From contig CAYZJA010000001.1 in assembly GCA_964479005.1 (NCBI GenBank), positions 192,001 to 256,000 on the forward strand: DNA of 64,000 nucleotides, given 5' to 3'. The position numbers were made by a program, and so were the translations under genes. Below the pieces are notes generated by a model. That model made no database searches. It was not told the origin of the DNA and saw only the letters and a list, made by a program, of their open reading frames with translations. The number at the start of each line of letters is the position of its first letter. Positions within the stretch are counted from its first letter, which is position 1. Below, piece by piece: positions 1-64,000 of the stretch. This stretch comes from an uncultured Candidatus Saccharibacteria bacterium (lineage in GTDB: Bacteria > Patescibacteriota > Minisyncoccia > UBA6257).

Positions 1-124
1 TAGGATTATTAAAGAAGAATCATCGGGGGCAGGCGTTAGGAGAATTAAGGCTGTTTTAGAATAGAGTTTGTGGTATAATAAATTACTTTTTTATGGTATA
101 CTTAAAACATAACTTGCAATAAAA

Positions 125-1522
125 ATGGAGAATTCTCAAAAAAGGAAAAGAAAAGTTAAAGATATTTTTTCCCCACACGAATTAAATAATTATTCGTCTG
201 ACGAAAAAAAAGTTGAGGAAAAAGAAATTCCAATTCATTTGACTGATAAATTACAGCAAGAAAGAAAGGTCGAAGACGCTAAAACAGAAAGTGAAGAGAG
301 TATAACAGTCATTACTTCTGGTCTTAAAGAAAAATGGGCGAAAAAGGAAAAGGCAATTAATAAAAAGATAATGATCCTTCTTGGAGTATTTTTTTCTTTG
401 GTTGCCTTTTATTATTTAGGATTTGTATTTTTAGCTAAGGCAGAAATTAATATTATTACCAAGAAGATAGAGATGCCTTTTTCAGGCGTTGTTTTAGTGG
501 ATACAAATGTTTCGACAATAAATTTTAATGAAGCAATAATTCCTGGAAATCCATTTATTTTTAAAGCAGAAGAGACGCAAGAATTTTCAAGTTCTGGACA
601 GGGCAAAGACGAAAGAAAAGCCAAGGGAATAATTACTATATATAATAATTACTCAACTTCTCCTCAGATTTTGGTAGCTACAACCCGTTTTGAAACACCT
701 GATCATAAGATATTTCGCTTAGATTCCCGTATTGTTATTCCAGGAGCTACTACTAAAAATGGAGAACTTGTACGGTCTACGATTGATGTAAAAGTTACTG
801 CAGATAAATCAGGGCCTGATTATAATATAGAGGTTTGTAATTTGCCTGATTGTAAATTTACTATTCCAGGATTTGAAGGAACATCAAAGTTTGATGGCTT
901 TTATGGTATTTCTACTAAAGTGATGGCAGGAGGAGCCCTTGCTTCAGTTCCTTTAGTAACTTCAGAAGATTTAAAAGGGGCAGAAGAAATTATTTTTGAA
1001 AAAGTTATGGATTCTATTAATCAGGATTTAGAAAATAAAATTCCAAAAAAACCAAAAGAATTAAAAGTATTACCAGGAGCAAAAAGCAGTATAAATCTTA
1101 CTAATTTGAGTAGTGATGCCAGTATTGGAGATTATCGTGAAAAGTTTTCAGTTAGTGTTGAAGGTGAAATTAAAGTCATTGCGTTCGATGAAGACAGTAT
1201 TATTGAATACATACAAGGAATTCTCGAAAAAGACAAGGATGAAAATTATCATTATTGCCAAAAGCCAGAATTAGAATATTTAGAATTAAAAACCGACTTC
1301 AGTAAAGGCACGATGAGAATGTCAATTAAAACAAATCAAATTGTGTGCCATAAATTATCTTTGGAGGAAATAAAGCAACTTGTTGTTGGAAAAGACAAAA
1401 AGGAGTTAAATCAGATTTTTGGGGCTAATCCTGGTATAAAGGATGTAGAAGTAAATCTTCGGCCATTGTGGATAAGAAAAGTTCCAAATTCTTTAGACAA
1501 AATTAACCTTTTTATTGACTAA
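125..1522 (+). CDS. hypothetical membrane-anchored protein (basic N-terminus, one predicted TM around residues 82-104, large extracytoplasmic domain)
   Basis: 465-aa ORF with a hydrophobic segment ILLGVFFSLVAFYYLGFVFLA; no recognisable catalytic motif; upstream extended -10 TGgTATAAT at 71-79. Confidence 0.45.
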   Translation: MENSQKRKRKVKDIFSPHELNNYSSDEKKVEEKEIPIHLTDKLQQERKVEDAKTESEESITVITSGLKEKWAKKEKAINKKIMILLGVFFSLVAFYYLGFVFLAKAEINIITKKIEMPFSGVVLVDTNVSTINFNEAIIPGNPFIFKAEETQEFSSSGQGKDERKAKGIITIYNNYSTSPQILVATTRFETPDHKIFRLDSRIVIPGATTKNGELVRSTIDVKVTADKSGPDYNIEVCNLPDCKFTIPGFEGTSKFDGFYGISTKVMAGGALASVPLVTSEDLKGAEEIIFEKVMDSINQDLENKIPKKPKELKVLPGAKSSINLTNLSSDASIGDYREKFSVSVEGEIKVIAFDEDSIIEYIQGILEKDKDENYHYCQKPELEYLELKTDFSKGTMRMSIKTNQIVCHKLSLEEIKQLVVGKDKKELNQIFGANPGIKDVEVNLRPLWIRKVPNSLDKINLFID

Positions 1523-1554
1523 AATTAGTTATTCTGATAAACTAATAACGCTTT

Positions 1555-1776
1555 ATGGTACAGAAAAAAGAAGCTGATCGCAAAGAAGGGATTATAACTG
1601 AATCTTTGCGCAATACAATATTTAGAGTGCGTTTAGATGGAGACGATAAAGAAATTTTAGCTCATTTAGCTGGCAAGCTTCGTCTTCATCACATTAAAAT
1701 TCTTCCAGGTGATAGAGTCGTAGTAGAACTATCACCATATGATTCTAGCCGTGGTCGCATTGTTTATCGGCTGTAA
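1555..1776 (+). CDS. infA: translation initiation factor IF-1
   Basis: 73 aa; [50 protein letters not shown] matches the IF-1 S1-like fold consensus; sits directly upstream of rpmJ/rpsM as in the conserved operon. Confidence 0.85.
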
Positions 1777-1798
1777 ACCGATTTTATTTTTAATATAT

Positions 1799-1912
1799 AT
1801 GAAAGTTAGAGCATCAGTAAAAAAAATTTGTAGAAATTGCAAGATAGTGCGACGAAAAGGTCGTGTATATGTAATTTGTCAAAATCCTAAGCATAAACAA
1901 AGACAAGGCTAA
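1799..1912 (+). CDS. rpmJ: 50S ribosomal protein L36
   Basis: Unlisted 37-aa [40 protein letters not shown] (C-x2-C...C-x4-H zinc ribbon of L36) between infA and rpsM. Confidence 0.85.
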
Positions 1913-2006
1913 AGCTCAGATAATTGTTTTAAAAACACGCTAATCGCTATAGTTTTTCTAAACAATTACCTTCGCTTTAATATTTAATCAAATTAAATAA
2001 ATTAAT

Positions 2007-2399
2007 ATGGTTCGTTTTTTAGGTATAAATATACCAGATGATAAAAATATAAATATTGCCCTTACATACATTTATGGAATAGGGCGTTCTTCATCAGAGA
2101 AGCTTTTAAAAGAAGCTAATATTGATTTTCAAAAAAAGACAAAAGATTTAAGTGTTTCCGAATTAAATTCTTTAAAGGAATTAATAGAAAAAAATAAAAT
2201 AAATACAGAGGGTGATTTAAGAAGAAAAGTTAGATCAAATATAAAACGTCTTATAAATGTTAATTCTTATCGTGGAATAAGGCATACAAAAAAATTACCA
2301 TTAAGGGGGCAAAGGACAAAAACAAATTCTCGTACAGTAAGAGGGAATGTACGAAGGACAGTTGGTTCTGGGAAAAAGAAAGCCCCAACAGCAAAGTAA
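2007..2399 (+). CDS. rpsM: 30S ribosomal protein S13
   Basis: 130 aa; INIALTYIYGIGRSSSEKLL... and a basic C-terminal tail typical of S13. Confidence 0.9.
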   Translation: MVRFLGINIPDDKNINIALTYIYGIGRSSSEKLLKEANIDFQKKTKDLSVSELNSLKELIEKNKINTEGDLRRKVRSNIKRLINVNSYRGIRHTKKLPLRGQRTKTNSRTVRGNVRRTVGSGKKKAPTAK

Positions 2400-2424
2400 G
2401 ATTAATAATTTTTAATTTTGGGAT

Positions 2425-2868
2425 ATGGGCAAAAAGAGAGTTATTACTAAATCTGGAGAAGATATTAGTAAAATAGAAGAAAAAGCATCTTCTATTAAAG
2501 CTAAAGCCTCTTCTAAGAAACACTTAGAAACAGGAAGAATTTATATTCGCGCTTCTTATAATAATACATCTGTATCACTTACTGATCTAAAAGGTGGTCT
2601 TATTGCTTGGTCTTCAGCCGGATCTTTAGGGTTTAAGGGACCTAAGAAGGCAACTCCTTTTGCTGCGTCAAAAGTAGTGTCTGTTCTAATGGAAAAAACA
2701 AAGAAGATTGGATTAAAAACTGTAGAAATTTATGTAAAGGGGATTGGTGGTGGAAGAGAAACAGCAATTCGCTCTTTAGCTAACCATGGGCTTGATATTC
2801 TTTTAATAAAAGATATAACGCCAATGCCCCATAACGGACCACGTCCTCCAAAGGTGAGGAGAGTTTAA
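2425..2868 (+). CDS. rpsK: 30S ribosomal protein S11
   Basis: IYIRASYNNTSVSLTDLKGGLIAWSSAGSLGFKGPKKATPFAA matches S11. Confidence 0.9.
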   Translation: MGKKRVITKSGEDISKIEEKASSIKAKASSKKHLETGRIYIRASYNNTSVSLTDLKGGLIAWSSAGSLGFKGPKKATPFAASKVVSVLMEKTKKIGLKTVEIYVKGIGGGRETAIRSLANHGLDILLIKDITPMPHNGPRPPKVRRV

Positions 2869-2888
2869 GAATTAAAAATTATAATAGT

Positions 2889-3506
2889 ATGTTGGATGAT
2901 AAATGTAAAAAATGTAGGGCAGTTGGGGAGAAACTGTTTTTAAAAGGAGAAAGATGCTTTACTCCCAAATGCGCCTTAATAAGAAGGGGATTTAGGGTTT
3001 TAGGAAAAAGGAGAAGAAGAAAAACGTTAACTTCTTATGGCAAACAGTTATTAGAAAAACAAAAGGTAAAGTTAGCTTATGGAATGAGGGAAAAACAATT
3101 TAGAAGATATTTTAAAATGGCGTTAAAAAAGAAAATTTCTACTCCAGAAGCTTTTGCTCAATTAATAGAAAATCGTTTTGATAATACAGTGTTTCGTTTA
3201 GGATTTACTATTTCCAGAACGATGGCTAGACATTTAGTAAGCCATGGCCATTTTTTCTTAAACGGACGAAAACACAATATTTCTTCTACAATTGTGAAAA
3301 AAGACGATGTTATTTCTATCAGGCCACAGAGTAGCAGCAAAGCGCCTTTTAAAGATATTAAAGAAAGATTAAAAAAATATAGTCCTCCAAAGCATCTTAA
3401 ATTAGATATGAATAAAATGGAAGGAAAAGTTATGGCAGATCCAGATTTAGAAGAATTACAATTGCCTTTTGATTTCACTTCAATTGTAGAATTTTATAGC
3501 AGATAG
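2889..3506 (+). CDS. rpsD: 30S ribosomal protein S4 (zinc-ribbon type)
   Basis: N-terminal CKKC...CFTPKC zinc ribbon; S4 domain NGRKHNISSTIVKKDDVISI. Confidence 0.9.
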   Translation: MLDDKCKKCRAVGEKLFLKGERCFTPKCALIRRGFRVLGKRRRRKTLTSYGKQLLEKQKVKLAYGMREKQFRRYFKMALKKKISTPEAFAQLIENRFDNTVFRLGFTISRTMARHLVSHGHFFLNGRKHNISSTIVKKDDVISIRPQSSSKAPFKDIKERLKKYSPPKHLKLDMNKMEGKVMADPDLEELQLPFDFTSIVEFYSR

Positions 3507-3559
3507 TATTAATTTGATTTAAAATTAAAAACTACAAAATTAAAAATTATATTAATATC

Positions 3560-4486
3560 ATGTTTCATTTACCTTCTTCAATAAAAATCATTGAGCAAGA
3601 AAAAAACTATGGAAAATTTGAAATCGAAGGACTATATCCTGGTTACGGAGTAACTATTGGTAATGCATTAAGGCGAGTTCTCCTTTCTTCCATAGAAGGC
3701 GCGGCAGTAACATCCTTTAAAATTAAAGGGGTTCATCATGAATTTTCTACTATTAATTATATTTCTGATACAGTTTTGGACATAATGCTTAATTTAAAAC
3801 AATTAAGAGTAAAACTGCACAGTAACGAGCCTCAGGTTTTAAAATTAAAGGTTGAAGGCGAAAAAAAGGTATATGCCAAGGACTTTGAATCTAATTCCAT
3901 GGTGGATGTAATGAACCCTGATTTATATATTACAGCCATTACAGATAAAAAAGGCAAAATAGAAATGGAGGTAGTGGTAGAAAAAGGATTAGGTTATTCA
4001 CAGGTAGAAGAACGCAAGGAAGATAAGATACCAATAGGTACTATTGCTGTTGATTCTATTTTTAGTCCGGTTCGAAGGGTTAATTTTCAAGTAGAAAATA
4101 TGAGAGTTAGGGAAAAAACCGATTACAATCGTTTAATTATTTCAATTGAAACAGATGGCTCTGTTTCTCCAAAAGAAGCGCTAAATAAAGCATCTGCGAT
4201 TTTAAAAGATCATTTTATTAATATTGAAGAAAAATTTGTTCCAGAACTTAAAGAAGAAAAAAAGGTTACTTCAAAAAAAGCAGGTAAGGAACCAAAAGAT
4301 ATCCTCATAAAAGATTTAGATTTGGGCTCTCGAACAAAAAAAGCCTTAATAAATAATGGAGTCAAGACTTTAGCTGGCTTATTGAGATATAACGAAGAAA
4401 ATTTATCAACCATGGATGGTTTAGGTAAGAAATCATTGGAAGAAATAAAAGCAATTCTTAAAAATTTAAAGTATACATTAAAGTAA
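3560..4486 (+). CDS. rpoA: DNA-directed RNA polymerase subunit alpha
   Basis: 308 aa; NTD YGKFEIEGLYPGYGVTIGNALRRVLLSSIEGAAV; CTD with LGSRTKKALINNGVKTLAGLL. Confidence 0.9.
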   Translation: MFHLPSSIKIIEQEKNYGKFEIEGLYPGYGVTIGNALRRVLLSSIEGAAVTSFKIKGVHHEFSTINYISDTVLDIMLNLKQLRVKLHSNEPQVLKLKVEGEKKVYAKDFESNSMVDVMNPDLYITAITDKKGKIEMEVVVEKGLGYSQVEERKEDKIPIGTIAVDSIFSPVRRVNFQVENMRVREKTDYNRLIISIETDGSVSPKEALNKASAILKDHFINIEEKFVPELKEEKKVTSKKAGKEPKDILIKDLDLGSRTKKALINNGVKTLAGLLRYNEENLSTMDGLGKKSLEEIKAILKNLKYTLK

Positions 4487-4524
4487 GAACCTGCTCGCTC
4501 TGCTCGCAGAACCTTGTTTCTCAC
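4487..4524 (+). promoter_or_regulatory. conserved intercistronic motif GAACCTGC-N-CAGAACCTTGTTTyTCA immediately after the rpoA stop (second copy after priA at 32711-32740)
   Basis: Near-identical 30-38 nt motifs, TAAGAACCTGC...CAGAACCTTGTTTCTCA versus TAAGAACCTGCTTTACAGAACCTTGTTTTTCA, both fused to a TAA stop and followed by the next cistron (rplQ, def). Confidence 0.4.
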
Positions 4525-4544
4525 TTTGTTCGAAATAAAAATAG

Positions 4545-4931
4545 ATGAAGCATCTAAAGAAAGGGAAAAAATTCCATAGAAAGACAGGCCAACGAAAAGC
4601 TCTTTTAAAAGGTTTAGCTGCCAATTTAATATTACGGGAAAGAATTAAAACCACTCCAGTAAAAGCTAAAGAGACAAGAACTAAAGTAGAGAAATTAATA
4701 ACTATTGCCAAAAAACAAAATTTAATTGCCCTAAGAAAAATTAAAGAAGATTTACCAGAGAAAGCAGCTAATAAATTATATTATGAAATTGCTCCATTGT
4801 ATAAAGATAGAAAAGGCGGATATACCAGAATTATTAAAACCTCAATGAAAAAGGTTAGAGATGCTTCGCCTTTAGTCATATTAGAATTTGTTAAAGAACA
4901 AAAAACAGTAAATACAGTAAATAAAGAATAA
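4545..4931 (+). CDS. rplQ: 50S ribosomal protein L17
   Basis: MKHLKKGKKFHRKTGQRKALLKGLAANLI...GGYTRIIK typical of L17. Confidence 0.9.
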   Translation: MKHLKKGKKFHRKTGQRKALLKGLAANLILRERIKTTPVKAKETRTKVEKLITIAKKQNLIALRKIKEDLPEKAANKLYYEIAPLYKDRKGGYTRIIKTSMKKVRDASPLVILEFVKEQKTVNTVNKE

Positions 4932-5294
4932 ATGGAAAAAGAGAACAAAAATGTTGTTACAATAGATGCCAAAGACAAATCTTTAGGAAGAATGGCGTCC
5001 AGGATTGCTGTTTTGCTTCAAGACAAACATAAGGCTCAATATGCCCCAAATAAAGTTGGTGATACAGTTGTTATAATAGAAAATCTTAGCAAGATAAAAC
5101 CGTTTAAGGAAACAAAATTAAGAACAAAAACTTATTATAAGCATACTGGTTACATAGGCCACTTAAAAGAGACAAAGTTATCTGATATGTGGGAAAAAGA
5201 TCCAGTAAAAGTCCTTAAAATAGCTGTTAGAGGTATGTTGCCTAAAAATAAACTCAGAGATAAAAGACTAAAAAGATTAGAAATAAACTTGTAA
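4932..5294 (+). CDS. rplM: 50S ribosomal protein L13
   Basis: 120 aa; LGRMASRIAVLL...VVIIENLSKI...GMLPKNKL matches L13. Confidence 0.85.
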   Translation: MEKENKNVVTIDAKDKSLGRMASRIAVLLQDKHKAQYAPNKVGDTVVIIENLSKIKPFKETKLRTKTYYKHTGYIGHLKETKLSDMWEKDPVKVLKIAVRGMLPKNKLRDKRLKRLEINL

Positions 5295-5331
5295 CAATTA
5301 ATAAATGATAGGGAATAAATAACAATAAATA

Positions 5332-5859
5332 ATGGATAAAAAGAAAACAGTTAAAAAAACAACATCTGTAAAGAAAGAGACAAAGAAAACGGTGAAGAAA
5401 GAAGCGAAGAGAAAAGTAAAAAAAGAAGTCAAAAAAGCTGTAACAAAAAAGGAAGTCAAGAAGGAAATCAAGAAAAAGTATATTGAAGCTGTTGGTAGAA
5501 GAAAAGAATCTGTAGCTCGTGTAAGGCTTATCAAAGACAAGCCAGGTTTTATTATTAATGAAAAAACAATGGAAGAATATTTTTCTTTGCGGGATTATCA
5601 CAAAAAGATATTAGATCCTTTCAAAACAACTAATTTAGAAAATAGTTTTTTTGTTTCAATAAAAGTAAAAGGAGGTGGAATTACCGGTCAAGCTGAAGCT
5701 ATTAGATTAGGAATTAGCCGTTGTTTAATAAAAATTGATAAGAAATTAAAACCAGCATTAAGAAAAGCGGGATTTTTGACACGTGATGCTCGTATTGTAG
5801 AAAGAAAGAAATATGGTTTGAAAAAGGCTAGAAAGGCTGCACAGTGGTCAAAAAGATAA
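5332..5859 (+). CDS. rpsI: 30S ribosomal protein S9 with a lysine-rich N-terminal extension
   Basis: C-terminal 130 aa matches S9 (GRRKESVARVRL...GGGITGQAEAIRLGISRCL...RDARIVERKKYGLKKARKAAQWSKR); N-terminal 45 aa are VKKE-type repeats. Confidence 0.9.
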   Translation: MDKKKTVKKTTSVKKETKKTVKKEAKRKVKKEVKKAVTKKEVKKEIKKKYIEAVGRRKESVARVRLIKDKPGFIINEKTMEEYFSLRDYHKKILDPFKTTNLENSFFVSIKVKGGGITGQAEAIRLGISRCLIKIDKKLKPALRKAGFLTRDARIVERKKYGLKKARKAAQWSKR

Positions 5860-5895
5860 ATTAACTCTTTACCTTTCTTATTAATTCTTATTAAA

Positions 5896-5925
5896 AAGCA
5901 TCTCTCAATAAGGTGCTTTGTTTCT
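5896..5925 (+). terminator. intrinsic terminator of the ribosomal operon
   Basis: AAGCATC-tctcaataa-GGTGCTT stem (one G-U pair) followed by a TGTTTCTT run. Confidence 0.55.
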
Positions 5926-5953
5926 TGACAAGATGAGATATATTTGTTATATT
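5925..5953 (+). promoter_or_regulatory. sigma70-like promoter (TTGACA-17-TATATT) at the left edge of the inserted island
   Basis: TTGACA at 5925-5930, 17-nt spacer, TATATT at 5948-5953. Confidence 0.55.
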
Positions 5954-6088
5954 AAATACAATAGAACAGTTACTGATATAACCATCGGAAGGTAATAAAA
6001 TTAAATAAATCTTATTTAAAGAAAAACGGGTTTCTACAATTCAAGAAAGTGAGTTAAATGTGAATAATTCTCCTAATCGGGTATAATT

Positions 6089-6316
6089 ATGAATAACAAA
6101 CCCATCATAACTAAGGAGAAAGCACAAAAACTTTCTAAGCTTTTCGATAATCCTACTAATTTTAAACAGGCTTGTATTAAGGTTTTATTAGAAGTACCTG
6201 ATGAAAAACTGGATTTTTACAAAGGGAACTTGACTTTTTCAAAAAATGGTGGTACAATTTTGACGAAAATAGAACAATTTTGCGAACAGAAACAATTTAA
6301 GAGTTTTAAGAATTAA
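6089..6316 (+). CDS. small hypothetical protein, paralogue 1 (75 aa)
   Basis: MNNKPIITKEKAQKLSKLFDNPTNFKQACIKVLLEVPDEKLDFYKGNLTFSKNGG...; about 70% identical to the next ORF; no SD; ATG abuts a TATAAT box. Confidence 0.5.
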   Translation: MNNKPIITKEKAQKLSKLFDNPTNFKQACIKVLLEVPDEKLDFYKGNLTFSKNGGTILTKIEQFCEQKQFKSFKN

Positions 6317-6317
6317 A

Positions 6318-6428
6318 CAATTGAATCATACAATTTAATTAGTTTGCCGAGAAGGTGACGCTAACCGAAGAGGGGCGTCTAGACTATCTCTAAGTTTATT
6401 AGGGGTCGTCTGGACACCCCTTTTTTCA
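6318..6428 (+). repeat. about 110-nt GC-rich structured 3' element, copy 1 of 2 (nested hairpins GGGGCGTC...GACACCCC plus T-run)
   Basis: Near-identical copy at 6662-6772; ends in CCCCTTTTTT (terminator-like). Confidence 0.6.
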
Positions 6429-6653
6429 ATGAATAACAAATTTATTATAAACAAAAGAAAATATCAGGAACTTTCTAAACTCTTTGATAATCCTACTAAT
6501 TTTAAGGAAGCTTGTATAAAACTTCTGTTAGAAATACCAGATAAAAAATTAGATTTTTACAAAGGGAACTTGACTTTTTCAAAAAACGGTGGCATGATTC
6601 TAATGAAAATAGAAGAATTATGTGGGTCAAAACACTTTAATTTTAAAGATTGA
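6429..6653 (+). CDS. small hypothetical protein, paralogue 2 (74 aa)
   Basis: MNNKFIINKRKYQELSKLFDNPTNFKEACIKLLLEIPDKKLDFYKGNLTFSKNGG...; ATG lies 2 nt after the T-run of the preceding hairpin. Confidence 0.5.
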   Translation: MNNKFIINKRKYQELSKLFDNPTNFKEACIKLLLEIPDKKLDFYKGNLTFSKNGGMILMKIEELCGSKHFNFKD

Positions 6654-6661
6654 ACCTACAT

Positions 6662-6772
6662 AGATTAAATCATACAATTTAATTAGTTTGCCGAGAAGGT
6701 GACGCTAACCGAAGAGGGGCGTCTGAACTATCTCTAAGTTTATTAGGGGTCGTCTGGACGCCCCTTTTTTTA
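6662..6772 (+). repeat. about 110-nt structured 3' element, copy 2 (stem GGGGCGTC/GACGCCCC plus T7)
   Basis: Direct repeat of 6318-6428 with a perfect outer stem in this copy. Confidence 0.6.
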
Positions 6773-6938
6773 TTGGAAATTATTGGGAAAAAATATCAAC
6801 TGGATATTGAGAAAAAAATAGTACTTTATAGCACCTTGAAAAATAGCACCTTGAAATAAAAATTTAGTGAAATGAGAGATAAGAAAAAGATAAAAGTATA
6901 AGAAAGAAATGTATTAGAAAGAAAGGAGGTGAAACAAA

Positions 6939-8138
6939 ATGACAAAACGCAAATGGACTAAAGAAGATGACGAATATCTTATCCAACATAGTCCGAAACA
7001 ACGGGGAGATTATGGGAAGTTGGCTATCAAACTTGATAGAACAGTAGAAGCAGTGAGGTATAGGTGTAGAAATCTAAAATTGGAAAATGTCCAAAAGAAT
7101 AGTCAGGCACAGAGAACAGATGTTCCATTAGAAGATAGGATTTACGAATTGCTTTCACATTCCAAAAAACATTCTATTGAGGAGCTAAGTAATACATTTG
7201 ATATTTGTGTAGGAAAGGTTAAAGAAGCATTAGGTGTATTACAGAGCAGACGGATTTTAATAGACGCAATAGATGACAAAATTGTTTTAGGGAATACGAT
7301 TAAACCACCAAAAGCCACTCCAATTCCGATGAAGATTTATCATAATAGGTGGATTAAGTTTGGAGTAATCAGTGATACTCATTTGAACTCCAAATATCAA
7401 AGATTGGATATTTTAAACCACGCTTATAAAATCTTTCAGAAAGAAGGAGTGAAGAATGTTCTACACGCTGGGAATATTATAGATGGTTATGGTAGATTAA
7501 ATCAGTTTGATGTATTTAACATCGGGACAGAAGACCAAATCAACTATTGTATTGAAACCTATCCTTGTAAGCAAGGGATTACTACTCACTTCATTACTGC
7601 TGATGATCACGAGGGATGGATTGTAAGGAGAGAACACATTAACATCGGAGAATTACTTGAACTCAAAGCTAACAAAATGGGTAGAAAAGATTTGAAACAT
7701 TTAGGATATATTGAAAGTGATGTGTTAGTTAAAGTTGGAAGCAAACCTACAAGAATTAGAGTATTCCATCCTGGCGGAGGCACAGCATATTCTCTTTCTT
7801 ATAAACCTCAGAAGATTGTTGAGTCCTTACAGGGTGGAGAAAAACCTGATATATTATTAGTCGGACATTTTCATAAACTCGGACATTTTGAATGGCGGAA
7901 TGTGGAAGTGTTATTGACTGGTTGTATAGAAGACCAAACTCCATTTATGAGAAAGAAACATATTGCTGCTCATCTTGGTTTCTATATTGTGAAAGCCCAT
8001 ATTGCTCCTGACGGTTCTGTCAATAGATTCATTCCAGAAAAGATTAGCTATTACGATAGGAAATATTATACCAGCAGAGCTTGGAAGAAAACTCCTACCA
8101 GTTTTGAAAAACCTATTGAATGGTTTTACAAGTGGTAA
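6939..8138 (+). CDS. Myb/SANT-like HTH + winged-helix + calcineurin-like metallophosphoesterase fusion protein
   Basis: N-terminus W-x2-EDDEYL...G-x-W-x2-IA-x2-L-x-RT-x5-R (Myb-like); phosphoesterase motifs GVISDTHLN, HAGNIIDG, LLVGHFHK; strong SD AAGGAGGTG. Confidence 0.55.
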   Translation: MTKRKWTKEDDEYLIQHSPKQRGDYGKLAIKLDRTVEAVRYRCRNLKLENVQKNSQAQRTDVPLEDRIYELLSHSKKHSIEELSNTFDICVGKVKEALGVLQSRRILIDAIDDKIVLGNTIKPPKATPIPMKIYHNRWIKFGVISDTHLNSKYQRLDILNHAYKIFQKEGVKNVLHAGNIIDGYGRLNQFDVFNIGTEDQINYCIETYPCKQGITTHFITADDHEGWIVRREHINIGELLELKANKMGRKDLKHLGYIESDVLVKVGSKPTRIRVFHPGGGTAYSLSYKPQKIVESLQGGEKPDILLVGHFHKLGHFEWRNVEVLLTGCIEDQTPFMRKKHIAAHLGFYIVKAHIAPDGSVNRFIPEKISYYDRKYYTSRAWKKTPTSFEKPIEWFYKW

Positions 8139-8208
8139 GTATTCGCTCTTAAAACAAAACGGGGTGTCTTAAACACAGACACCCCTAATCTCACAGGAGG
8201 TGATTTTG

Positions 8209-8781
8209 ATGAAAATCTTAATCGATTTGGACGGAACAGTATTTGAGACTTACGACACTTTAGAAGAAAAGTTTGTCCAGAAATTTAATCGCAAAATGAA
8301 CTGGCAGGCGCTGAAAAGCGGCAAGAATCATTACTGGCAAACAGATGGGGGTAAGTGGATAGTCAAGCAATTCAAAGACCCAAACTTTTATTACAATTTA
8401 GAAACTTATCCTGATGCTCCCAAAGTGTTAAGGCAACTTGCCCGAAAACATACAATCATATATTGTACCGCGAGGAGGTTTGGATTAGAAAATGCCACCT
8501 CCTATTCGCTTGGTTATAGAAAACTGCCATTCGGGAAGGTATATTGTATTGGCAGGAGACACATTGCGGGGGTTAAAAAGAGAATTGCCTTAGATGAAAA
8601 AATTGACCTTGCTATTGATGATGAATCAAAAGTGGTAGAAAAACTTTCTGAAGTCTGTCAAGTTTTGATATTTACTCAGAATTATAATAAAGGTTGTAAA
8701 TTCGGTAAGAGAGTAAAATCTTGGAAGGAGGTGCGTCATGAATTACAAGCAAAGAAAAGAAATAATAGAACAAGCAAATAA
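8209..8781 (+). CDS. HAD-superfamily 5'(3')-deoxyribonucleotidase-like protein (NT5C family)
   Basis: MKILIDLDGTV (HAD motif I DxDGT) after SD AGGAGG; phage-type nucleotidase architecture. Confidence 0.55.
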   Translation: MKILIDLDGTVFETYDTLEEKFVQKFNRKMNWQALKSGKNHYWQTDGGKWIVKQFKDPNFYYNLETYPDAPKVLRQLARKHTIIYCTARRFGLENATSYSLGYRKLPFGKVYCIGRRHIAGVKKRIALDEKIDLAIDDESKVVEKLSEVCQVLIFTQNYNKGCKFGKRVKSWKEVRHELQAKKRNNRTSK

Positions 8782-9073
8782 AAGACGTCAATCCTTAATG
8801 CTTAATAAAGGAAAAGAATATTCAAAGGGTAATGCCGATATTAATTATAACTTTAAAGAAGTTGCTGATAGATTAGGCACTCGTCTTGCTGGAACTCCTG
8901 AATATACTTGTTTAGTTTATTTATTCAAACAGATTTTATCAATAGAGAAATGGGCAAGAGATGGAAAGTTAAGTTCAGGGGAAACAATTTTTTCAAGATT
9001 AGATGATGCCAGAAACTACATGGATATTTTAGAAAGTCTGATAAGAGAAAAATCCGATGTACAAGGAAGGTGA
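8738..9073 (+). CDS. hypothetical protein (111 aa)
   Basis: ORF with an SD-like GGAGGTG upstream; overlaps the end of the preceding gene. Confidence 0.35.
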   Translation: MNYKQRKEIIEQANKRRQSLMLNKGKEYSKGNADINYNFKEVADRLGTRLAGTPEYTCLVYLFKQILSIEKWARDGKLSSGETIFSRLDDARNYMDILESLIREKSDVQGR

Positions 9074-9220
9074 TGGTATGGAAATTCAGAATGTTTACTG
9101 TTTGATTAAGATTACTTGTGTTGTGATTATTGTAGTAGGATTTTTCGCAATTGTTCAATTACATCTTAAAAGAGAAAAGCAAAGGATACGGGATTATTAT
9201 AAAAGAGGAGGTGATAAGCG

Positions 9221-10303
9221 ATGAAAAAACTACTCGTAGTATTGATTTGTTTGTTTCTATTAGTTCCAACTGTAATTTCTGCACCAGTTGAAAGATTAAG
9301 TGTAGGAGATTTTACTCGTGCAGTAACGGCTCAGATAGTCTGTAATGTTGATGTGTATAGACGGGATTTAACCTGGTATAAGATTGAGGATGGTCAGGTG
9401 ATCCCTGAATTCAAAGATTTAGATGAAGATGACTGGGCATATCAATGGTTAAAGAAAGGCTGGTTCGTGGTATATGGCGAATGGAATACAGAACCTCGCA
9501 AAGGTAAGATAATGGGTTCTGGTGAAGTATTATATTCCTGGTTATTACCTATGGGGATTAACTTAGAAGGTAAACCTGCTGCAACTTATGTAGGCACAAA
9601 TGCCCATGTGGTAGATGTATTTATGTTAGAAGCCAGTAGGGGTTCAAGAGATAAACCATTAGACCTATATGCCGAGAAGGACACGATGAAGACAATGAAT
9701 ATGCTTAGAACGACTTATAAAGAAGAGGCTAAACCAATAGCCCAGTATTACTTTGATATAGATAACAGTTATATCACTGTAAAGACCGAAGCAGACCAAA
9801 GATTTAGAACTAAAGTTAACATCGTATTGTTTGACATAGCATTAGATTTTGCCTTATTGGAAATGGAAAATGTTTTAGGTCTGCCTTATGTGAGTTTTAG
9901 AGGCACTCCTATACAGGTTGGCGAAACGATTAAAATCTGTGGAGCACCATTAGGATTTGCTTTTAGTAGAGACGAAGGACGAGTAAGTCAAGTTCACTTA
10001 AATCTCGGAACTGATGGAGTGGAAGATTATATTGTATGGGATAACCAAGTGCGTATGGATATTGCTGCTGCACCAGGAAGTTCGGGTAGTGCGATATTTG
10101 ATAAAGATGGCTATATGATTGCCCAATTACACGGAATAATGGTTCACAACGGCAACTATATTCAAGGCGGACAATTAGCAGTAGACCAAGAAGATATAAT
10201 TCGTTTTCTGGTGTTAAATGGTTTTTCGTGGATAGTTCAAAATCCTTATGGAATTTGGGCTAACGCACCATATAATACAGTCCGACCAAAAGTAGGAGAA
10301 TAG
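9221..10303 (+). CDS. secreted trypsin-like (S1/HtrA-type) serine peptidase
   Basis: Signal peptide MKKLLVVLICLFLLVPTVISAP; catalytic-triad-like motifs GTNAHVVD (His), DFALLE (Asp), APGSSGSAIF (Ser). Confidence 0.55.
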   Translation: MKKLLVVLICLFLLVPTVISAPVERLSVGDFTRAVTAQIVCNVDVYRRDLTWYKIEDGQVIPEFKDLDEDDWAYQWLKKGWFVVYGEWNTEPRKGKIMGSGEVLYSWLLPMGINLEGKPAATYVGTNAHVVDVFMLEASRGSRDKPLDLYAEKDTMKTMNMLRTTYKEEAKPIAQYYFDIDNSYITVKTEADQRFRTKVNIVLFDIALDFALLEMENVLGLPYVSFRGTPIQVGETIKICGAPLGFAFSRDEGRVSQVHLNLGTDGVEDYIVWDNQVRMDIAAAPGSSGSAIFDKDGYMIAQLHGIMVHNGNYIQGGQLAVDQEDIIRFLVLNGFSWIVQNPYGIWANAPYNTVRPKVGE

Positions 10304-10536
10304 AAATGAGAATTAACGCAGAGGGGGCTTACCTTGATGGTTTCTAAAAGTCCCCCTCCAGCTGTATGGAGGTGATTAAGATGAGGTGGTTATTACTCAC
10401 ATTTGCAATATCTACTATCATATCTTTTGTAGGATTTGTGAATTGTAAAATGGAAAAGGAGAAAGATTGGTTTATTGCGTTATTGGTTTCTGCAACATTA
10501 GTTGTATTGATGTTTGTTGAATTATCTTAGGGGGAG

Positions 10537-10893
10537 GTGATAGAGATGAAGAAACGAAGAAAAAAGCAAAAAGTTAAGAGAGAAGTTTTAAAGAAAATTG
10601 TTAGAGAGAAAAAGGTTTGTTATTTCTGTGGAACTACCGAGAATATAACCGAGCATCACATAATTTTTAAGTGTTTCATTAAAGGCGGAGAGTTACCAAA
10701 TAACAAGAAAGACATTTGTGATAAGTGCCACAAGCAGTTTCATAAATTAGCAAAACCTGTTGTGGATTTACTCTTATCGGTAATTCAAGGATTACAACCG
10801 AAACCAACTCGGAAAATAGGATTCATAAGAACGAACAACAAAGGAGGCGAAAGAAATGAGAAACATAAAAAGATGTCTATTGTTCTATCCTGA
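10537..10893 (+). CDS. HNH-type zinc-finger nuclease-like protein
   Basis: CYFCG...EHHIIF...CDKCHKQFH (C-x2-C...HH...C-x2-C-H). Confidence 0.5.
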   Translation: MIEMKKRRKKQKVKREVLKKIVREKKVCYFCGTTENITEHHIIFKCFIKGGELPNNKKDICDKCHKQFHKLAKPVVDLLLSVIQGLQPKPTRKIGFIRTNNKGGERNEKHKKMSIVLS

Positions 10894-11080
10894 CATACTG
10901 CCAGCTTTACCTTGTTCTTATCCCGATGAGGATAAATGCGGTAGATATATGAAAATCTATCGTAGAAGTAAGAACAGAAAACAGGCAATAGTTCTTTGCT
11001 CACATCGGGTTAAAGAATTAGGTAGAAAGACTTGTGTCAGAGAACAAATGAAACTCAAAGATTCTACAATTTACAGGTAG
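10856..11080 (+). CDS. Cys-rich mini-protein (74 aa), paralogue of 11436-11630
   Basis: Shared motif PC-x-YPD-x2-KCGR and a later C-x-H/C pair. Confidence 0.35.
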   Translation: MRNIKRCLLFYPDILPALPCSYPDEDKCGRYMKIYRRSKNRKQAIVLCSHRVKELGRKTCVREQMKLKDSTIYR

Positions 11081-11113
11081 AATTCTCAAAGCCATTAGAA
11101 GGAGGGAGAAGAA

Positions 11114-11275
11114 ATGAAAACAAGAATAGTAGTAATTGTAGAAAATGAAATATCTTATTCAGTAAATGATTTTACCAGAATGGAACTCAAAGTTTTCAAG
11201 AAAAGGATTAAGGAACAGATAGAAGAGAAATTGTTAGCAGGTTGGAAAGTGATAAAAATAAAAATTAGGAGGTAA
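11114..11275 (+). CDS. small hypothetical protein (53 aa)
   Basis: ATG 8 nt after GGAGGGAG; MKTRIVVIVENEISYSV... Confidence 0.3.
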   Translation: MKTRIVVIVENEISYSVNDFTRMELKVFKKRIKEQIEEKLLAGWKVIKIKIRR

Positions 11276-11435
11276 GAAGTAATGAGAATAACAAGAGAAG
11301 AGCTCGTAAAACAAGGATGGTCATTTATGAGAAGAATAAGCAGAAATTGCGAAATCTGGACAAGAGAAGAAGGAATGATCCTATGGAATAGAGAAACATT
11401 AAAGGTTTATGTGATATGTTAGGAGGTAAAAAGAA

Positions 11436-11630
11436 ATGAGAGATATTTATCGTTGTCCGATTATGTGGAAACTTTTAAAGAAAGCAACTCCTTGTGCGTA
11501 TCCTGATGTTGAAAAATGTGGAAGAGTTGGTGGCTCTTTCCTTTGTAAATATCGGATAGCTGAAATAGGTAAAAAGAATTGCCTTAAAGAAGTTGCTGAG
11601 TTGAAAGATTTTGCTAAAACTCTCAAATAA
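11436..11630 (+). CDS. Cys-rich mini-protein (64 aa)
   Basis: MRDIYRCPIMWKLLKKATPCAYPDVEKCGRVGGSFLCKYRIAEIGKKNCLKE; SD AGGAGGTAA. Confidence 0.35.
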   Translation: MRDIYRCPIMWKLLKKATPCAYPDVEKCGRVGGSFLCKYRIAEIGKKNCLKEVAELKDFAKTLK

Positions 11631-11794
11631 AAGCCAATGGCAAGAGGGCTATATCTCTTGCCACTCTCTCGGAGGGTATTTGTAGATGTTGTTCAAAATC
11701 ACATAAGTCCCATTTTTCTACAAGTATCTTCCGAGAGGGTAATTTCCTCAAACTAATAAAGGTCTTTAAAAAATAATCATAAATAAATATAAAT

Positions 11795-11995
11795 ATGAAA
11801 TTTTGGAAACCTCTCACAAAATACAGATATAGCAAAGAGAGAAATGAAGTTAAATATCATACTGATTTTATGCTTGATAAAGAAGAAGGATTTGAATTAA
11901 GATTTGCGGACTTTATGTTTAAGGAAAAAGTTCCAAAAGATAAGGTTTGGAAATGTCATCTTGAGCTTGCTGTGGAGGAATTTAATGAAAAATAA
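11795..11995 (+). CDS. hypothetical protein (66 aa)
   Basis: ORF only. Confidence 0.25.
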   Translation: MKFWKPLTKYRYSKERNEVKYHTDFMLDKEEGFELRFADFMFKEKVPKDKVWKCHLELAVEEFNEK

Positions 11996-12103
11996 AACAA
12001 CCAAAAAACATTGTGCGTTACATTATAAATCTAAATAAACTTAGTTATATTATTTTAATAGATTAAAACAATTTTTAAATTTTACGAATTAGAATATGTT
12101 CCA

Positions 12104-12556
12104 ATGTTCCAAATATCCGAAGAAAAATTAAAAAAGATAAGAACGGTAGAAATTGCCATCAATAAGAATTTATTTTTAATTTGTATTGTTATTTCAGTAA
12201 TAACAATGAGTATTTTAGGAATAGAATTTTTTAGCCATAGAATCTTTCCTTCTTCTAAAATAAGTTTTTTTTACATTGGGATTTTGTTGATTTATTCTAT
12301 TCATAAGGAAATGTTGAGATGGGTAGGAGCAAAAAGAATAGAAAGGCAAGGTGAGTGGTTTGTTTATTTTTGGATCGGATTTACTATCATCTTATATGTT
12401 ATTAATTTCTCTACAAAAGGTTATTTTAATTATCCTTTAGGAAATACATCATCGGAATCGCTTAATCAAATTGCCGTTACTACTTTAGAAATCTGCGGCA
12501 TTTTTATTGTTTCTAGATTATCTAAGATGGCAAAGATTATTTTGGAAAAAAGATAA
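12104..12556 (+). CDS. hypothetical integral membrane protein (4 predicted TM)
   Basis: Hydrophobic segments throughout. Confidence 0.4.
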   Translation: MFQISEEKLKKIRTVEIAINKNLFLICIVISVITMSILGIEFFSHRIFPSSKISFFYIGILLIYSIHKEMLRWVGAKRIERQGEWFVYFWIGFTIILYVINFSTKGYFNYPLGNTSSESLNQIAVTTLEICGIFIVSRLSKMAKIILEKR

Positions 12557-12624
12557 TAATAATATTCTAAGATAGAACATTTTTTGTATTTTGAAAATTA
12601 AAAAGAGAGGAGGTGGACAATTTG

Positions 12625-13258
12625 ATGAAATTATTAAGAGTTTTTTTTGTCAGCTTTTGGGAAAGGAATTATAACTTTGGTTCCAATCTTAATTATTTTC
12701 TGGTTACTTGGACTTTTTTTGGGAGAAAATATGATAACTATGCGAGATATCATATTTTCTATTTTAAGGGGATTACTTCCTAGGGGGATGGTAGTGCAAG
12801 AGTGGATGATTGGTTTAGGATTGATTTTAACTATTCTGTTTGTCGGTTTAATTTCTTCATCAATTTTCAAAAGAATCTACGCCTGTACAGGTAGATTAAT
12901 AGGTAAATTAATCCAAAAATCATTAACAGGGAAAATAAAAGAACAATATCAGGATCAGGGTATGGTGATATTTGAGTTTAGGGAAGGAATATGGATTCCA
13001 GGAATTATAGTTGGATATATAGCAGGAAGTGAAAAACTTAAGGGTGGAAAATTTTTGAGAATCTTTATTCCCAATGTACCCATACCTTTAACTGGATTTT
13101 CACCTATTTTTGTGCAAGAAAGCAAAGTGATACATATCGATCTTCCGGTTGATGAGGTACTTAATATGTATATTTCAGCTGGGATATTAGGCCCTAAAAG
13201 ACTCCCAGAAATAGTCAGGGAATTAGAGAAAAGAGAAATAATATCAAAAATAGACTAG
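12625..13258 (+). CDS. DUF502-family membrane protein, interrupted by a +1/-1 frame change in a T8 homopolymer (12641-12648)
   Basis: SD AGGAGGTGG is 9 nt upstream of ATG 12625 (frame 0), which reads MKLLRVFF... The long DUF502 body (P-x-P-x-TG motif FIPNVPIPLTGFSPIFV) is in frame +1 from 12647. One extra T would fuse them into MKLLRVFFLSAFGKG..., a typical DUF502 N-terminus. Confidence 0.55.
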
Positions 13259-13276
13259 TAGAGACTTTTAAAGGCG

Positions 13277-13322
13277 GTCTCAATATTTATCTGAGAACCG
13301 CCCTTTTTTTTGGTATAAGAAA
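13277..13322 (+). terminator. intrinsic terminator after the DUF502 gene
   Basis: GGCGGTCTC...GAGAACCGCC stem followed by T8. Confidence 0.6.
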
Positions 13323-13432
13323 ACTCTAATCTATACCAGGGATGGATTGACTAACAAGATTATTAGTGGTATAATTGGATTACTCTACTTAGTACTCTTG
13401 AAAATTTTAAAAAAAGGAGGAAAAAGAAAAAG

Positions 13433-13675
13433 ATGAAAAGGATATTATTTGAAAAGAACGCTAAAAGAATTACAAAGGCAGTAGCAGAATTTGTTGCAGA
13501 AGAATTTAAGCCTTTGAGGGAAGGGGATAAGATAAAAAAGATAGGAGAGCTGTTAAAGGGTTTTGAAGACACAAAAAAAATAAATGGAAATTTTTTTGTT
13601 GTTCTTCGATTACCTGAAGGGACAGAAGCAGCAATTGACTTACAAGGAAGACTTTATGACTTAAATGAAATTTGA
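13433..13675 (+). CDS. hypothetical protein (80 aa)
   Basis: SD AAGGAGG upstream. Confidence 0.35.
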   Translation: MKRILFEKNAKRITKAVAEFVAEEFKPLREGDKIKKIGELLKGFEDTKKINGNFFVVLRLPEGTEAAIDLQGRLYDLNEI

Positions 13676-13703
13676 TTTTAGGCAATAGGAGGCGAAAAAC
13701 ATA

Positions 13704-13787
13704 ATGACAGTAACTACATTTTCAGAATTCTTGCCCTGGTTTGTAATAATGATCGGAGTGTATTTTTTATCTCTTTGGATAAAATAA
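13704..13787 (+). CDS. small hydrophobic peptide (27 aa, MTVTTFSEFLPWFVIMIGVYFLSLWIK)
   Basis: Unlisted ORF with a perfect SD AGGAGG 7 nt upstream; single TM. Confidence 0.35.
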   Translation: MTVTTFSEFLPWFVIMIGVYFLSLWIK

Positions 13788-13842
13788 GACAACAAAACCG
13801 CTTAGAAGGTTGCATAAGTGTAACTGGACAAGCGGTTTTAAA

Positions 13843-13871
13843 TTGCTATATTCGCTTTTTTGTGATATAAT
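13843..13871 (+). promoter_or_regulatory. promoter of the efflux operon (TTGCTA-17-TGaTATAAT, extended -10)
   Basis: TTGCTA 13843-48; TATAAT 13866-71 preceded by TGa; upstream stem AAACCGCTT/AAGCGGTTT. Confidence 0.5.
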
Positions 13872-13889
13872 TTTAGAACAAAAATACTT

Positions 13890-15461
13890 ATGGATATTCT
13901 CAAAAACATATACAAAGAATTTATTAAAAGGCGGGTTATTGTTATTATCGGCGCTATTATTTTATTAGTAATTTATTTGTTCTTTTTTAGAAATAACAAA
14001 GAACCAGAATATAACTTAGCAATAGCTGAGAGAGGATCTATAAGAGAAGAGGTTTCAGTTACAGGTAAAATAGAAGCTATTGAAAACATAGATTTGTCTT
14101 TTAGGGCTACAGGAAATGTATCCCAAGTTTTAATTGAAACTGGAAGTGAGGTTAAAAAAGGTCAAGTTTTAGCTAGTTTAGAAAATAATGATTTATGGGC
14201 TCAATTAAGACAAGCTAAAGCTAATTTAGAGGCTGAAAAAGCTAAATTAGATGAATTAGAAAAAGGAACCAGACAAGAAACAATTAATATTAAACAGACA
14301 GAGCTTTCTAAAGCCCAACAAGACTTAGATAATTATTATTTGGATATCTTAGATGTCTTAAATGATTCTTATGCTAAAGCTGAAGAAGCTATCAAAATAA
14401 AAATCAAGGATATCTTTTTAGGAGCAGAAGCGGCAAATAGCTATATATTGAATTTTGATACTTGCGTGTCTAATGAGATATCTTCAGATGTTGGATATTC
14501 ACGATTAGTATCTGAGAGGGAGCTTAAAGAATGGAAAAATCAATTATCCATAATTAACATTAATTCTTCCAAAGAGGAATTAAATTTGGCAATAAAGAAT
14601 GCAAAAGAATATACGGTTTCTTTTAAAGATTTTTTTGGAAAATTAAATAATATTTTATTAGCAGATTGTTCTTATAGTAATCCTAACCTTGATGTTTATA
14701 GAATTGATACAAATACTGGTAGAAATCTTATTATTACCGCGATAACTAATATTAATAATTTAGAACAGAGTGTTGCCTCTCAAAAATTATTAGTTGAAAA
14801 AACACAAAACGAATTAGATCTTTTGTTAGCCGGTTCTACAAAAGAACAAATTATTACCCAACAAGCAAAAGTAGAATATGCTGAAGCTGATATAGCTAAT
14901 CGTTATGCGCTAATTGAAAAAACCATTATTCGCGCCCCAATAGATGGTTTTATAGCCAAAAAAGAAATAAAAAAAGGTGAGGTAGTATTGGCAAATGTTT
15001 CAGTAGTTAGTCTTATGGCAGAAAAAGGATTACAGATTAAAACATATGTTCCTGAGGTTGACGTTTCTAAAGTTAAGGTAGGGGATAGAGTTTTGATAAC
15101 TTTAGACGCTTTTCCTCGAAAAGAATTTTTTGGAGAAATAATACATATTGATTCTGCTGAGACGATTGTTGATGGTGTAGTTTATTATAAAGTAAAAAGT
15201 ACAATTGATACTAAAGATACTAATATTAAATCAGGGATGACTGCTGATATTATTATTATCACCGATTCAAAAGAAGATGCTTTGATTATTCCAAGAAGAG
15301 CTGTGATAGAAAAAGAGGGAAAGAGCATGGTAAGAATTCCTGTTAATGGGGATTTTCAAGAAATTGAAGTTGAAACAGGCTTAGTAGGCTCTGATGGAAA
15401 TATTGAAATCATATCTGGATTAAAAGAAGATGATAAAGTAATTACTTTTATCAAAAAATGA
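13890..15461 (+). CDS. HlyD/MacA-family periplasmic adaptor subunit (efflux)
   Basis: N-terminal TM, long coiled-coil, C-terminal beta-barrel/lipoyl-like segments; upstream of the MacB-like ATPase and permease. Confidence 0.7.
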   Translation: MDILKNIYKEFIKRRVIVIIGAIILLVIYLFFFRNNKEPEYNLAIAERGSIREEVSVTGKIEAIENIDLSFRATGNVSQVLIETGSEVKKGQVLASLENNDLWAQLRQAKANLEAEKAKLDELEKGTRQETINIKQTELSKAQQDLDNYYLDILDVLNDSYAKAEEAIKIKIKDIFLGAEAANSYILNFDTCVSNEISSDVGYSRLVSERELKEWKNQLSIININSSKEELNLAIKNAKEYTVSFKDFFGKLNNILLADCSYSNPNLDVYRIDTNTGRNLIITAITNINNLEQSVASQKLLVEKTQNELDLLLAGSTKEQIITQQAKVEYAEADIANRYALIEKTIIRAPIDGFIAKKEIKKGEVVLANVSVVSLMAEKGLQIKTYVPEVDVSKVKVGDRVLITLDAFPRKEFFGEIIHIDSAETIVDGVVYYKVKSTIDTKDTNIKSGMTADIIIITDSKEDALIIPRRAVIEKEGKSMVRIPVNGDFQEIEVETGLVGSDGNIEIISGLKEDDKVITFIKK

Positions 15462-15468
15462 TAACTCT

Positions 15469-16179
15469 ATGATACAAATAGAGAGTCTTAAAAAGATTTA
15501 TCGCAATGATTCTGTTGAAACCCCAGCTCTTCAAGGGGTTTCTTTTAGGATTAAACAAGGAGAATTTGTTTCTATCATGGGACCTTCTGGTTCTGGGAAA
15601 TCAACTTTAATGCATATCATGTGCTTTTTAGACAGACCAAGTTCAGGAATTTGTAAATTTGAAGGAAAGAGTATTGATAGTTTAACTGATGATGAGTTAG
15701 CAAGAATCAGAAATAAAAAAATGGGTTTTGTTTTTCAATCCTATAATCTTTTATCCAGAACTACTGTTTTTGACAACGTGAGATTACCTTTAATTTATAC
15801 TGGTTTTTCTAAACAAAAAGAATATGAGATGACAAAACAGGCCCTTGAGGCAGTTGGTATTTTACATAGGGCTTCTCATTTTCCAAATCAGCTTTCTGGT
15901 GGAGAACAGCAAAAAACAGCAATTGCCCGGGCAATAGTCAATCATCCGTCTGTAATTTTTGCAGATGAACCAACTGGTAATTTAGACAGTAAATCTGGTC
16001 AGCAAATAATGGATATTTTTGAAAAACTTAATAATCAAGGCCATACTGTAATTTTAGTTACGCATGAGAAATATACTGCTGAAATGGCAAAAAGGATTAT
16101 TTCATTAAAAGACGGAAAAGTAATTAAAGATGAATTAGTAAATTCAAGGCATTATGCTAAGGATGGTTTAATTAAATGA
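15469..16179 (+). CDS. ABC transporter ATP-binding protein (MacB/LolD family)
   Basis: Walker A GPSGSGKST, signature LSGGEQQ, Walker B IIFADEPTGNLD. Confidence 0.85.
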   Translation: MIQIESLKKIYRNDSVETPALQGVSFRIKQGEFVSIMGPSGSGKSTLMHIMCFLDRPSSGICKFEGKSIDSLTDDELARIRNKKMGFVFQSYNLLSRTTVFDNVRLPLIYTGFSKQKEYEMTKQALEAVGILHRASHFPNQLSGGEQQKTAIARAIVNHPSVIFADEPTGNLDSKSGQQIMDIFEKLNNQGHTVILVTHEKYTAEMAKRIISLKDGKVIKDELVNSRHYAKDGLIK

Positions 16180-16183
16180 AATT

Positions 16184-17437
16184 ATGAAATTTAATAATTC
16201 TTTTAAAACAGCAATAATAGGATTAAAAACGAATAAAACACGTTCTTTTTTGACTATTTTAGGAATTGTTATTGGAATAGCATCAGTTATTTTAATGATG
16301 TCATTAGGAGATGGAGCTCAGAATTTAATTTTAAGGCAAATTATGTCTATGGGCGCTAATAACATTTATGTTGAACCAGGTGCTTTCACAGGAGGAGGGG
16401 ATATAACACAACAAATGATGGAGGGGATGGAAATTAAAACACTAACCTTTGAAGACATGGAAGCAATTGAAAAAGATCCATTAGTGGAAATGGTTGCTCC
16501 AATAGTTGTTAGTGTTAGCAGAGTAATTTATAAAAATAATGATGAAAAGATTACCTTTTATGGTACTACCCCGGCATATAATAAAATAACAGATGTTCAA
16601 ACTATATTAGGGTCTGATATTACTGATTTTGACGTTCGTAGTATGTCAAAAGTGGTTGTTTTAGGATATAAAATAAAGGAAGATTTATTTGAAGATGAAA
16701 ATCCAATTGGTAAGATTATTAGAATTAAACAAACAAATTTTAGGGTTATTGGTGTTATGGAAGAACAAGGAACGCAGATGTTTCAAAATTTAGATGAATA
16801 TATATATATTCCGATTACTACCGCCCAGAAATTTTTATTAGGCATTAATCACGTGCAGTCTTCCGTGGTTAAAATAGTTAGTCAGGATAAAATTGATGAA
16901 GCTGTAGAAAGCGTTCGTTTAATGTTACGAGAACGGCATAATATATATAATCCAGAGGGCGATTTAGCTAAAGATGATTTTAAAGTGGTGAGCGGGAAAG
17001 AAACTGCAGATATTATGAATACGGTTACAAGTATCCTTACATTACTTTTATCATCTGTAGCCGCTATTGCTTTAATAGTTGGTGGAGTTGGAATTATGAA
17101 TATTATGTTAGTTTCAGTGGCTGAAAGAACAAGGGAGATTGGTTTGAGAAAAGCGGTCGGCGCCCGTAAAAAAGATATTCTTTATCAATTTTTAATTGAA
17201 TCAGTAGTTCTAACTGGTTTAGGCGGAATATTAGGAATTTTATTAGGAGCTATTTTTTCTTATCTTATAAGCATTGCTTTAACTATGGCTTTAGGTATAA
17301 AGTGGGACTTTGTTCTTTCTTTAAGTTCCATAATTCTAGCCTTTGGAGTAGCTACAAGCATTGGTCTTGTTTTTGGAATTTATCCTGCTCGCAAAGCAGC
17401 AAAATTAAGCCCAATTGACGCTTTGAGATACGAATAA
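16184..17437 (+). CDS. ABC transporter permease (FtsX/MacB-type, 4 TM with a large periplasmic domain)
   Basis: MacB periplasmic-domain architecture plus the C-terminal FtsX TM bundle. Confidence 0.8.
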   Translation: MKFNNSFKTAIIGLKTNKTRSFLTILGIVIGIASVILMMSLGDGAQNLILRQIMSMGANNIYVEPGAFTGGGDITQQMMEGMEIKTLTFEDMEAIEKDPLVEMVAPIVVSVSRVIYKNNDEKITFYGTTPAYNKITDVQTILGSDITDFDVRSMSKVVVLGYKIKEDLFEDENPIGKIIRIKQTNFRVIGVMEEQGTQMFQNLDEYIYIPITTAQKFLLGINHVQSSVVKIVSQDKIDEAVESVRLMLRERHNIYNPEGDLAKDDFKVVSGKETADIMNTVTSILTLLLSSVAAIALIVGGVGIMNIMLVSVAERTREIGLRKAVGARKKDILYQFLIESVVLTGLGGILGILLGAIFSYLISIALTMALGIKWDFVLSLSSIILAFGVATSIGLVFGIYPARKAAKLSPIDALRYE

Positions 17438-17439
17438 AT

Positions 17440-18759
17440 TTACAGAGATACTTTGATTATTCCTGAATCAGAAAGATAGAAAATATAGTTTATTGAAGGA
17501 TCGTAGAAAAAGTTATTATTCTTTATATTACTGGCAACAGGCCAGGTTTTATTATTTTTAAGCGCGTAAATATTAAGCAGATTATTATTTAAGAATAGAA
17601 GGTAGTTGTTATCAAGAAACCAGGTAACAGGGACATCAGAAAAAAGTTTTTTAGAAGATTTAATTTCGTTTTCTGGATTATAAATTTCAATTTTATCCTT
17701 TGAATATAACAATATTTCTTTTTTGTTTAAAGAAAAAATGCCGTCAATAACATTTTCACCAATTAATTTTGGCAGATTTTCAAATCCTTTTAAATAATAA
17801 GCTTTTTTTAATCCCTCAATAATTAAAAAGTTGTTTTCACTTTTTTCTTTTCTAATTTTAGCTTTTTCTAAATCTTCAAGAGAAAAACTATACAGAGATG
17901 TTTCTATTTCTTTTTTTGTCTCCAAAGAAATTTTAGCAAAGACTCCATTTTCTTTTATAAAATAGATATAATCGTTATCAAATATAAAAGTGGAGCTTTT
18001 GCCTTCATATATTTTTTCTATAGATTCTGTAAGGAAATTAAAAAGATAAATTGCATCAGTAGTTTTAACAATTATGTCGCCATCATTTTTTAGGTAGAAA
18101 GTAGCCTGGTTTATGGTCAGAGAGGTTTGTTTTTCTTTTAATTCCGCCTGATCCAGCGCTTCTTTAAATGGAGTGTTTAAAGAGATGCCATTTTTAATAA
18201 GGCTTTTTGGTAAAAATACAATTTCCCAGTTATTTTTTTCTGAATGAATTAGAATCTTTTTTGAAGAAAAAACAATATCATATGGTAAAGAAGTGGTTTT
18301 ATGAAAGTATTCTTTTTGTTTCGTGCTTCTATCAAAGATATACCAATCATAATTAGAGGATTTTTTTATGAAAAGAATGCGATTAGAATCTGGGCTTAAA
18401 TAGAAACGTTCGATTTTTTCATTCGTTATAATTCTTTCTTCAGGCCAAGTATTAGGGAATAGATAAATATGATTAAGATTAGTTGTTTTATTGCTTTCAA
18501 TTTTTACTTTATCCTCCAAAAATGAATAATCTGGACAAGAAAAAGATATAGAATGTTCGCCAGGATGTAATCTGATTCTAAAAATACCTTGTTTATTCTG
18601 ATAAGTTTTATTATTAATTTTTAAAGTAGTTTCAGCAGGATAAACCCGAGCTTCTAAAATTCCTTGGGACTCTAAATATCTTTGGAAAGAACGAAAACCA
18701 AAAAATATTCCGATTCCTAAAACTAGGATTACTGACAGAATTGTTAGAATTCTATTCAT
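17440..18759 (-). CDS. membrane-anchored PEGA-domain / beta-propeller-like protein
   Basis: N-terminal TM; PEGA-like ARVYPAETTLKINNKTYQNKQGIFRIRL; repetitive beta-rich C-terminus. Confidence 0.4.
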   Translation of the reverse strand: MNRILTILSVILVLGIGIFFGFRSFQRYLESQGILEARVYPAETTLKINNKTYQNKQGIFRIRLHPGEHSISFSCPDYSFLEDKVKIESNKTTNLNHIYLFPNTWPEERIITNEKIERFYLSPDSNRILFIKKSSNYDWYIFDRSTKQKEYFHKTTSLPYDIVFSSKKILIHSEKNNWEIVFLPKSLIKNGISLNTPFKEALDQAELKEKQTSLTINQATFYLKNDGDIIVKTTDAIYLFNFLTESIEKIYEGKSSTFIFDNDYIYFIKENGVFAKISLETKKEIETSLYSFSLEDLEKAKIRKEKSENNFLIIEGLKKAYYLKGFENLPKLIGENVIDGIFSLNKKEILLYSKDKIEIYNPENEIKSSKKLFSDVPVTWFLDNNYLLFLNNNLLNIYALKNNKTWPVASNIKNNNFFYDPSINYIFYLSDSGIIKVSL

Positions 18760-18876
18760 ATAATTCGTACATATTAATATATTTGTATCATTAAGATTAT
18801 ATATGATTTGAGCTTAAAAAGAAAATATTATACAATAGAAGAGTGATAAAAAATAGAAAAGTACTTAAAAAAATAG

Positions 18877-19977
18877 ATGATTAAACCAAATAAACTTAAT
18901 CGTTTGCTCGTTACTTTTAGCGTACTTCTTTTGGTGTTAGGTTTGATTGCCTTAATAAGCGCTTCTGCTGTAATCGGAGAACAGGAACACGGTGATGTTT
19001 ATCATTTTGTTAAAAGACAATTATTTCTTGGAATATTTTTAGGATTAATTTTTGCTTGGATTGTTTCAAAGATAAATTATCACTCTTTAGCAAAACTGTC
19101 CTTAATTTTATTAATTTCTAATATTCTTTTATTGCTTCTATGTTTTATTCCGGCACTTCAACCAATAGGTTCGTCAGCCAATAGATGGTTAAGAATCGTT
19201 TTTATAAATTTTCAACCCTCTGAATTTATAAAACTAACCTACATTCTTTTTCTTGCCAGTTTATTAAGTCGTTTTTCATTAGATAAAAGGCGAAAAATGC
19301 ATATTACGCCTTTTATTGTTTTTGTATGTTCTTTAGCCATTATTGGTGTTATTATTATAAAGCAGCCAGCCACAGGGACTTTAATTGTTTTAGCTTTATC
19401 TAGTGTAATGGTCTATATTGTTGCAGGTATGAGCGTAACTCAATTTTTGTCTTTAGGATTAATAGGTATTTTGGGACTGGTCTTTATAATAAAAAGAACT
19501 TCTTACCGTTTTGAGAGGATATTATCATTCTTGTCGCCAGGAAGTGACCCATTAGGTAAAGGTTATCATATTATTCAATCTTTAATTGGTATTGGTTCTG
19601 GAGGATTACTTGGTATAGGGTTTGGAAGATCAATACAAAAATTTAATTATTTACCAGAGAGCCATACCGATGCTATTTTTTCTATAATTGCCGAGGAATT
19701 TGGTTTTTTGGGATCTTTAATAATAATTATTCTTTTTATTTTCCTTATATCAATTGGGTTGAAAATAGCCAAAAGAGCGCCAGATAACTTAGGAAAATTT
19801 TTGGCAATAGGTTTAACTTGCAATATTGGTTTTCAGGCATTCATTAATATTGCGGCTATGTGCCAGTTGGTTCCTATGACAGGCATTCCTTTGCCGTTTA
19901 TAAGTTATGGTGGTTCTTCTATGGTAGCAACTTTGATAAGTATTGGAATTTTAAGCAATATAGCAAAACAAACATAA
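18877..19977 (+). CDS. ftsW: SEDS-family cell-division/elongation glycosyltransferase FtsW/RodA
   Basis: 10-TM profile; conserved GSSANRWL, FIKLTYIL, PESHTDAIFS, GLLGIGFG. Confidence 0.8.
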   Translation: MIKPNKLNRLLVTFSVLLLVLGLIALISASAVIGEQEHGDVYHFVKRQLFLGIFLGLIFAWIVSKINYHSLAKLSLILLISNILLLLLCFIPALQPIGSSANRWLRIVFINFQPSEFIKLTYILFLASLLSRFSLDKRRKMHITPFIVFVCSLAIIGVIIIKQPATGTLIVLALSSVMVYIVAGMSVTQFLSLGLIGILGLVFIIKRTSYRFERILSFLSPGSDPLGKGYHIIQSLIGIGSGGLLGIGFGRSIQKFNYLPESHTDAIFSIIAEEFGFLGSLIIIILFIFLISIGLKIAKRAPDNLGKFLAIGLTCNIGFQAFINIAAMCQLVPMTGIPLPFISYGGSSMVATLISIGILSNIAKQT

Positions 19978-19997
19978 TAATTAATTCAAAACCTAAT

Positions 19998-21197
19998 ATG
20001 GATCTTTCATTTTTAAAACCTAAATTTTCTTTTGATAAAACCGTACGCATAGTATTTACTGGCGGTGGCTCTGGTGGGCATACCTTTCCTTTGATTGCTG
20101 TTTATAGAGAGCTTAAAAAAGTAGCTGAGACGCAAAAAGTTTCTTTAGAAATTATATATATAGGACCTAATGATTTTACTCTTCCATACATTTTAAAAGA
20201 GCAGGGGATAAAGATAAGAACAATTACAACCGGAAAATTCATGGGTTCATTTAATCTTATTAAAAGTATTTTTGGATTTTTTAAAACCATAGGAGGTATT
20301 TTCCAATCTCTTTATTATGTTTATATTTCAATGCCTGATGTTATTTTTTCTAAAGGGGGATACGGTTCTTTCCCGGTAGTCTTTTGGGGAATTCTTTTCT
20401 TTATTCCTACTTATACGCATGAAAGCGACGCTGTTCCTGGTTTAGTTAATCATATTATAGGAAGATTTTGCCAAAAAGTTTTTGTATCTTTTGATTACAC
20501 AAAAAGATATTTTTCACCAAAAAAAACATTGTTAACGGGAAATCCTATACGATTAGATTTGTTTGATGAAACATTAGATAAAGAAAATACTAAAAAATTA
20601 TTAAAATTAGATATAGAAAAGCCGGTTGTAACAATAATTGGCGGATCGCAAGGTTCTCGCCATATTAATGATTTTATTTTAGATATTCTTCCGAAAATTA
20701 TTAAAGATGTAGAAATAATTCATCAAACAGGCAAAACAAATTATAAAGAGGTAGCAAGAGAAGCTGATATTGTTTTTCAGGAAATCATAGGGGATAAGGG
20801 GCAACAAAAATATTATCATTTTTTGCCATTTTTTGAAGAAACAACAATACCAAGCATTTTTTCTTTAAAAGAAGTATTTGCTGCTAGTGATTTAATTATA
20901 GCTCGCGCTGGAAGTGGCTTAATTTTTGAAATTGCCGCAAGTGGAAAGCCCTCAATTCTTATACCCTTACCATGGGCGAGTCGTGGCCATCAAAAGAAAA
21001 ATGCCTATGAGTATGCTAAAAATGGAGCAGCTATTGTTGTTGAAGAAGGGAATTTAAAACCGAATGTATTCTCAGGTTTAATTCTTCAGATTATTTCTGA
21101 TAAAAAAAAGAATGAAAAAATGAGTGAAGCAGCCCTTGAGTTTTCTAAACCAAAGGCAGCGTACAATATAGCGCAACATCTACTTCAAAATATATAA
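19998..21197 (+). CDS. murG: undecaprenyldiphospho-muramoylpentapeptide beta-N-acetylglucosaminyltransferase
   Basis: VFTGGGSGGHTFPLIAV N-terminal motif; C-terminal GSGLIFEIAASGKPSILIP; the true start is probably the internal ATG at 19998 rather than the ORF-track start. Confidence 0.85.
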   Translation: MDLSFLKPKFSFDKTVRIVFTGGGSGGHTFPLIAVYRELKKVAETQKVSLEIIYIGPNDFTLPYILKEQGIKIRTITTGKFMGSFNLIKSIFGFFKTIGGIFQSLYYVYISMPDVIFSKGGYGSFPVVFWGILFFIPTYTHESDAVPGLVNHIIGRFCQKVFVSFDYTKRYFSPKKTLLTGNPIRLDLFDETLDKENTKKLLKLDIEKPVVTIIGGSQGSRHINDFILDILPKIIKDVEIIHQTGKTNYKEVAREADIVFQEIIGDKGQQKYYHFLPFFEETTIPSIFSLKEVFAASDLIIARAGSGLIFEIAASGKPSILIPLPWASRGHQKKNAYEYAKNGAAIVVEEGNLKPNVFSGLILQIISDKKKNEKMSEAALEFSKPKAAYNIAQHLLQNI

Positions 21198-21231
21198 GGT
21201 ATAGAGTATACTGTATACAAAGTGCATATTT

Positions 21232-22731
21232 ATGGATGATCCTAAAACCCCACAATCATTATTCGGGCCTAGGGTCAGGTTAGCCCCTAGCCCCACTGGT
21301 CTATTTCATTTAGGCACTGCCAGAACAGGTTTATTTAATTATTTATTTGCCCGTAAAGCAGGCGGAAAATTTATTTTAAGAATAGAAGATACTGATAAAG
21401 AGAGATCAAAAAAAGAATACGAGGATAATATACTTGAAGGATTAAAATCTTTAGGAATTGAATGGGATGAAGGCCCTGACATTGGCGGATTTCTTGGTCC
21501 GTATCGCCAAAGTGAAAGATTGGAAATTTATGAAAAATACCTTCGTCAATTATTAAAAGAAAAAAAAGCTTATTATTGTTTTTGTTCTCCAGAGGAAATT
21601 GAGGCGCAAAGAGAGGAAATGATTGCTCGTGGCGTTCCACCTAAGTATTCAGGTAAATGCCGCGATTTATCAGAAAGCGCAGCAAAAACCTATTTAGCTG
21701 AAGACAAGCCAGCTGTTATAAGGATAAAAATGCCTAATAAGGTAATTAAATTTGAAGATATTATTCGTGGAGAAGTACAATTTGATTTGAGCTTAATAGG
21801 CGATATAGTGATAGCTAAAAGCTTTAAAGATCCTTTATACAATTTTGCTGTGGTTATAGACGATTATTTAATGAAAATAACGCACGTAATTCGCGGGGAA
21901 GACCATATTTCCAATACACCTAAGCAAATGACCGTTCAAGAAGCATTAGACCTTCCTAGACCCAATTATGCGCATTTACCGATGATTTTAGGGTCTGATA
22001 GGTCTAAATTAAGTAAAAGACATGGGGCTATGGCTTTAACAGAGTATAGAAAAATGGGTTATTTACCTGAGGCTTTGGTTAATTTTTTAGCGTTTTTAGG
22101 GTGGCACCCAATAGGGAATCAGGAAATATTAAATTTAGAAGAGTTAATTGATAAATTTGATTTAGAACGTGTTCAAAAAGGAGGCGCTATTTTTAATATA
22201 AGAAAATTAGATTGGTTTAATGCTCAGTATTTTAAAAGAATGTCTTCAGACGAATTAATGAATAGGGTAGTGGATTATATTAAAAATTTTTCATCTACTC
22301 CACAAATAATCAAAGAATATGATATTGATTATATAAAAAAAGTTATTGATATAGAAGTTCCAAGAATGAATAAGTTGAGCGATTTAATAGATTTATCAGA
22401 TTTCTTTTTCAAAAAGAAGATCGAATATTCAAAAGAACTTTTAAAATGGAAAGATATGACTGACATAGAACTAGCAAAATCACTGCAAGATTCTTTAAAC
22501 ATTTTGGAAAAAATAAAAGAAAGTGAATTTAATAGAGTTAATCTGCAAATAAAATTTTATAATTTTATAGATGAAAATCCAAATTATACAGGGAATAAAG
22601 GTAAACTACTTTGGCCTTTAAGAGTTGCCTTATCTGGAAAAAAGGCTTCACCAGGTCCATTTGAAATAGCTGAGGTTTTGGAAAGAGAGAGAAGTATTGA
22701 GAGGGTGAAACAAGCTTTAAAAAATTATTAA
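21232..22731 (+). CDS. gltX: glutamate--tRNA ligase
   Basis: PSPTGLFHLGTART (HIGH region), KLSKR (KMSKS). Confidence 0.9.
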   Translation: MDDPKTPQSLFGPRVRLAPSPTGLFHLGTARTGLFNYLFARKAGGKFILRIEDTDKERSKKEYEDNILEGLKSLGIEWDEGPDIGGFLGPYRQSERLEIYEKYLRQLLKEKKAYYCFCSPEEIEAQREEMIARGVPPKYSGKCRDLSESAAKTYLAEDKPAVIRIKMPNKVIKFEDIIRGEVQFDLSLIGDIVIAKSFKDPLYNFAVVIDDYLMKITHVIRGEDHISNTPKQMTVQEALDLPRPNYAHLPMILGSDRSKLSKRHGAMALTEYRKMGYLPEALVNFLAFLGWHPIGNQEILNLEELIDKFDLERVQKGGAIFNIRKLDWFNAQYFKRMSSDELMNRVVDYIKNFSSTPQIIKEYDIDYIKKVIDIEVPRMNKLSDLIDLSDFFFKKKIEYSKELLKWKDMTDIELAKSLQDSLNILEKIKESEFNRVNLQIKFYNFIDENPNYTGNKGKLLWPLRVALSGKKASPGPFEIAEVLERERSIERVKQALKNY

Positions 22732-22739
22732 TTAAAATT

Positions 22740-22934
22740 ATGGATAATATAGATCAACTAATTGCGCAGGCTTCACAAATTTTTACTAAAGTTCTTTATG
22801 AGATAACTCATCTCACAGATCAGGTTTTTATATCTGGAATATTAGGACATTTATGGGCGTTTTTAAAAACAATAATCCAATTTATTATTCTAGCATTAGA
22901 AGCATTAGTTAGAATTTTAAAGTTTTTCGTTTAA
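22740..22934 (+). CDS. hypothetical small hydrophobic protein (64 aa)
   Basis: ORF only. Confidence 0.25.
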   Translation: MDNIDQLIAQASQIFTKVLYEITHLTDQVFISGILGHLWAFLKTIIQFIILALEALVRILKFFV

Positions 22935-22993
22935 CAAATAACAATAAAACAATTTAGCAATTTAGCAATATACTGAATTTGGGGGGAGTACTC

Positions 22994-23021
22994 TTGACAA
23001 GTCATCTAAGATGGCTATAAT
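22994..23021 (+). promoter_or_regulatory. promoter of the recombinase gene (TTGACA-16-TATAAT), with an AATTTAGC x2 direct repeat upstream and a GTTCGC-N14-GCGAAC inverted repeat in the leader
   Basis: TTGACA 22994-99, TATAAT 23016-21; tandem CAATTTAGCAATTTAGC at 22958-22975; inverted repeat at 23035-23063. Confidence 0.5.
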
Positions 23022-23109
23022 TAAAGTATAATAAGGTTCGCATAATTATAGTTAAGCGAACATCTAATATAGCTTATAATAGCCTATTATACATTGTCAC
23101 GTTAATAAC

Positions 23110-24066
23110 ATGAAAAAGAACCAAAAACCAATCCCCTGTCATTTATCTGATTTTTTAGATTGGTTAGATATTGAAAAAGGTTTATCTTCTAAATCCCAGG
23201 AAAATTATAATAGATTTTTAAAAAAATTTTTAGATTGGTTAAAATCAAATAATTTAGAGGGTTTAAAGCCTCATGAATTAACTACTGATCATGTTTGGAA
23301 ATATCGGGTTTTCCTCTCGCGCCGATATCTTCCTAAAACGAAAACACCCCTTAAAAAAACAACTCAAAATTATTATTTAATAGCTTTAAGGTCCTTTTTG
23401 AATTATTTTGCTGATAGAGATATTTTGTCTTTACCATCTGAAAAGATAAAATTAGCTAAAGATAGAGATGAAAAACAAGTTAGTTTTTTAAATTTAGAGC
23501 AATTAGAGAAATTATTTTCAGCTCCTGACACTTCTAAAAAGCAAGAATTGCGGGACAGAGCTATTTTAGAGGTTTTATTCTCTACTGGTATGAGGATAGC
23601 AGAATTAGTTTCATTAAACCGGGATCAAATTAAAATAAATCCTGGAATAAAAGAATTAGAAGTTGGGATTATTGGCAAAGGGAAAAAACTACGAACTGTT
23701 TATTTCTCTGAAAGAGCTCTATCTTGGTTATCTAAATACTTTAAAACCCGAAATGATGATGAAAAAGCGTTATTTATCAATTATAGAAGCAGGAAAGGAG
23801 CGCCACGGAGATTAACTCCACGTTCAATTGAAAAAAATATGAAAAAATATGTGATTATGTCAGGGGTTCCAATAACAACTACTCCTCACGCCATGCGCCA
23901 TACTTTTTCGACAGATCTTTTAAATCAAGGCGTGGATTTAAAAATACTCCAGGAATTTCTTGGCCACAAAAGCATTGCCGCTACACAAATTTACGCGCAT
24001 GTTACGAGTAAAAAACTTCGTGAGGTACATCGGAAATTTCACAGTGGCCGTAAATTAAAAACATAA
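23110..24066 (+). CDS. tyrosine site-specific recombinase (XerC/XerD / phage integrase family)
   Basis: N-terminal SAM-like domain; catalytic region HAMRHTFSTDLL...LGHKSIAATQIYAHV (R-H-R-Y signature). Confidence 0.8.
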   Translation: MKKNQKPIPCHLSDFLDWLDIEKGLSSKSQENYNRFLKKFLDWLKSNNLEGLKPHELTTDHVWKYRVFLSRRYLPKTKTPLKKTTQNYYLIALRSFLNYFADRDILSLPSEKIKLAKDRDEKQVSFLNLEQLEKLFSAPDTSKKQELRDRAILEVLFSTGMRIAELVSLNRDQIKINPGIKELEVGIIGKGKKLRTVYFSERALSWLSKYFKTRNDDEKALFINYRSRKGAPRRLTPRSIEKNMKKYVIMSGVPITTTPHAMRHTFSTDLLNQGVDLKILQEFLGHKSIAATQIYAHVTSKKLREVHRKFHSGRKLKT

Positions 24067-24085
24067 GTAAAATAAATAAAATAAG

Positions 24086-24113
24086 GTAGAGGTTTGTTCC
24101 CCTACCTTATAAA
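24086..24113. terminator. bidirectional stem-loop between the convergent recombinase and small-gene operon
   Basis: AAGGTAGAGG-tttgtt-CCCCTACCTT. Confidence 0.5.
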
Positions 24114-24129
24114 TTCAGCTTCTATGTTT

Positions 24130-24336
24130 CTACATTTTATTTTCAATCAATCTTAGAATTCTTTTCCATTTCTCAAAATTCTTATTAATAACTTTTGAAA
24201 TTTTTTTCCAATCTTCAGGGGATGGCTCACGTATGCCCTTTTTTGGTTCCCCTAAAAAGATTTCCCCTGTTTTTGTATCACAAACAATATCATCTCCATT
24301 TTCTAATTTACCTATTTCTTCCCAATTAGCCATCAT
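24130..24336 (-). CDS. hypothetical small protein (68 aa)
   Basis: 11-nt overlap with the upstream gene suggests translational coupling. Confidence 0.35.
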   Translation of the reverse strand: MMANWEEIGKLENGDDIVCDTKTGEIFLGEPKKGIREPSPEDWKKISKVINKNFEKWKRILRLIENKM

Positions 24337-24649
24337 TTTTCACCTCTTCGATAATTTTATCAATCTTTAATCTATCATTAGGTACAAGATCTTTCATTTT
24401 GAGACCGAAAACCTCATTAATTACGCGAGTAAGGATGTTTTCTAGATTTTCATTTACTTTTTCCTCTAATTCTTTTATTTGTCTCAGTAGGCCGTCAATC
24501 TCGATGTCTTTATGGATGTTTTTAGCTTCCAGCTCAGACCATAGATTCTCAAAATAAGATTTAATGGCTATGTCTAGCAGGTCTTTTTGGGTATCTGATA
24601 GATAGTTACAATTCCAAATAAAATCAATAAGTTTTTCCCTGAGAGTCAT
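24326..24649 (-). CDS. hypothetical acidic coiled-coil protein (107 aa)
   Basis: ORF; operon with its neighbours. Confidence 0.35.
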   Translation of the reverse strand: MTLREKLIDFIWNCNYLSDTQKDLLDIAIKSYFENLWSELEAKNIHKDIEIDGLLRQIKELEEKVNENLENILTRVINEVFGLKMKDLVPNDRLKIDKIIEEVKNDG

Positions 24650-24701
24650 TTATTCACTCCTCCTTTTTTTATTTATTTCAGATTTTTGAATCTCAATCTA
24701 T

Positions 24702-24899
24702 CTAATAAATTTGTGTCTTTTCTTTATGTATACCATCAAGAATTGCTTTTATTCGCGGTTCTGATTTTTTATTGATGTACTTCCCTTGGTCTTTTATTTC
24801 TTTTTTGCTCATTTTCTTACCTTTTCCTCTTGTCCGCGGTCTTTTTAGAATATCAGCCGGACTAGAGCACAATGTTATTTGCTCTGATATTTTTGCCAT
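24702..24899 (-). CDS. hypothetical small basic protein (65 aa)
   Basis: Lys/Arg-rich; first gene of a three-gene minus-strand operon. Confidence 0.35.
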   Translation of the reverse strand: MAKISEQITLCSSPADILKRPRTRGKGKKMSKKEIKDQGKYINKKSEPRIKAILDGIHKEKTQIY

Positions 24900-25121
24900 T
24901 ACAATCCCCTCCTTCTATATATTTTTTATATTTTTATTATTATTCAGTTTTCAATCTGCAAGCTACACAGTCATGTAGCCTTATTATATCAATAATCATT
25001 AGACCTGTCAACCCAGCACTACCTATACATAGGTGCGTGGGGTATATGAAATTGAATAAATAAATGCTAATATAACTAACATTGCCCATTATTATTTGTT
25101 AATTGTTATTTGTTAATTTTT

Positions 25122-26303
25122 ATGAGAATAAGTTATTCCAGTTTAGAGAATTTTAAACAGTGTCCTCTAAAATATAAGTTTTCTAATATAGATAAAATAA
25201 AAGAGCCTAAAAGCAAAGAGGCTATTTTTGGCACTTATATTCATAAAGTTCTGAAATGGTTTTATCAAAAAGATCCACACTTCCCTACTCTTGATGCTTT
25301 ATTAAAGTATTATCGTGATTATTGGCCTAGAAAAACAGAAGGATTTGAATGGAAAGATCCTGAAGAAGAAAAATCTTATTTCAAAGAGGGGTTAAGAATA
25401 TTAGAAGAATTTTATAAGAAAAATATTCCACATAAAACATCTATTTTGGATTTAGAAACAAGGTTTGAAGTTGTTATTGATGAAAATCCTAATAAACCAA
25501 ATGGCAAGCATATTTTAACAGGCGTAATAGATAGAATAGATAAATTACCAGATGATACAATTGAAATAATTGATTATAAAACAGGAAAAAGAATGCCTTC
25601 TCAAAAAGCTTTAGATAAAAATGATCAACTTTCTCTTTACGCTATTGGATTAAAAAGCCGTTGGCCAAGAACTAAAATTGAAGATTTACGCCTAAGCTTA
25701 TATTTTCTTAAGTTCAATGAAAGAATAAATACCAAAAGAACAGAAAAAGACTTGGAAGAAGCAAAAGATAAAATAATAAATTTAATTCATCGAATAGAAA
25801 AAAGCGATTTTGAACCTCATTCTTCAGCATTATGTGGTTGGTGCGGTTATCGTAATATTTGTCCAATTTGGCGGCATTTTTATGAAGACGAGGAAAGCAA
25901 TCATTTAAATGATATAGATATTAAAGAAAAAATAGATAAATACTTTGTTTTAAAAAAAGAAAAAGAAAAATTAGAACAAGAATTATTAGAATTAAAGAAT
26001 TTAATTGATGTTTATTGTCATCAAAAAGGATTAAAGCGCGTATTTGGTGAAAATGGTTATTTTAGCCATACTGTTTATAACAAAGTTTCTTATGATATTC
26101 CTAAATTAAAAGAAATTTTAGAGCCATTGGAAAAATGGGAAGATATTATTGAAATTAATGCTAAAAAATTAAAAAAGGTTTTAAAAGAGATACCTGCTGA
26201 TTTGAGGGAAAAAATAAAAGAAACAGAAAAAATAGAAGAAAAATTTAAATACTTATCCACCAACCATATAAGCAAAAAAGAAATCAAAGAGCAACTGCCT
26301 TAG
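25122..26303 (+). CDS. PD-(D/E)XK nuclease family protein with a Cas4/AddB-like 4Fe-4S cysteine cluster
   Basis: N-terminal ISYSSLENFKQCPLKYKF; D...ExK core GVIDRIDKLPDDTIEIIDYKTGK; C-terminal CGWCGYRNIC. ATG at 25122 is preferred over TTG at 25110. Confidence 0.65.
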   Translation: MRISYSSLENFKQCPLKYKFSNIDKIKEPKSKEAIFGTYIHKVLKWFYQKDPHFPTLDALLKYYRDYWPRKTEGFEWKDPEEEKSYFKEGLRILEEFYKKNIPHKTSILDLETRFEVVIDENPNKPNGKHILTGVIDRIDKLPDDTIEIIDYKTGKRMPSQKALDKNDQLSLYAIGLKSRWPRTKIEDLRLSLYFLKFNERINTKRTEKDLEEAKDKIINLIHRIEKSDFEPHSSALCGWCGYRNICPIWRHFYEDEESNHLNDIDIKEKIDKYFVLKKEKEKLEQELLELKNLIDVYCHQKGLKRVFGENGYFSHTVYNKVSYDIPKLKEILEPLEKWEDIIEINAKKLKKVLKEIPADLREKIKETEKIEEKFKYLSTNHISKKEIKEQLP

Positions 26304-26668
26304 TTGCATCTAGTATTATAAATATATCCCCTATTTTCAGCTTCTTGTTGGGTTTTAAAATAGATTCGATTTTCTTCTTTTAATGAATTAGACAAACTAC
26401 AATCTACTGGATAATAATATTTTCCTCTGGAACTGGCTACAAATGAAAATTCTTTAGCTGTTATTGTAGTTTTATCTATTATAGGTTCATCAATGCTTGT
26501 TATTAATTCTTTTTCTATAATGATCGGTGGACGGGAGATAATATCAGCTCCAATAATAATACCAAGGGAAAAAGATAAAGTTATACTTAAAAATCCAAGG
26601 CTGAACAGCCAAAAATTCTTTTTGACAAATAGAACAAATTTTGTTAGAATTTTCAAACAGTGGGGCAT
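26300..26668 (-). CDS. membrane-anchored protein with a C-terminal Y-x4-C...RIYF...EA-x2-GY...C motif
   Basis: N-terminal TM; C-terminus GKYYYPVDCSLSNSLKEENRIYFKTQQEAENRGYIYNTRC. Confidence 0.4.
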   Translation of the reverse strand: MPHCLKILTKFVLFVKKNFWLFSLGFLSITLSFSLGIIIGADIISRPPIIIEKELITSIDEPIIDKTTITAKEFSFVASSRGKYYYPVDCSLSNSLKEENRIYFKTQQEAENRGYIYNTRCN

Positions 26669-26688
26669 AAAAATTTTAATTTTTAAAT

Positions 26689-26979
26689 ATGGCGCATGTT
26701 AAATCGGGTGGTTCAACAAAATTAGGAAGAGATTCAAGATCTAAAAGATTAGGAGTTAAAAGATTTGATGGTCAGATAGTAAAATCTGGCAATGTTTTAA
26801 TTAGGCAAAGAGGAACTAAGTGGCATCCTGGATTAAACACTAAGTTAGGTTGCGATGATACTATTTACGCTCTTATCAATGGAATAGTAAAATTTTCTAA
26901 TAGAAGAAAAAGAACTTTTACAGGCAAAACAAAAAGAATTAGTTTAGTAAATGTCATTCCTTCTGCTCAGAAACAATAG
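26689..26979 (+). CDS. rpmA: 50S ribosomal protein L27 (with a C-terminal basic extension)
   Basis: [48 protein letters not shown]. Confidence 0.9.
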
Positions 26980-27418
26980 CTTTAATTCTTACCTTCAAGG
27001 AGGTTTCTATTTTAGGATATAGAATTAGACGCACATCATAAAGTCCCTCTTTTTTGAGGGGTTTTTTTAATTCAATTTGGTTTTCTAATAAATGAATGCC
27101 TTGGGATTCTAATTCTTCAATAATTCTTTTGCTATTTACAGAGCTATAAGCTTCTTTTCCTTTTTCAGGGAATTTAAGCGGAATTTCTAAAATAATCTTT
27201 TTAAGACGGGTGGCTAGTTTAAGAGCTTGCTCTTTTTGTTTTTTATCAGTTTTTATCTTCTGTTCTTTTTTTTCTGAAACCTTTTTGATAATATCTGAGT
27301 CAGCTCTTTGGGCAATTTTTTGGGGAAAAAGATAATTTATAGCATAACCATCTGCTACATTTTTAATTTCTCCTTTATTGCCTAAACTTTGGACATCTTT
27401 TAAAAGATAAATTTTCAT
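26954..27418 (-). CDS. rplI: 50S ribosomal protein L9
   Basis: [36 protein letters not shown]. Confidence 0.85.
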
Positions 27419-27426
27419 AGGGATTA

Positions 27427-28686
27427 TTAATTAGTGGTTAGTAATTTTTGTAATTCTGCTATAGCTGTTTGTAATTGTTTGTCTTTTTCTAAATCTATTT
27501 TAGAAAAAGTGCCAAATTCTTCCTCGTTTTTAACTTCAATATCAGGAATAAGGCCATTATCTTCAATAATAGTTTCATTGGGGGTCAGCCATCGTGATAT
27601 AGTGATTTTAACGCTATTATTATCTTTTAAGGAAACTAATTCTTGTACAGATCCTTTGCCAAAGGTTTTCTCCCCAATTAATTTAACTCCCCTATTATCT
27701 CTTAAAGCGCCAGCTAATATTTCTGAAGCTGAAGCTGTGCCTTCGTTTATTAGAATAACTGTAGGAATCTCTTTAAGTAATGCTTGCCCAATTCTTACCC
27801 GAAAAATTTTTATTTCATCATTGCCAAAATCTTCTTTAAGAATAATATCTCCTTTTTCTAAGAACCAACCACTAATATTAACGACTGATTCTAAATATCC
27901 GCCTGGATTATTTCTAAGATCTATAATTAGTCCCTGTGGCCTGGTAAAAGCTATTTCCAAAGCTGTTTTATAGAAATTAAGGGTAAGAGGCTGGTTAAAA
28001 TTATAAATTTTCAGATAAGCAATATTATTATCTATTTTTTCCCATTTTACTGAAGGAATAGAAATCTTTTTTCTAATTAATTCTATCTTCTTTGTTTCAT
28101 CCCAGCTTGATCGATAAATAGTTAATATTACTTTTGTTCCTTCTGGCCCTCGTATTAGTTTAGCAGCTTCAAACGGAGATAAATCAATTGTTTCAGTTTC
28201 ATCTATTTTAATAATTTTATCGTTTGCCCTCAATCCAGCTTTTTCTGCCGGAGTATCTGAAAGAGGCGCTATGACTATCAAAAATCCATCGCGTCTTCCA
28301 ATTTCCATTCCTACACCATAGAATTCTCCGGATAATTCCTGAGAAAGATTCTCTGTTTGCTCAGAATCCAAAAATTCTGAATAAGGGTCTTTTAATGCGT
28401 TTATTATACCTCTGGTAGCGCCTAAGATTATTTTTTGGGCATCTAAATCATTTCTACCAACATATTTTTCTAAAATAACTTTCCATGTATCCCAAAAAAT
28501 ACTCATGTCAGTTTCTGTGATTTCCGCAGGTTTTTCTTTATTGATAATTTTTTCAAAAGGAGAAGGTAAATTAGCTTTCCAACCCCAATTTGCGCCTTGA
28601 GAAAAACCAAAAACCCATGCGCCTGCGAGGCAAATTATAATTAAAATTACTAAACAAGTTTTTCTATAATTGTTATTCTTTTTCAT
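27427..28686 (-). CDS. ctpA: S41-family carboxy-terminal processing peptidase
   Basis: N-terminal TM, PDZ segment, S41 catalytic region [13 protein letters not shown]...KGSVQ. Confidence 0.8.
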
Positions 28687-30073
28687 AACTTTTCAATAAA
28701 TTAATAAATTTAGGGGGCATATTCGCTATTTTCCCTGGACCAGCAAAAAGGAAAACATCACCATCTTTTTGAAATTTGAAAAGATTTTTCAAAAAAGATG
28801 ATTCATTTTTTACAAGATGTAATTTATTTTTACTTAGGGTTTTTGTTTTTAATATCTCTTTATATATTTTTTCGCTGTTAATCCTTTTAATAGGTTTTTC
28901 ATTAGATGAATCTAGTGGTAAAAGAAATAAAATGTCACAATTCTTTATTGCTCGAGCAAAGTCTTTATACAGAAGAAAAATCCGAGAATAACGATGAGGC
29001 TCTAAAATGAATATAATTCTTCTTTTTGGAAAAACAATTCTTGCCATTCTTAAAGTACCTTTTATTTCAGTAGGATGATGCGCATAATCATCAACTATTG
29101 CAATTTCTTTATTATATAGGATGGAAAATCTTCTTTTTATACCAGTAAAGGTTTTTAAATATTGCAAGGCATCTTTTAAAGGAACATTGAGAATTTGTGA
29201 AGCAGAAATAGCGCCTAAAGCATTATAGATATTTTCTTTTCCAGGCAAAGAGAGTTCTAATCTTCCTTGAAATTTATTATTTATGAATAAATCCGAAAAA
29301 GTTTTTATTCCTTTATAATCAATATTTTTGACAAAAAGATCGGCTTTATTGTCTATCCCAAAAGTTAAAGATTTTCTTTTCTTTTGTTTTGCTATTTTTC
29401 TTAAAAAAGAATCATCATTATTTAAAACAATAAATCCAGACTGATTATTTTGAGAAAAATCTTCAAAAGCTTTTTTCAATAAAGAAAATTGTCCTTTGTA
29501 AGGACCATTAATATCTAAATGATCCTTATCAACATTAGTAATTACACAAAGAAAAAACGGAGTTTTTAAAAACGATTTATCGTGCTCATCTGTTTCCAAA
29601 ACAGAATATTCTCCTATCCCCCATTTACTTCCCAATGGATATGTTTTATTTTTAGCCCCTAAATAAACCGTTGGTTTTAATTTTGCTTTTTCTAAAATAT
29701 GGGCAATCATTGCTACAGTAGTACTTTTTCCATGAGTTCCTGCAATGCTAATAATCTTTTTTTCAGTCAGAATATCCATCAGAAAATCAAAACGATTCGA
29801 TAAAGGAACATTCATCTTTTGGGCTGTTTTAAGCTCAATGTTATTGACAGGAATTGCAGAAGAATAAATTACAATTTCTGCTTTTTTTATATTATCAGCC
29901 TTATGACCAATATATATCTTTGCTCCTTTTTTTTCTAAAATTCTTCTTGCTGCAAAATCATTTTTATCAGAGCCTGATAATGAATATCCTTTTTCTAATA
30001 AGAGATTGGCTAAAGCGGTCATTCCTACTCCTCCAATGCCGATTAAATGAATTTGCTTTTTCTTTATAGCCAT
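28673..30073 (-). CDS. murC: UDP-N-acetylmuramate--L-alanine ligase
   Basis: IHLIGIGGVGMTALANLL, GTHGKSTT (Mur ligase P-loop). Confidence 0.85.
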   Translation of the reverse strand: MAIKKKQIHLIGIGGVGMTALANLLLEKGYSLSGSDKNDFAARRILEKKGAKIYIGHKADNIKKAEIVIYSSAIPVNNIELKTAQKMNVPLSNRFDFLMDILTEKKIISIAGTHGKSTTVAMIAHILEKAKLKPTVYLGAKNKTYPLGSKWGIGEYSVLETDEHDKSFLKTPFFLCVITNVDKDHLDINGPYKGQFSLLKKAFEDFSQNNQSGFIVLNNDDSFLRKIAKQKKRKSLTFGIDNKADLFVKNIDYKGIKTFSDLFINNKFQGRLELSLPGKENIYNALGAISASQILNVPLKDALQYLKTFTGIKRRFSILYNKEIAIVDDYAHHPTEIKGTLRMARIVFPKRRIIFILEPHRYSRIFLLYKDFARAIKNCDILFLLPLDSSNEKPIKRINSEKIYKEILKTKTLSKNKLHLVKNESSFLKNLFKFQKDGDVFLFAGPGKIANMPPKFINLLKSYEKE

Positions 30074-30084
30074 TTAGTAATTAT

Positions 30085-30112
30085 ATAGTTTAAACACTGT
30101 TTTTGTCAATTT
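30085..30112 (-). promoter_or_regulatory. candidate murC promoter (minus strand TTGACA-16-TATATAAT)
   Basis: Reverse complement of 30085-30112 reads TTGACAAAAACAGTGTTTAAACTATATAAT. Confidence 0.45.
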
Positions 30113-30114
30113 TA

Positions 30115-30185
30115 CCCCCACATCATAATGAGCACCGAGTGCTTTGCACTAACTAAACAGAGTATGTGCTCGTTTGGTGTGGGGG
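30115..30185. other. 71-nt GC-rich nested palindromic element (CCCCCACA...TGTGGGGG enclosing GAGCAC...GTGCTC and GTGC-ttt-GCAC); candidate structured RNA or operator
   Basis: Three nested inverted repeats in an otherwise AT-rich divergent intergenic region between murC and thpR. Confidence 0.4.
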
Positions 30186-30232
30186 TTTAACAGCTGGAAA
30201 TTACAGTAAAAATAAGATAAAATACAAGGTAT

Positions 30233-30790
30233 ATGGGACATCGTATATTTATTGCTTCACATTTACCAAATGATGTTAAGAAAATCTTTTTAGATTATCA
30301 ACAAAAGAAACTCCACAATTTTGGTTTTCGGCTTATACCTGAGCAGGCCTTACATTTAACATTGGTCTTTATTGGATATGTTAGTAATGATAATATATTG
30401 AAAATTAATAAAGCTTGTCAAAATATTGCTTCCTTGTTCTTTCCAATAGAGGTTAAATTAAATAAAATAACTTATGGTCCAAATCCACACTCCCCTCGCC
30501 TAATTTGGGCAGAAGGCGAAATTTCAAAGAATTTAGACAAACTTCATAAAGCATTAGAAAATGAATTAATGGACCAGGGAATAAATTTTAAAATAGAAAA
30601 TCGTTTATTCAAACCCCATGTTACTTTAGCGCGCTTCCAAAATGAAACAAAACCACCACGTCTATCAGAACTGGAAGAAAAAATTAATAAATCTTTTGTA
30701 ATTAATTCCATATCTATTATAGAGAGCGAATTAAGTCGTTCAGGACCACAATATACGGATTTAGCCACATATACATTAAATTTTAAATAA
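30233..30790 (+). CDS. thpR: RNA 2',3'-cyclic phosphodiesterase / 2'-5' RNA ligase (2H phosphoesterase, LigT/ThpR)
   Basis: Two H-x-T-x motifs: HLTLVFIG and HVTLARF. Confidence 0.75.
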   Translation: MGHRIFIASHLPNDVKKIFLDYQQKKLHNFGFRLIPEQALHLTLVFIGYVSNDNILKINKACQNIASLFFPIEVKLNKITYGPNPHSPRLIWAEGEISKNLDKLHKALENELMDQGINFKIENRLFKPHVTLARFQNETKPPRLSELEEKINKSFVINSISIIESELSRSGPQYTDLATYTLNFK

Positions 30791-31626
30791 TGTTTATTAT
30801 TAACGTAATTCCATTGACTAATATTCCAAGGCCTCAACCACAAATTTTTTCTTATTTTTATAAGTCGGATTTAATAAAAGGATCTATTGTTGAAATACCT
30901 TTAAGACGCAGGAATGTAATGGCAATAGTGTTGAATTCAGCGTCTGTGTCTTCAAAAAAAGCAACCTTAAAAAAGGCTGATTTTGTTTTAAAACCAATAA
31001 ATAAAGTTATCTCTTCAAGGCAGATAGTTCCACCATTATTTTTTTCTTTAGCAGATTTTATCTCTCGTTATTATTTTTATCCAATTTCGTTGTGTTTGAA
31101 AATTATTTTACCACGTCGCATGAAATCTTTAATAAATTATGTAGAAAAACTAGAAAAAGATTTTCCAAAATATTTTGATCCATCAGTTTCAAAGACAAAA
31201 AAAGATAAAATAGAAAAAATAGGTTCCTACAATTTTTCTGATGTTATTAAAAAAATAAAGGCAAATCTTAAAAACAAAAAACAGGTGTTAATTCTCGTTC
31301 CAACTATTTTCTATCAAAATTATTATTTTACTAAATTATCATCTAAAATCTCTATACCAATTTTTATTTCCTCAAATGATTTAAAAATTAAAGAATTTAA
31401 TTCTTTATGGACAAAAATTAATTCTCAGGAAGCGCAATTAATTATAGGACGGCGTTCTTCTCTGTTTCTGCCATGGCAAAATTTAGGACTTATAATTGTA
31501 GTGGATGGAAGCAATAATTCTTATAAATCGTGGAATCAAAAACCTTATTATAACGCCGCTTTTCTTATTAACTATTTAGCTTTGTATTATAATACTTCAA
31601 TTATTTACTATAATGCCTGTTATTAA
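30790..31626 (+). CDS. priA: primosomal protein N' (PriA) N-terminal part: 3'BD/WH plus a degenerate helicase lobe 1
   Basis: Aligns to E. coli PriA up to motif II, but Walker A GSGKT is replaced by GSYNF and DEEH by VDGS; QVLILVP and LIIGRRSSLFLP are conserved. Confidence 0.6.
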   Translation: MFIINVIPLTNIPRPQPQIFSYFYKSDLIKGSIVEIPLRRRNVMAIVLNSASVSSKKATLKKADFVLKPINKVISSRQIVPPLFFSLADFISRYYFYPISLCLKIILPRRMKSLINYVEKLEKDFPKYFDPSVSKTKKDKIEKIGSYNFSDVIKKIKANLKNKKQVLILVPTIFYQNYYFTKLSSKISIPIFISSNDLKIKEFNSLWTKINSQEAQLIIGRRSSLFLPWQNLGLIIVVDGSNNSYKSWNQKPYYNAAFLINYLALYYNTSIIYYNACY

Positions 31627-32710
31627 AATTATTGATCTAAAAAAGGTTAGAAAAGAGAAAAAACTATTTCAGGCTATTTCTCCTGATGCTTTTATTGAAA
31701 TTCAAAAAGCCCTAAAAAAAAGAAAAAGGATTATTATTTTTATTAACAGAAGGGGGTTAGCAACAAGCATTATATGCCAGGAATGTGGTTTTGTATTTAA
31801 ATGCCCAAATTGTGATATCCCCTTGGGGTTTCATAATAAATCTAAGCTTATTTGTCATCATTGTAATTATAATGTTTCTATACCACCAGTTTGTCCTTCT
31901 TGCAGGGGCTATAAGCTTAAAGCTTTGGGAATTGGTATTGAGAGAATTGCTGAAGAAATTAAAAAATTTATTATTCCAACGCCTATTTTTATGTTAATCG
32001 AAGGGGAAACTTCTGATGAACAAAAATCAGATATTTTCGATAAATTTAATCGAGGAGATATTAAAATATTAATAGGGACTGAAGCTCTTTTAAACCCTCA
32101 ATTAAAAGCTGCCCATTTAGTAATAGTGGCTTCTGTTGATCCTGCGCTTTTCTTACCAGATTATTATAGCGAGGAAAGAGTGTTTTTAAACCTTTTAAAA
32201 CTAAAAGCTTTGTCTAAAGAAAGATTAATAATACAGACATTAATTCCTGAGAATAAATTATTCCAATATCTTATAAAAAACGAAGGAAAAAAATTTCTAC
32301 AAGAAGAAAAAAGATGGCGAAAAGATTATCTTTGGCCTCCCTATGTTCAATTAATAAAATTGACACTTTCTGACAAAGATCAAAAAAAGGGGGTGAAAGA
32401 AGCTGAAGAAACAAAAAGAAATTTAGAGCAAGCCATAAATAAGTTAATTCCAGAAAACCATCAAAAAGATTTTATTATTTTAGGACCTGCGCAAGCCTTT
32501 GTTTTTAAAGAAAAAAGCTTTTATAAATGGAATATTTTGGTAAAATATAAGTACTTTGAAAGTAAAATTAAAGAAGAGATTAACTCTTTGTTAGGACTCA
32601 ATTTACTTTCACCTGTTTTAACTAAAAAAGAATTAATGCTCAGAAATAAAATTTTAAAATACGTTCCTTTAAACTGGAAAATTGATGTTGATCCAATAAA
32701 TATATTGTAA
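31613..32710 (+). CDS. priA: PriA C-terminal part: Cys-rich zinc-binding region, helicase lobe 2 and CTD; separate frame with a 14-nt overlap
   Basis: IIIFINRRGLAT, CQECGFVFKCPNCD...CHHCNY...CPSC (CRR zinc fingers), ILIGTEALL; motif VI is degenerate (KLKALSKERL). Confidence 0.65.
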   Translation: MPVIKIIDLKKVRKEKKLFQAISPDAFIEIQKALKKRKRIIIFINRRGLATSIICQECGFVFKCPNCDIPLGFHNKSKLICHHCNYNVSIPPVCPSCRGYKLKALGIGIERIAEEIKKFIIPTPIFMLIEGETSDEQKSDIFDKFNRGDIKILIGTEALLNPQLKAAHLVIVASVDPALFLPDYYSEERVFLNLLKLKALSKERLIIQTLIPENKLFQYLIKNEGKKFLQEEKRWRKDYLWPPYVQLIKLTLSDKDQKKGVKEAEETKRNLEQAINKLIPENHQKDFIILGPAQAFVFKEKSFYKWNILVKYKYFESKIKEEINSLLGLNLLSPVLTKKELMLRNKILKYVPLNWKIDVDPINIL

Positions 32711-32753
32711 GAACCTGCTTTACAGAACCTTGTTTTTCATTTCATTCAAAATA

Positions 32754-33224
32754 ATGGAAATACTTACTGGAGAAAATAATAAAACCTTAAGACAAAAAAG
32801 CCTTCCTGTGAAGCATATTAACACAAATGTGCGTAGTTTGATTGAACAGATGAAAGATGTGGTAAGACAAAATAATGGAGTAGGATTAGCGGCAATTCAG
32901 ATAGGAGAACCTACTCGCATTATTATTTGTGAAATAGACGATAAGTTTTATACTTTTATTAATCCTGAAATCATAAAGTTTTTTCCAGAAACTTCAGTAA
33001 TGGAAGAAGGCTGTTTAAGCTTGCCAAATATTTATGGTGAGGTAGAAAGACCAAAAAAAATATCTCTAAAAGCCATTAATTTTGACGGCAAAAAGATAAA
33101 AATGAAAGCTTTTGGTTTATTAGCGAGAGTAATTCAACATGAATTAGATCATCTTGATGGTGTGCTCTTTATTGATAAAGCAAAAAATATAACAAAACAA
33201 ATACGAAAAACAGCAGCTCTATAA
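32754..33224 (+). CDS. def: peptide deformylase
   Basis: GVGLAAIQIG, EGCLSLP, HELDHLDG. Confidence 0.85.
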   Translation: MEILTGENNKTLRQKSLPVKHINTNVRSLIEQMKDVVRQNNGVGLAAIQIGEPTRIIICEIDDKFYTFINPEIIKFFPETSVMEEGCLSLPNIYGEVERPKKISLKAINFDGKKIKMKAFGLLARVIQHELDHLDGVLFIDKAKNITKQIRKTAAL

Positions 33225-33228
33225 AATT

Positions 33229-34167
33229 ATGCGCTTTATATTCTTTGGTTCATCTAAATTTGCAGAAATAATACTTAATAAACTTCTTAAATCTGATATG
33301 AAGCCAGTTTTAGTAGTAACTACTCCACCCAAACCAAAAGGGAGGAAAAAAATTCTTTCCCCTACCCCTGTTTATAATTTAGCTAAACAAAATAATATCC
33401 CTGTACTTACACCAGAAAAATTAGAAGACGAAGAGTTTTTATCAACTTTTAAAGATTATAATCCGGACTTAGTGATTCTTACTGCTTATGGAAAGATTAT
33501 TCCTTCAAAATTGCTATCAATTCCCAAAAAAGGAGTTCTGAATCTTCATCCGTCCCTCCTCCCCAAATGGCGCGGAGCTACTCCTATTCAATCAACTATT
33601 TTAGCAGGTGATAATGAAACAGGCGTTACCTTATTTTTAATGGATGAAGAAATAGATCACGGACCAATAATACAAGATGCAAAATACAAGATACAAGATA
33701 CAAGAATCATTTATCCGGAGTTAAGTAAAGAATTGGCAGAATTAGGAGTAGATCTTATAATCAAAACTGTACCACTGTGGTTTGAAGGAAAAATTAAACC
33801 AATGCCGCAAAATCATTCTTTAACAAGTTATTGCCATAAAATTTTACCTAAAGATGAAAAAATAAATTGGGAAAAATCATCTATAGAAATAGATAGAAAA
33901 GTAAGAGCTTTAAATCCTAAACCAGGCGTTTTTACCATAGCGAATGATATAATTATCAAGATAGTTAAAGGTTATCCAATAGATGATCCAACTCTTTATA
34001 CTGATAAGCCAGTGGGTTCTATTTTTCAATTTCAAGATAAATTGGCAGTTAAATGTGGCAAAGGGATTTATATCATTGAAGAATTAAAACCAGCAGGAAA
34101 AAACACGATGAATAGCGAAAGTTTCTTAAGGGGTAATAAATGGATATTAGAGATTAAATTATTATAA
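33229..34167 (+). CDS. fmt: methionyl-tRNA formyltransferase
   Basis: MRFIFFGSS...; formyltransferase core NLHPSLLPKWRGATPIQ. Confidence 0.85.
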   Translation: MRFIFFGSSKFAEIILNKLLKSDMKPVLVVTTPPKPKGRKKILSPTPVYNLAKQNNIPVLTPEKLEDEEFLSTFKDYNPDLVILTAYGKIIPSKLLSIPKKGVLNLHPSLLPKWRGATPIQSTILAGDNETGVTLFLMDEEIDHGPIIQDAKYKIQDTRIIYPELSKELAELGVDLIIKTVPLWFEGKIKPMPQNHSLTSYCHKILPKDEKINWEKSSIEIDRKVRALNPKPGVFTIANDIIIKIVKGYPIDDPTLYTDKPVGSIFQFQDKLAVKCGKGIYIIEELKPAGKNTMNSESFLRGNKWILEIKLL

Positions 34168-35189
34168 TGCTTTTATTCTTTAAAAAATATGGTCATATAA
34201 TTTTAAGCCTTTTTTTGCTTATTATTTTTGGGTTTTTTGTCAGTAATGGGCTAATAGAAAAAAAATATTTGACTTCATCGTTAATCCAACCAAATGCGGA
34301 AATAATTATTGATTCCTTTGATAAATCAAATTTAGAGCATTTAAATATTGAAATTCCGCAACATATTAATCTAACTAATTTTTATAGAACATATGGACAG
34401 AGAATGTTAGGTAATGAAAATATAAAAATAATCAGCAGAGAGGAATGGGGCGCTGATAATCGTTATTCTGATCCTCAATTCATAGAAGATTTCTGTCAGA
34501 AAAATTATTGCTATGAAGATAGATATAATCCTGAAGATACGTTTTCTGAAAAAGAATATTGGAGATCTCTTGAATTATTAATTAATTACAACCAAAATTT
34601 TAAATCATACGATAATTTTTTTCTCCAGAGCCTAAAAAAAGAAAATGGTTTTGTCTATTATTATCTGCCGGTAGAGGAAATTGTTGTTCATCATACTGCC
34701 GGAAAATTTACTACAAATTTTGAAGAATCAAAAAAAGAATTGCGAAAAATTCATCTTATGACAGCTGCTCAAAGAAAATGGAGGGATATTGGATATCATT
34801 ATTTAATAGATGGTAATGGCAGGATTTACGAAGGAAGTTTGGGAGGAAAATATTCAGTCGGAATTCATGCTTATGGGCATAACAAAGGAACAGTGTCTAT
34901 TTCTTTAATGGGTGATTTTCGCCCTGACCATGATAAATTAACTAAGGCAATGGAAAAAGCCTTTATTAATCTTGTTGAATATTTGATTACTGAATATGAA
35001 TTAGATATTAACCAAGAAGAATTTTATCTTCGAAAGCCAAACTTATCTGGTCGGGAAATGAACAAAAATATCATAAAAGGACATATGGAATTGGATATTA
35101 GAGAAGAACCGACAGAATGTCCTGGAATAGACCCAGAATATCTCAGAGGATTAATCTATCCTTCTTTAAAAACTTCTGCGCTATATTGA
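34167..35189 (+). CDS. membrane-anchored N-acetylmuramoyl-L-alanine amidase (Amidase_2/PGRP domain)
   Basis: VVHHTAG, GYHYLIDGNGRIYEG, IKGHMEL...CPG. Confidence 0.7.
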   Translation: MLLFFKKYGHIILSLFLLIIFGFFVSNGLIEKKYLTSSLIQPNAEIIIDSFDKSNLEHLNIEIPQHINLTNFYRTYGQRMLGNENIKIISREEWGADNRYSDPQFIEDFCQKNYCYEDRYNPEDTFSEKEYWRSLELLINYNQNFKSYDNFFLQSLKKENGFVYYYLPVEEIVVHHTAGKFTTNFEESKKELRKIHLMTAAQRKWRDIGYHYLIDGNGRIYEGSLGGKYSVGIHAYGHNKGTVSISLMGDFRPDHDKLTKAMEKAFINLVEYLITEYELDINQEEFYLRKPNLSGREMNKNIIKGHMELDIREEPTECPGIDPEYLRGLIYPSLKTSALY

Positions 35190-35737
35190 TAAACTTCCAA
35201 GTTCATCTTTTTCCATTCATTTTTATCTAATCCTGCTTTTTCGCATAAATGAGAAATAAACAATTCAGCAGAAGTTAAATCTTCCCAGACCTGCGGTAAA
35301 AAGGTGGCTTGATAACCTCCTTTTTTTATTAATAAACCTGGCTTGTATTTATCTAAATATTTAAGAAAAGAATCTGAACTGGTAAAATCTGGGAGTTTTT
35401 TTAATTCTGATAAAACAGAAATTTCTATTTTTATATCATTTAATTCATCATTTTTTAAAGGCGTAAAGCGAGCATCAAGCAAAGCGCTTGCCAAACAATT
35501 ATCAATTACGCTTTGATAAATTGGTTTTTTACTTTCTAGATCGCCTATGCAACCTCTTAATTTATCATTTTTCCATAAGGTGACGAAAGTTCCACTTTTT
35601 TCTTTTAAAGTTTGCGGCAAATCATCTTCATTAATTTGAAGAATTCCTTCGTCTTGAAAGTATTTTTGCATAGCCCTTCTGACTAATTTTAAAAAGTATT
35701 TTTTATGTTCTTTATTCATAATATGCAATACTCGCAT
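35156..35737 (-). CDS. AMMECR1-domain protein (AmmeMemoRadiSam system protein A)
   Basis: LRGCIGDLES conserved cysteine motif; co-operonic with the MEMO1-like and radical SAM genes. Confidence 0.75.
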   Translation of the reverse strand: MRVLHIMNKEHKKYFLKLVRRAMQKYFQDEGILQINEDDLPQTLKEKSGTFVTLWKNDKLRGCIGDLESKKPIYQSVIDNCLASALLDARFTPLKNDELNDIKIEISVLSELKKLPDFTSSDSFLKYLDKYKPGLLIKKGGYQATFLPQVWEDLTSAELFISHLCEKAGLDKNEWKKMNLEVYQYSAEVFKEG

Positions 35738-36503
35738 ATCCTACAACTTGGTTTTTATCCCCACTAGTTTCTCCGGAATTCATAGCGCATAAGAGTTTAG
35801 GTTTCCATTGTTTTTTATCCGCAATATTTAATAAAATCTCAATTGATGTTTTTCCACAAGCATTACCATATTCATTAAATCGCTCAATATCATTTGCTAA
35901 TATCGCGTCAATTGTTACTTTGTCTATCATCTTTGCTTCATTATATGGTAAATAATGGCTTAAGTCAGAGCTAATCAAAAAAAGAGTTTTCTCGTCATAA
36001 ATTGATAACAAGATATCGCTAACTTTTCTATAATCAACAATATTGCCAGTTAATAAAGGAAAAATCTGAGAATCGTCTAAAACTGTTTGTAAAAATGGCA
36101 ACTGAACTTCTAATGAATGTTCTGGCTGATGAATTTCAGATGATTCAATAATTTCTTTTTTGTTTTTAAGTTTTGGAAAATCGTCTTTTGATAATATTTC
36201 TATCTTTCCTAATGGTGTTTGCCAATATTCTTTAGCGCAAGAAATAAGATTATCAAATGAAAAATGATGGCTAGGTCCCAAGAGAAAAATCTTTTCATAT
36301 GAACAATTTTCTATAAGTTTAAAAGCGTATGCGGCTATTGGACCAGAATATACATATCCTGCATGAGGAACAATAAGGGCTTTGACTGACAACTGATGTT
36401 TTTCTACTGTCGCATTATCCAAAAAACCCTTGATTTGTTGTTTTAAAATATCAGGATCATCAGGATAAAAACTACCAGATACAGTTGGATGTCTTAATTC
36501 CAT
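35712..36503 (-). CDS. MEMO1-family protein (AmmeMemoRadiSam system protein B)
   Basis: GSFYPDD, VPHAGYVYSG, GPSHH. Confidence 0.75.
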   Translation of the reverse strand: MELRHPTVSGSFYPDDPDILKQQIKGFLDNATVEKHQLSVKALIVPHAGYVYSGPIAAYAFKLIENCSYEKIFLLGPSHHFSFDNLISCAKEYWQTPLGKIEILSKDDFPKLKNKKEIIESSEIHQPEHSLEVQLPFLQTVLDDSQIFPLLTGNIVDYRKVSDILLSIYDEKTLFLISSDLSHYLPYNEAKMIDKVTIDAILANDIERFNEYGNACGKTSIEILLNIADKKQWKPKLLCAMNSGETSGDKNQVVGYASIAYYE

Positions 36504-37531
36504 ATTCCTTTTATTTTTGTATTACATTTTGGGCATTTCTCGTTTTTCAAATTATTTTCTAAGACTTCCATACCCCATCGTTCTATGATAAGTGAATTAC
36601 ATTTTGGGCAATAAGTACTTTCATAATCAGAATTTGGTATATTTCCAGTATAAATATATCGTAATCCAGCTTTTTTACCGATTTCACAAGCATTAATTAA
36701 AATTTCTTGGGATGTGGGCGCTTGAGTAAGCATTTTATAGCATGGATAAAAAGCAGAAATATGCCATGGCAAGTCTTTGGAAATTCCTACCAGAAATTTT
36801 GCTATTTGTTTTAGTTCTTTTGTGGAATCATTAAATCCAGGAATTACTAAAGTAGTAACTTCTATCCAAATTCCCATTTTCCAGATTTTTTTAATATTCT
36901 CTTTAACTGGCTCTAATCGTCCCTTACAAGTTTTTCGATAAAACTTTTCTGAAAAACTTTTTAAATCTATGTTAATTGCGTCAAGATAAGGCGCGATAAA
37001 ATTAAGGGTTTTTTCTGTCATAAAACCATTAGAAACCCATATATTTTTAATCCCCTCTTTTTTTGCTAATCTCATTGTATCTAAAGCGTATTCTGCCCAA
37101 ATAGTAGGTTCATTATACGTATAAGCTATAATGGGAATATTGTTTTCTTTGCAATAATTTACTATTTTTTCTGGTCCCCATTCTTCTCCATAATGTTTTA
37201 TGCCCTGAATTTTGTCAAAAGGTTTTGGGGCTTGAGAAATTTCCCAGTTTTGACAAAAATCACAATCAAAATTGCATCCTAAAGTTCCTAAAGAAAAAGC
37301 TTTCTGGCTTGGTAAAAAATGAAAAAGAGGCTTTTTTTCTATGGGATCAATATTTACACTTATAGCTTTCCCGTAAACTAAAAGATAAAGGTCGCCATTT
37401 ATATTTTGACGCACCCCACAAATTCCAATTCTTTTATTGTTAATGAGGCACTGGTTATGACAAGCCAGACATTGAACTTTATTATCCTTTAATTTTTCAT
37501 AAAGAATCGCCTTTTTCATATTTTTATACAT
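36494..37531 (-). CDS. AmmeMemoRadiSam system radical SAM enzyme
   Basis: CNFDCDFCQNW (C-x3-C-x2-C); N-terminal CLACHNQC and C-terminal CPKC...CPKC extra cysteine pairs. Confidence 0.8.
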   Translation of the reverse strand: MYKNMKKAILYEKLKDNKVQCLACHNQCLINNKRIGICGVRQNINGDLYLLVYGKAISVNIDPIEKKPLFHFLPSQKAFSLGTLGCNFDCDFCQNWEISQAPKPFDKIQGIKHYGEEWGPEKIVNYCKENNIPIIAYTYNEPTIWAEYALDTMRLAKKEGIKNIWVSNGFMTEKTLNFIAPYLDAINIDLKSFSEKFYRKTCKGRLEPVKENIKKIWKMGIWIEVTTLVIPGFNDSTKELKQIAKFLVGISKDLPWHISAFYPCYKMLTQAPTSQEILINACEIGKKAGLRYIYTGNIPNSDYESTYCPKCNSLIIERWGMEVLENNLKNEKCPKCNTKIKGIWN

Positions 37532-37662
37532 TATACCAAAAATTTGAAAAATATTCCTACTATTGATAAATAACCAATAATCTGGTATAATCTAAACACA
37601 TAAAATGGTTCCTTTACAATCTTAATTTTAAAATTCTAATTAATTTTTAGGAGGTAGAATAA

Positions 37663-38004
37663 ATGTATTTATTGGATTTATTTAGAAAAAAGATTTTTCC
37701 TTTTTCTTCTATTTTCTCAAATTCTAGAGAAATAGAAAACAAGTACATAGTTTGTTTCTATCCAGAGACAATACAAAATCTCATGAGAATTAAATGGCTT
37801 TTAGAAAGATCTAAACCAGAAAGTAAAAAATGCTCCGAGAATAATAATGAATCCACGGCAGAACTTTTTAGAAAAGTTGTAGGTGTTGCATATACTATTC
37901 TATTTTATTCATCTAATGGATGCAAGGTAATAATAGAAAAAAGAAAGAAGAAGAATTCGAAAATTTGCTGGCGTAAATACTTCTCTATCTTAAAAAATAA
38001 TTAA
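37663..38004 (+). CDS. hypothetical protein (113 aa)
   Basis: SD AGGAGG upstream. Confidence 0.3.
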   Translation: MYLLDLFRKKIFPFSSIFSNSREIENKYIVCFYPETIQNLMRIKWLLERSKPESKKCSENNNESTAELFRKVVGVAYTILFYSSNGCKVIIEKRKKKNSKICWRKYFSILKNN

Positions 38005-38040
38005 TAAGAAATAAATTTTACTTAGATTAGAAGTTTAAAA

Positions 38041-38075
38041 GGGCACTTTAGTTGCCCTTTTTCATTTTTTTATTT
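38041..38075. terminator. intrinsic terminator GGGCA-ctttagt-TGCCC plus T-run
   Basis: AAAAGGGCACTTTAGTTGCCCTTTTTCATTTTTTT. Confidence 0.6.
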
Positions 38076-38171
38076 TAATCTTTTTTACTTTTTTTACTTT
38101 TCGAATTCTAAACGAAGACGGCGTCCGATAAGCTGTTTTATGAGGCTTAAACTGTCTCGCCCAATTTTTCA

Positions 38172-38666
38172 TTAATTCTTTATCCGTTTATTCCAATAGG
38201 CTCGAATTATTTTTCTTGTTCCATTATAAGTCCAATGATGAATCACGGGAAAATTATGATAAGCCCAAATACTTACGGCTTTTTCATAGCCAATATAAAA
38301 TCCAATATGATAATGTTTTTCGCGTTTTTTTACCTGTTTATCAGCAAGTAATTTTCTTTCCCAAATTAAAACACTGCCTTTAGGCATCTTAGGGGAAGTA
38401 GAAATTTTTTCCCAACCTGATTTTTTTAAATCTTTTTCTGTGCCATTTACAGTAAGATGAAGACCTTCAATAAGATCAAAAAGCTTTAAAATAGAGCTGG
38501 CAAAAAAAGCGCATGAAGCTAAGCCATTATGAACAATATCCTTTCTTTTTCCGTTTACCAAAGCATAATAATTACTCCAAATTACTGATCCGCAAGAATT
38601 CTCTACTATCGCTAAATAGGTATCTTTCAAAAGTGTTTTTACTGAAAGTTTTTTAGTTTTAGACAT
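38172..38666 (-). CDS. NlpC/P60-like (papain-fold Cys-His-His) putative peptidoglycan hydrolase
   Basis: Candidate catalytic Cys in NGLASCAFFASSIL; His in HIGFYIG and AYHN. Confidence 0.4.
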   Translation of the reverse strand: MSKTKKLSVKTLLKDTYLAIVENSCGSVIWSNYYALVNGKRKDIVHNGLASCAFFASSILKLFDLIEGLHLTVNGTEKDLKKSGWEKISTSPKMPKGSVLIWERKLLADKQVKKREKHYHIGFYIGYEKAVSIWAYHNFPVIHHWTYNGTRKIIRAYWNKRIKN

Positions 38667-38692
38667 GATTTTAATCTATTATATTGTATTTA

Positions 38693-39235
38693 TTATATCA
38701 TAGAAAATTCACACCCGCAGTATCTTTGACGATAAAGGTGATATTTTTTGGAAAGTTTTAAGCCAAGCCCGTATGCTTTATTAAAATCTATATCAAACCT
38801 TTTATATTTAATTTTATATTTATTTGCTAAAGATTTGCCATATTTATTAATAAATTCTGTATTTTTAAAGCGATTTACGTTTAAAGTAGTAGTAAATTCA
38901 TCAAAATTATTTTTTTTGGCAAATTTAACGGTTTCTTCCAAACGAAAACGAAAACAACTTAGACACCTTTCGCTGTTTTCTGAATAAAATTCAGGCAATT
39001 GAGGCAATGATTTTTTAACATAATCTAACCACTTACTGTGTTCATATCCTCCTATAATCAATTTTAACCTATAAATTTCAGATATTTTTTCCACATCTTT
39101 TAATCTTTTTTCATATTCTCCTTGAGGATAAATATTAGGATTATAAAAATACAAAGTAATATCTTTTACTTTTTCTCTTAATAAATATTCAATTATTGGC
39201 AATGCGCACACAGCGCAACAAGTATGAAGAAGCAT
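38693..39235 (-). CDS. queH: epoxyqueuosine reductase QueH (DUF208)
   Basis: MLLHTCCAVCA N-terminal motif and C-terminal CGCEFS; adjacent to tgt/queA. Confidence 0.7.
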   Translation of the reverse strand: MLLHTCCAVCALPIIEYLLREKVKDITLYFYNPNIYPQGEYEKRLKDVEKISEIYRLKLIIGGYEHSKWLDYVKKSLPQLPEFYSENSERCLSCFRFRLEETVKFAKKNNFDEFTTTLNVNRFKNTEFINKYGKSLANKYKIKYKRFDIDFNKAYGLGLKLSKKYHLYRQRYCGCEFSMI

Positions 39236-39359
39236 AAAATCAAATTAACAATTAACACAGAACAATTAATAATTAATTAAGCAATAATAAGGCGAGAAGA
39301 TGTTGTTGAAAAAACGATAACGATTAGCGTGTTTTTGAGATAATATCTTCTCGCCTTTA

Positions 39360-40481
39360 CTATCTATTTGCCATCCGTAATGTTTCTATTAGTCTCATCA
39401 TAAATCTTAAATTATGAATACTTGCTAAACGCAAATAAAGAGACTCTTTAACTGAATATAAGTGATGAAGGTAGGCTCTGGAAAAATTTTGACAAGTATA
39501 ACAATCACAGTTTTTATCAATAGGATTGTTATCATTCTCAAAGCGGTTGTTAGATATTCTTAAACATCCTTTTTCAAATTCTGACTCAAAACTATAGAGA
39601 GAACCATGCCGAGCTGTTCTTGTTGGTGCAACACAATCAAACATATCAACTCCCCTTTTTACAACTTCGATTATATCATAAGGTGAAGCGCCTAATCCCA
39701 TAGTATAGCGAGGTTTATTTTCTGGTAAAAAATCCTGCAAATAATCTAAAATCTCTAATGTTTTTGGCATATTATAACCAATTGTTTCTCCACCTAATGC
39801 GATTCCATCAAAAGGAAGACTGGTAATAAACTTGGTTGATTCTTTTCTTAAATCTTCAAAAATTCCTCCTTGAATAATTCCGAAAATCAAAGGCGGTTTT
39901 TGTCCTAAGCTTATACATTTTTTACTAAGTTCTTGATGTTTTTTTAATGACCTTTCTGCCCAGCGATGAGTTCTTTCCATTGATTTTTTCGCGTATTCTT
40001 TGTTATCAGAATCAGGACTGCATTCATCAAAAGCCATAATAATATCACAACCTAATTTATGTTGAATTTCTATTGATTTTTCAGGTGTAATTAGATGTTT
40101 TGACCCGTCAATTGGGGATGAAAATTCTACACCATTTTCACTGATTTTAGCTAACTTCTGCCCTTCTTTTGCTCTATTTTTAGCAAAGCTCCATACTTGA
40201 AACCCTCCAGAATCGCTCAGAATAGGCCCAGACCAGCCCATAAATCGATGAATGCCTCCTTGAGCATTAATTAGATCTTCCCCTGGCTGTAAGTGTAAAT
40301 GAAGCGTATTAACCAAGAGTATCTCTATACCAATTTTACTTAAATCATCAGGCCCAACTGCTTTAACAGTTGCTTGAGTTCCAGGCGGCATAAAAATTGG
40401 TGTTTTTACAATATCATGATTTGTTGATATTTCGCCCAAACGAGCTCTATCAACCTTAGATTTTTTAATAATTTTAAACAT
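39360..40481 (-). CDS. tgt: queuine tRNA-ribosyltransferase
   Basis: FMPPGTQATVK, DSGGFQV, zinc site CDCYTCQ...H. Confidence 0.85.
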   Translation of the reverse strand: MFKIIKKSKVDRARLGEISTNHDIVKTPIFMPPGTQATVKAVGPDDLSKIGIEILLVNTLHLHLQPGEDLINAQGGIHRFMGWSGPILSDSGGFQVWSFAKNRAKEGQKLAKISENGVEFSSPIDGSKHLITPEKSIEIQHKLGCDIIMAFDECSPDSDNKEYAKKSMERTHRWAERSLKKHQELSKKCISLGQKPPLIFGIIQGGIFEDLRKESTKFITSLPFDGIALGGETIGYNMPKTLEILDYLQDFLPENKPRYTMGLGASPYDIIEVVKRGVDMFDCVAPTRTARHGSLYSFESEFEKGCLRISNNRFENDNNPIDKNCDCYTCQNFSRAYLHHLYSVKESLYLRLASIHNLRFMMRLIETLRMANR

Positions 40482-40483
40482 AA

Positions 40484-41569
40484 TTATACGATAAACATTG
40501 CGTCTCCAAACGAGAAGAATCTATATTTTTTTACAATAGCTTCTTGATAAACTTTTAAAATTAAATCTCTATCAGCAACCACGTTAAACGTGGTATCAGT
40601 CGCGTTAAACGCGACAAAAGCGGAAACCAACATTAATAAAGTGGACTTAGGAAGGTGAAAATTCGTAATCAAAGAGTCAACAAACTTAAATTTATATCCA
40701 GGATAAATAAATAAATTTGTTTGATCTCGTTTCGGTTTTAATTCTAAGCTTTCATCTACACAACTTTCTAAAACACGAGCTGCAGTAGTTCCAACAGCAA
40801 TAATCCTCTTGCCCTCTGATTTTGACTTATTAAGTATTTTAGCAGTATCTTTAGAAAGTTCAAAAAATTCAGAATGCATTTGATGTTTTGTAATGTCTTG
40901 CGATTTTACTGATAAAAAAGTTCCCAATCCTATATGTAAAGTAATAAATTGCATATCAATCCCCTTTTCTTCAATTTTTTTTAAAAGGTTTTTTGTAAAA
41001 TGAAACCCTGCAGTAGGAGCGGCAATTGAGCCTTCTTTTTCTGCATAAATTGTTTGATACTCTAAAAATGATCTTTCAGTAGGCTCGGTAATATAAGGCG
41101 GTAAGGGAAATTGCCCTAAAGATAAAGCCTCCTGTTTTAAATCCTCACCTTCCATATTAAAACATATGATTCTTTCATAATTTAAAACCTCTTTTATCTC
41201 CCCCTTTAATAATTTACTAAATTCAATAATTTGCCCTTGTTTTAATTGAGGTTTCCCAATAATTACCCATCGTTTAGGCCATGAGATAAAATCAAAAATT
41301 TCTTTATTCTCAGGCCGAATAAGAAGAATTTCCGCTTTTCCATGGCTTGGAATTTTCTTTCCATATAAACGTGCTGGTACTACTTTACTATTATTAAATA
41401 CTAAAACATCATTATCAGACAAATAATCTAATATCTCATAGAATTTTCTATGTTCTATTTTTTTACTTTTTCTATCTAATATTAAAAGACGCGAGTGATC
41501 TCGCGGCTCTATTGGTTCCTGAGCAATAAGCTCTTTTGGTAAATGATAATCAAAAAGCGAAATATCCAT
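40484..41569 (-). CDS. queA: S-adenosylmethionine:tRNA ribosyltransferase-isomerase
   Basis: MDISLFDYHLPKELIAQEPIEPRDHSRLLIL. Confidence 0.85.
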   Translation of the reverse strand: MDISLFDYHLPKELIAQEPIEPRDHSRLLILDRKSKKIEHRKFYEILDYLSDNDVLVFNNSKVVPARLYGKKIPSHGKAEILLIRPENKEIFDFISWPKRWVIIGKPQLKQGQIIEFSKLLKGEIKEVLNYERIICFNMEGEDLKQEALSLGQFPLPPYITEPTERSFLEYQTIYAEKEGSIAAPTAGFHFTKNLLKKIEEKGIDMQFITLHIGLGTFLSVKSQDITKHQMHSEFFELSKDTAKILNKSKSEGKRIIAVGTTAARVLESCVDESLELKPKRDQTNLFIYPGYKFKFVDSLITNFHLPKSTLLMLVSAFVAFNATDTTFNVVADRDLILKVYQEAIVKKYRFFSFGDAMFIV

Positions 41570-41575
41570 AAAAAA

Positions 41576-42118
41576 TCACTCTTTACAACAATCCATTATA
41601 CTTTTAATAATACCGCCTAATTTGTCAAAAACATTAAATTTTTTCCCTTTTGCTATTTCAATATTATTAGTTTCTTCCTCATTTCGTTGTCTAATATCCT
41701 TTACATCTATCAAATTTAAATTTAATCCCCAAAATATATCCCAAAGCGCATAAGCCTTATCAAATAAATCTCTTGCCTCTTTTTCTTCTTTGTTTCCCAG
41801 TTTTTTAGTTCCTACTTCCATTAGCCGCATACTTGCAGATAATAGATGCTTTGAAATACACCAAATTTCTCCATCAGGATTTTTAACAATCTTTGCTAAT
41901 AGCTCTTTTCGAGAATCCCTTGTTTTATTAAGCAAGTCTAAATACTTTTTGTCTTTGGTTTTTTCATAAGTAAAAAAGAAATGTTCTTCCATGGAAATTA
42001 AATTCATAACAGCAATACCTAAATCTTCCTTAGATGATAAATCCAAAGCATTCCCTTCTTCTTTTAATTTCTTTATTTTATTAAATAAGTCTGCGACTTT
42101 TTGTTCTTCAATATTCAT
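41576..42118 (-). CDS. hypothetical protein (180 aa)
   Basis: ORF only. Confidence 0.3.
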   Translation of the reverse strand: MNIEEQKVADLFNKIKKLKEEGNALDLSSKEDLGIAVMNLISMEEHFFFTYEKTKDKKYLDLLNKTRDSRKELLAKIVKNPDGEIWCISKHLLSASMRLMEVGTKKLGNKEEKEARDLFDKAYALWDIFWGLNLNLIDVKDIRQRNEEETNNIEIAKGKKFNVFDKLGGIIKSIMDCCKE

Positions 42119-42143
42119 AATTTTTAATAATTAAATGCTTTAA

Positions 42144-42578
42144 TCAACACATTGCTTCTATAATCATACTCACAATAATTAAACCAATAATCGGGATGAT
42201 GACCTTTTGATAATAAAAATAAACCTTTTTATTGTGTTTATCGATTACAAAAAGATTTGCTTTATCTACGAGAAAAAGAGTTAATGCTCCCAAAACTGAA
42301 CCACAAATTATACGAGGAAGTCCACAAATATTACAAACAGGATCTTGGGTTAAAGTTTTTAAAATTGGCAAAAATGACAAAAGATATGTTGCTATAAAAA
42401 TAACCCAAAAACTATATGGAAAACTTTTACCTTTTTTGCTTAAAAATATATTAAATTGGATTGAAAAAGATAAAATAAGCGCTCCAATCCATAATCCTAA
42501 AGTTATATCATCTATACCAAGCCAGCGAGAAATTCCTAATCCACTAGCGATACCTATGGCACATATTGGTCCACACAT
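42144..42578 (-). CDS. Cys-rich integral membrane protein (possible thiol-disulfide oxidoreductase, DsbB/VKOR-like?)
   Basis: 4 TM; cysteine pairs MCGPIC and CNICGLPRIICG; adjacent to trxB. Confidence 0.3.
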   Translation of the reverse strand: MCGPICAIGIASGLGISRWLGIDDITLGLWIGALILSFSIQFNIFLSKKGKSFPYSFWVIFIATYLLSFLPILKTLTQDPVCNICGLPRIICGSVLGALTLFLVDKANLFVIDKHNKKVYFYYQKVIIPIIGLIIVSMIIEAMC

Positions 42579-42636
42579 ACTACTATAATTTTTAATTTAC
42601 AATTTTTAATTTTAAAACCCTAAAGAGTATTTTATA

Positions 42637-43560
42637 TCATTTTTGCAGTTTTCTCAACCATTTATCAGCATCCAAAAGAGCCATTGCGCCCAAACCAGCA
42701 GCAGTAATTGCTTGTTTATACTTAGTATCGCAAACATCTCCTGCGGCAAATATCCCATCAACAGAAGTTTTTGTATTCTCCTTTACTTTGATATAACTAT
42801 TATTATCTAAATCAAGCTGATTTTGGAAAATATCAGTTGATGGTTTATAACCAATTGATACAAATAATCCATCTAATTCTAAAAATCTTTTTTCTTTTGT
42901 ATTTACATCCTTTATATAAACTCCTTCTAAAGAATCTTTTCCTTTAATTTCTGAAATAACAGTATTCCAAATAAATTCTATTTTTGGATTATTAAAAACT
43001 TCCTCTTGCAATTTTTTAGACGCCCTTGATTCATTTCTACGATGAATAATAAAAAGTTTTTTTGCATATTTAGTTAAAACAATAGCATTTTCCATAGCGC
43101 TATCGCCTCCTCCTACAACACCTACGATTTTATCTTTAAAGAAAAAACCATCACATACAGCGCAAGCAGAAACACCATGGCTAATTAATTCTTGCTCATT
43201 TTTTAAACCAAGCCATTTAGTAGAAGCTCCAGTAGCTACAATTACAGCTTTTGCCAAATATTCTTCATTGTCTGTTTTTATAACAAAAGGCTTTTTTTGA
43301 AAATCTACAGAAACCACATTCTTTTCTATCATTTCTACACCAAATTTTTTAACTTGTTCAATTATTTTTTTAATAAGTTCTGGGCCTGTCATTTTTTCAG
43401 GAAAACCGGGAAAATCATCAATTTGTTCGCTAAGCATTAATTGCCCTCCCAAAGGTAAACCAGTGAATAATAATGTTTTGAGTTTTGCTCTGCCAGCGTA
43501 AATTCCTGCTGTTAAACCAGCTGGACCACTGCCAATAATGATAATATCTTTAATATCCAT
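42637..43560 (-). CDS. trxB: thioredoxin-disulfide reductase
   Basis: GSGPAGLTAGIYAGRA (FAD), CAVCDG redox centre, GGGDSA (NADPH). Confidence 0.85.
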   Translation of the reverse strand: MDIKDIIIIGSGPAGLTAGIYAGRAKLKTLLFTGLPLGGQLMLSEQIDDFPGFPEKMTGPELIKKIIEQVKKFGVEMIEKNVVSVDFQKKPFVIKTDNEEYLAKAVIVATGASTKWLGLKNEQELISHGVSACAVCDGFFFKDKIVGVVGGGDSAMENAIVLTKYAKKLFIIHRRNESRASKKLQEEVFNNPKIEFIWNTVISEIKGKDSLEGVYIKDVNTKEKRFLELDGLFVSIGYKPSTDIFQNQLDLDNNSYIKVKENTKTSVDGIFAAGDVCDTKYKQAITAAGLGAMALLDADKWLRKLQK

Positions 43561-43604
43561 AATTCTTTTATTTTAGCACTTTTAAGCTAAAAATAACAAC
43601 TTTT

Positions 43605-43633
43605 CGCTTCGCCACGTCAAACGTGGCTTCGCT
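43605..43633. repeat. palindromic 29-nt motif CGCTTCG-CCACGTCAAACGTGG-CTTCGCT (copy A)
   Basis: Perfect inverted repeat CCACGT-caa-ACGTGG flanked by direct GCTTCG; reverse-complement copy at 53478-53510. Confidence 0.6.
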
Positions 43634-43674
43634 CAAGAACGTTGTTTTCTCATTTTATTCGAAAATAAAAGAAA

Positions 43675-43702
43675 AACAGGTATCAAAGACACCTGTTTTT
43701 CT
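43675..43702. terminator. orphan intrinsic terminator hairpin between the divergent trxB and murD
   Basis: AACAGGT-atcaaagac-ACCTGTT plus TTTTT; neither flanking gene is transcribed toward it. Confidence 0.5.
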
Positions 43703-43741
43703 GGTGATCCCCTCCTGCAAGCAGGAAGGGAAGCCCCACCG

Positions 43742-43769
43742 TTGACGACCTTGCGATCGTCAGCATAAT
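43742..43769 (+). promoter_or_regulatory. candidate murD promoter TTGACG-16-CATAAT
   Basis: TTGACG 43742-47, CATAAT 43764-69. Confidence 0.45.
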
Positions 43770-43850
43770 TATAACAAATAAAAAAGCAAAAATCAACCCC
43801 AGCATGAAAATTGGCAATAGAAATTTTTGAATGTTAAAATAACTATTATG

Positions 43851-45284
43851 CAAGAAATCAATAAATTTATTAAAGACAAAAAAGTACTAGTAGTAGGATT
43901 AGGAATATTGGGCGGAGGCGTATCTACTTGCTTATGGCTTTTAAAACACAAGGCTAAACTTACTATTACGGATTTAAAACAGAAAAAGGATTTAGAAAAG
44001 TCGCTGAAAAGATTAAAGAGATATTCTGCTAAAATAAAATTAGTACTAGGCAAACATAATAAAAATGATTTTAGTGACAATGATATTATGGTTATAAACC
44101 AAAGCGTGCCAATAAGAAATAATCCGTATCTTAAAATTGCTAATCGAGCAAATAAATTAATAGAAAATGAAATGAGTTTATTCTTTAAATTTAATAAGAA
44201 TCCAGTTGTAGCAATAACTGGCAGTTGGGGAAAAACCACAACGACTAATTGGGTAGGTCATCTTTTGCGCGGAAAATATAATGATGTTGTTGCTGGTGGA
44301 AATACGCCAGATAATCCAGTTCTTTCATTCTTAGATAAATTAAAAGCCGATAACCCAATAGTTTTAGAACTGCCCAGTTATTCATTAGAATTAGTAAAAC
44401 TAAAATACAAAGCGCCCAAAATAGCCATCATCACTAATTTATATAGAGATCATTTAGATCGCCATGGTACTATAAAAAATTATGCCAAGGCAAAATCTCG
44501 TATTTTTCAAAATCAAAAAGATACTGATTATTTAATTCTAAGTTATAACAACAAATGGACTAAATTCTTTCTTTCTTTAAAGCCGCAAAGCCAAGTCTAT
44601 TTTATTTCGCATAATCCCCTGCCTAAAAGTAAGAATGGAATTTTTTACAAAAAAGATAAAATTTATTATCAGAAATATCAAAAGAAAAGATTAATATTCA
44701 ACGCAAGTAAATTTGCAAAGTATTGGGGAGAACATAATGTAGACAATTTAATGACTGCTATATTAGCTTCTAAGTTATTCGGTTTAACTTTTGCTCAAAT
44801 TAAAAAACAAATTGTCTCATTACCTGAAATCAAATTTCGCCAAGAAATAATTTTTCAAAACAAAAAACTGCTTGTTATTAATGATAGTAGCGCTACATCG
44901 CCAGACGCTACTATTGCCGCTCTAAAAAGATTTAAGCAACGTAAAAATAGCAATTTTGTTCTAATCACCGGAGGAACAGATAAAGATTTAGAATATAATG
45001 AATTAGCTAAAGAGATAAAAAGGACTATGCTTCCTAAAAATTTAGTTATTCTTAATGGTTCGGCAAGTAAAAAATTAGTAAAAGCATTAAATAAAATAAA
45101 ATACTCTAATCAATACTTCGTTTTTGAATCTTTAAAAGAGTGTTTTTATTATAGTCTCTATCAGAGAAAACAAAAGAAAAGAAACATCATTCTCTTTTCT
45201 CCTGCCGCAGCAAGTTTTGAAAAGTTTAAAAACGAATTTGACCGTGCTGAACAATTTAACAAATTAATCAAAAGATTAAAATAA
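43851..45284 (+). CDS. murD: UDP-N-acetylmuramoylalanine--D-glutamate ligase
   Basis: VVGLGILGGGVS (Rossmann), GSWGKTTTT (P-loop); the start may be ATG 43827 or 43851. Confidence 0.8.
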   Translation, partial: QEINKFIKDKKVLVVGLGILGGGVSTCLWLLKHKAKLTITDLKQKKDLEKSLKRLKRYSAKIKLVLGKHNKNDFSDNDIMVINQSVPIRNNPYLKIANRANKLIENEMSLFFKFNKNPVVAITGSWGKTTTTNWVGHLLRGKYNDVVAGGNTPDNPVLSFLDKLKADNPIVLELPSYSLELVKLKYKAPKIAIITNLYRDHLDRHGTIKNYAKAKSRIFQNQKDTDYLILSYNNKWTKFFLSLKPQSQVYFISHNPLPKSKNGIFYKKDKIYYQKYQKKRLIFNASKFAKYWGEHNVDNLMTAILASKLFGLTFAQIKKQIVSLPEIKFRQEIIFQNKKLLVINDSSATSPDATIAALKRFKQRKNSNFVLITGGTDKDLEYNELAKEIKRTMLPKNLVILNGSASKKLVKALNKIKYSNQYFVFESLKECFYYSLYQRKQKKRNIILFSPAAASFEKFKNEFDRAEQFNKLIKRLK

Positions 45285-45293
45285 TAAAAAATA

Positions 45294-45322
45294 AAAGGGA
45301 GGTTGGTTCCTCCCTTTTTTTA
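45294..45322. terminator. bidirectional intrinsic terminator GGGAGG-ttggtt-CCTCCC plus T7
   Basis: AAAAGGGAGGTTGGTTCCTCCCTTTTTTT. Confidence 0.65.
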
Positions 45323-45337
45323 ATTTGTTTCAACTCT

Positions 45338-45502
45338 TTAACTAAAGTTTGCGATTAGATTTGCAAAAAATATTATAGTGCAGACAACAACACAAAAAAT
45401 AAAGTATTGTTGAAAGAGATCTTCATGTCTTGGAAGTAGTACCAATATAATACCTATTGCCGCCATTGCTAAACATGTTATTTCTATAATATTCACAATC
45501 AT
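45338..45502 (-). CDS. small hydrophobic peptide (54 aa, 2 TM)
   Basis: Unlisted ORF MIVNIIEITCLAMAAIGIILVLLPRHEDLFQQYFIFCVVVCTIIFFANLIANFS; SD GGCGGTG. Confidence 0.4.
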   Translation of the reverse strand: MIVNIIEITCLAMAAIGIILVLLPRHEDLFQQYFIFCVVVCTIIFFANLIANFS

Positions 45503-45509
45503 CACCGCC

Positions 45510-45635
45510 TTATTTCCTTTTATTATTAAATAATCTTAAAAGAAGTGGAACGATTATAAATATTCCAATCGCATAGCAAGACATCCTAAACACAGCTTCA
45601 CCAGAAGTTAATTCTCCCATATCTTTCACCTCCAT
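45510..45635 (-). CDS. small hydrophobic peptide (41 aa, 1 TM)
   Basis: MEVKDMGELTSGEAVFRMSCYAIGIFIIVPLLLRLFNNKRK; its start overlaps the stop of the upstream peptide by 10 nt. Confidence 0.35.
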   Translation of the reverse strand: MEVKDMGELTSGEAVFRMSCYAIGIFIIVPLLLRLFNNKRK

Positions 45636-45727
45636 CTAATCTTCGCCCCGCCTGCAAGTAATGTCATTATAATAAAAAGTACTATCTTTTTTATTCCTAT
45701 CCAAACCACATTAAAAATCTTTTTCAT
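45626..45727 (-). CDS. small hydrophobic peptide (33 aa, 1 TM)
   Basis: MKKIFNVVWIGIKKIVLFIIMTLLAGGAKIRWR with a strong SD GAAAGGAGG. Confidence 0.4.
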   Translation of the reverse strand: MKKIFNVVWIGIKKIVLFIIMTLLAGGAKIRWR

Positions 45728-45768
45728 TTTCAGTCCTCCTTTCAGATTTTTCTATTTTCTCCTTTTTT

Positions 45769-46026
45769 CTACCATTTTGTCCACCTTTTTTTAATCAATC
45801 CAAACATTCCAATAATCAATCCCGAAATAAGTAAAGTTATAAAAACTTTTAGGCTAGTGGCAAAAAAGAATAATATAAAGATTGTAATTAATACAATTAA
45901 TATAATTTCGTTGCTTTTTACTCTTTTTTGATCTGCCACTATATCCATTACTGATTTACTTCTCAATTTATTCTTATCGCCTAAGTCGCTAAATGAAATT
46001 AAATTTTGCCATTTTATTCTTTTCAT
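45769..46026 (-). CDS. small membrane protein (85 aa, 2 TM)
   Basis: ORF; hydrophobic core IILIVLITIFILFFFATSLKVFITLLISGLIIGMFGLI. Confidence 0.45.
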   Translation of the reverse strand: MKRIKWQNLISFSDLGDKNKLRSKSVMDIVADQKRVKSNEIILIVLITIFILFFFATSLKVFITLLISGLIIGMFGLIKKRWTKW

Positions 46027-46032
46027 TTCTTC

Positions 46033-46392
46033 TCACTCTCCTTTTTTCTTTATTTTTATTTTTTCATCAATAGCTTTTCTTAAATGAGGTCTTATTATTT
46101 TATAGACATTATCCAAATCTAAACTATCAATTTTCACTATTTTTATATTGGAACAAAATTGTAGCGAAAATAAGTCTTTTACCTCTAACCAACCAGATGT
46201 CCTGGGACCATTTCTTGGTCCAAGCTCTTCTGTTTTACCCCTTTTACGATAAAGATAAGAAATTAAATCACAATTAAACAAATATGGAATCTGGCTATCT
46301 GTGTCAAGCTCAATTACAATAAGATTACAGACCATGCGCTTTCCATTCAATTTTCCATTGAATCGAATTACCCAATAAAATTTCATCATTTC
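46033..46392 (-). CDS. hypothetical soluble protein (about 119 aa), first gene of the small-peptide operon
   Basis: The ATG after SD GAAGGAG gives MMKFYWVIRFNGKLNGKR...; the ORF track extends it to 46425. Confidence 0.4.
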   Translation of the reverse strand, partial: EMMKFYWVIRFNGKLNGKRMVCNLIVIELDTDSQIPYLFNCDLISYLYRKRGKTEELGPRNGPRTSGWLEVKDLFSLQFCSNIKIVKIDSLDLDNVYKIIRPHLRKAIDEKIKIKKKGE

Positions 46393-46448
46393 TTTCTCCT
46401 TCTTTTTTTTATTTTTAATTGTCAAAGGACTGACGTTCTACCATCCTA

Positions 46449-46477
46449 ATTATATAACATTATATAATTTAAGTCAA
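46449..46477 (-). promoter_or_regulatory. minus-strand promoter TTGACT-17-TATAAT for the small-peptide operon
   Basis: Reverse complement: TTGACTtaaattatataatgttaTATAAT. Confidence 0.5.
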
Positions 46478-46546
46478 TATTATATGAAACCATAAAAAAT
46501 GGCCAAATAATGACCATTTTTTAATATTTTATATCTCTAATAAAAT

Positions 46547-46810
46547 CTACGCGCTTGCTTTTTCAATAATAGCATCAGGTTCTTCAATTATTGTACCAAA
46601 GTCATCTTTTTTTGTTTCAACTATTTCACCGTCTAAATCAATTTTAGCAATATCATGATCATCAAATTCAATTCCTTTGTCTTCCATCCATGCTTTAAAT
46701 TCTTCATCATCTGGCTCGCCACCACTATGCTCTAACCATTCTTTCTTTGTTATTTTTGGAATCCCTTTTTTTTCGGGATTAGGAGTTGGAATATTTTCAA
46801 TACTACCCAT
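46547..46810 (-). CDS. hypothetical acidic protein (87 aa)
   Basis: ORF only. Confidence 0.3.
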   Translation of the reverse strand: MGSIENIPTPNPEKKGIPKITKKEWLEHSGGEPDDEEFKAWMEDKGIEFDDHDIAKIDLDGEIVETKKDDFGTIIEEPDAIIEKASA

Positions 46811-46891
46811 ATTTTTATTATTAATTAATCATTGTTAACAAGAACATACATCGACCATTAAAATTATATAAAAATCATATCATAATATACC

Positions 46892-47443
46892 TTAATGGTC
46901 AATATGAAAGTTGCCTTTATTTTGTTGCGCTTTCCCATATCCTTTTGATATAAATCGTACTCTTTTTTCTCTAATATCTATTATTTGATATTTAAAATAA
47001 AACCCTATTCCTCCTATTGTCTCACAATAAATCTTTAAAATTCCCCCGTTTAGTTCCTTTGGATTTTCTATTTCATCATTAGGTTTTTTTACAATTTCTA
47101 TAGACAATTCCTCTTGTAAACCAATCTGATGATTTTGATATTTTACGATTTTAAAATTATCGCTCTCAATATATGTATTTAAAGCAACATCATTACCTTC
47201 ATTACGAATCTGTAAAAAATAATCAGAATCAGCAATTAAATAACCATTCTCTTTAATCTTTTCTTGTTTATTCTTGGAGTATTCTTTTATACTTTTAATA
47301 TCTAAAATTAAGACGGGTTCTCGCCTTTTGTTTTTAATAAAACGAATTGATAATAAAGAAATAATAATTGGCGCCATAAATTGTATGAATTGTACTAATC
47401 CAGGATTTTGGCTAAACCAATCTTTAATTCCCTCAATATACAT
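46892..47443 (-). CDS. hypothetical membrane-anchored protein (183 aa)
   Basis: N-terminal TM. Confidence 0.3.
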   Translation of the reverse strand: MYIEGIKDWFSQNPGLVQFIQFMAPIIISLLSIRFIKNKRREPVLILDIKSIKEYSKNKQEKIKENGYLIADSDYFLQIRNEGNDVALNTYIESDNFKIVKYQNHQIGLQEELSIEIVKKPNDEIENPKELNGGILKIYCETIGGIGFYFKYQIIDIREKRVRFISKGYGKAQQNKGNFHIDH

Positions 47444-47594
47444 AATATATTCTTTATTCTAATTATATACTGTATTTTATCAAAAAAAATGCTGTCGCCT
47501 TTCGAAATTAGATAGCAAGCTATTTAATATCTCTAGACAACAGCATCCCCATTATAGCAAATCAAAATAATTTGTCAAGCCCTACCCCAATTTT

Positions 47595-48350
47595 TTAATC
47601 AAGTTCTATTCCTATTGGACAATGGTCTGAATAAATAACTTTATTGAGAATGAAACTTTTCTTAATTTTTGGAATTATCATTTTTGAAACAAAAACATAA
47701 TCTAACCGCCAGCCAAGATTTCTTTCTTTTGCATTGAATCTATATGGCCACCAAGTATAATTTTCTCCTTTTTTATTGAATTTTCTAAATGTATCAATAA
47801 ACCCTAATTCAATTATTCTATCTATTTGCCTTCTTTCTTCTAAAGTGAACATTATATTATTTTTATTATCTTCCGGTCTGGCTAAATCAATTTCCTTATG
47901 AGCTATATTAAAATCACCAATTAATATAATGTTTTTATCTTGAATCTTTTTCAAATAATTAATGAGACGATTATAAGTTTTTAATTTGTAAGCAAGATTC
48001 CTTTTATCGTGCGCTCCGTGTGGAAAGTAAAGATTAATTAAAGTAAAACCAGGATATTTAAGCCTTAAAATCCTTCCTTCTTGGTCAAATCTTTTTAATC
48101 CTAATTTATACTCAATTCTTAATGGTTTCTTCTTAGTATAAACAGCTGCACCACTATATCCTTTTCTTTCTGCAAAATTAAAATAAGAATAATATCCTTC
48201 TGGTTTAATCAATTCTTCTGGTATTTGTCCTTTTTGTGCTTTTATTTCCTGTAGACATAATATATCTGGATTGGTTTTTCTCATCCATTTGAAAAAATTC
48301 TTTCTATATACCGCCCTTATTCCATTAACATTCCATGAAATAATCTTCAT
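47595..48350 (-). CDS. xth: exodeoxyribonuclease III (AP endonuclease, EEP family)
   Basis: MKIISWNVNGIRA, LCLQE, GDFNIAH, SDHCPI. Confidence 0.85.
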   Translation of the reverse strand: MKIISWNVNGIRAVYRKNFFKWMRKTNPDILCLQEIKAQKGQIPEELIKPEGYYSYFNFAERKGYSGAAVYTKKKPLRIEYKLGLKRFDQEGRILRLKYPGFTLINLYFPHGAHDKRNLAYKLKTYNRLINYLKKIQDKNIILIGDFNIAHKEIDLARPEDNKNNIMFTLEERRQIDRIIELGFIDTFRKFNKKGENYTWWPYRFNAKERNLGWRLDYVFVSKMIIPKIKKSFILNKVIYSDHCPIGIELD

Positions 48351-48435
48351 ATTCTAATTCTACCCCTTTAACAGGCTCAGGGCAAACAAAAAATCGCCTC
48401 TTTCACCATTTTAAAAGTATTCCAATAAATTTAAA

Positions 48436-48462
48436 ACCCCGGTTTTAAACCAACCGGGGCTC
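48436..48462 (-). terminator. intrinsic terminator CCCCGGTT...AACCGGGG for the 48504-49109 gene
   Basis: 8-bp GC stem followed on the minus strand by TTTTAAATTTATT. Confidence 0.55.
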
Positions 48463-48503
48463 TTAAAATACTTTGATGAATATACAATTAGTTTGTATAT
48501 TCT

Positions 48504-49109
48504 TTAGGGAAGATAATATGGCATAGAAGCAAAGCCGAAGAAGAAAACAAGACCAATGATAATACATGCTAACACACCTACGCAAACAATAATATCTTCT
48601 TTATTGTCGTAATGAAAGTTTATTTCTCCTAAACCTTCACCCCAGGACCAACCTTCAATCCAGTACCTCCTATTTCCTTCTCTGTATTCATACAAATCAC
48701 TGTAAATAATCACTCCAAGTCCGCTAACAACAGCCGAGTATATTTTACTCAAGGAATAGTATCTATCTGTTTTAAGAAACTTGGATTCCTTTTTTCTAAG
48801 TTCAAAAAACGTATAAATAGTTCCTTCTGGTACCAATTCTAAAAATTGCTCCAAGCTGTCACACAGCACTGCATAATTTCCAAGAATACCAGCTTTTATT
48901 TCTTCTGAAAATTCCCCTTCTACACTATCAAACATATTCTCTATATTCACTTCTACCGCTCCATGAATTTTTTCTGACTTGAACATAATCTCTACATCTT
49001 TACTAAAGTGAATCAGAAAAACCACAGACCAAATTACAAAAATGCCTACTACAACTAAACTAATTATCATCCAGCATTTCAATCCTTTATTCTTCTTTCG
49101 ATTACTCAT
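48504..49109 (-). CDS. hypothetical membrane protein (201 aa; N- and C-terminal TM)
   Basis: ORF; SD AAGGGAGGAAG; preceded by the R1 leader module. Confidence 0.4.
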   Translation of the reverse strand: MSNRKKNKGLKCWMIISLVVVGIFVIWSVVFLIHFSKDVEIMFKSEKIHGAVEVNIENMFDSVEGEFSEEIKAGILGNYAVLCDSLEQFLELVPEGTIYTFFELRKKESKFLKTDRYYSLSKIYSAVVSGLGVIIYSDLYEYREGNRRYWIEGWSWGEGLGEINFHYDNKEDIIVCVGVLACIIIGLVFFFGFASMPYYLP

Positions 49110-49128
49110 TTTTCTTCCTCCCTTTTAA

Positions 49129-49340
49129 ATTTTTTTATTTTATATTATTAAACTATTTACTATATAACTAACTACTAATAATTTATAATAATCAGTTATA
49201 TAGTAAATAGTAAAAATATTGTTTTTCAAAGAACTAAAAATATCCTATTACAGGATATCATAAGTATAACATATTTTATATTGTTAGTCAATATATAATT
49301 TAGCTGGGGCTATGGAACGATGTTGGAACTTATTTCATAG
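49129..49340 (-). promoter_or_regulatory. R1 promoter-leader module: GTTCCA direct repeats, TTGACT-17-TATACT, operator palindrome ATATCCTATTACAGGATAT, perfect 18-bp inverted repeat in the leader
   Basis: About 80% identical to R2 (50262-50460); -35 at 49286-91, -10 at 49263-68, palindrome 49240-58, stem arms 49152-69 and 49194-211. Confidence 0.6.
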
Positions 49341-49345
49341 AAAAA

Positions 49346-49702
49346 TCACAATTTTAATTCTGAAATTATTGTTCTTCCAGATTCTTCTTTCTTTTTAAAA
49401 ATTAAGAATTTGGGACTAATCTTCAAATTTGGATCATTTGATGTCTCGGGTTTTAAAAACTCTGCTATTCCCTGAATTTGGAGTGTACCTTCTCTTGTTT
49501 GATCATCTATGACTAAAGAAACTGTTTGATTATTTAACAGATTTTTAAACTTTAATGAATCAGGGTTAGTTGAAATATATATATTAAAATCATCATCAAC
49601 TATATAATTAACTGTTGCTGCCCAGGGTCTATCTTCATAAGAAGTAGCCAACACACAATGCTTATGTTCTTTTAACCATTTTTTAATAAGTTCCTTTTCC
49701 AT
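49346..49702 (-). CDS. pyridoxamine 5'-phosphate oxidase-like FMN-binding split-barrel protein
   Basis: KWLKEHKHCVLATSYEDRPWAATVNY typical of the PNPOx-like / general stress protein 26 family. Confidence 0.6.
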   Translation of the reverse strand: MEKELIKKWLKEHKHCVLATSYEDRPWAATVNYIVDDDFNIYISTNPDSLKFKNLLNNQTVSLVIDDQTREGTLQIQGIAEFLKPETSNDPNLKISPKFLIFKKKEESGRTIISELKL

Positions 49703-49790
49703 TGTTCATATTTTACCAAAAAATCGCCTCTTTGACTATTTTAATTTAGCTACCCCTATGAAACGATATTGGAACCCATTTCATTAAATA

Positions 49791-49830
49791 AAATGGAGGC
49801 TGAAGAAATCTTATTTCTTTGCCTCCATTT
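49791..49830 (-). terminator. intrinsic terminator AAATGGAGGC...GCCTCCATTT
   Basis: 10-bp stem; on the minus strand followed by TTTATTTAAT. Confidence 0.55.
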
Positions 49831-49837
49831 AAAAAAA

Positions 49838-50242
49838 TTATTCCTCTATTACTTTTTTTATCATTTGTGCTTCAATCTCATTAGCTATAGCCGATACTAT
49901 AAGTGCAAACGTGAGCATTCCGTTTGCAATAGTACCAGTAACATCATGAAAGAACAAATAATTTCCCATGGCCACCCAGAAAAGAGCTACTGTAAACATT
50001 TCTTTGATAAAAATACCCCTCCTTATTCCACCCTTTGTGATGCTCCCGTAGATAATCCGAAGCATTGTTTTACTTGGGTTTCCCTTATGAGTAGGTACTT
50101 CTAGAGCTAAAAATATAGCTACTGCAGGACAAAAGAGAATTCCTGGATTGCGTGTTGCCCAAATCAACAATATCAGAAATGAAACTATTGAAAGCACAAC
50201 TCCTATTGCGTGAAGTACAGATATATATACTGGTCTATTCAT
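49838..50242 (-). CDS. hypothetical membrane protein (about 134 aa, 4 TM)
   Basis: The ATG (M4 of the ORF-track protein) sits 8 nt after SD AGGAGG; preceded by the R2 module. Confidence 0.4.
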   Translation of the reverse strand: MNRPVYISVLHAIGVVLSIVSFLILLIWATRNPGILFCPAVAIFLALEVPTHKGNPSKTMLRIIYGSITKGGIRRGIFIKEMFTVALFWVAMGNYLFFHDVTGTIANGMLTFALIVSAIANEIEAQMIKKVIEE

Positions 50243-50261
50243 TTTTTCCACCTCCTTTCAA

Positions 50262-50460
50262 ATTTTAATTAATATTAAACTACCTGTTATATAACTGACC
50301 ACTAATAATGTAATGACCAGTTATATAACAAGTAGTAAGTATATTGTTTTTCAAACAACTAAAAATATCCTATTACAGGATATTATAAATATAACATATT
50401 CTATGTTAGGAGTCAATACATAGCTGGTCCTATGGAACGATGTTGGAACCTATTTGGCTC
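50262..50460 (-). promoter_or_regulatory. R2 promoter-leader module (paralogue of R1): GTTCCA repeats, TTGACT-17-TATATT, the same operator palindrome, 18-bp stem with compensatory changes
   Basis: -35 at 50411-16, -10 at 50388-93, palindrome 50365-83, stem arms 50280-97 and 50318-35. Confidence 0.6.
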
Positions 50461-50543
50461 TCCTTCATTGAATACGCTTATAACTTTAGATTGATGAACT
50501 ATAGTAAAAGATTTATTTCTATTTGATAATTTAAATTTGAAAA

Positions 50544-50990
50544 TTATGGAAATATCCAATTGAGCAATTTGGTTTCTATCTTTTCCCGTAGCACAATGTT
50601 TTGAATTTTACCTATCAGCGAATTTTGAGAAAAAATGCATCCGTCAATCCTGGTTGCCTGACAAATAATTGCTCTCATCGGCTGTCTATAAATCTCCTTT
50701 GGATGTAAAAATTGATAATCGGATAATTTTATTATTTCATTTACTTTATCCTCGTAAAGCTTAGTTTTAGATAAGGGAATAGCAAATGCCATACTCTGAG
50801 ACCAAAAAGATTGATCCAGCCAAAGTATAATCGGTCTTGGTTTACCAATAACATTGCTCACTGTGTTATTTTGTCCGCAATAAGGACAAGAATAATTTGT
50901 AATAGAAAAATCCCTGCAACAGCGCGGATTAGAACATTTAATTGTTTCCGGAAATCTAGATATATAAATAATATCCCATTTGTGAAACAT
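50544..50990 (-). CDS. MazF/PemK-like toxin-fold protein with a 4-Cys zinc-ribbon insertion
   Basis: WDIIYISRFPE...[CSNPRCC...CPYC]...GKPRPIILW...AFAIPLSKT follows the MazF/PemK consensus, with a C-x4-CC...C-x2-C insert after strand 1. Confidence 0.5.
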   Translation of the reverse strand: MFHKWDIIYISRFPETIKCSNPRCCRDFSITNYSCPYCGQNNTVSNVIGKPRPIILWLDQSFWSQSMAFAIPLSKTKLYEDKVNEIIKLSDYQFLHPKEIYRQPMRAIICQATRIDGCIFSQNSLIGKIQNIVLREKIETKLLNWIFP

Positions 50991-50993
50991 ATT

Positions 50994-51521
50994 TTAAAAT
51001 GGCAAATCTTCTTTTTCTTCCGGCTCTGATTCCGTTTTTTTTGCAACATCCAAAATATCGTCCCTTTTTGATTCTTGAACAATTGGAAGTTTATAAACTA
51101 TATCAAGCAAATTTTGAAGACTAAGATTACCAAATGAATCAACGACTTCATCAATTATTAATAATTTTTCAGGGCCGAGCGATTTTAATAACTGTTCTTT
51201 TATAGAAACTTCCTTTTTTAAATAATATCTGGTATAGGATTTAGTTTCCTTTCTAGTTAAAGGAAACTTCTTTATTTCAATATACCCAATGTTAGAAAGA
51301 TGATTAGTATAATTGTCTAATTCTACTGTAAACGGGCCGTGTAAATATTTTTTGTATTCCATCACGGTAATTTTTTCTTTTAATCTCCGCATTGCTAAAA
51401 TATCACTCAAAAAAAGTAATTTTTGAAGATGGGTTTTACCGAGAATACCATCTAATCTTGAAATCAAATAAAAAACCACTGCGAGAGTATCTTTATCTAA
51501 CTTAGCTTCGCTTTTGACCAT
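50994..51521 (-). CDS. Panacea-domain (DUF4065, SocA-like) putative antitoxin
   Basis: HLQKLLFLSDILAMRRLKEKITVMEYKKYLHGPFTVEL matches the Panacea core; 4 nt upstream of the MazF-like gene. Confidence 0.55.
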   Translation of the reverse strand: MVKSEAKLDKDTLAVVFYLISRLDGILGKTHLQKLLFLSDILAMRRLKEKITVMEYKKYLHGPFTVELDNYTNHLSNIGYIEIKKFPLTRKETKSYTRYYLKKEVSIKEQLLKSLGPEKLLIIDEVVDSFGNLSLQNLLDIVYKLPIVQESKRDDILDVAKKTESEPEEKEDLPF

Positions 51522-51603
51522 AATATTGAACTTTCTTTATTTTAAGTATAGCCTAAAAAGAAAGTCAAGTAAACAAACCAGTAATAACTTTTCTTTCATA
51601 GAT

Positions 51604-51915
51604 TTATTTATTTTGCTCTTTCTTCGCTGAATTAAAAATATTAGCTTCTATCTTTTTCATTATTCTTCCGCCAATAGATATATAAACGATAAAGGCTAAA
51701 ACAATTGTTGTGATTCCAGCTATCCAAGAAAAAATAAAAAACGTAGTAATAATTAATATAATCCCTAAGATAATAAGGGAATTATTCCAAATCAAAACAT
51801 TTGGTTTTTTAGATAGAATCTTCTTGGACCAAGTATTATTAACAGTAATATAGGCAATAATCAATATTGATCCTAACAATAGTAAATAAAAGATATTTCC
51901 AAAAAATTCAAACAT
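51604..51915 (-). CDS. hypothetical membrane protein (103 aa, 3 TM)
   Basis: ORF only. Confidence 0.35.
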   Translation of the reverse strand: MFEFFGNIFYLLLLGSILIIAYITVNNTWSKKILSKKPNVLIWNNSLIILGIILIITTFFIFSWIAGITTIVLAFIVYISIGGRIMKKIEANIFNSAKKEQNK

Positions 51916-52023
51916 AGATTTATTTTAACTTCTTTCGCCACGCCTAGTACCCATTGTTTATTCTACCAAAAAATCGCCTCTTTGGCGATTTCGATGTATC
52001 TCGGTCCCTCGATAAAAAAACTA

Positions 52024-52062
52024 GACGGCTGGGGGACTAGGATTCGAACCACTCGGGTCGTC
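52024..52062 (-). other. decayed tRNA 3'-end fragment (T-arm GGTTCGAATCC plus acceptor-like TCCCCCA), possible att remnant
   Basis: The plus-strand text tggggga-ctagg-ATTCGAA-cc parallels the T-arm and acceptor layout of the intact tRNA at 52732-52821, but the T-stem 3' arm is mismatched and no 5' half exists. Confidence 0.45.
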
Positions 52063-52082
52063 CTATTGTCCCAACAATATCC

Positions 52083-52676
52083 TCATAATAGATAATCTGG
52101 AATAGGATAATCTTTAAATTCATTTAAAAGTAATTTTCCAAAAATCAATCTTGAAAATGCCTCTGCTTCCACTTTTGCTCCAGTTAAGGCATTATGGGGC
52201 CTTGGTTCATCAGGTAATCCTATATAATTTAAAATTTTATCTGAATTTAGATCTGTTTTATTATCTTTTATTGGAGGTTTGAGCCCTCTTTTAAGATAAT
52301 GGGTGTAGCATAAAGAATGTAAATCAATGGTCCTATAACTAAGAGTCCATTCAATTCCATATTTTTGCATAGAAGATTTAAGAAAATCTCTATCAAATGA
52401 TGGATTTTCGCCAGCCATTGTTTTGTCTTTAATATCTTCTGCCCATTTAAGAAAATCCTTTATTATTTCTTCTAAATTTCTTTTATTAGGATCTATAATT
52501 TCTGCGTTCGAAAAACCATTAATTTTTAATGCTTCTTCTGTCACTTCTGCGCCATCCCAAATTTTGCATTCTTGATAAAATTGATTTTCTGGATTAAAAA
52601 AATCTACAGCTCCAATGCTTACGATTGAATTTTTGTAAGGATCCAGTCCAGTTGTTTCAGTATCAACTACTATCAT
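52083..52676 (-). CDS. DnaQ-like DEDDh 3'-5' exonuclease
   Basis: MIVVDTETTGLDP (Exo I), later H-x4-D motif region. Confidence 0.7.
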   Translation of the reverse strand: MIVVDTETTGLDPYKNSIVSIGAVDFFNPENQFYQECKIWDGAEVTEEALKINGFSNAEIIDPNKRNLEEIIKDFLKWAEDIKDKTMAGENPSFDRDFLKSSMQKYGIEWTLSYRTIDLHSLCYTHYLKRGLKPPIKDNKTDLNSDKILNYIGLPDEPRPHNALTGAKVEAEAFSRLIFGKLLLNEFKDYPIPDYLL

Positions 52677-52729
52677 ATGTTTTTATTATTTTTAAAATAT
52701 GATTCAAAATTAACATTTTTTGCTTATTT

Positions 52730-52821
<92 letters not shown>

Positions 52822-52876
52822 ATATTTACCTACCCAAATTTTATAACAAAAACTTGGGTAGATAAATTACTAGTCT

Positions 52877-53266
52877 TTAAATTTTAATCTTGCTAGCGTA
52901 TTTTCCTAAAACAGGTAATTCTTTTGTTTTGTCTCCTAAAACATTAATAATACCCACAATAGATAATATTATCCATAACAAGCTAGCTAAAGGAGCAATA
53001 ATCCAACCAAGAAAAGGAATTGCAGCGACAAAAGCTGTTATTACTTCAGCAATAAAAAGGACTAATCCTTGTTTAGCGTGAAAGAAAACAAATTCGTCAT
53101 CTTTCTTTGTTAAAAGAGGGATAAGGCATAAAACTCCAATATAGCTTAAAATAGCTATTAATTTATTATCCTCAGCTTTTTTAGGAGCTTGTTCTGGTGT
53201 TTCTGGGGTAGATGTTTGTTCTGGGGCTTGTTCTTCTAAAGGTTCTTTTTGAATATCTTCGTCCAT
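52877..53266 (-). CDS. DUF4870-like small membrane protein with an acidic N-terminal tail
   Basis: LIAILSYIGVLCLIPLLTKKDDEFVFFHAKQGLVLF. Confidence 0.5.
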   Translation of the reverse strand: MDEDIQKEPLEEQAPEQTSTPETPEQAPKKAEDNKLIAILSYIGVLCLIPLLTKKDDEFVFFHAKQGLVLFIAEVITAFVAAIPFLGWIIAPLASLLWIILSIVGIINVLGDKTKELPVLGKYASKIKI

Positions 53267-53395
53267 AATTTTAATTAATTTTGTTAAATTTTTTATTTCG
53301 ACCTCATAAACATTTTAGCAAATTTTTCTTATTTTGTCATTAATATTAATTAAATAACAAATAATAACTAACAATTAAAAATATAAAATTTCTCA

Positions 53396-53592
53396 AGAAG
53401 CAAGTATTTGCTCCTGAACGACATTAGTGGAAGCAGAGATACAAACAAATGAAACGAATGATAGGGAAAGCCGAAACTGGAGCGGAGCCACGTTTGACGT
53501 GGCGGAGCGGAATTTCGGAAGGCTTCCAGAGCGAGTGAATATTGTTTGTCTCTGCTGGAATGCAGGAGAGAAGGGGGAAATACTTGCTTCTA
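53396..53592. ncRNA. candidate roughly 197-nt rod-like structured RNA (6S-like architecture), strand undetermined
   Basis: Perfect 13-bp closing helix GAAGCAAGTATTT/AAATACTTGCTTC (53397-409 and 53578-590); further long-range pairs CTCCTG/CAGGAG and GCAGAGATACAAACAAAT/ATATTGTTTGTCTCTGC; apical hairpin carries the CCACGTTTGACGTGG motif; unusually GC-rich; 323-nt intergenic. Confidence 0.45.
53478..53510. repeat. palindromic motif copy B (reverse complement CCGCTCCG-CCACGTCAAACGTGG-CTCCGCTCC)
   Basis: Same core and flank pattern as 43605-43633, inverted orientation, at the apex of the rod-like structure. Confidence 0.6.
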
Positions 53593-54474
53593 CACATCCA
53601 TTTGTCTCAAAGCCTTTACCCTTTCTTCTATAAGAGGATGAGTCATCCAAAGCTTGCTTACTGCTTTTTTTCTAAAAGGATTAGAAATAAAAAGATGGCT
53701 TGTCGCATTTGAAGCAACTCGTAAAGGATTTGGATCCTGAGAAATTTTCTCTAATGCACGTGCTAATCCTTCTGGATAGCGAGTTAAAAGCGCTCCTGAA
53801 GCATCAGCTAAGAACTCCCTTTTTCTTGATATGGCTAGTTTGAGTAAAGTAGCTGCTAAAGGCGCTATAATAGCGGCTACGATGCCAATTACCAGCATAA
53901 TAAGACCTAAATTACCTTTACTATCTCTATTTCTTCTTCCCCAAAACAAAGACCTGAAAAGCCAATCTGATAATAAAGCAATCATACCAACCAAAACCAC
54001 AACTACTGAGGATAAAAGAATATCACGATTGCCAATATGAGCTAATTCATGAGCAATAACTCCTTCTAATTCAGATTTTTCCAATTTATCTAATAATCCT
54101 TGCGTGACACAAACAACCCCGTGTTTAGCATCTCTCCCAGTGGCAAATGCATTAGGAGAAATATCATCAATAATATAAATCTTCGGCATTGGCAATCCAG
54201 CTGTAATAGAAAGATTTTCCACTATCCTGTATAATTCTGGATTATCCTCTTTTTTTATTGGTTTTGATTTAGTTAAAGCAAGAATAATTTTATCAGAATG
54301 CCAATAACTGGAAAAACTCCAAAATACACTAAAAATAACAGCAATATATAAAATCAACAACGATTCAAAAATATAACTAAAAACCCATCCTAAGGCAATA
54401 ATTAATATCAAAAAAACCGTGATTAAAAACCACGTTTTCCGAATATTAGAATCGACTTGTGTGTAAAGAGTCAC
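53590..54474 (-). CDS. htpX: zinc metalloprotease HtpX (M48)
   Basis: HELAHIGN (HExxH), 4 TM. Confidence 0.85.
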   Translation of the reverse strand: MTLYTQVDSNIRKTWFLITVFLILIIALGWVFSYIFESLLILYIAVIFSVFWSFSSYWHSDKIILALTKSKPIKKEDNPELYRIVENLSITAGLPMPKIYIIDDISPNAFATGRDAKHGVVCVTQGLLDKLEKSELEGVIAHELAHIGNRDILLSSVVVVLVGMIALLSDWLFRSLFWGRRNRDSKGNLGLIMLVIGIVAAIIAPLAATLLKLAISRKREFLADASGALLTRYPEGLARALEKISQDPNPLRVASNATSHLFISNPFRKKAVSKLWMTHPLIEERVKALRQMDV

Positions 54475-54493
54475 AAATTAGTAGCGCAGCAAT

Positions 54494-55039
54494 TTAAAAT
54501 TTGACCTTTACTGCTTTGCGTTCTTCAGCTTCAGTAATTTCAAATAATGGCTCCGCTTTAAAGCTAAAAAGTTGAGCAAGCATATTTCTTGGAAAAACTT
54601 TTATGGCAATATTGTAATCCCGTACATTAGAATTATAGAATCGGCGAGAAGCTTGAATTTTATCTTCTGTGTCTACTAATTCTTTTTGTAATTCAATAAA
54701 GCTCTGATTAGCTTTTAATTCCGGATAATTCTCAGCAACAGCAAAAAGGGTTTTTAATGTTTGAGTAAATTGATTTTCCGCTTTTATCTTTTCTTCGCCA
54801 TCAGGAGTACCCATAGCTCGCGTTCGTGCTTGAGTTACCTTTTCAAACACTTCTTTCTCATGAGCCATATATCCTTTTACCGCTTCAATCAAATTAGGAA
54901 CTAAATCATAACGACGTTTTAATTGAACATCAATATCTGCCCAAGCTTCTTTTACCCGTTGGCTTTTTCTAATAAGAGAATTGTAAGCTAAAACAACGAA
55001 CAAAGCGATTACGATTAAAGCGAACCAAAATATACTCAT
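54494..55039 (-). CDS. lemA: LemA-family membrane protein
   Basis: N-terminal TM plus a conserved LemA helical domain; typical htpX partner. Confidence 0.8.
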   Translation of the reverse strand: MSIFWFALIVIALFVVLAYNSLIRKSQRVKEAWADIDVQLKRRYDLVPNLIEAVKGYMAHEKEVFEKVTQARTRAMGTPDGEEKIKAENQFTQTLKTLFAVAENYPELKANQSFIELQKELVDTEDKIQASRRFYNSNVRDYNIAIKVFPRNMLAQLFSFKAEPLFEITEAEERKAVKVKF

Positions 55040-55058
55040 GTTTTTAATTTTTAATTTT

Positions 55059-56705
<1,647 letters not shown>

Positions 56706-56716
56706 TTATTTGTTTT

Positions 56717-57004
56717 TTACTCAATAATGGCGAGCACATCATCTTCACGAATAACAAGATATTCTTTTTCATCTACTTTCACTTCATTAGGTGTATATTT
56801 AGTAAATAGAACTTTATCCCCTACTTTTACATTCAAAGAAATTAATTTTCCTTGATCAGTTGTTTTTCCAGGACCAATAGCAATTACTTTCCCCATCATT
56901 GGTTTTTCTTCAGATGAAGCAGGAATAAAAATACCACTCTTGGTAGTTTTTTCTTCATTAAAAGTTTCTACAAAAATATGATCAGATAACGGTTTTATAT
57001 TCAT
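56717..57004 (-). CDS. groS: co-chaperonin GroES
   Basis: MNIKPLSDHIFVE...; the internal ATG (57004) is preferred over the ORF-track start. Confidence 0.9.
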   Translation of the reverse strand: MNIKPLSDHIFVETFNEEKTTKSGIFIPASSEEKPMMGKVIAIGPGKTTDQGKLISLNVKVGDKVLFTKYTPNEVKVDEKEYLVIREDDVLAIIE

Positions 57005-57027
57005 TGTTATTTTTTTAATCTTTTTAA

Positions 57028-57054
57028 TTGGCAATCCCCGACTTTAATTGCTAA
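57028..57054 (-). promoter_or_regulatory. CIRCE-like inverted repeat TTAGCAAT-N11-ATTGCCAA in the groES leader, downstream of TTGACA-16-TAAAAT (57061-57088)
   Basis: Arms at 57047-54 and 57028-35; resembles HrcA CIRCE TTAGCACTC-N9-GAGTGCTAA but shortened and divergent. Confidence 0.4.
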
Positions 57055-57074
57055 TCTTATATTTTACTTAAAAA

Positions 57075-58136
57075 TTATTTTTTGTCAATTTCTTCTTGCC
57101 TTGGTTTTTCTATTTCTAATGGCTCTGCCCCAATTTTTTTCCCTGAAACCTTATAAACATCTTTGTCTATCTTGCCAAACTCTTTATAAGCAGAATTGTA
57201 CATATTTACTGTAGTACCTAAATGATTGCCCATTTTTTGCATATAGGTCTCATAACTAGTTAAATGACGAGCTAAATTTTCTACTCCTTTTTTAATTTCT
57301 TTAGCAGACTCCTCTATTTGTAAAGCTCTTAATCCTTGAAGAACAGTCTGTAAATACGCCAAAAAAGAAGTTGGCGAAACAATAATTACTTTCTTCTGTC
57401 CCATGGCATATTCTACTAAATCACGGGTATTGGCTTTTACAGTACCAATTTTGTTAATTAACAAATCATAATAAATCGCTTCGGATGGAATAAACATAAA
57501 AGCAAATTCCATTGTTCCCTCTTCTGGCTTTATATATTTAGCTGTTTCATCAATTCTGCTTTTTAAATCATTTTTAAAAATTTCTTCCAATTTCTTTTTT
57601 TCATTCTTATCGTTTGTCTCCAATATCCGATTATAATTTTCCAAACTAAACTTGGAGTCAATAGGAATAATTTTATCTTTAATGAATATTACAGCGTCAA
57701 CCTTTGTACCATCTTTAAATTCATATTGCGTCTGATAACTTCCTGGAGGAAGAACGTTTTTTAGCACTGTCTCTAGATAATACTCCCCTAATACCCCTCT
57801 TTGTTTTGGATTTTTTAAAATATCCTGAAGATTTTTAAGCTGGTCAGCAAAATTAACTACCTGTTTATTTGTTTCGTCTAATTTTGTTAATTTTTCAGTT
57901 ACCTCCCTAATAATTTTAGCGCTTTCTCCAAATTGATTACGAATTACATTAGGAATTTCTCCAAGTTTAGCATCAAGTGTGCGCGTAATTTCTTGTATTT
58001 GATTCTGTAATAAAAGAAACGATTGATTGTCATCTTTTTTGGCTTTTTCTTTCTTTATTACAAAAACATAAAAAATACCAGCTAAAAAAATACCTGCTAA
58101 TACTCCTAATAAAATATAAAGATATAAAAAGTTCAT
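57075..58136 (-). CDS. rmuC: DNA recombination protein RmuC
   Basis: N-terminal TM, coiled-coil, conserved C-terminal RmuC region. Confidence 0.65.
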   Translation of the reverse strand: MNFLYLYILLGVLAGIFLAGIFYVFVIKKEKAKKDDNQSFLLLQNQIQEITRTLDAKLGEIPNVIRNQFGESAKIIREVTEKLTKLDETNKQVVNFADQLKNLQDILKNPKQRGVLGEYYLETVLKNVLPPGSYQTQYEFKDGTKVDAVIFIKDKIIPIDSKFSLENYNRILETNDKNEKKKLEEIFKNDLKSRIDETAKYIKPEEGTMEFAFMFIPSEAIYYDLLINKIGTVKANTRDLVEYAMGQKKVIIVSPTSFLAYLQTVLQGLRALQIEESAKEIKKGVENLARHLTSYETYMQKMGNHLGTTVNMYNSAYKEFGKIDKDVYKVSGKKIGAEPLEIEKPRQEEIDKK

Positions 58137-58852
58137 TATATTTCTGCTTGTGTTTGTGCTTGTATTTGTATTTCTTTAGATTTCTTTAATTCCAAATAAA
58201 TTAGATATAAGAACATGATACCAAACGGCATATAGAAAAGCTGAAAAACAGAACCTAATAAATTATTAACCGAGTCTAAAATAAAAAATATAAGACTAAA
58301 AACAATATTTAGTGAGATTAATCTACCAAATACTTTCCACCAATTACCTTCTACTAATTTCCAACTATGTTTTAATGCTTTCATGCCCCTTTTCCCTTCA
58401 ACAATAAAAATATAAGAATAAAGGGTTAAATAGGTTCCCACTATAATACCTGGAATAACGAAAAAAAGACTGGATAAAACAACAAAAAAACCTACTAATA
58501 TTACAAGCCAAAGATACTGGCCAAATTTTTTCCAGGCCTCCTGAAAAATCTCTTTTAATTTAGTTCCAACAGGTTTTACTGTCAATATTATAAAGGTAAG
58601 TCCGATAAATATTGTCCACAATACTATAGCTGAGAACATTCCAATAACTAATGGTGAGAAAAATAAAGCTTTCGCAGTTTCTGTAGCAGCGACGTCTTTT
58701 AATTTCAAAACCGAAAACATCATACTTCCTCCTAAGGACACTCCAAGAATTGTCATTACGACTCCAGAGATAAGCAAGATAAGTAAAATTGGTATTATCT
58801 TTTGCTTATAAACTCCAAAACTTTCTTTTATTAACGTAGTAAAATTTTTCAT
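58136..58852 (-). CDS. hypothetical integral membrane protein (6 TM)
   Basis: ORF only. Confidence 0.35.
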   Translation of the reverse strand: MKNFTTLIKESFGVYKQKIIPILLILLISGVVMTILGVSLGGSMMFSVLKLKDVAATETAKALFFSPLVIGMFSAIVLWTIFIGLTFIILTVKPVGTKLKEIFQEAWKKFGQYLWLVILVGFFVVLSSLFFVIPGIIVGTYLTLYSYIFIVEGKRGMKALKHSWKLVEGNWWKVFGRLISLNIVFSLIFFILDSVNNLLGSVFQLFYMPFGIMFLYLIYLELKKSKEIQIQAQTQAEI

Positions 58853-58931
58853 TATTTTATTATTTTTAATCTTTTTTGTATTCTCTTGACCTTGTTTAGA
58901 GAATAATTACTAATTACTTATTATAACAAAA

Positions 58932-60674
58932 TTATGATTCATTTTGAAGAGCAGATTGTAATTCCCAAAATTCCCTATATACTCCATTCGGTTTTTTAAT
59001 TAGCTCTTCGTGTTTTCCCATTTCAACTATTCTCCCTTTTTTCAAAACCAAAATCTTATCTGCATTTTTAATAGTACTAAGACGATGAGCAATAATAAAA
59101 CATGTTCTATCTTTCATTAAATTATTTAATCCTCCCTGAATCAACTTTTCTGAAACTGAATCTAAAGCTGATGTAGCCTCATCTAAAATTAAAATTTTTG
59201 GATTTCTCAACAAAGCCCTAGCAATAGCTACTCTTTGTTTTTGACCAGTGGAAAGTTTAATCCCTCTTTCCCCTACTAGTTGATTATATTTTCCAGGAAA
59301 TTTTTCTATAAACTCTGACGCATTAGCTATTTCTGCAGCTTTTTTAATTTCTTCATCAGTAGCATTAAATTTACCATAACGAATATTCTGTTTAATAGTA
59401 TTATTAAATAAAACCACTTCTTGAGGAACAATTGATATCTGGCTACGTAAACTCTTTAATTTTATCTTTTTAATATTTACTCCGTTAATAAAAATCCCGC
59501 CCCGTCGAGGTAGATAGAATCGCTCTATTAAATCAATCAAGGTAGTCTTTCCTACCCCACTCTCACCAACAAGGGCAATCTTTTCTCCATCCTTAGCCTC
59601 AAACGAAATGTCTTTTAATATTGGCGTGGTTTTTTTGTAATAAAAATCAACATTACGAAATTCTACATTTCCTTTGATATCTAAATCTTTAGCTCCAAAA
59701 AAATCTTTCTCCTCCCCTATTTTATAGTAACCTATAGCCCTCCGAAAAGCAGTTAAAGATGTACGCAATTGACGGTATTGAGATGCAAGCCTATTAAGAG
59801 GCCTTGAAAGAAGTGAAATATACCCTATAAACATTACTAATTTACCTGGTGATAATTGTCCATTTCTTAACATTATTATTCCTAATCCTAAAACAGAACT
59901 AAAACTTAATACATTAATAACTTTTTGCCAAAAACCCATTCTAATCCAAATAGAACGCCAGTTTTTATCAATACGACCAGCTGAATTAAACCTTCTCGTA
60001 TTATCCTTCCTTTCTAAGTCTTCACTGGTATTTGATTTAATTGTATGAGCATTAACTATTGAATCATATAAATAACCATACGCTCGTTCATAAGCTTGAT
60101 GAACTGATATTTGAGCTTTAATAATCTTTTTTGTATAAGCAATGGTTACTATGATGAAAATTACCATAGCAACTAATAAAATTGTACTTAACCGCCATTC
60201 TGCCCAGAAAAGAATTGATAGAGCAAGAAAAAAGGAAATGATAGTAGGGGCAAAAGAAAACAAAACATTCTCAATTAAGTTGTAAAGGCTTGAAACACCT
60301 CTGTTAATTTTCCGTAAAACCTTTCCTGTCTTTTGTTCTTTATGAAAAGAGATTGGTAAATTAATAATGTAAGCATAAAGATCAGTAGTCAAATAATTAG
60401 CTAAATCAACAGTGATTTCATAGCTATTTTTTGTACTATACCTTTCTAAAACATTTGCTATTAAATTAATGCCTGTCCAAAGAAAAATTAATTGTATTAT
60501 AAAAACAAGTGAAGAATTAGGATCAATTGCCAAGTCAACCAAACTTCCATAAATATAAGGAACAATTGTAATTAAAATACTTGATATTAAGATAGCAAAA
60601 ATTCCCCAATAAAATTTTGAAGGATGTTTTATTCGGCTTAAAATAAATTTTAAATCCTGTTTAATTTGAGTCAT
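58932..60674 (-). CDS. ABC exporter, fused permease/ATPase (MsbA-like, type I exporter)
   Basis: 6 TM; Walker A GESGVGKTT, signature LSTGQKQR, Walker B ILILDEATSALD. Confidence 0.8.
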   Translation of the reverse strand: MTQIKQDLKFILSRIKHPSKFYWGIFAILISSILITIVPYIYGSLVDLAIDPNSSLVFIIQLIFLWTGINLIANVLERYSTKNSYEITVDLANYLTTDLYAYIINLPISFHKEQKTGKVLRKINRGVSSLYNLIENVLFSFAPTIISFFLALSILFWAEWRLSTILLVAMVIFIIVTIAYTKKIIKAQISVHQAYERAYGYLYDSIVNAHTIKSNTSEDLERKDNTRRFNSAGRIDKNWRSIWIRMGFWQKVINVLSFSSVLGLGIIMLRNGQLSPGKLVMFIGYISLLSRPLNRLASQYRQLRTSLTAFRRAIGYYKIGEEKDFFGAKDLDIKGNVEFRNVDFYYKKTTPILKDISFEAKDGEKIALVGESGVGKTTLIDLIERFYLPRRGGIFINGVNIKKIKLKSLRSQISIVPQEVVLFNNTIKQNIRYGKFNATDEEIKKAAEIANASEFIEKFPGKYNQLVGERGIKLSTGQKQRVAIARALLRNPKILILDEATSALDSVSEKLIQGGLNNLMKDRTCFIIAHRLSTIKNADKILVLKKGRIVEMGKHEELIKKPNGVYREFWELQSALQNES

Positions 60675-60680
60675 TAAAAA

Positions 60681-61808
60681 TTACTCCTCGATTTCCTTTT
60701 GCAGTTTTTCCAAAAGTTCTTTTGCCTGCGCAGAAACTTTCTTAGGAGTCCTAATCCTTATTTTAACATATAAATCCCCTTGGCCTGGAGCGTCAAAATG
60801 TTTAACCCCGTTTCCTCTGATACGAAAGATTTCTCCAGATTCTGTTCCAGAAGGAATTTTTAAAAGAATCTTTTTCTCTCTATCTTTTAATGAACTAAGA
60901 ATTTTTACCTCTTTTTTAGTTCCAAGCACTGCCTCGGTAAAACTTATGTACAAAGTCGTATGCAAATCATCGCCCTTTCTTTCAAATGCCAAGTGTCGCC
61001 TAATTATTATTCTAATGTATAAATCCCCGCTTAATCCATCCAATATCCCAACTTCCCCTTCTTTTCTTATCCTGATTGTTTCTCCATCTCTTATTCCAAC
61101 AGGAATATCCACTTTGATCTCTTTGTTGCCATAATAACGGCCATCACCTCCGCAAGTTTTACATGGCTTTTCTGGAATTTTTCCTCTTCCTTTACATTTT
61201 GGGCATTCAATTATTTGAGTAAACTCTCCTAAAAAGGTCCTGCGTAATTCTCTAATCACCCCTTCTCCTTTACAATTTGAACATTCTTTTAACTTGGAAT
61301 TTGGTTCATATCCTTTGCCATTACAATGTTCGCAAACAAGATAAGTTTTAAAGGAAATATCCTGTCTTGCTCCAAAAGCCGCTTCTTCTAAATCTATTTC
61401 TAGATTAACCTCAATGTCTCTCCCCTTATTTTGATATGCGCTTTTCCTTTTTCTTGTAGAAGTAGCTGCTTCTTTGAAAAAATCAGAAAAAATGTCCCCA
61501 ATATCAAAGTTTCCAGAAAAACCAAATGGCGATTGGGATCCGCCTTCTTGCCATTCAAATCCGGGAAATCCCTGTTGAAATCCAGCTCCTGCTCCCTCAA
61601 ATACACGGCCAAATTTATCATACTGGGTTCTTTTCTCTTTATTAGATAAAACCTGATATGCTTCGTTTATCTCTTTAAATTTTTCTGAACTACCTCCTTT
61701 ATCTGGATGATGCTTATGAGCTAATTTATAAAAAGCTTTTTTGATTTCTTCTGGAGAAGCTGAGCGCGAAACACCTAAAATATCATAATAATCTTTCATA
61801 TTTATCAA
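60681..61808 (-). CDS. dnaJ: molecular chaperone DnaJ
   Basis: J domain [12 protein letters not shown]...HPDK, G/F region, four CxxCxGxG repeats. Confidence 0.9.
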
Positions 61809-62776
61809 CTAATAATAATTTCTTGTTTTTCTACTCCAATACGTTTAATTTTTAAGTATTTAAGAGATAAAAGAATTTGAAGAAAAATCCAACTAACTGC
61901 AATTAAAATAATAGAGAATATAATATTAAAAAATCTTAAGAAACTTATCATAAATAAAAATACCAAAGCGCCAACTCCAATTTTTAATAAAGGAGAAAAA
62001 GTTTGCCAACGGGATTTTAATACTTCTATTATCAAAGACGACAATTTTTCCTTACCAGAGACAGGATATTTTAAAAATTCAGAAAGCTTTGATTTCGTTT
62101 GTTGTAAAAGAGGTTGATTAACTATTGAATTAAAAACTCCTAAATCTGGCGTTTGTTGTTCAATATATTTTCCTAAGATATCATCAATTGTTCCAGATAG
62201 CTGTAAATTAGAAAAAGGTTGTATAGCTCCTGCTTGAGAAAACATAGAATCCAAAGCTTTAGTTCCTTCTTGTTCTATTAATGTCGTATTTTTCTGAAAA
62301 TAAGCCAAACTAGATAAAGATATTACCAAAACTAAAAGAATATAAAAAGAACTTTTACCAACTATACGCATCCATTGAAGATTTATTAAGGAGTTATATT
62401 CAGTTTTTATTCTTATTCTTGATAATAAAAAGAGGACAAAAATACCTCCCCAAATAAGCCAGATAATTTTACCAAATTGATGGCTAAGAAATAATGGAAT
62501 GAATGCGCTTGCGCTAATAATTAAATTCCAAAACAGAAAATCTTTAATCGGAAGTATTAAAAAGAATATTGGAAGTATACCTAACCCCATAATCCAAAAA
62601 ACACAAAATCCAATTAAATTAGCGTTGCTAACCCCTTGTAATAATCCAATAAAAAAAAGAGACCCTAAAGCAAAACAAGCTACAATTAAAATACCTATGA
62701 TAGAATTTTTAAAGAAAATTGTTCTATCTTGATAAGCTAATTTGTAACTGTTTAAAAAATTAGGGTTCTTAGCCAT
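61805..62776 (-). CDS. hypothetical polytopic membrane protein inserted between dnaK and dnaJ
   Basis: About 8 TM; 4-nt ATGA overlap with dnaJ. Confidence 0.4.
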
Positions 62777-62811
62777 TGAAATTAAAATTTTCTTGCTTCA
62801 ATCATACCATA

Positions 62812-64000
62812 TCATTGTTTCTCCTCAAAATCAGCATCTTTAGCATCTTTATCTTCCTTATCATCCTTGTCATTCTTATCTGTTTCTTTTTCTTCTGATT
62901 TAGTTTTTTCCTCTTCTTGCTTTTGTTGTTGGTAAAGATGAGTTCCTACTTCTTGTAATGATTGCGACAATTCTTCGGTTTTTGTCTTTATAACATCAAA
63001 GTCATCATTTTTCAGCACTTCTTTTAATTCTTTGGCTTTATCTTCTATTTTAGCTTTTAAATCTGCTGGAACTTTTTTACCTGCGTCTTTTAAGGTTTTT
63101 TCTGTAGTATAAACCAATGATTCTGCATTATTTCTTATTTCAATATTTCCCTTTTTCTTTTCATCTTCTTCTCTATGTAATTCTGCTTCTTTTTTTAGTT
63201 TTTCTACTTCTTCTTTTGACAAACCTGAAGATCCCTCAATGTGAATGGATTGCTCTTTTCCAGTAGCTTTATCTTTAGCAGTAACATTTAAAATACCATT
63301 AGCATCAATATCAAAAGTTACTTCAATTTGAGGAATACCGCGAGGAGCAGGAGGAATGCCATCTAATATAAATCGCCCAAGAGATTTGTTATCAGCAGAC
63401 ATTGGTCTTTCTCCTTGAAGCACGTGGATTTCTACTGATGTTTGATTTTCTGCTGCAGTGGAAAATATCTGGCTTTTAGCAACCGGAACAGTAGTATTTT
63501 TGGAAATTAAAACAGTATTCACTCCACCCAACGTTTCTATGCCCAAAGAAAGAGGAGTAACATCTAAAAGTAAAACGTCCTTCATTTCGCCACCTATAAT
63601 GCCGGCTTGAACAGCTGCCCCAATTGCAACTACTTCATCTGGATTAATTTCTTTATTTGGTTCTTTGTCAAATAATTTTTTCACTTCTTCTTGAATTTTA
63701 GGCATTCTTGTTTGCCCACCAACTAAAACTATCTCTTCTATATCAGAAACCTTCAGTTTACACTCTTTCATCGTTTTTTTAGTTAAATCAATTGATTTTT
63801 TAATATAATCATCAACTAATTCTTCTAATTTGGAACGGCTTAGACTATAAGAGAGGTGCTTTGGACCAGAAACGCCAGAAGTGATAAACGGCAAGTTAAT
63901 TTCCACTTGCATTGTTGAAGATAATTCTTTCTTTGCTTTTTCAGCCGCTTCTTTAATTCTTTGTAAAGCCAAAGGGTCTTTATGTAAATCTATATTTTCA
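62812..64000 (-). CDS. dnaK: molecular chaperone DnaK (C-terminal part; gene continues beyond the window end)
   Basis: [32 protein letters not shown], acidic C-terminal tail. Confidence 0.9.

Follow-up and report, generated by a model that had tools for sequence, protein, structure and literature searches.

A probable PriA pseudohelicase encoded by two overlapping ORFs in a clade of Patescibacteria

The window analysed here (the whole stretch of 64,000 nt; positions 192,001 to 256,000 of contig CAYZJA010000001.1 from an uncultured Candidatus Saccharibacteria bacterium) carries a PriA homologue that is divided between two overlapping reading frames and whose helicase ATPase motifs are lost. 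We consider it likely that this locus represents the organism's functional priA encoded as two subunits, which would together provide an ATP-independent platform for fork binding and helicase loading. We infer the ability to bind forks and to load a helicase without ATP from the pattern of conservation and from precedents in E. coli and Deinococcus. The arrangement is old, is under purifying selection, and is in some cases re-fused in close relatives; the locus thus resembles a functioning pseudohelicase in two pieces more than a damaged gene. A sequence-only reading of this DNA had favoured a retained DNA-binding and loader platform over a pseudogene, and this preference is supported by the motif survey, the recurrence of the split, and the dN/dS values reported below. 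More generally, in a large part of Patescibacteria PriA appears to persist solely as a scaffold that binds DNA, and one clade of this group appears to have gone further by cutting PriA between its two motor lobes.

The split gene, like all features given with coordinates here, is located on the forward strand. ORF1 (priA-N; 30790..31626; 278 aa) encodes the 3' DNA-binding domain (3'BD) and RecA-like lobe 1, and ORF2 (priA-C; 31613..32710; 365 aa) encodes RecA-like lobe 2, including its first strand (VIKIIDL), together with the zinc-binding Cys-rich region and the C-terminal domain (CTD). ORF2 is shifted to the +1 frame with respect to ORF1, and the two frames share 14 dual-coding nucleotides (31613..31626; ATGCCTGTTATTAA), with the ORF2 ATG placed within ORF1 codons AAT-GCC and the ORF1 TAA placed within ORF2 codons ATT-AAA; the initial description of a PriA gene split in two frames with a 14-nt overlap is confirmed by these coordinates. 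Initiation of the C subunit, coupled or independent, probably takes place in this overlap. The operon partners are ligT (30233..30790; 2'-5' RNA ligase/phosphoesterase family) upstream, the stop of which shares 1 nt with the priA-N start (TAATG), as well as def (peptide deformylase) and fmt (methionyl-tRNA formyltransferase) downstream (together 32754..34167). The order ligT-priA-def-fmt is common to all split relatives and to the full-length orthologues L014 and L015, and the def/fmt synteny with priA marks this locus as the orthologous priA locus. An Rfam scan of the window found one tRNA and nothing else.

Both halves are recognizable as PriA by profile and by structure. ORF1 matches Pfam PriA_3primeBD (PF17764; E 2.9e-13) over residues 12-108 (30823..31113); in the 3'BD pocket, Y18 and K61 (E. 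coli numbering) are kept and D17 is replaced by Ser. ORF2 matches the PriA CRR zinc ribbon (PF18319; E 7.2e-7), with four CxxC pairs and hence two zinc sites at residues 55-97 (31775..31903), as well as PriA_C (PF18074; E 6.1e-11), the S10-like CTD that runs to the C-terminal IDVDP (32339..32710) and shows conservation of WPPY, LGPA.AF, and IDVDP. Seven of the zinc cysteines (C55, C58, C64, C67, C81, C94, and C97) never vary across the split family, and the eighth, C84, hardly does. The TIGR00595 priA model is covered by ORF1 at positions 15-133 and by ORF2 at positions 166-496 (E 1.2e-66), with positions 134-165 matched by neither ORF; ORF1 (66.6 bits) and ORF2 (225.4 bits) each score below the equivalog cut-off of 230.35 bits alone, and the simple sum of the two scores is above it. 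Among solved structures, the best matches of both ORFs were the PriA entries 4NL4, 6DGD, and 8FAK. Single-chain AF2 models of priA-N (pLDDT 91, pTM 0.86) and priA-C (pLDDT 84, pTM 0.80) likewise had PriA structures as top PDB matches, i.e., 8FAK, 4NL8, and 6DCR for priA-N (TMq 0.72-0.75; E 1.8e-15 at TMq 0.75) and PriA for priA-C (TMq 0.55-0.62; E 4.8e-23 at TMq 0.62). These models show two RecA-like SF2 lobes with PriA topology, with lobe 1 lacking its last helix and strand, and the locus also shows the 3'BD, the Cys-rich insert of four CxxC pairs in lobe 2, the CTD, and the priA-def-fmt position that characterize PriA. The PriA alignment that had been judged convincing from the sequence (3'BD, motif Ia, zinc fingers, and CTD) therefore agrees with the Pfam, TIGR00595, and structural matches. 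A winged-helix domain is absent from priA-N. Relative to E. coli PriA, ~26 residues that form the final helix and strand of lobe 1 are missing, which is in line with the ~25 missing linker residues proposed previously, but relative to the nearest full-length orthologues, in which the linker is already shortened, the gap amounts to only ~10-20 residues. Loss of this helix and strand might affect the stability of the N half or the SSB-binding pocket.

Motifs were assigned by alignment with E. coli PriA, and conservation within the family was scored over 41 sequences. The suggestion that all helicase ATPase motifs are degenerate holds for motifs I, II, III, and VI, which are degenerate or variable, such that the intact set of SF2 ATPase motifs expected of PriA is absent, but it does not extend to the helicase motifs that contact DNA, since Ia, Ib, IIa, IV, IVa, and most of V are intact. 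At the position of Walker A (motif I), GSYNF replaces GSGKT (31222..31236) with a spacing to motif Ia (QVLILVP) that is exactly as in E. coli; this position varies within the split family, with FSNDF in the majority. In the AF2 model of priA-N only 2 residues separate strand 143-146 from helix 149-161, and the P-loop is hence predicted to be absent. Motif II (Walker B) is represented by DGSN in place of DEEH (31504..31515), one residue off from the register VDGS reported earlier; in the split family the D/E is retained, the site of the catalytic Glu is occupied by G, A, S, or P, and the other positions vary. The SAT(P) of E. coli motif III is aligned with NACY, and E. coli motif VI (QVAGRAGRAGK) is aligned with KLKALSKE, part of a remnant (LLKLKALSKERL; 32192..32227) that has a 5-residue deletion and no arginine fingers. 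In the Pfam search, ORF1 matched neither PF00270 nor PF04851, and the match of ORF2 to PF00271 was under the cut-off. By contrast with the ATPase motifs, motif IIa, the aromatic-rich loop (ARL; SYKSWNQKPYYNA; 31519..31557), is nearly invariant in the split family, with residues Y, K, S, W, D, Q, P, Y, and N each kept in at least 38 of the 41 sequences. In E. coli PriA, this loop contacts DNA at the fork junction (PMC5778457). Motifs Ia, Ib, IV, IVa, and V likewise show little or no variation within the family.

ATPase-motif loss predates fission, as full-length orthologues with the same synteny already lack the motifs. The nearest full-length relatives, P0039 (627 aa) and P0040 (639 aa), are without Walker A and motif VI and have a degenerate motif II (DEYN and EPFH, respectively). 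These two proteins and other full-length Patescibacteria PriAs (e.g., P0113 and P0118) resemble the split locus in orthology, in ligT-priA-def-fmt synteny, in the loss of Walker A and motif VI, and in conservation of the ARL, CRR, and CTD; unlike the split locus, they are single chains of 600-690 aa with a short inter-lobe linker of ~16-23 residues. Loss of the ATPase motifs goes back further than the split and extends far beyond it, being common among full-length PriAs of Patescibacteria.

The split itself is present at more than 40 diverged loci. Homologues of the N half form 40 clusters (~270-290 aa) and those of the C half form 38 clusters (355-381 aa; down to 45% identity), and in the split relatives checked the two halves invariably adjoin in the order ligT-priAN-priAC-def-fmt. 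Both ORFs are intact across lineages that range from 93% to ~45% identity, so the departure from a single polypeptide, with two ORFs in different frames, is kept in relatives; those relatives that carry names are Parcubacteria, Patescibacteria, or Minisyncoccia. A search of genome contigs with one protein identified 3 close loci. The window matches contigs filed under a JGI sample and a Logan run without any difference; a 551-kb contig from a further sample departs from it at 1 nt, and the split junction is identical in three separately recorded contigs. The N half gave dN/dS estimates (NG86) of 0.19-0.32 and the C half gave 0.125-0.17, as compared to 0.07-0.24 for def, 0.20-0.34 for fmt, and 0.11-0.32 for ligT.

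The geometry of the junction differs between split relatives. Overlaps of 11, 14, 17, 23, or 32 nt are found, and in one lineage (L004, L022, and L023) the ORF1 stop precedes the ORF2 ATG with a 2-nt gap and a +2 frame; in the sequences compared, the junction is an indel hotspot. Most split relatives checked have the start context 'aATGcc' at ORF2, the frame of which is closed 4-12 codons upstream of the ATG. Met1 and Pro2 of ORF2 are nearly invariant among split forms, and the N-terminal residues P2, I6, I7, and K10 show conservation in that frame. Genes of this genome typically have leaders that lack a Shine-Dalgarno sequence. Several relatives that are 78-88% identical carry in-frame re-fusions with new linkers of 8-35 aa, and in a neighbour-joining distance tree without support values the re-fused forms are nested inside the split clade. 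In one re-fused relative (L024) the ORF2 ATG has been lost by a change of Met to Thr. The in-frame re-fusions suggest that the two halves act as one unit. We also considered whether a 26-nt re-fusing insertion is a dispersed repeat, and rejected this, as it was found only at the junctions of L018, L019, L021, and L052 and nowhere in the window.

These observations bear on whether the locus is damaged or misread. A priA inactivated by frameshift, with motif decay due to relaxed selection, would account for the two frames, the lost catalytic motifs, the missing linker segment, and the failure of either ORF by itself to exceed the TIGR00595 equivalog cut-off. However, neither relaxed selection nor a lineage-specific disruption is seen: dN/dS across both fragments, an analysis that the sequence-only reading had proposed, yielded 0.13-0.32, which indicates purifying selection and equals the values of essential neighbours, both ORFs are intact in dozens of lineages, the DNA-binding motifs and zinc ligands show little or no variation, and both folds are confidently predicted. 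We therefore regard a decaying pseudogene as extremely unlikely. A sequencing or assembly indel in a gene that is truly one ORF might be suspected from the single ORFs of close relatives (L018-L021, L024, and L052), but these fused relatives carry a specific insertion of at least 26 nt and not a homopolymer slip, the same junction recurs in the separately recorded contigs, and the 14-nt geometry is found in 16 other loci and a 32-nt geometry in 17 more diverged loci. With matching contigs and recurrence in dozens of diverged loci, the probability of such an artefact is negligible. Alignment with PriA from relatives, another comparison put forward from the sequence, showed that motif loss is lineage-wide and includes full-length orthologues and many other Patescibacteria PriAs; together with the matching contigs and purifying dN/dS, this refutes both the pseudogene and the mis-sequencing readings.

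Two further explanations accept the locus as functional and differ in the gene product. One is programmed +1 ribosomal frameshifting within the overlap, which would yield a single full-length PriA and make the two ORFs a feature of the DNA only; it gains some appeal from the overlapping +1 arrangement of ORF2 in nearly all members and from the evidently functional single-chain versions in relatives. We consider it very unlikely, as the overlap is not of fixed length, ORF1 stops ahead of the ORF2 ATG in the +2 frame in the L004/L022/L023 lineage, an informal look at the junction sequences revealed no apparent common slippery or stimulatory motif, and the ATG-Pro start, nearly invariant in split forms, is missing from the fused L024. 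Frameshifting close to the ORF1 stop would also skip P2, I6, I7, and K10, the conservation of which in the ORF2 frame thus counts against it, and the conserved shift site and fixed frame relation that mark programmed frameshifting of the prfB or dnaX type are not found here. The other explanation is sub- or neofunctionalisation, such that the halves no longer jointly constitute PriA and serve another pathway (e.g., with the N half binding 3' ends on its own and the C half binding DNA as a zinc/CTD factor). While this would be consistent with separate polypeptides without ATPase and with somewhat faster evolution of the N half (dN/dS 0.19-0.32 versus 0.13-0.17), the halves invariably lie side by side in the ancestral priA-def-fmt locus, in collinear order and with overlap, several lineages have re-fused them in frame, and the conserved surfaces are those that PriA uses on forks; we hence judge this explanation improbable.

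If the locus does encode a two-subunit PriA, PriA-C would be translated from its own ATG inside the 3' end of priA-N by coupled or independent initiation, and PriA-N and PriA-C would associate non-covalently through the 3'BD/lobe 1/CTD interface known in single-chain PriA. The complex would then recognize abandoned forks and D-loops via the 3'BD, the ARL, motifs Ia, Ib, IV, IVa, and V, and the CTD, and may act as a platform to which the replicative helicase is brought, either by direct contact or through SSB, without ATP hydrolysis or unwinding; E. coli PriA K230R and the D. radiodurans PriA pseudohelicase appear to work as such ATP-free platforms. With ATP-driven inter-lobe motion lost, the covalent hinge formed by motif III and the last helix and strand of lobe 1 may have become dispensable, and we propose that this is why the gene could be split and later joined again through unrelated linkers.

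A literature search on PriA together with CPR, Patescibacteria, or Parcubacteria identified nothing relevant. The locus shares with canonical PriA (E. coli and K. pneumoniae; 4NL4, 6DGD, and 8FAK) the domain order of 3'BD, lobe 1, lobe 2 with the CRR (8 Cys), and CTD, as well as motifs Ia, Ib, ARL, IV, IVa, and V and the priA-def-fmt neighbourhood; unlike canonical PriA, it specifies two polypeptides with no winged-helix domain, without Walker A, the motif II Glu, motif III, or motif VI, and with the last helix and strand of lobe 1 (~26 residues in E. coli) deleted. D. radiodurans PriA has lost the Walker A/B catalytic residues and binds forks and DnaB but shows neither ATPase nor helicase activity in experiments (Lopper et al. 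2015, PMC4504706). The split locus shows the same combination of catalytic Walker A/B loss and a retained priA, with a degeneracy that exceeds the K-to-R change described in PMC4504706: Deinococcus-Thermus PriA is a single chain with a recognizable P-loop (GKT to GRT), whereas the locus described here retains no P-loop, has a deletion in motif VI, and is divided into two ORFs. As Patescibacteria are unrelated to Deinococcus-Thermus, the ATPase losses in the two groups were probably independent. In E. coli, ATPase-dead PriA K230R supports replication restart (PMC5778457), and E. coli PriA expressed as two segments (the priA2::kan suppressor) is, according to work cited in PMC5778457, almost fully functional, showing that PriA tolerates fission. 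By that cited account, the laboratory break is artificial, lies in the winged-helix linker (residues 154/157), and leaves the ATPase intact; by contrast, the split described here is natural and ancient and falls between the RecA lobes.

A broader reading, to which we would give about an even chance, is that loss of the PriA ATPase is broad and ancient in Patescibacteria/CPR rather than peculiar to Deinococcus, and that in one Paceibacteria/Minisyncoccia clade this loss released the inter-lobe hinge from constraint. In that clade PriA would be a fork-recognition adaptor that needs no ATP, consists obligately of two subunits, and repeatedly changes between split and fused gene forms. If true, this clade would represent a natural experiment indicating that restart needs the architecture of PriA, and neither its motor nor the continuity of its chain. 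The canonical, motor-dead, motor-dead and split, and re-fused PriAs would together provide a natural separation-of-function set for defining which parts of the protein restart needs, with a bearing on fork restart in minimal-genome episymbionts. For annotation, paired ORFs of ~280 and ~370 aa at this position should not be taken for pseudogenes. Three shorter entries (P0129, P0208, and P0247) were considered as independent splits and rejected; they have a canonical motif VI, P0208 starts with Val, and they are most likely contig-end fragments. P0154 is a further short representative that resembles the C half.

Two overlapping open reading frames on the forward strand of the window (G+C content approximately 30%), ORF1 (priA-N; 30790-31626, 278 aa) and ORF2 (priA-C; 31613-32710, 365 aa), are, on domain and family matches, parts of PriA. 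Pfam searches matched ORF1 to the PriA 3' DNA-binding domain (3'BD) and ORF2 to the PriA Cys-rich zinc ribbon and C-terminal domain (CTD), the NCBIfam model TIGR00595 (priA) aligned with ORF1 over model positions 15-133 and with ORF2 over positions 166-496 (E 1.2e-66), and the only solved structures significantly related to the two ORFs were PriA entries (4NL4, 6DGD, 6DCR, and 8FAK). ORF2 is read in the +1 frame with respect to ORF1, and the two overlap by 14 nt (ATGCCTGTTATTAA), with the ORF2 ATG inside ORF1 codons AAT-GCC and the ORF1 TAA inside ORF2 codons ATT-AAA. The ligT stop and the priA-N start share one base (TAATG; 30788-30792), and the genes from ligT through priA-N and priA-C to def and fmt appear to form a single compact operon.

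Alignment with E. coli PriA (from NC_000913) and a canonical relative (P0047) placed GSYNF at the position of Walker A (GSGKT), at exactly the 20-residue distance to motif Ia, DGSN at motif II (DEEH), NACY at motif III (SAT(P)), and KLKALSKE, with a 5-residue deletion, at motif VI (QVAGRAGRAGK). Together with the ORF calls and the Pfam and TIGR00595 matches, this alignment confirms a sequence-only reading that had described a PriA homologue in two frames with degenerate ATPase motifs; its list of motifs stood, including GSYNF and motif VI, apart from the register of motif II, which it had given as VDGS. Also missing from the split PriA are the winged-helix domain and, past motif III, any counterpart of approximately 26 E. 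coli residues that make up the final helix and strand of lobe 1; ORF2 begins at the strand VIKIIDL, aligned with E. coli IQHVLDL, and all eight cysteines of the Cys-rich region (CRR) are present.

Structure models of each half, built from family alignments, had PriA chains as their top PDB matches, with Mfd and UvrB far behind. The ORF1 model (mean pLDDT 91, pTM 0.86) best matched 8FAK, 4NL8, and 6DCR (TMq 0.72-0.75); the ORF2 model (mean pLDDT 84, pTM 0.80), in which confidence was reduced in the zinc region only, best matched PriA chains at TMq 0.55-0.62. The predicted fold of ORF1 lacks a P-loop, only two residues lying between the first strand (143-146) and the helix (149-161) of lobe 1, and its final element is strand 270-274, which in canonical PriA bears motif III.

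Members of the split family differ at the Walker A position (majority FSNDF), have G, A, S, or P in place of the motif II catalytic Glu, vary in both the sequence and the length of the motif III region, and lack the arginines of motif VI. Invariant or nearly so are motifs Ia (VLILVPT), Ib (IGRRS), IIa (the aromatic-rich loop, SYKSWDQKPYYN), IV (FINRRGLA), and IVa (LGIGxER), most of motif V (LIGTEALLRPQL), the eight CRR cysteines, and the CTD motifs WPPY, LGPAxAF, and IDVDP. A review (PMC5778457) describes crosslinks between the aromatic-rich loop and the fork junction, and binding of the CTD to ssDNA, dsDNA, and forks; DNA-touching surfaces have thus been kept, and nucleotide-binding ones have not. 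In one relative with a single in-frame priA (L019), a low-complexity repeat (EQSEKQGSVERSEKQGSERSEGS; N-half residues ~118-140) that directly precedes the former Walker A site stands in for the post-3'BD linker, where the winged-helix domain is missing, and is another sign of an unconstrained region.

A sequencing or assembly artefact is rejected as the source of the two frames, as the window sequence recurs in separately recorded contigs: two of these, one from JGI sample 3300008517 and one a Logan contig of SRR3085416, match it without a difference over 7.1 kb, and a third, 551 kb long and from JGI sample 3300028837, departs from it at 1 nt. The split is also conserved. Separate searches with each half, counted as clusters at 90% identity, recovered 38 clusters of C halves (355-381 aa, 93% to 45% identical) and 40 of N halves (mostly 260-294 aa), with full-length proteins appearing only at ≤40% identity, and seven diverged loci found by exact protein look-up all have the two halves side by side, in the gene order ligT, priA-N, priA-C, def, fmt. 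The same synteny surrounds P0039 (627 aa) and P0040 (639 aa), the closest full-length relatives, which makes the split pair orthologous to a single priA; the ligT-priA linkage is kept throughout the clade and in full-length orthologues. A decaying pseudogene is likewise rejected: Nei-Gojobori dN/dS values, computed for the window against relatives 63-93% identical to it, were 0.19-0.32 for priA-N and 0.125-0.17 for priA-C, within the range of the flanking genes (def, 0.07-0.24; fmt, 0.20-0.34; ligT, 0.11-0.32), and both halves are thus under purifying selection. The conserved split, this selection, and the kept DNA-contacting motifs favor the alternative preferred by the sequence-only reading, namely a PriA retained as a DNA-binding and loader platform.

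Only two clearly split-type representatives (P0016 and P0112) were present among ~9,900 PriA-like clusters (50% identity library, E up to 1e-10), and the split clade is therefore narrow; those of its members that carry names are labelled Pacebacteria, Paceibacterota, Parcubacteria, or Minisyncoccia. A GTDB-representative genome with a 90%-identical split priA (CAZUBI010000001.1) is titled 'uncultured Candidatus Saccharibacteria bacterium', a label that is probably wrong; the other relatives with names all fall under Parcubacteria, Paceibacteria, or Minisyncoccia. A PD-(D/E)XK nuclease with a DUF7376 domain (25122-26303, forward strand) lies 4.5 kb upstream of priA, and the same nuclease type is directly downstream of priA-def in one relative (L009, 3397-4560); it may act in recombination or repair and be loosely tied to the priA neighborhood.

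The priA-N/priA-C junction is an indel hotspot. In a metagenome scan that yielded 79 loci, with junction states scored within the split family, we found a 32-nt overlap in the +1 frame at 17 loci (including nearly all deep branches), overlaps of 23, 11, and 17 nt at 2, 4, and 1 loci, respectively, the 14-nt overlap at 16 loci and in the window, a 2-nt gap in the +2 frame at 3 loci (L004, L022, and L023), and a single in-frame ORF in 6 close relatives. Among the latter, L019, L020, L021, and L052 (85-87% identical) carry a 26-nt insertion after TATTAT that yields the linker YY-EPKVNNKVL-MPVIKIIDL, L018 (88%) a repeated 35-aa linker, and L024 (78%) the linker EPKVLPIT, with the ORF2 ATG changed (Met to Thr). 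The re-fusing sequence (L018 1895-1995; L019, L021, and L052 1974-1998) has a relatively high G+C content for these genomes, includes a short inverted repeat (GAACC...GGTTC), and in L018 has grown into internal direct repeats (GAACCGAAGGT, CGCGAAACGAGGTTCTTATTATGA); a dispersed repeat was ruled out, with no copies elsewhere in the fetched DNA. In a neighbor-joining (distance) tree of C halves, rooted with full-length orthologues and without support values, the 32-nt overlap is ancestral, the 14-nt overlap is derived, and fused forms are nested within the crown group in two or three places; the order of events is thus provisional.

Programmed frameshifting, which would join ORF1 and ORF2 into one product, is improbable given that junction geometry varies among loci, that a +2-frame variant exists, that Met-Pro at the ORF2 start is nearly invariant, that one fused form (L024) has lost the ORF2 ATG, and that the ORF2 frame closes 4-12 codons upstream of its ATG. 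The same five observations argue for independent or coupled initiation of ORF2. AT-rich leaders without a Shine-Dalgarno site precede 58 of the 72 ORFs in the window, including both priA halves, and the missing site before ORF2 is therefore normal.

Loss of the ATPase motifs predates the split and extends more widely. Four full-length orthologues (P0039, P0040, P0041, and P0113) and six more distant Patescibacteria PriAs (P0042, P0043, P0046, P0051, P0054, and P0060) are also without Walker A and motif VI, so that the degeneracy is lineage-wide. A pattern search of 138 full-length proteins, drawn from among the best HMMER representatives and from full-length homology-search relatives, found both Walker A and motif VI missing in 92 and all three canonical motifs present in 38; this breadth is based on unnamed metagenomic proteins, the few named motif-less representatives being labelled Parcubacteria or Patescibacteria. 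Our literature search found no paper on this motif loss in Patescibacteria PriA, and PriA helicase activity has been stated to be conserved 'except in Deinococcus' (PMC5778457).

We infer that the locus probably encodes a two-subunit, ATP-independent platform for fork recognition and helicase recruitment. In single-chain PriA, the 3'BD packs tightly on the helicase domain, and the CTD, 3'BD, and lobe 1 all contribute to the SSB-tail pocket (PMC5778457); by analogy, the N and C products would share the 3'BD/lobe 1/CTD interface, and their non-covalent assembly is plausible. A motor would need an inter-lobe hinge, whereas a scaffold would not, and ATPase loss, by making the hinge needless, would explain why fission and re-fusion via unrelated linkers were tolerated. 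Three precedents are in line with this reading. E. coli PriA in two segments, broken at the winged-helix linker, is almost fully functional, and the ATPase-deficient K230R protein supports restart via the PriA-PriB pathway (PMC5778457). The D. radiodurans protein, a proven pseudohelicase, retains binding to forks and to DnaB (PMC4504706); by comparison, the present PriA is more degenerate and has a natural break between its RecA lobes.

Elsewhere in the window, most housekeeping genes also have AT-rich leaders without a Shine-Dalgarno site; such sites (GGAG/GAGG/AGGA, many GGAGGTG) precede only 14 of the 72 ORFs, including those at 6939-10893 (forward), 13433, 24326 (reverse), 37663, 45769-46389 (reverse), 48504 (reverse), and 49838 (reverse). 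Five ORFs with strong sites are grouped at 6.9-10.9 kb, where G+C content is 0.33-0.36 (0.29-0.30 elsewhere); the matches of four are to a metallophosphoesterase, an NT5C deoxynucleotidase, a trypsin-like peptidase, and an HNH endonuclease (the last weak and below cut-off), the fifth has no Pfam match, and horizontal acquisition or a phage may be the origin of this island. A tyrosine recombinase (XerC/D- or phage-integrase-like; 23110-24066, forward) is followed by a small strong-site ORF with no Pfam match (24326-24649, reverse), and the arrangement could reflect either the resolution of chromosome dimers or the edge of a mobile element. A cluster of queuosine genes (queH, tgt, and queA) occupies 38693-41569 (reverse), a notable presence in a reduced-genome organism.

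Follow-up and report, generated by a model that had tools for sequence, protein, structure and literature searches.

What does an intrinsic terminator end when it lies between two genes that are transcribed away from each other? Such a terminator stands between trxB and murD in the 64-kb window studied here (the window being the whole stretch of DNA analysed, 64,000 nucleotides). Sequence and Pfam matches confirm that trxB (thioredoxin reductase; 42637-43560, minus strand; Pfam Pyr_redox_2, 5e-55) and a murD-like Mur ligase gene (43848-45284, plus strand, with its ATG at 43848) are divergent, with a spacer of about 288 nt between them (43561-43847). The preliminary description listed in this spacer a palindromic motif (43605-43633), the hairpin AACAGGT...ACCTGTT followed by T5 (43675-43702), a GC-rich hairpin (43703-43740) and the inverted repeat TTTTAGC-N8-GCTAAAA (43571-43592), and each of them is present where it was listed. 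From a terminator without an upstream gene it concluded that the spacer gives rise to an independent short transcript. Our answer is that the spacer holds a conserved, structured small RNA (sRNA) gene of about 95 nt on the minus strand, running in the direction of trxB, for which a transcript is predicted. An RNA in the spacer is thus upheld by conservation, covariation, promoter and terminator, whereas its strand, boundaries and composition differ from those first proposed. The argument from a missing upstream gene is not needed, as the terminator ends a unit that has its own predicted promoter (43796-43768). The case shows that a seemingly orphan terminator between divergent genes can end a gene on the other strand.

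On both strands the spacer folds far more stably than its shuffles, of which none in 200 equals it (z = -6.0, plus; z = -6.6, minus), and the G+C content of the hairpin region reaches 62% in a window of about 30%. trxB heads a co-directional cluster that continues with two small ORFs, queA, tgt and queH and ends at 38693 (Pfam Queuosine_synth, 2e-122; TGT, 1e-132; QueH, 6e-53). This succession of queA, tgt and queH after trxB is seen in the window and at the homologous loci L128 and L129, and trxB stands at the head of a queuosine-salvage cluster in most lineages. A Shine-Dalgarno sequence is absent before both trxB and murD, and a strong one (GGAGG) precedes about a dozen other genes of the window.

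Parts and strand of the probable small RNA gene

The predicted sRNA promoter (43768-43796, minus strand) consists of a -35 box TTGATT (43796-43791), a 17-nt spacer and an extended -10 box TGtTATAAT (43776-43768). In a consensus scan it agrees with the consensus at 10 of 12 positions and has the TG extension in addition. TTGAY and TATAAT are invariant in a four-way alignment of the window with the loci of three close relatives (L001, L002 and L003), and TTGAY-17/18-TGnTATAAT is visible in all homologous loci. Judged by motif, the unit therefore has what is looked for in a stand-alone sRNA gene, a conserved promoter of its own directly upstream. The predicted transcript of about 90-100 nt (43662-43761, minus strand) comprises a hairpin P1, a linker J1/2, a second hairpin P2 and a terminator hairpin. 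From motifs we infer this transcript, its abundance and its ends, the 5′ end probably being the G that lies 7 nt past the -10 box and the 3′ end probably falling within the U-run (43662-43670). A covariance model of the unit has a single match in the 64-kb window, at 43700-43763 of the minus strand (76.5 bits, E = 1e-14).

P1 (43744-43761, minus strand) has the sequence GACGAUC-GCAA-GGUCGUC, a 7-bp stem closed by a GNRA tetraloop. These positions had been left outside the unit as promoter DNA in the preliminary description; they form the first hairpin of the RNA. The linker J1/2 (43741-43743) reads AAC, or AAAC in some lineages, and is invariant in the two alignments A2 and A4, part of it having fallen inside the pattern used for the metagenome search described below. 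P2 (43703-43740; GGTGATCCCCTCCTGC-AAG-CAGGAAGGGAAGCCCCACC in plus-strand letters) is built of a basal helix GGUG(G)/(U)CACC, an invariant bulge (G)GGCU of 4-5 nt and a distal stem of 9-13 bp. The letters of this stem differ between lineages, as does the loop that closes it (CUUG, GAAAC, UUU, UUCUA or GAACA).

The intrinsic terminator of the sRNA (43660-43702, minus strand) has a stem of 15 pairs with a 3-nt loop (43702-43670) and a U-rich tail (43669-43660; TTTATTTT after TTTTTCT on the minus strand). The two marks of an intrinsic terminator, a stem-loop containing G and C and a U-run directly after it, are thus found on the minus strand. The letters of the stem are wholly swapped between lineages (CAGGUGUC... 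versus GGAUAGUUUAC...), with hairpin and U-run retained; in the L094/L132 lineage the terminator after P2 is weak or absent. A conserved reading frame in the sRNA was ruled out: a 1-nt indel in J1/2 and length variation in P2 shift the frame between lineages, and we therefore regard the sRNA as non-coding.

Two lines of evidence assign the gene to the minus strand. First, the terminator scan makes its call on the minus strand only, and the minus-strand promoter (43796-43768) points into P1 (43761-43744); the elements therefore read in the order promoter, P1, P2 and terminator. A terminator described as textbook does exist at this site, although its plus-strand reading falls short of that label, having a stem of only 7 bp and a 9-nt loop, with the inner pairs turned into A-C mismatches. 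Second, the minus-strand reading of P1 and P2 yields 34 G-U cells as against 6 A-C cells across the aligned sequences, which settles the minus strand as the transcribed one. On the other side of the sRNA gene, the best candidate for a murD promoter (43811-43840, plus strand; TTGGCA-18-TGtTAAAAT in the consensus scan, 7 nt before the ATG at 43848) is not adjacent to the hairpins, which had been described as coming before it. This promoter and that of the sRNA stand back to back, an arrangement that is also readable in L001.

Covariation and association with trxB

The covariance model (R1) aligned 35 instances of the unit, 23 of them distinct. In this alignment, which is fitted to the model, 98.5% of 477 cells form standard pairs, and 10 pairs (31 cells) show double-sided changes. 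In each of five measures the alignment exceeds all 500 column shuffles and all slid registers, the latter pairing in only 34-59% of cells. The compensatory changes expected of a structured non-coding RNA are thus present. The two hairpins have changed in different ways. In P1, 99.4% of cells pair and the changes are wobbles only (A-U to G-U, U-A to U-G), which fits an RNA and not a DNA palindrome. Its loop is GCAA, GUAA, GAAA or GCGA in 22 of the 23 distinct sequences; the exceptions noted are an 8-nt loop in L094/L132 and UUGC in L128. In the distal stem of P2, 9 of 12 pairs are changed on both sides, and the roughly 11 distinct stem variants all pair. When applied to the same rows, RNAalifold recovers P1 and P2, the latter with its basal helix lengthened by one G-U pair, leaving a 4-nt GGCU bulge. 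Minimum-free-energy folds of seven lineages show the same three hairpins each.

The unit is conserved at 39 loci in at least five sub-lineages. A scan with the TrxB protein, one genome per species, led to the close relatives L001 (90% amino acid identity), L002 (73%) and L003 (72%), in which the whole unit is kept directly upstream of trxB and in the orientation of trxB, with a conserved P1, a P2 stem that changes yet still pairs and a terminator stem of exchanged sequence. Further carriers found through trxB are L128 (68%), L129 (70%) and L132 (62% identity). A DNA-pattern scan of metagenome contigs, whose query was the conserved RNA stretch and which was blind to trxB, returned 44 loci, namely 33 AT-rich true homologues and 11 chance matches in GC-rich coding DNA. 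The search pattern TCGTCAA(N)CGGTGGGGCTYCC partly imposes the invariance of that stretch in the metagenome loci, but the stretch, J1/2 included, is kept without change in the six loci to which trxB alone led (L001-L003, L128, L129 and L132). In viral contigs a loose pattern had only three chance matches, in GC-rich DNA, and the palindromic core had 0 copies.

At every locus for which the sequence is available, trxB follows 116-188 nt downstream on the same strand, over a range of TrxB identities from 55 to 100%. The upstream neighbour is a divergent murD in most loci, rplJ-rplL with a small ORF in L003, L113, L128 and L129, and a divergent glyA in L094 and L132. Since the upstream neighbour differs among lineages, the unit travels with trxB and not with murD. 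By the covariance model, the window and each locus have one copy of it. R1 had no match before another 76 trxB genes drawn from many phyla, several CPR groups included, and the unit is absent at the trxB relatives L004, L130, L131 and L133-L135 (55-65% identity); in L130, L131 and L133-L135 (56-65%), trxB sits in tight operons. The unit was found here only in one small Paceibacteria-like CPR clade of ultra-small bacteria. The labels of this clade differ between records, with genome titles giving 'Candidatus Saccharibacteria' and protein names 'Candidatus Paceibacterota/Pacebacteria'; the term Paceibacteria-like CPR clade is used here.

Known RNA classes, mode of action and rival explanations

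An Rfam search of the spacer on both strands, as the preliminary description had suggested, assigns the element to no family. With Rfam 15 at gathering thresholds, the only match in the 64-kb window is a tRNA-Ser at 52735-52821. When 43450-43950 and 43655-43770 are scanned permissively, both strands return only sub-threshold noise, mostly on the terminator hairpin, with a best score of 20.8 bits against a cut-off of 50. A literature search judged by titles gave nothing relevant on a trxB RNA motif or on CPR/Saccharibacteria sRNAs of this kind.

Several known RNAs were weighed and set aside. SRP (4.5S) RNA was rejected: P2 has a distal stem that pairs perfectly while its letters and its loop vary, and it lacks the symmetric and asymmetric loops of the GNRA-capped helix 8; moreover, RF00169 (bacterial SRP RNA) does not match a 116-nt query even at E <= 10. 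6S RNA, a long helix of roughly 180 nt opened by a bubble at its centre, has no counterpart here. Neither Rfam nor the anatomy supports it, 5S rRNA, tRNA-like structures or small ribozymes. A mimic of the 16S rRNA 3′ end (the end of h44, h45 and the GGAUCACC tail) was prompted by GGAUCACC after P2 and GUCGUCAACGGU before it. It was likewise rejected, as local alignment to a 16S reference yields no more than the 8-mer GGATCACC for the window (non-significant against shuffles, p = 0.08-0.09) and no match for L002 (p = 0.6-0.7), so that the likeness is not conserved; SSU rRNA has no Rfam match in the spacer scans.

Compared with stand-alone bacterial sRNA genes, the element is alike in its own strong predicted promoter, its length of about 95 nt, its terminal hairpin with U-run, its conserved structure and its non-coding nature. 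The structured, protein-binding 6S and 4.5S RNAs are closer to it, and Hfq-dependent antisense sRNAs more distant. It differs from stand-alone sRNAs in that it belongs to no Rfam family, has no obvious single-stranded seed, occurs in one clade and always lies beside trxB. Its fitting place is a new family among the small structured bacterial RNA genes that start at a sigma-70 promoter and end at an intrinsic terminator, a kind already known.

How trxB itself is expressed bears on the mode of action. Its own predicted promoter (43570-43599, minus strand) has a weak -35 box TTGTTA and an extended -10 box TGcTAAAAT (43578-43570) that precedes the ATG at 43560 by 9 nt. TGnTAAAAT is kept before trxB in every lineage, even amid unrelated spacer sequence, and stands 6-9 nt from the ATG in most loci. 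A spacing of this kind between -10 box and ATG is typical of leaderless mRNAs. The trxB and murD mRNAs thus look leaderless, each probably made from its own promoter; in some loci the putative -10 box of trxB lies 24-36 nt from the ATG, and trxB would therefore not be leaderless everywhere. The inverted repeat at 43571-43592 takes on a different meaning in this setting. It is present, but one arm is the extended -10 box of trxB, which pairs with the end of a repeat insertion and U-run, and in most relatives the symmetry is imperfect (GGC...GTT, for example).

A competing antiterminator fold was looked for in seven lineages, and none is conserved. When the RNA is cut before the 3′ arm of the terminator, P1 and P2 are kept, while its 5′ arm stays free apart from, at most, trivial local pairs. 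The sole candidate is a 4-bp CACC/GGUG pairing that is not conserved. Since no such fold competes with it, termination is predicted to be constitutive. A separate trxB promoter, the lack of a Shine-Dalgarno sequence at trxB and the lack of an antiterminator together lead us to regard an independent, constitutively terminated, structured sRNA on the minus strand as the probable reading, held with some reserve; its binding partner and role are speculative. On this model, the sigma-70-type promoter TTGATT-17-TGtTATAAT would start transcription at about 43761, and the RNA would fold into P1 with its GNRA cap, P2 with its GGCU bulge and a terminator stopping the transcript at about 43662-43670. Constitutive termination would then leave a compact and stable product of about 95 nt, while trxB would have a transcript of its own, an essentially leaderless mRNA started from its extended -10 box. 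The folded RNA most likely would bind a protein or a small ligand, because conservation falls on helices, bulge and tetraloop and a long single-stranded seed is lacking; antisense base-pairing is less likely. The conserved G-rich stretch has 11 antisense matches within the window against 13.6 expected, and thus no enrichment of targets. Its fixed position beside trxB hints that the RNA is functionally tied to the thioredoxin reductase/queuosine-salvage cluster, although the strict linkage could be plain synteny in a narrow clade.

The main rival explanation, which we take seriously while considering it rather improbable, is a cis-regulatory 5′ leader of trxB(-queA-tgt-queH) that acts as a riboswitch or by protein-dependent attenuation. 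The sensor would consist of P1 and P2, the terminator would be the expression platform, and read-through would add to or interfere with the trxB promoter. In three or more different upstream contexts the unit immediately precedes trxB and shares its orientation. Such strict, co-oriented linkage is the classic signature of a cis-regulatory leader, and riboswitches are typically laid out in this way, with a terminator after a structured domain. The compact fold, the GNRA loop, the invariant bulge and the invariant C-G pairs resemble an aptamer. Where a convincing terminator is missing (L094/L132), the element would be the 5′ UTR of trxB, and the downstream cluster holds the queuosine genes queA, tgt and queH. 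Among transcription-terminating riboswitches, preQ1 classes I-III, regulators of queuosine genes, are thematically nearest, sharing a structured domain with a terminator upstream of, and co-oriented with, one gene cluster. They differ from the element in having no match to it in sequence or structure, and here no antiterminator is predicted, a conserved promoter intervenes between terminator and gene, and the first gene is trxB and not a queuosine gene. Of the features by which a riboswitch would be recognized, a consistent, co-oriented upstream position is found, but mutually exclusive terminator and antiterminator folds are not. The antiterminator pairing lacks conservation and the very stable P1 and P2 stay intact when the 3′ arm of the terminator is withheld, both of which speak against a leader. 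So does the -10 box that trxB keeps 6-9 nt before an ATG without a Shine-Dalgarno sequence, since an internal AUG of this type on a read-through transcript should be poorly translated. Nor does Rfam match any riboswitch class, preQ1-I, -II and -III included.

A bolder idea, which we consider unlikely, is that P1-P2 represents a new class of sensor RNA, a riboswitch or an attenuator responding to a protein, controlling trxB-queA-tgt-queH in Paceibacteria-like CPR bacteria by read-through or promoter occlusion, or else an unrecognised housekeeping RNA, the latter suggested by the near-consensus promoter. CPR/Patescibacteria have very small genomes and are almost all uncultured, and to our knowledge few regulatory or structural RNAs have been described in them beyond the universal ones. 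Given its near-consensus promoter, clear covariation and unbroken association with trxB, the predicted sRNA is a testable lead into redox or tRNA-modification regulation in CPR bacteria, and its importance would rise if the RNA were indeed a sensor for the trxB-queuosine cluster or a CPR housekeeping RNA. A covariance model of the element now exists and can be used on complete genomes and metatranscriptomes.

It is very unlikely that the conserved features act as DNA, that is, as palindromic transcription-factor operators controlling the divergent murD and trxB promoters with no RNA involved. As DNA, P1 is a near-perfect palindrome (TTGACGATC-N4-GATCGTCAA) over the +1 of a promoter, and the inverted loop of L128 (UUGC versus GCAA) is what would be expected if the palindrome alone mattered. 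Yet the substitutions in its arms are asymmetric, keeping RNA wobbles (A-U to G-U) and breaking the DNA symmetry. The stem letters of P2 are free while pairing is kept, with its 9 double-changed pairs, which no operator would tolerate, and the element persists where murD is absent.

The transcript as first proposed, a plus-strand sRNA of 100-150 nt extending from the palindromic motif to AACAGGT...ACCTGTT-T5 with the GC-rich hairpin beyond it, has become highly implausible. A hairpin with T5 can be read on the plus strand, which also outfolds its shuffles. Against this stand the lack of any promoter-like plus-strand site within 43332-43742 and a conserved promoter that faces the opposite way. 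The plus-strand terminator, with its A-C mismatch and 9-nt loop, is not called by the scan, the 34 G-U pairs of P1 and P2 would turn into A-C mismatches, and the palindromic motif is missing from most relatives that retain the hairpins.

A mobile or repetitive element (MITE/REP-like) or decayed gene fragment without a function of its own is scarcely credible: a true interspersed repeat does share the spacer (43590-43661), but P1-P2 is single-copy in the window and at every locus, keeps its position and orientation to trxB across TrxB identities of 57-100%, and has its own conserved promoter, a pattern not expected of a repeat.

The interspersed repeat in the same spacer

The palindromic motif CGCTTCGCCACGTCAAACGTGGCTTCGCT at 43605-43633 is the core of an interspersed palindromic repeat insertion of 72 nt (43590-43661), which is flanked by the direct repeat TTATTTT and lies between the U-run of the sRNA terminator and the trxB promoter. 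It had been counted as part of the transcript; it stands downstream of the terminator, inside a repeat that close relatives lack, and is part of an unrelated insertion, not of the sRNA. The insertion site is empty in L001, L083, L119 and most relatives, and a related copy occupies the same site in L090 and L122. By sequence comparison, further members of the repeat family lie at 4482-4533 and 32705-32750 of the window and at 4262-4310 of L001. The core alone has a second copy at 53481-53509 of the window, with 2 mismatches, where 0 copies are expected by chance. The tip of a 200-nt hairpin (53397-53595) again shows the core CCACGTTTGACGTGG between GCGNAGC mini-hairpins. Dispersed copies together with presence and absence at the same site, which mark an interspersed repeat, are found for the palindromic motif only.

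Rickettsia palindromic elements are short interspersed palindromic repeats that are able to insert in frame into genes. The 72-nt repeat is like them, and like REP and MITE elements, in its length class (50-75 nt), dispersal, site polymorphism, direct repeat and in-frame copies, a likeness of general form; the window variant differs in its extra core CCACGTTTGACGTGG and GCGAAGC mini-hairpins. In-frame copies occur at two of the homologous loci. L106 has a 51-nt repeat copy in frame within trxB, covering codons 8-24, and L090 has three repeat copies, with tandem in-frame copies inside an ORF.

Interspersed palindromic repeats

The palindromic motif upstream of trxB (43605-43633) belongs to a repeat family of short interspersed palindromic units of about 45-75 nt, with the consensus ...GAGCAAAGCGAGAAACAAGGTTCTG..GAGCGAAG..CAGGTTCTTATTT. 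Copies are found in the window at 43590-43661, 4482-4533, 32705-32750 and 53481-53509, and in three of the related loci used for comparison, at 4262-4310 of L001, 883-934 and 2960-3060 of L090, and 1088-1138 of L106. The same site is filled or empty depending on the related genome. Copies also lie within coding sequence: codons 8-24 of trxB in L106 are an in-frame copy of the repeat, and an ORF in L090 holds tandem copies in frame. In this the family resembles the Rickettsia palindromic elements.

Other repeats in the window are long and direct. Those at 6089-6775 and 49186-50455 comprise 212 nt at 78% identity plus 112 nt at 95% with a spacing of about 340 nt, and 112 nt at 86% with a spacing of 1125 nt. 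The motif CAAAAAATCGCCTCTTT is repeated at 48387, 49717 and 51967.

A long hairpin carrying the palindromic core

A second copy of the palindromic core sits at the tip of an imperfect hairpin of about 200 nt (53397-53595), which is closed by the stem gaagcaagtatt/aatacttgcttc and has the genes for a DUF4870 protein and an M48 peptidase on either side. Folding of the hairpin gave z-scores of -4.1 and -4.9. Scans for Rfam families, promoters and terminators gave no hit there. A composite repeat is one possibility, an RNA of an unrecognised kind another.

The trxB cluster and its start codons

On the minus strand, trxB heads a tight co-directional cluster (38693-43560) in which it is followed by two small ORFs without a Pfam match, queA, tgt and queH, thereby uniting thioredoxin reductase with genes for queuosine salvage and insertion. 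The related loci L128 and L129 show this order too.

For six genes or ORFs of the window, an ATG codon lacking a Shine-Dalgarno sequence has a -10-like box 6-9 nt upstream, which suggests leaderless mRNAs. TGnTAAAAT precedes trxB (box within 43560-43578), murD (box within 43811-43848) and the ORF that begins at 49702(-); for the ORFs with starts at 30073(-), 30233(+) and 51915(-) the box is TATAAT or TAAAAT. Alongside these putative leaderless genes, about a dozen others in the same 64 kb carry strong GGAGG Shine-Dalgarno sites.

P1, the 5′ hairpin of the predicted small RNA upstream of trxB, is without its GNRA loop in two lineages only. One is L128 (2321-2342), where the RNA strand has UUGC in the loop and the opposite strand GCAA, which looks like an inversion of the palindromic hairpin. 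Taxonomic labels disagree among relatives: the closest genomes are named ‘uncultured Candidatus Saccharibacteria bacterium’, and near-identical TrxB proteins carry the NCBI names ‘Candidatus Paceibacterota/Pacebacteria bacterium’.

Follow-up and report, generated by a model that had tools for sequence, protein, structure and literature searches.

The window, by which we mean the whole 64,000-nt stretch of an uncultured Candidatus Saccharibacteria contig analysed here, has a GC content of 30.8% and carries a short palindromic motif in two islands of 42–48% GC, one lying between trxB and murD and the other downstream of htpX. The exact 15-mer CCACGTCAAACGTGG occurs at 43612–43626 on the plus strand (copy A) and at 53488–53502 on the minus strand (copy B), and a variant with one mismatch, CCACGTTAAACGTGG, is confirmed at 40579–40593 inside queA. 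Dinucleotide-preserving shuffles give a mean chance expectation of 0.01 matches to the 15-mer, with 0 of 100 shuffles reaching 4, and copies A and B are alike over 36 nt at 89% identity (43602–43637 versus 53477–53512), bearing out the original prediction that this recurrence is not a chance event. The gene names assigned at that stage are upheld by the Pfam domains annotated in syntenic relatives and by matches to named database entries (Pyr_redox_2, thioredoxin-reductase-like; MurD-like; Queuosine_synth; Peptidase_M48/HtpX), and the sole RNA gene detected in the window is a tRNA-Ser (52732–52821). Copy number in this genome is low, at three insertion events (four hairpins) in 64 kb, and approximately 100 kb from the closest relatives contains no copies, L123 excepted. 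The features referred to below are:

40577..40615, minus strand: 39-nt in-frame double-hairpin insert in queA, GTCGCGTttaACGCGAC-tgat-ACCACGTttaACGTGGT-t, encoding VAFNATDTTFNVV
42637..43560, minus strand: thioredoxin-reductase-like gene (trxB), context; its 5' region received the A-type element
43590..43596, plus strand: AAAATAA, left copy of the 7-nt direct repeat beside the 65-nt element, resembling a target-site duplication
43597..43661, plus strand: 65-nt A-type hairpin element, CAACTTTTC...TTATTCG, with copy A at its tip
43606..43612, plus strand: left 7-nt direct repeat of copy A, GCTTCGC (other strand GCGAAGC, the DNA mini-hairpin sequence)
43613..43625, plus strand: copy A, invariant 13-nt palindrome CACGTCAAACGTG, 5-bp stem and CAA loop
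43626..43632, plus strand: right 7-nt direct repeat of copy A, GCTTCGC
43662..43668, plus strand: AAAATAA, right copy of the 7-nt direct repeat beside the 65-nt element
53397..53590, minus strand: 194-nt rod, a long imperfect hairpin with copy B at its apex and a 13-bp closing stem, GAAGCAAGTATTT/AAATACTTGCTTC
53482..53488, minus strand: direct repeat of copy B, 3' copy on this strand, GCTCCGC (plus strand GCGGAGC)
53489..53501, minus strand: copy B, the 13-nt palindrome CACGTCAAACGTG as read on this strand
53502..53508, minus strand: direct repeat of copy B, 5' copy on this strand, GCTCCGC
53590..54474, minus strand: htpX (M48 peptidase), context; directly followed by the rod

The direct-repeat flanks noticed originally are present at both copies, and the matching flanks of A and B are best seen as 7-nt direct repeats (GCYNCGC, the complement of GCGNAGC) around an invariant 13-nt palindrome, giving the layouts GCTTCGC-CACGTCAAACGTG-GCTTCGC at A and GCTCCGC-CACGTCAAACGTG-GCTCCGC at B. 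Together with the adjacent G and C, the 13-mer forms the 17-mer GCCACGTCAAACGTGGC of copy A, which is also found in many CPR genomes. Each copy is predicted to fold into a 7-bp stem with a 3-nt loop (GCCACGU-CAA-ACGUGGC), followed by a 3x3 internal loop, two G-C pairs and an outer helix, the sequence of which is unlike between copies A and B. The archaeal bulge-helix-bulge intron motif was considered for this fold and rejected from the sequence, as the 3-nt loops are directly opposed and not offset by a 4-bp helix.

Alignment of the murD–trxB spacer with those of five syntenic relatives (L120, L121, L122, L124 and L145, with QueA approximately 87–94% identical to the window's) places 72 extra bases in the window, corresponding to the 65-nt element plus one 7-nt repeat; these 72 nt are missing in all five relatives, in which the rest of the orthologous spacer is well conserved and the empty site carries AAAATAA once only. 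The element separates the leader terminator from the start codon of trxB, and its extreme ends show no clear inverted repeat. Copies of the A-type element were found at unrelated loci in L098, L140 and L135: that of L098 is filled with the 13-mer, and those of L140 and L135 are unfilled, their tips having GCTTCGC or GCTTTGC just once and their length being exactly 20 nt (13 + 7) shorter. The homologous element of L135 is flanked by AAAATAA and AAATAA. We considered whether the outer stems are inverted target duplications; for copy A this was rejected, since the elements of L098, L140 and L135 have this outer stem too, although they lie at other loci. A 13-mer could also be lost through slippage between the 7-nt repeats, and the polarity between filled and unfilled elements may therefore run either way.

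Copy B does lie downstream of htpX, as originally described, but the surrounding sequence is a 194-nt structured repeat and not a promoter region. This rod, with folding z-scores of -5.0 and -5.5, starts at the htpX stop codon. It is absent 3' of htpX in L127 and L129, where the stop codon is directly followed by the promoter-like region of the next gene; the window, L125/L126 and L128 have a 200–300-nt GC-rich element after htpX with conserved ends (AAGCAAGTATTT...AAATACTTGCTT) and unrelated interiors. The rod is a member of a dispersed repeat family: a metagenome scan with the 3' end of the rod recovered 2–3 copies per single contig in relatives, truncated derivatives among them, and each rod directly follows an apparent stop codon on the strand of that gene, the gene end being confirmed for htpX only. 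Several relatives' rods are then followed by T-runs, e.g. L125 and L135. The backbone of the window's rod also occurs at another locus in L142, with CCACGTTAAACGTGG at the apex, and in L135/L138, with GCTTCGC flanks but a longer apex palindrome. Comparison with relatives revealed no clear target duplication around the rod.

The third copy is translated. The one-base variant in queA stands as originally reported, with the correction that it is one half of a pair of adjacent hairpins (40578–40594 and 40599–40615) making up the 39-nt in-frame insert, whose 13 extra residues sit between LVSAF and ADRDL in QueA. The insert is missing in the closest QueA homologues, P0001 (94%) and those at 88% and lower, and homologues across 85–94% identity are without it; the queA gene of L123, which encodes the 76%-identical P0028, has an insert at the same site that is identical over 39 of 39 nt between flanks that are 71–85% identical. 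At this position, further QueA homologues have GC-rich hairpin inserts that differ from this one and are flanked by 9- and 12-nt direct repeats. In-frame hairpin inserts were also found in L123 tgt (a 7-aa insert, GACTTAGG-TCGCGTTAGACGC-GACTTAGG, with 8-nt flanking direct repeats), in L145 (9 nt; here the insert repeats its own flank in inverted form), in L147 (12 nt) and in L146; across these inserts, sizes range from 18 to 60 nt and the sequences are unrelated. Units within ORFs are also present in L005, L064, L091 and L092, that of L005 lying inside a TMEM260-like glycosyltransferase and translated as ...ATFDVA..., and such ORF-internal copies occur in either orientation.

Outside the window, the exact 17-mer GCCACGTCAAACGTGGC was found at more than 119 loci in the genome collection, of which 37 bear CPR names and approximately 15 others, in low-GC MAGs, show these features too; where a match lies in a high-GC genome and shares its coding flanks with others, it is a coincidence within a conserved protein. 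Because the matches were picked with the exact 17-mer, part of the invariance of the core is a search effect; and since the 17-mer sequences had been selected for pairing, a covariation count would be circular, and support for the family was measured as enrichment over shuffles. With the queried core excluded, 421 kb of low-GC loci contain 39 further hairpins with a GTYWRAC tip and variable stems, against 1.4 expected from shuffles, and high-GC loci contain 4 against 0.4 expected; most of these sister hairpins are exactly 17 nt long, their tips conserved and their stems free to vary. The 17-mer copies themselves fall into three classes, namely the direct-repeat module (11 instances), terminator-like extensions into perfect palindromes (members L069, L103 and L080 are terminator-like), and double hairpins such as GCCACGTCAAACGTGGC-T-GGGACGTTTGACGTCCC. 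Composite forms, both the double hairpins and a 27-nt module, recur among distant CPR lineages, and units occur singly or in clusters of alternating orientation. Three copies lie within 110 nt in L020, a locus that contains an assembly gap; the CRISPR- or TIGR-like array that this arrangement and a match in the literature suggested was set aside, given that gap and the single copies of the window.

Many members of the family adjoin stable RNA genes. Five 17-mer copies begin exactly at the discriminator-CCA of a tRNA on the same strand, and the hairpin overlaps the 3' end of tmRNA on the transcribed strand; other copies lie between tRNAs, behind tmRNA, in rRNA-operon spacers and after fragments resembling tRNA 3' ends. 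In both L030 and L037, tRNA-Ser(cga) is followed by a double hairpin with a compensatory change, GGGAAG/CTTCCC to GGCAAG/CTTGCC, and these two double hairpins may be orthologous. The exactness of the tip across deep CPR lineages, the starts at discriminator-CCA and the compensatory stem of L030 and L037 together point to a selected function at the RNA or DNA level, which a purely selfish model leaves unexplained.

Among 97 distinct instances, 11 have flanks matching at 5 or more of 7 positions and 6 match at all seven, compared with 0.5% of mispaired controls matching at 7/7. When the 13-mer and one repeat are removed in silico from the 11 instances, GC-YNC-GC comes to lie at a predicted hairpin tip in 6–7 of them. 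The complementary strand of the flanking repeats reads GCGAAGC, GCGGAGC or GCGTAGC, and so conforms exactly on one strand to GCGNAGC, which forms an extraordinarily stable mini-hairpin in single-stranded DNA, with GNA loops only; such triloop mini-hairpins are a feature of DNA and not of RNA (PMC13037366). In single-stranded phage DNA this mini-hairpin is known to serve in priming or as a promoter signal; its use as an insertion target has not been described and is our proposal here. Around the inserts described above, direct repeats vary in length (3, 7, 7, 8, 9 and 12 nt); with a range of 3–12 nt they are therefore a poor fit to one classical transposase.

We interpret the motif as the core unit shared by a family of GC-rich palindromic insertion elements of very small size, here in an AT-rich Paceibacteria (CPR/Patescibacteria) genome, and not as a protein operator, and put the probability of this reading at roughly 0.78. 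Judged by the alignments with relatives, all three copies in the window are insertion-type polymorphisms; nested units are found in some relatives but not in others, have short direct repeats (3–12 nt) alongside and lie preferentially at predicted hairpin tips. The original prediction had set a transposon-like spread with target-site duplications against its own reading, and such a pattern is found, with 7-nt repeats at both the 13-mer and the 65-nt element and 8–12-nt repeats around related in-frame inserts. A scan of 29 ORFs (20 in the window and 9 neighbouring) detected no transposase, HUH/Y1 enzyme or reverse transcriptase, and our account of mobility and mechanism therefore draws on comparative patterns. 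Under this account, units would spread by DNA-level copy-and-paste, with a preference for single-stranded hairpin tips such as GCGNAGC. The route could be template switching, with short repeats as the sites of templated insertion while DNA is replicated or repaired, or alternatively a hypothetical hairpin-specific enzyme; longer GC-rich rods would be built by repeated nesting. Some copies have probably been co-opted as RNA 3'-end or terminator hairpins, and the tRNA, tmRNA and rod copies could plausibly help to form or protect RNA 3' ends, although such a role alone cannot account for the distribution.

The reading preferred originally, in which a dimeric transcription factor, possibly related to CtsR, would bind the motif as its operator and control a trxB/htpX stress regulon, is extremely improbable and we reject it, removing a false lead. 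The core is indeed a perfect 6-3-6 inverted repeat, a GTCAAA hexamer is present, and copy A lies upstream of trxB, where it contributes to a promoter-like TTGTTA-18-TAAAAT; however, the conserved trxB leaders and spacers of the five relatives lack the motif, leaving it unconserved at orthologous promoters, and copy B lies 3' of htpX within a repeat that is absent from close relatives or different inside in them. A CtsR operator is a tandem direct repeat of the heptad (A/G)GTCAAA with 3-nt spacing. No tandem heptad is present at either motif site, and a search for RGTCAAANANRGTCAAA with at most two mismatches returned nothing at the motif sites and two matches elsewhere (14150 and 49498; 1.27 expected). 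The copy within queA is translated, the core elsewhere adjoins tRNA 3' ends, caps terminator-like stems or lies inside ORFs, and a duplex operator needs neither outer complementary stems nor direct-repeat flanks. The alternative offered alongside the operator, a conserved hairpin module, holds. On a rival reading, the motif would be a functional RNA hairpin: a conserved CPR protein or nuclease would recognise its G-U-YWR-A-C tip, the tip would mark or protect RNA 3' ends, and spread by duplication would be secondary, a reading that we consider possible, if on the unlikely side. It would accommodate the exact starts at discriminator-CCA of five tRNAs, the overlap with the tmRNA 3' end on the transcribed strand, the clustering in tRNA and rRNA spacers, the conserved tip on varying stems, the tRNA-Ser(cga) double hairpins of L030 and L037 with their compensatory change, the terminator-like members L069, L103 and L080, and the sense orientation of rods after stop codons, often with T-runs next. 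It sits less well with the copies in the window: A and B are missing at the orthologous sites of close relatives, copy A when read in CAA orientation is antisense to any nearby gene, and an intrinsic terminator scan found no signature at either A or B. Nor does RNA pairing explain the direct-repeat flanks or the translation of some copies in ORFs in either orientation, and the GNA triloop mini-hairpins that the flanks resemble belong to DNA, not RNA (PMC13037366). A search of Rfam 15 at gathering score detected only tRNA, tmRNA and rRNA in the window and 20 loci, with none over the motif, the rod or the A-type element; known RNA families (6S, SRP, RNase P, riboswitch) were rejected for the rod and the copy A region, with no Rfam match even at E<=10.

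Two further alternatives concern how a mobile or inserted unit would arise. It is very doubtful that the motif is a REP/REPIN-type element moved in trans by a RAYT or an IS200/IS605-like Y1 (HUH) transposase recognising a hairpin in single-stranded DNA. Short extragenic palindromes that stand alone or form BIME-like clusters with orientation alternating between units would suit it, as would the constancy of hairpin shape while stems vary, and the tie to the GCGNAGC mini-hairpin suggests a single-stranded intermediate. A REP palindrome, however, adjoins a conserved 5' GTAG-like tetranucleotide, and GTAG is absent from all flank listings here, which show GCYNCGC repeats, tRNA ends or variable stems instead. 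Y1 transposition is not known to make flanking direct repeats, and these are present; no Y1_Tnp match and no RAYT gene was found among the 29 ORFs scanned, 20 of them in the 64 kb of this genome. Instead of hundreds of near-identical extragenic copies, we find 3 events in 64 kb with differing stems among sister hairpins, and units in coding regions too. That the inserts are by-products of general repair or replication (snap-back synthesis, templated insertions at breaks), with no dedicated element and with the 13-mer as the commonest template, seems rather unlikely. The 3–12-nt range of flanking repeat lengths, the L145 insert that repeats its own flank in inverted orientation, and the many unrelated hairpin inserts at one QueA hot spot all fit such a by-product, but it would leave the recurrence of an exact 17-mer and of composite forms across distant CPR lineages, and an identical 39-nt insert at one site of divergent queA genes, unexplained.

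The nearest known counterparts of these elements are the GC clusters of yeast mitochondria, fungal double-hairpin elements, Rickettsia palindromic elements, REP/BIME elements and terminator-like MITEs, compared in turn below. We did not find the 13-mer in the text of any paper, nor literature linking MITEs with CPR or describing such CPR elements. The yeast mitochondrial GC clusters (e.g. GC42) and the fungal double-hairpin elements (DHEs) of Allomyces are short GC-rich palindromes for which no enzyme has been identified; they resemble the CPR family in being palindromes of approximately 20–60 nt in an AT-rich genome with short flanking direct repeats, in their sporadic presence between close relatives, in selection on hairpin shape, in the merging and nesting of units and in apparent exchange at conserved flanks (PMC4478555). 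Double-hairpin forms, as in the Allomyces elements, occur in the CPR family too. The CPR unit differs in residing in bacterial chromosomes, in its smaller size (13–17 nt), in a tip conserved super-phylum-wide, in its ties to tRNA 3' CCA ends and GCGNAGC tips, and in longer flanking repeats than those of GC clusters (7–12 nt versus AG or ACT); with a Paceibacteria-type bacterium as host according to named database matches, it shows neither the fungal mitochondrial residence nor the sequence homology that membership of these families would entail.

Rickettsia palindromic elements (RPEs) are likewise palindromic repeats of a reduced AT-rich genome, found also in RNA genes and spacers, and insert in frame so as to add a peptide while the ORF is kept, as here in QueA, Tgt and the L005 glycosyltransferase; RPEs are, however, approximately 100–150 bp long and form defined Rickettsia families (PMC10969869). 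The inserts described here are 18–60 nt long, unrelated in sequence and flanked by direct repeats, and we set them apart from RPEs by size and not by comparison with an RPE consensus. The proteobacterial, RAYT-mobilised REP/BIME/REPIN elements share with the CPR units a short, imperfectly palindromic form, extragenic, single or clustered and often 3' of genes, and possible roles as RNA stabilisers or terminators; they differ in that CPR units lack a GTAG-type tetranucleotide, have direct repeats alongside, are low in copy number, also occur in ORFs and vary in stem between copies while the tip stays constant. As for MITEs (Correia, ERIC, SPRITE), the rod has the 13-bp terminal inverted repeats GAAGCAAGTATTT/AAATACTTGCTTC, is multi-copy and has truncated derivatives, and the 13-mer is wholly an inverted repeat; dispersed copies and presence/absence polymorphism are both observed. 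Like SPRITE, the rod lies 3' of genes and is terminator-like (PMC10969869). In contrast to MITEs, the rod has no known parent IS with matching ends and no clear target duplication, and MITEs are far larger than the 13-nt unit.

CPR/Patescibacteria genomes are tiny and streamlined, and are usually called repeat-poor. If our reading is true, a super-phylum-wide hairpin family that reshapes spacers, leaders, RNA 3' ends and conserved enzymes such as QueA and Tgt would give them a source of genome and protein variation that has been overlooked. Prediction of genes and ncRNAs could be misled by such hairpin units as well, as a GC-rich island within an AT-rich genome resembles a structured RNA. The combination of the palindrome, the GCGNAGC mini-hairpin and tRNA CCA ends would offer a testable handle on the movement of very short palindromic elements, a question shared by mitochondrial GC clusters, RPEs and many REPs. 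A bolder form of the interpretation, which we find doubtful and offer tentatively, is that the CPR-invariant 13–17-nt hairpin is itself an extremely small self-propagating DNA, copying with a 7-nt duplication into GCGNAGC tips and into tRNA and tmRNA CCA ends, with nesting building rods and adding peptides to essential proteins, driven by hairpin-targeted templated insertion or by a hypothetical CPR enzyme; if true, it would represent a new class of mobile DNA, neither MITE nor REP. Viral contigs yielded only five matches, two of them identical; three lie in contigs of 62–64% GC and are probably chance or coding matches.

The thioredoxin-reductase-like gene trxB is preceded by a conserved unit with the appearance of an undescribed leader, of attenuator or riboswitch type, or of a small RNA:

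43670-43800, minus strand: conserved unit 5' of trxB (promoter-like motif, two-hairpin RNA and intrinsic terminator)

Within this unit, a promoter-like TTGATT-17-TGnTATAAT accompanies a GC-rich, two-hairpin RNA of ~65 nt, in which the syntenic relative L120 carries compensatory changes (CCUGC/GCAGG to CUUGC/GCAAG). The unit also includes an intrinsic terminator (43702 to 43670), which lies ~45 nt ahead of the start codon in relatives, and has no match in Rfam. Ahead of trxB is a further promoter-like motif, TTGTTA-18-TAAAAT (43570-43599, minus strand), whose -35-like TTGTTA is formed by the end of the A-type element, a 65-nt hairpin insertion, together with the duplicated TTATTTT; since the insertion supplies this hexamer, it may alter trxB transcription.

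Hairpins in other genomes suggest two ways in which such elements might spread or enlarge:

L030 1008-1112 and 2020-2076; L037 1723-1785; L100 600-642: tRNA-3'-end-like fragment with double hairpin
L100 ~1719-1754 (tRNA-Ser(cga) trailer): hairpin with apparently nested tip, GCCACGT-[AATAAATTGCTACAGCAATTTA]-AACGTTG
L135/L138 rod apex (the rod being a dispersed long-hairpin repeat): hairpin with apparently nested tip, CTACGT-[TAGAAGTTTACTTCTA]-ACATAG

The tRNA-3'-end-like fragments (e.g. AATCCTGTCCCCACC-GCCA) are duplicated along with their downstream double hairpin, at places without an intact tRNA nearby, which suggests that the segment comprising tRNA 3' end and hairpins is itself copied. At the L100 and L135/L138 sites a further palindrome is apparently nested in the loop of the hairpin tip, suggesting hairpin growth at the tip. 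The low-GC MAGs L005, L008, L028, L030, L100 and others, and L037, have CPR-like hairpin units in common and resemble one another in their tRNA clusters; the taxonomic labels of these MAGs read 'uncultured Gammaproteobacteria' and, in one case, 'Nanoarchaeia', and may be wrong.

Four terminator-like hairpins with A/T-rich stems in a Vogelbacteria contig (L080, 2087-5591) share the tip GGGG-TCAGA-CCCC, and it may be that terminators of some CPR lineages typically have GTYWRAC tips as their loops. In L020 (6206-6315) the 17-mer hairpin unit occurs three times within 110 nt, with repeated spacers and beside a stretch of Ns that marks an assembly gap; the three copies could form a tandem array or could be an artefact of assembly.

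The relatives' genomes contain additional repeat families, as in these spacers:

L145 5066-5210, 6353-6471 and 3350-3452: repeat-bearing spacers

These hold other long AT-rich palindromic repeats, of ACAACGAATTTC...GAATTCGTTG types, and a piece of L125-type rod interior (GGGCTCGGAATATAGTTTTCGAAAACGTCC...). An 11-aa segment, GEI(L/F)SK(N/D)GEVN, present in Tgt of L120 and L123 and absent from Tgt of the window (39360-40481) and L124, is a separate indel with no obvious hairpin origin.

Elsewhere in the window, direct repeat families surround small ORFs at 48379-52001 (112 nt at 86%, 50 nt in three copies and 43 nt in three copies):

49186-49345 vs 50311-50465: direct repeat pair
48379/49709/51959: direct repeat set
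51972-51990: hairpin AATCGCCtctttGGCGATT, inside one repeat unit
50994-51521, minus strand: ORF with SocA/Panacea antitoxin domain
50544-50990, minus strand: unannotated 148-aa ORF adjoining the SocA/Panacea ORF

The two neighbouring ORFs, which lie within this repeat-rich region, may constitute a toxin-antitoxin pair.

Follow-up and report, generated by a model that had tools for sequence, protein, structure and literature searches.

The window analysed here is a stretch of 64,000 nucleotides with a G+C content of about 30%, taken from a 551,616-bp metagenomic contig (sample JGI 3300028837). Beside murD it carries a run of small open reading frames (ORFs) on the minus strand, and the question raised by this locus is whether all of them are genes and what their products would do together. 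The original prediction described an operon of five small proteins, four of them tiny transmembrane (TM) peptides, and compared it with bacteriocin or immunity cassettes, holin-antiholin sets, type I-like toxin modules and accessory subunits of a membrane complex. The elements of the locus, with the cistrons named A to E, were as follows:

46493 to 46522 (approximately), minus strand: upstream hairpin terminator, a 13-bp stem followed by a U-run, -14.2 kcal/mol
46477 to 46449, minus strand: sigma-70-type promoter TTGACT-17-TATAAT, score 11/12
46419 to 46434, minus strand: 5'-leader motif GTCAGTCCTTTGACAA, conserved in the aligned leaders
46033 to 46389, minus strand: cistron A, ORF of 118 aa (117 aa from the second ATG at 46386)
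45769 to 46026, minus strand: cistron B, ORF of 85 aa with two TM segments by hydropathy
45626 to 45727, minus strand: cistron C, ORF of 33 aa, missing from the NCBI annotation
45510 to 45620, minus strand: cistron D, 36 aa most likely (41 aa from the alternative start 45635)
45338 to 45496, minus strand: cistron E, 52 aa from GTG 45496
45293 to 45318, both strands: bidirectional intrinsic terminator, a 10-bp stem with 5 GC pairs and T-runs on both strands

The upstream hairpin was both the 3' end of an upstream gene for an 87-aa protein and the 5' limit of the five-cistron unit, and it was kept upstream of the promoter in eight of the ten aligned loci. The terminator at the other end folded at -15.4 kcal/mol and was common to the operon and the convergent murD. 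The two elements bound one minus-strand transcription unit of five cistrons. The strong promoter proposed at the outset was recovered beyond the window as well: 10 related loci had TTGAC(T/C)-17-TATAAT ahead of the operon, both where A came first and where B did.

Related loci were taken from the contigs of eight A homologue clusters, from five GTDB genomes found by a murD scan and from four contexts found via B homologues. The eight A clusters (68-100% identity) were obtained among 5.8 billion sequences, and only nine A relatives emerged when 1.84 billion representatives were searched exhaustively with a HMMER profile. The scan of genome contigs with A patterns returned no match because the A relatives in GTDB representatives were only about 50% identical, and these were reached through the murD scan instead. 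The metagenome scan returned two loci, both already known, and a broader A alignment (A6) was too divergent for pattern scanning. The nearest murD relatives in GTDB were Patescibacteria MAGs labelled Paceibacterota, Minisyncoccia or Parcubacteria. B had 80 homologue clusters of 57-118 aa, none with a Pfam match or a name. The E profile search gave 22 clusters, all of 51-58 aa except one of 36 aa, and D homologues were present in 11 loci and fell into two allelic classes.

All five ORFs were found in frame and with similar lengths in about 17 related loci, all from one Paceibacterota clade (A 112-154 aa, B 79-98 aa, C 26-40 aa, D 34-44 aa and E 51-58 aa). Protein-guided codon alignments gave mean pN/pS values of 0.33, 0.41, 0.55, 0.52 and 0.47 for A, B, C, D and E, respectively, all below 1, and dN/dS of C, D and E in closely related pairs was 0.15-0.37. 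Loss of frame or length in relatives, the outcome named as refuting in the original prediction, was thus not seen. A and B were present in the NCBI annotation; C, D and E, which the ORF track used for the original prediction had missed, were likewise absent from it. That they are short, inconsistently called by gene callers and unannotated would suit chance non-coding ORFs in the 3'-UTR of an A-B operon. However, three same-strand ORFs of at least 30 aa covered 99% of the 390-nt stretch from C to E, and such packing was reached in none of 5000 dinucleotide-preserving shuffles (mean coverage 25%). Frame and length were also kept at 25-79% amino acid identity with pN/pS of 0.47-0.55, the geometry from Shine-Dalgarno sequence (SD) to start codon was conserved, and fusions to B were found. 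The shuffles, pN/pS, SD geometry and fusions effectively refuted the chance reading, to which we assign a very small probability. A to E are all genuine coding sequences under purifying selection, and the predicted operon stood as one conserved transcription unit with all five ORFs present. A genome of the candidate phyla radiation thereby gains three small genes that are well supported but absent from its annotation, the starts of D and E having been corrected.

As expected from the original prediction, SDs were found for the cistrons, and they lay in the terminal codons or stop of the preceding cistron (A/B, C/D and D/E). The last codons of A, AAA GGA GAG TGA (KGE-stop), form the SD of B, and the last codons of C, TGG AGG TGA (WR-stop), supply the SD of D. 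The SD of E, AAGGCGGTGA, runs across the stop of D, whose TAA lies inside AATAAGGCGGTGA. The conserved arrangement GGAGGTGA-N5-7-ATG served to place the start of D, whose ATG lay 5-7 nt past TGGAGGT(G/A)A and 7-8 nt past GGAGG in nine relatives. Because of this conserved spacing, D most likely begins at its second ATG (45620) and has 36 aa rather than the 41 aa first proposed, and the start/stop overlap described at 45626-45635 is probably not used. Given the start at 45620, the stop of C falls within the spacer between the SD and start codon of D. In relatives, an ATG 8 nt past GGCGG starts E, and the window has GTG 45496 at the same position, so that 52 aa is the position-equivalent length; ATG 45502 (the 54 aa first proposed) and GTG 45505 (55 aa) are alternatives. 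The proposed size of C, 33 aa, was retained. Overlaps of 4 nt (ATGA) were often present in relatives at B/C, C/D and D/E. Since the SD of the next cistron lies within the preceding terminal codons, coupled translation is implied, and from its geometry the cistron chain appears set up for coupling by termination and reinitiation. The same embedding suggests that some of the conserved C-terminal residues, WR in C and KGE in A, serve an RNA signal as well as the protein. The locus is a clear example of cistrons chained via SDs within the last codons of the preceding gene.

Protein A is soluble and basic (net charge +9) and carries the motifs RFNGxLNG, ELGPKNGxxTxGWLEV and KIKIKxKGE. B has a basic N-terminal part of about 40 aa, a tight two-TM hairpin (hydrophobic residues 36-79) and a basic C-tail (KKRWTKW); by hydropathy and the positive-inside rule, both of its ends are probably cytoplasmic. 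Members of the C family are cationic amphipathic helices with a net charge of +3 to +8 and a hydrophobic moment of 0.37-0.89. The C-terminus of C across the family is G-G-x-K-x-(S/R)-W-R, with a conserved Trp close to the end. A hydrophobic run of TM length was present in some C versions only, among them that of the window, where it results from an insertion. D has a single TM segment and a KKR-type C-tail, and E is a two-TM hairpin with an invariant Glu in the loop and a nearly invariant Asn in TM2 (14 aligned versions). Of the four tiny TM proteins proposed, B, D and E are predicted as such; C is better described as amphipathic family-wide.

Homology searches gave no function for any of these proteins. 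A to E and the upstream proteins of 87, 183 and 201 aa had nothing above noise in Pfam, PHROGs, PADLOC and NCBIfam, no known or candidate PADLOC defence model was matched by any of them, and scanning the aligned members of A, B and E one by one gave noise only. PRA1 was considered for B (8 of 12 members; best E-value 0.007 and 16 bits, for the B of the window) and rejected; the cut-off is 30.1, and the match lay on the hydrophobic hairpin and was taken to be compositional. The A profile gave only chance matches to haemagglutinin HA2 among PDB sequences (E > 0.1), and no operon component matched PDB folds or viral folds. A and B had no relatives on IMG/VR viral contigs, and the Rfam scan of the region gave no sRNA at threshold. 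A to E thus define five families of orphan proteins that are confined to a single Paceibacterota clade. Pfam identified the larger ORFs within about 8 kb on either side as TrxB, QueA, Tgt, MurD, Xth, RNase T, an M48 peptidase and a Panacea-domain antitoxin, the last at 5 kb from the operon. The neighbours were housekeeping genes (murD, trxB, queA, tgt and xth) or unknowns in which no lysin domain was found, without phage or plasmid genes. No ABC transporter or C39 peptidase was found among the larger ORFs within about 8 kb (Pfam) or in the related loci, and no locus examined had a gene for a large membrane protein in the unit.

The operon slot was convergent to murD-trxB in every context examined, and its content varied. 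C was found wherever B was present and the slot was readable (17 aligned versions), except in the anomalous loci L009 and L015. D was missing in L005-7, L011, L018 and L021/L102, and an extra first cistron of 62 aa, p62, was also facultative. The following arrangements illustrate this variation:

L005-7: A-B-C
L011: A-B-C-E
L017: B-C-D-E
L098: B-C-D
L021/L102: A-B-C-E
L104: p62-A-B-C-D-E
L022: a YunG gene in place of the whole operon

B and C form an invariant core, and A, D and E are facultative. With A, D or E lost in some loci, no fixed stoichiometric machine was conserved.

In-frame B-C fusion ORFs were found in three sequence backgrounds (P0022, P0072 and P0076), of which P0072 occurred on 15 contigs. 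In P0078, B continued into the part of E made up of its loop and TM2. Of all the evidence, these naturally occurring fusions speak most strongly for joint action of the products in the membrane. The B-C fusions place C, by prediction, on the side of the cytoplasmic tail of B. A TM segment followed by an amphipathic helix is the architecture of oligomerising, membrane-weakening proteins of the TatA/TatE type, and the B-C fusions likewise have a TM segment followed directly by a predicted cationic amphipathic helix on the cytoplasmic face. However, B differs in its two TM helices and its N-terminal domain, there was no TatC-like gene nearby, and no TatA-type Pfam family was matched by C at E <= 0.1 or by members of the B family at E <= 1. 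The gene fusions point to association without proving it.

The coupled cistrons, the invariant B-C core and the natural B-C and B-E fusions are best fitted by a membrane complex, which was the last of the readings offered by the original prediction. We consider it an even bet that A to E encode a self-contained, lineage-specific complex of small proteins, located in the cytoplasmic membrane and built around B and C as its core, with D and E exchangeable, A peripheral and synthesis coupled. In this model, the strong constitutive promoter would yield the five products in coupled, near-stoichiometric amounts for assembly in the cytoplasmic membrane. B would form the two-TM hairpin with both basic tails in the cytoplasm, and C would lie as a cationic amphipathic helix at the cytoplasmic face beside the C-tail of B. 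D would be an exchangeable single-pass accessory TM subunit (N-out/C-in), E an exchangeable accessory hairpin with its short acidic loop facing outward, and A a basic cytoplasmic alpha/beta protein docking peripherally. The topology in this model follows from hydropathy and the positive-inside rule, and physical assembly and function are inferred as well. As to the role, our guess would be a lineage-specific oligomeric assembly in the membrane, which would form a small pore, gate one or help to organise the membrane, and not a secreted toxin.

The peptides could instead be accessory or regulatory small subunits of a larger membrane machine encoded elsewhere, as many characterised bacterial small membrane proteins are. 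CydX of cytochrome bd, KdpF and AcrZ are small subunits of this type, often missed by annotation, which make helix-helix contacts in the membrane (PMC12648545). The peptides described here resemble them in having 30-55 aa and one or two helices and in being co-transcribed and, by their geometry, translationally coupled. The dispensability and variability of D and E are modulator-like, and the near-consensus promoter, with expression read as strong and constitutive, would also suit such subunits. However, CydX, KdpF and AcrZ each bind a large enzyme or transporter that is known, or are encoded in its operon, whereas this operon contains small proteins only, with no linked large partner and no shared sequence family. 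None of the roughly 17 loci had genes for a partner complex next to the operon. Only murD was a neighbour throughout; it is convergent and has nothing but the terminator in common with the operon, and no known small-subunit family was matched in Pfam or NCBIfam. Five coupled cistrons with internal fusions also suggest mutual partnering, and we regard subunits of a distant machine as unlikely. The general format of a small-membrane-protein operon is already familiar (PMC12648545); unusual here are the small-protein-only content, the chaining by SDs in terminal codons, the fusions and the shuffling of alleles.

This shuffling was seen when the operon was compared with its flanks. In the close clade, identity to the window was 79-89% for murD, 79-90% for trxB and 73-87% for the 183-aa protein; A to E had 25-81% identity to the window, and the ranking of relatives by identity reversed between genes, as the following loci show:

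L003: A 81%, D 42%, E 41%
L016: A 53%, E 79%
L018: A 52%, E 79%
L017: D 79%, E 40%, B 55%

C, D and E each had two or three deep allelic classes, which were found in most combinations. Three contigs from different samples were 99.9% identical over A and B and diverged abruptly at about the fifth codon of C. This pattern shows recombination within the operon, and assembly breaks at strain-variable sites may add to the abrupt ends. Polymorphism of this kind is typical of toxin and immunity loci, and defence islands are characterised by variable gene content and faster evolution than their flanks. By analogy, the reassortment of alleles resembles conflict or recognition loci more closely than housekeeping complexes, and the mosaic pattern is the main reason why the antagonism/immunity and pore-former readings were kept open.

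As an antagonism/immunity cassette, the operon would encode a leaderless membrane-active peptide, C, with B, D and E serving self-protection or export. In class II bacteriocins, the mature peptide is preceded by an N-terminal leader that has about 15-30 aa and ends in GG, and the cluster encodes a dedicated ABC exporter with a C39 peptidase. No double-glycine leader was found in the alignments: the GG of C is 5-6 residues away from the C-terminus, and that of type a of D, at 4-5 residues from the N-terminus, is preceded by 3-4 residues only (M-I-E-G-G). Leaderless bacteriocins are closer, being short cationic peptides active without a leader, many of them Trp-rich and amphipathic, and the aureocin A70, enterocin L50 and lacticin Q/lnqBCDEF loci likewise have adjacent genes for peptides of about 30-50 aa, including multi-peptide sets of about 30 aa (PMC6131525). 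C agreed with them in these physico-chemical features only, with 26-40 aa, a net charge of +3 to +8, a moment of up to 0.89, no leader and often Trp, and the small hydrophobic membrane proteins and the allelic polymorphism of the locus are further likenesses. The reassorting classes of C, D and E and the divergence of the three contigs at the start of C also favour this reading. However, C matched none of the leaderless families, such as aureocin A53/lacticin Q, enterocin L50 and LsbB, in Pfam/NCBIfam at E <= 0.1, nor was any bacteriocin family matched by the operon, and there was no exporter within about 8 kb. The in-frame fusion of C to the cytoplasmic C-tail of B in three lineages fits a secreted peptide poorly. 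The WR end of C is at least partly due to the embedded SD of D, and the locus is chromosomal and vertically syntenic, not on a plasmid, in a fixed slot of a reduced genome and led by a soluble 118-aa protein. We therefore consider a bacteriocin or immunity function, as first proposed, quite improbable.

If the operon were a small-toxin module or one of the holin/antiholin type, phage infection, stress or another trigger would cause B or C to make the cell's own membrane permeable, with the other proteins keeping this in check. Class II holins and pinholins have two TM helices, a highly charged C-tail and 65-95 aa, and they occur next to an endolysin in a phage context. B has this format with 80-90 aa, two TM helices and a basic C-terminus, and the small membrane partners could modulate it. 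The variable content, the faster evolution relative to murD and trxB and the Panacea-domain antitoxin gene nearby would also suit this reading. Unlike holins, B has a long conserved cytoplasmic N-domain and is expressed, as judged from the promoter, constitutively. There was no endolysin or spanin gene, prophage gene or relative on viral contigs, and no holin family was matched by the operon proteins in Pfam or PHROGs at E <= 0.1 beyond unrelated noise, nor any defence family in Pfam, PHROGs or PADLOC. A near-consensus constitutive promoter with strong SDs would be hazardous for a lethal effector, and all members were under ordinary purifying selection. Type I toxin-antitoxin systems, the other comparison made at the outset, consist of a single small hydrophobic toxin with poorly accessible initiation and an overlapping or adjacent antisense sRNA, whereas this operon has five cistrons, a consensus promoter, strong exposed SDs and no sRNA known to Rfam. 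Both the holin-antiholin and the type I-like comparisons are disfavoured by these results, and a holin-like or small-toxin module that permeabilises the membrane appears quite improbable.

We consider it a speculative and rather doubtful possibility that these episymbiotic ultra-small bacteria use the operon in conflict or recognition, as a novel type of membrane cassette that is polymorphic and recombines. B-C would then be a minimal pore-former or membrane-active effector and D and E interchangeable, allele-specific modulators or immunity proteins, the classes being under balancing selection and reshuffled by recombination at a fixed hotspot beside murD. To our knowledge, almost nothing is known about competition and recognition in uncultured episymbionts. 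If the mosaic reflects balancing selection, the locus could provide a handle on these processes; if not, it would be one more lineage-specific set of hypothetical membrane proteins.

A minor observation concerned the leader. Within the motif GTCAGTCCTTTGACAA, GTCA and TGAC form an inverted repeat, and UCCUUU is the complement of the SD AAAGGA. At -4 to -7 kcal/mol, the predicted pairing was weak, with an energy about 1-2 sd below that of shuffles; an anti-SD hairpin in the leader is therefore a lead only, in that the pairing recurs with an energy hardly better than that of shuffles. CTTTGA(T/C)AA was invariant in 10 of 10 aligned leaders and was also seen upstream of p62 in L016 and L020. The promoter and the leader motif (GTCAG)TYCTTTGAYAA were kept regardless of which cistron led the operon.

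In the related locus L022, a YunG-family gene (PF24585, E = 4e-33; 1279-1653) took the place of the entire operon of the five small cistrons A to E, and it was flanked by the gene of the 87-aa orphan protein and by murD. Therefore, the operon slot behaves like a variable insertion site. Three contigs from different samples, L008, L009 and L010, were 99.9% identical across A and B and then diverged abruptly about 5 codons into C, the second core subunit, at approximately positions 2093, 1890 and 970, respectively. Past this point, L009 contained unrelated sequence. Either the cassette was replaced at the strain level, or the assembly broke where the site is variable. In L015 (606-1484), only about 29 residues of the 2-TM protein B were intact; beyond them, the sequence was unrelated and its genes lay on the opposite strand. 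Either this locus has been rearranged or the contig is chimeric.

Two conserved orphan genes were located just upstream of the operon, and most loci kept the same arrangement of the two:

46547-46810, minus strand: 87-aa orphan gene; product very acidic, with a net charge of -14
46892-47443, minus strand: 183-aa orphan gene; product with an N-terminal TM anchor

In the closer relatives, the 183-aa protein displayed 73-87% identity to that of the window and was more conserved than A to E. The acidic 87-aa protein and the basic protein A were both missing in L017, L098 and L100, and both were found in 12 other loci. This joint presence and absence hints that the two proteins form a functional pair.

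The leader between the operon promoter and the first cistron carried a conserved element:

46419-46434, minus strand: conserved 5'-leader element GTCAGTCCTTTGACAA, with a GTCA/TGAC inverted repeat and UCCUUU

The UCCUUU of this element was predicted to be able to pair with the SD of the first cistron. The sequence of the element was strongly conserved, whereas the predicted hairpin was weak. The element may serve as an operator or in the control of translation. The same leader was found in seven lineages with an additional first cistron of 60-65 aa ahead of A, named p62, which was missing from the window:

L004, 30-218: p62
L008, 1214-1411: p62
L014, 620-805: p62
L015, 27-215: p62
L016, 6567-6755: p62
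L020, 6483-6671: p62
L104, 3413-3601: p62

The p62 proteins shared the motif GDNFLIVIPATPGYASI..LIDxFGKL and had no match in Pfam.

Directly 5' of the operon promoter, a stand-alone coiled-coil and GGDEF diguanylate cyclase (PF00990) was encoded in three loci, two of which, L021 and L102, are the most divergent of all:

L020, 6776-7333: diguanylate cyclase gene (PF00990 match, E = 1.7e-39)
L021, 6565-7167: diguanylate cyclase gene
L102, 2841-3443: diguanylate cyclase gene

The window lacked this gene. The operon may have a link to c-di-GMP.

At a distance of 5 kb from the operon, two further genes may constitute a PanA-type toxin-antitoxin pair:

50994-51521, minus strand: Panacea-domain (SocA-like antitoxin) protein (PF13274, E = 6.9e-12)
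50544-50990, minus strand: 148-aa orphan ORF, 3 nt after the Panacea-domain gene

Across the window, the cumulative GC skew reached its maximum near 24 kb. Most genes were on the plus strand at 1-24 kb and most were on the minus strand at 35-64 kb, and the genes therefore converge at about 24000-35000. The skew peak and the converging genes are as expected for a replication terminus. Many GTDB MAGs titled 'uncultured Candidatus Saccharibacteria' (L016-L020 and others) encoded a MurD 79-87% identical to that of this Paceibacterota-like genome, and these titles appear to be names that the submitters chose generically or mislabelled, and not true taxonomy.
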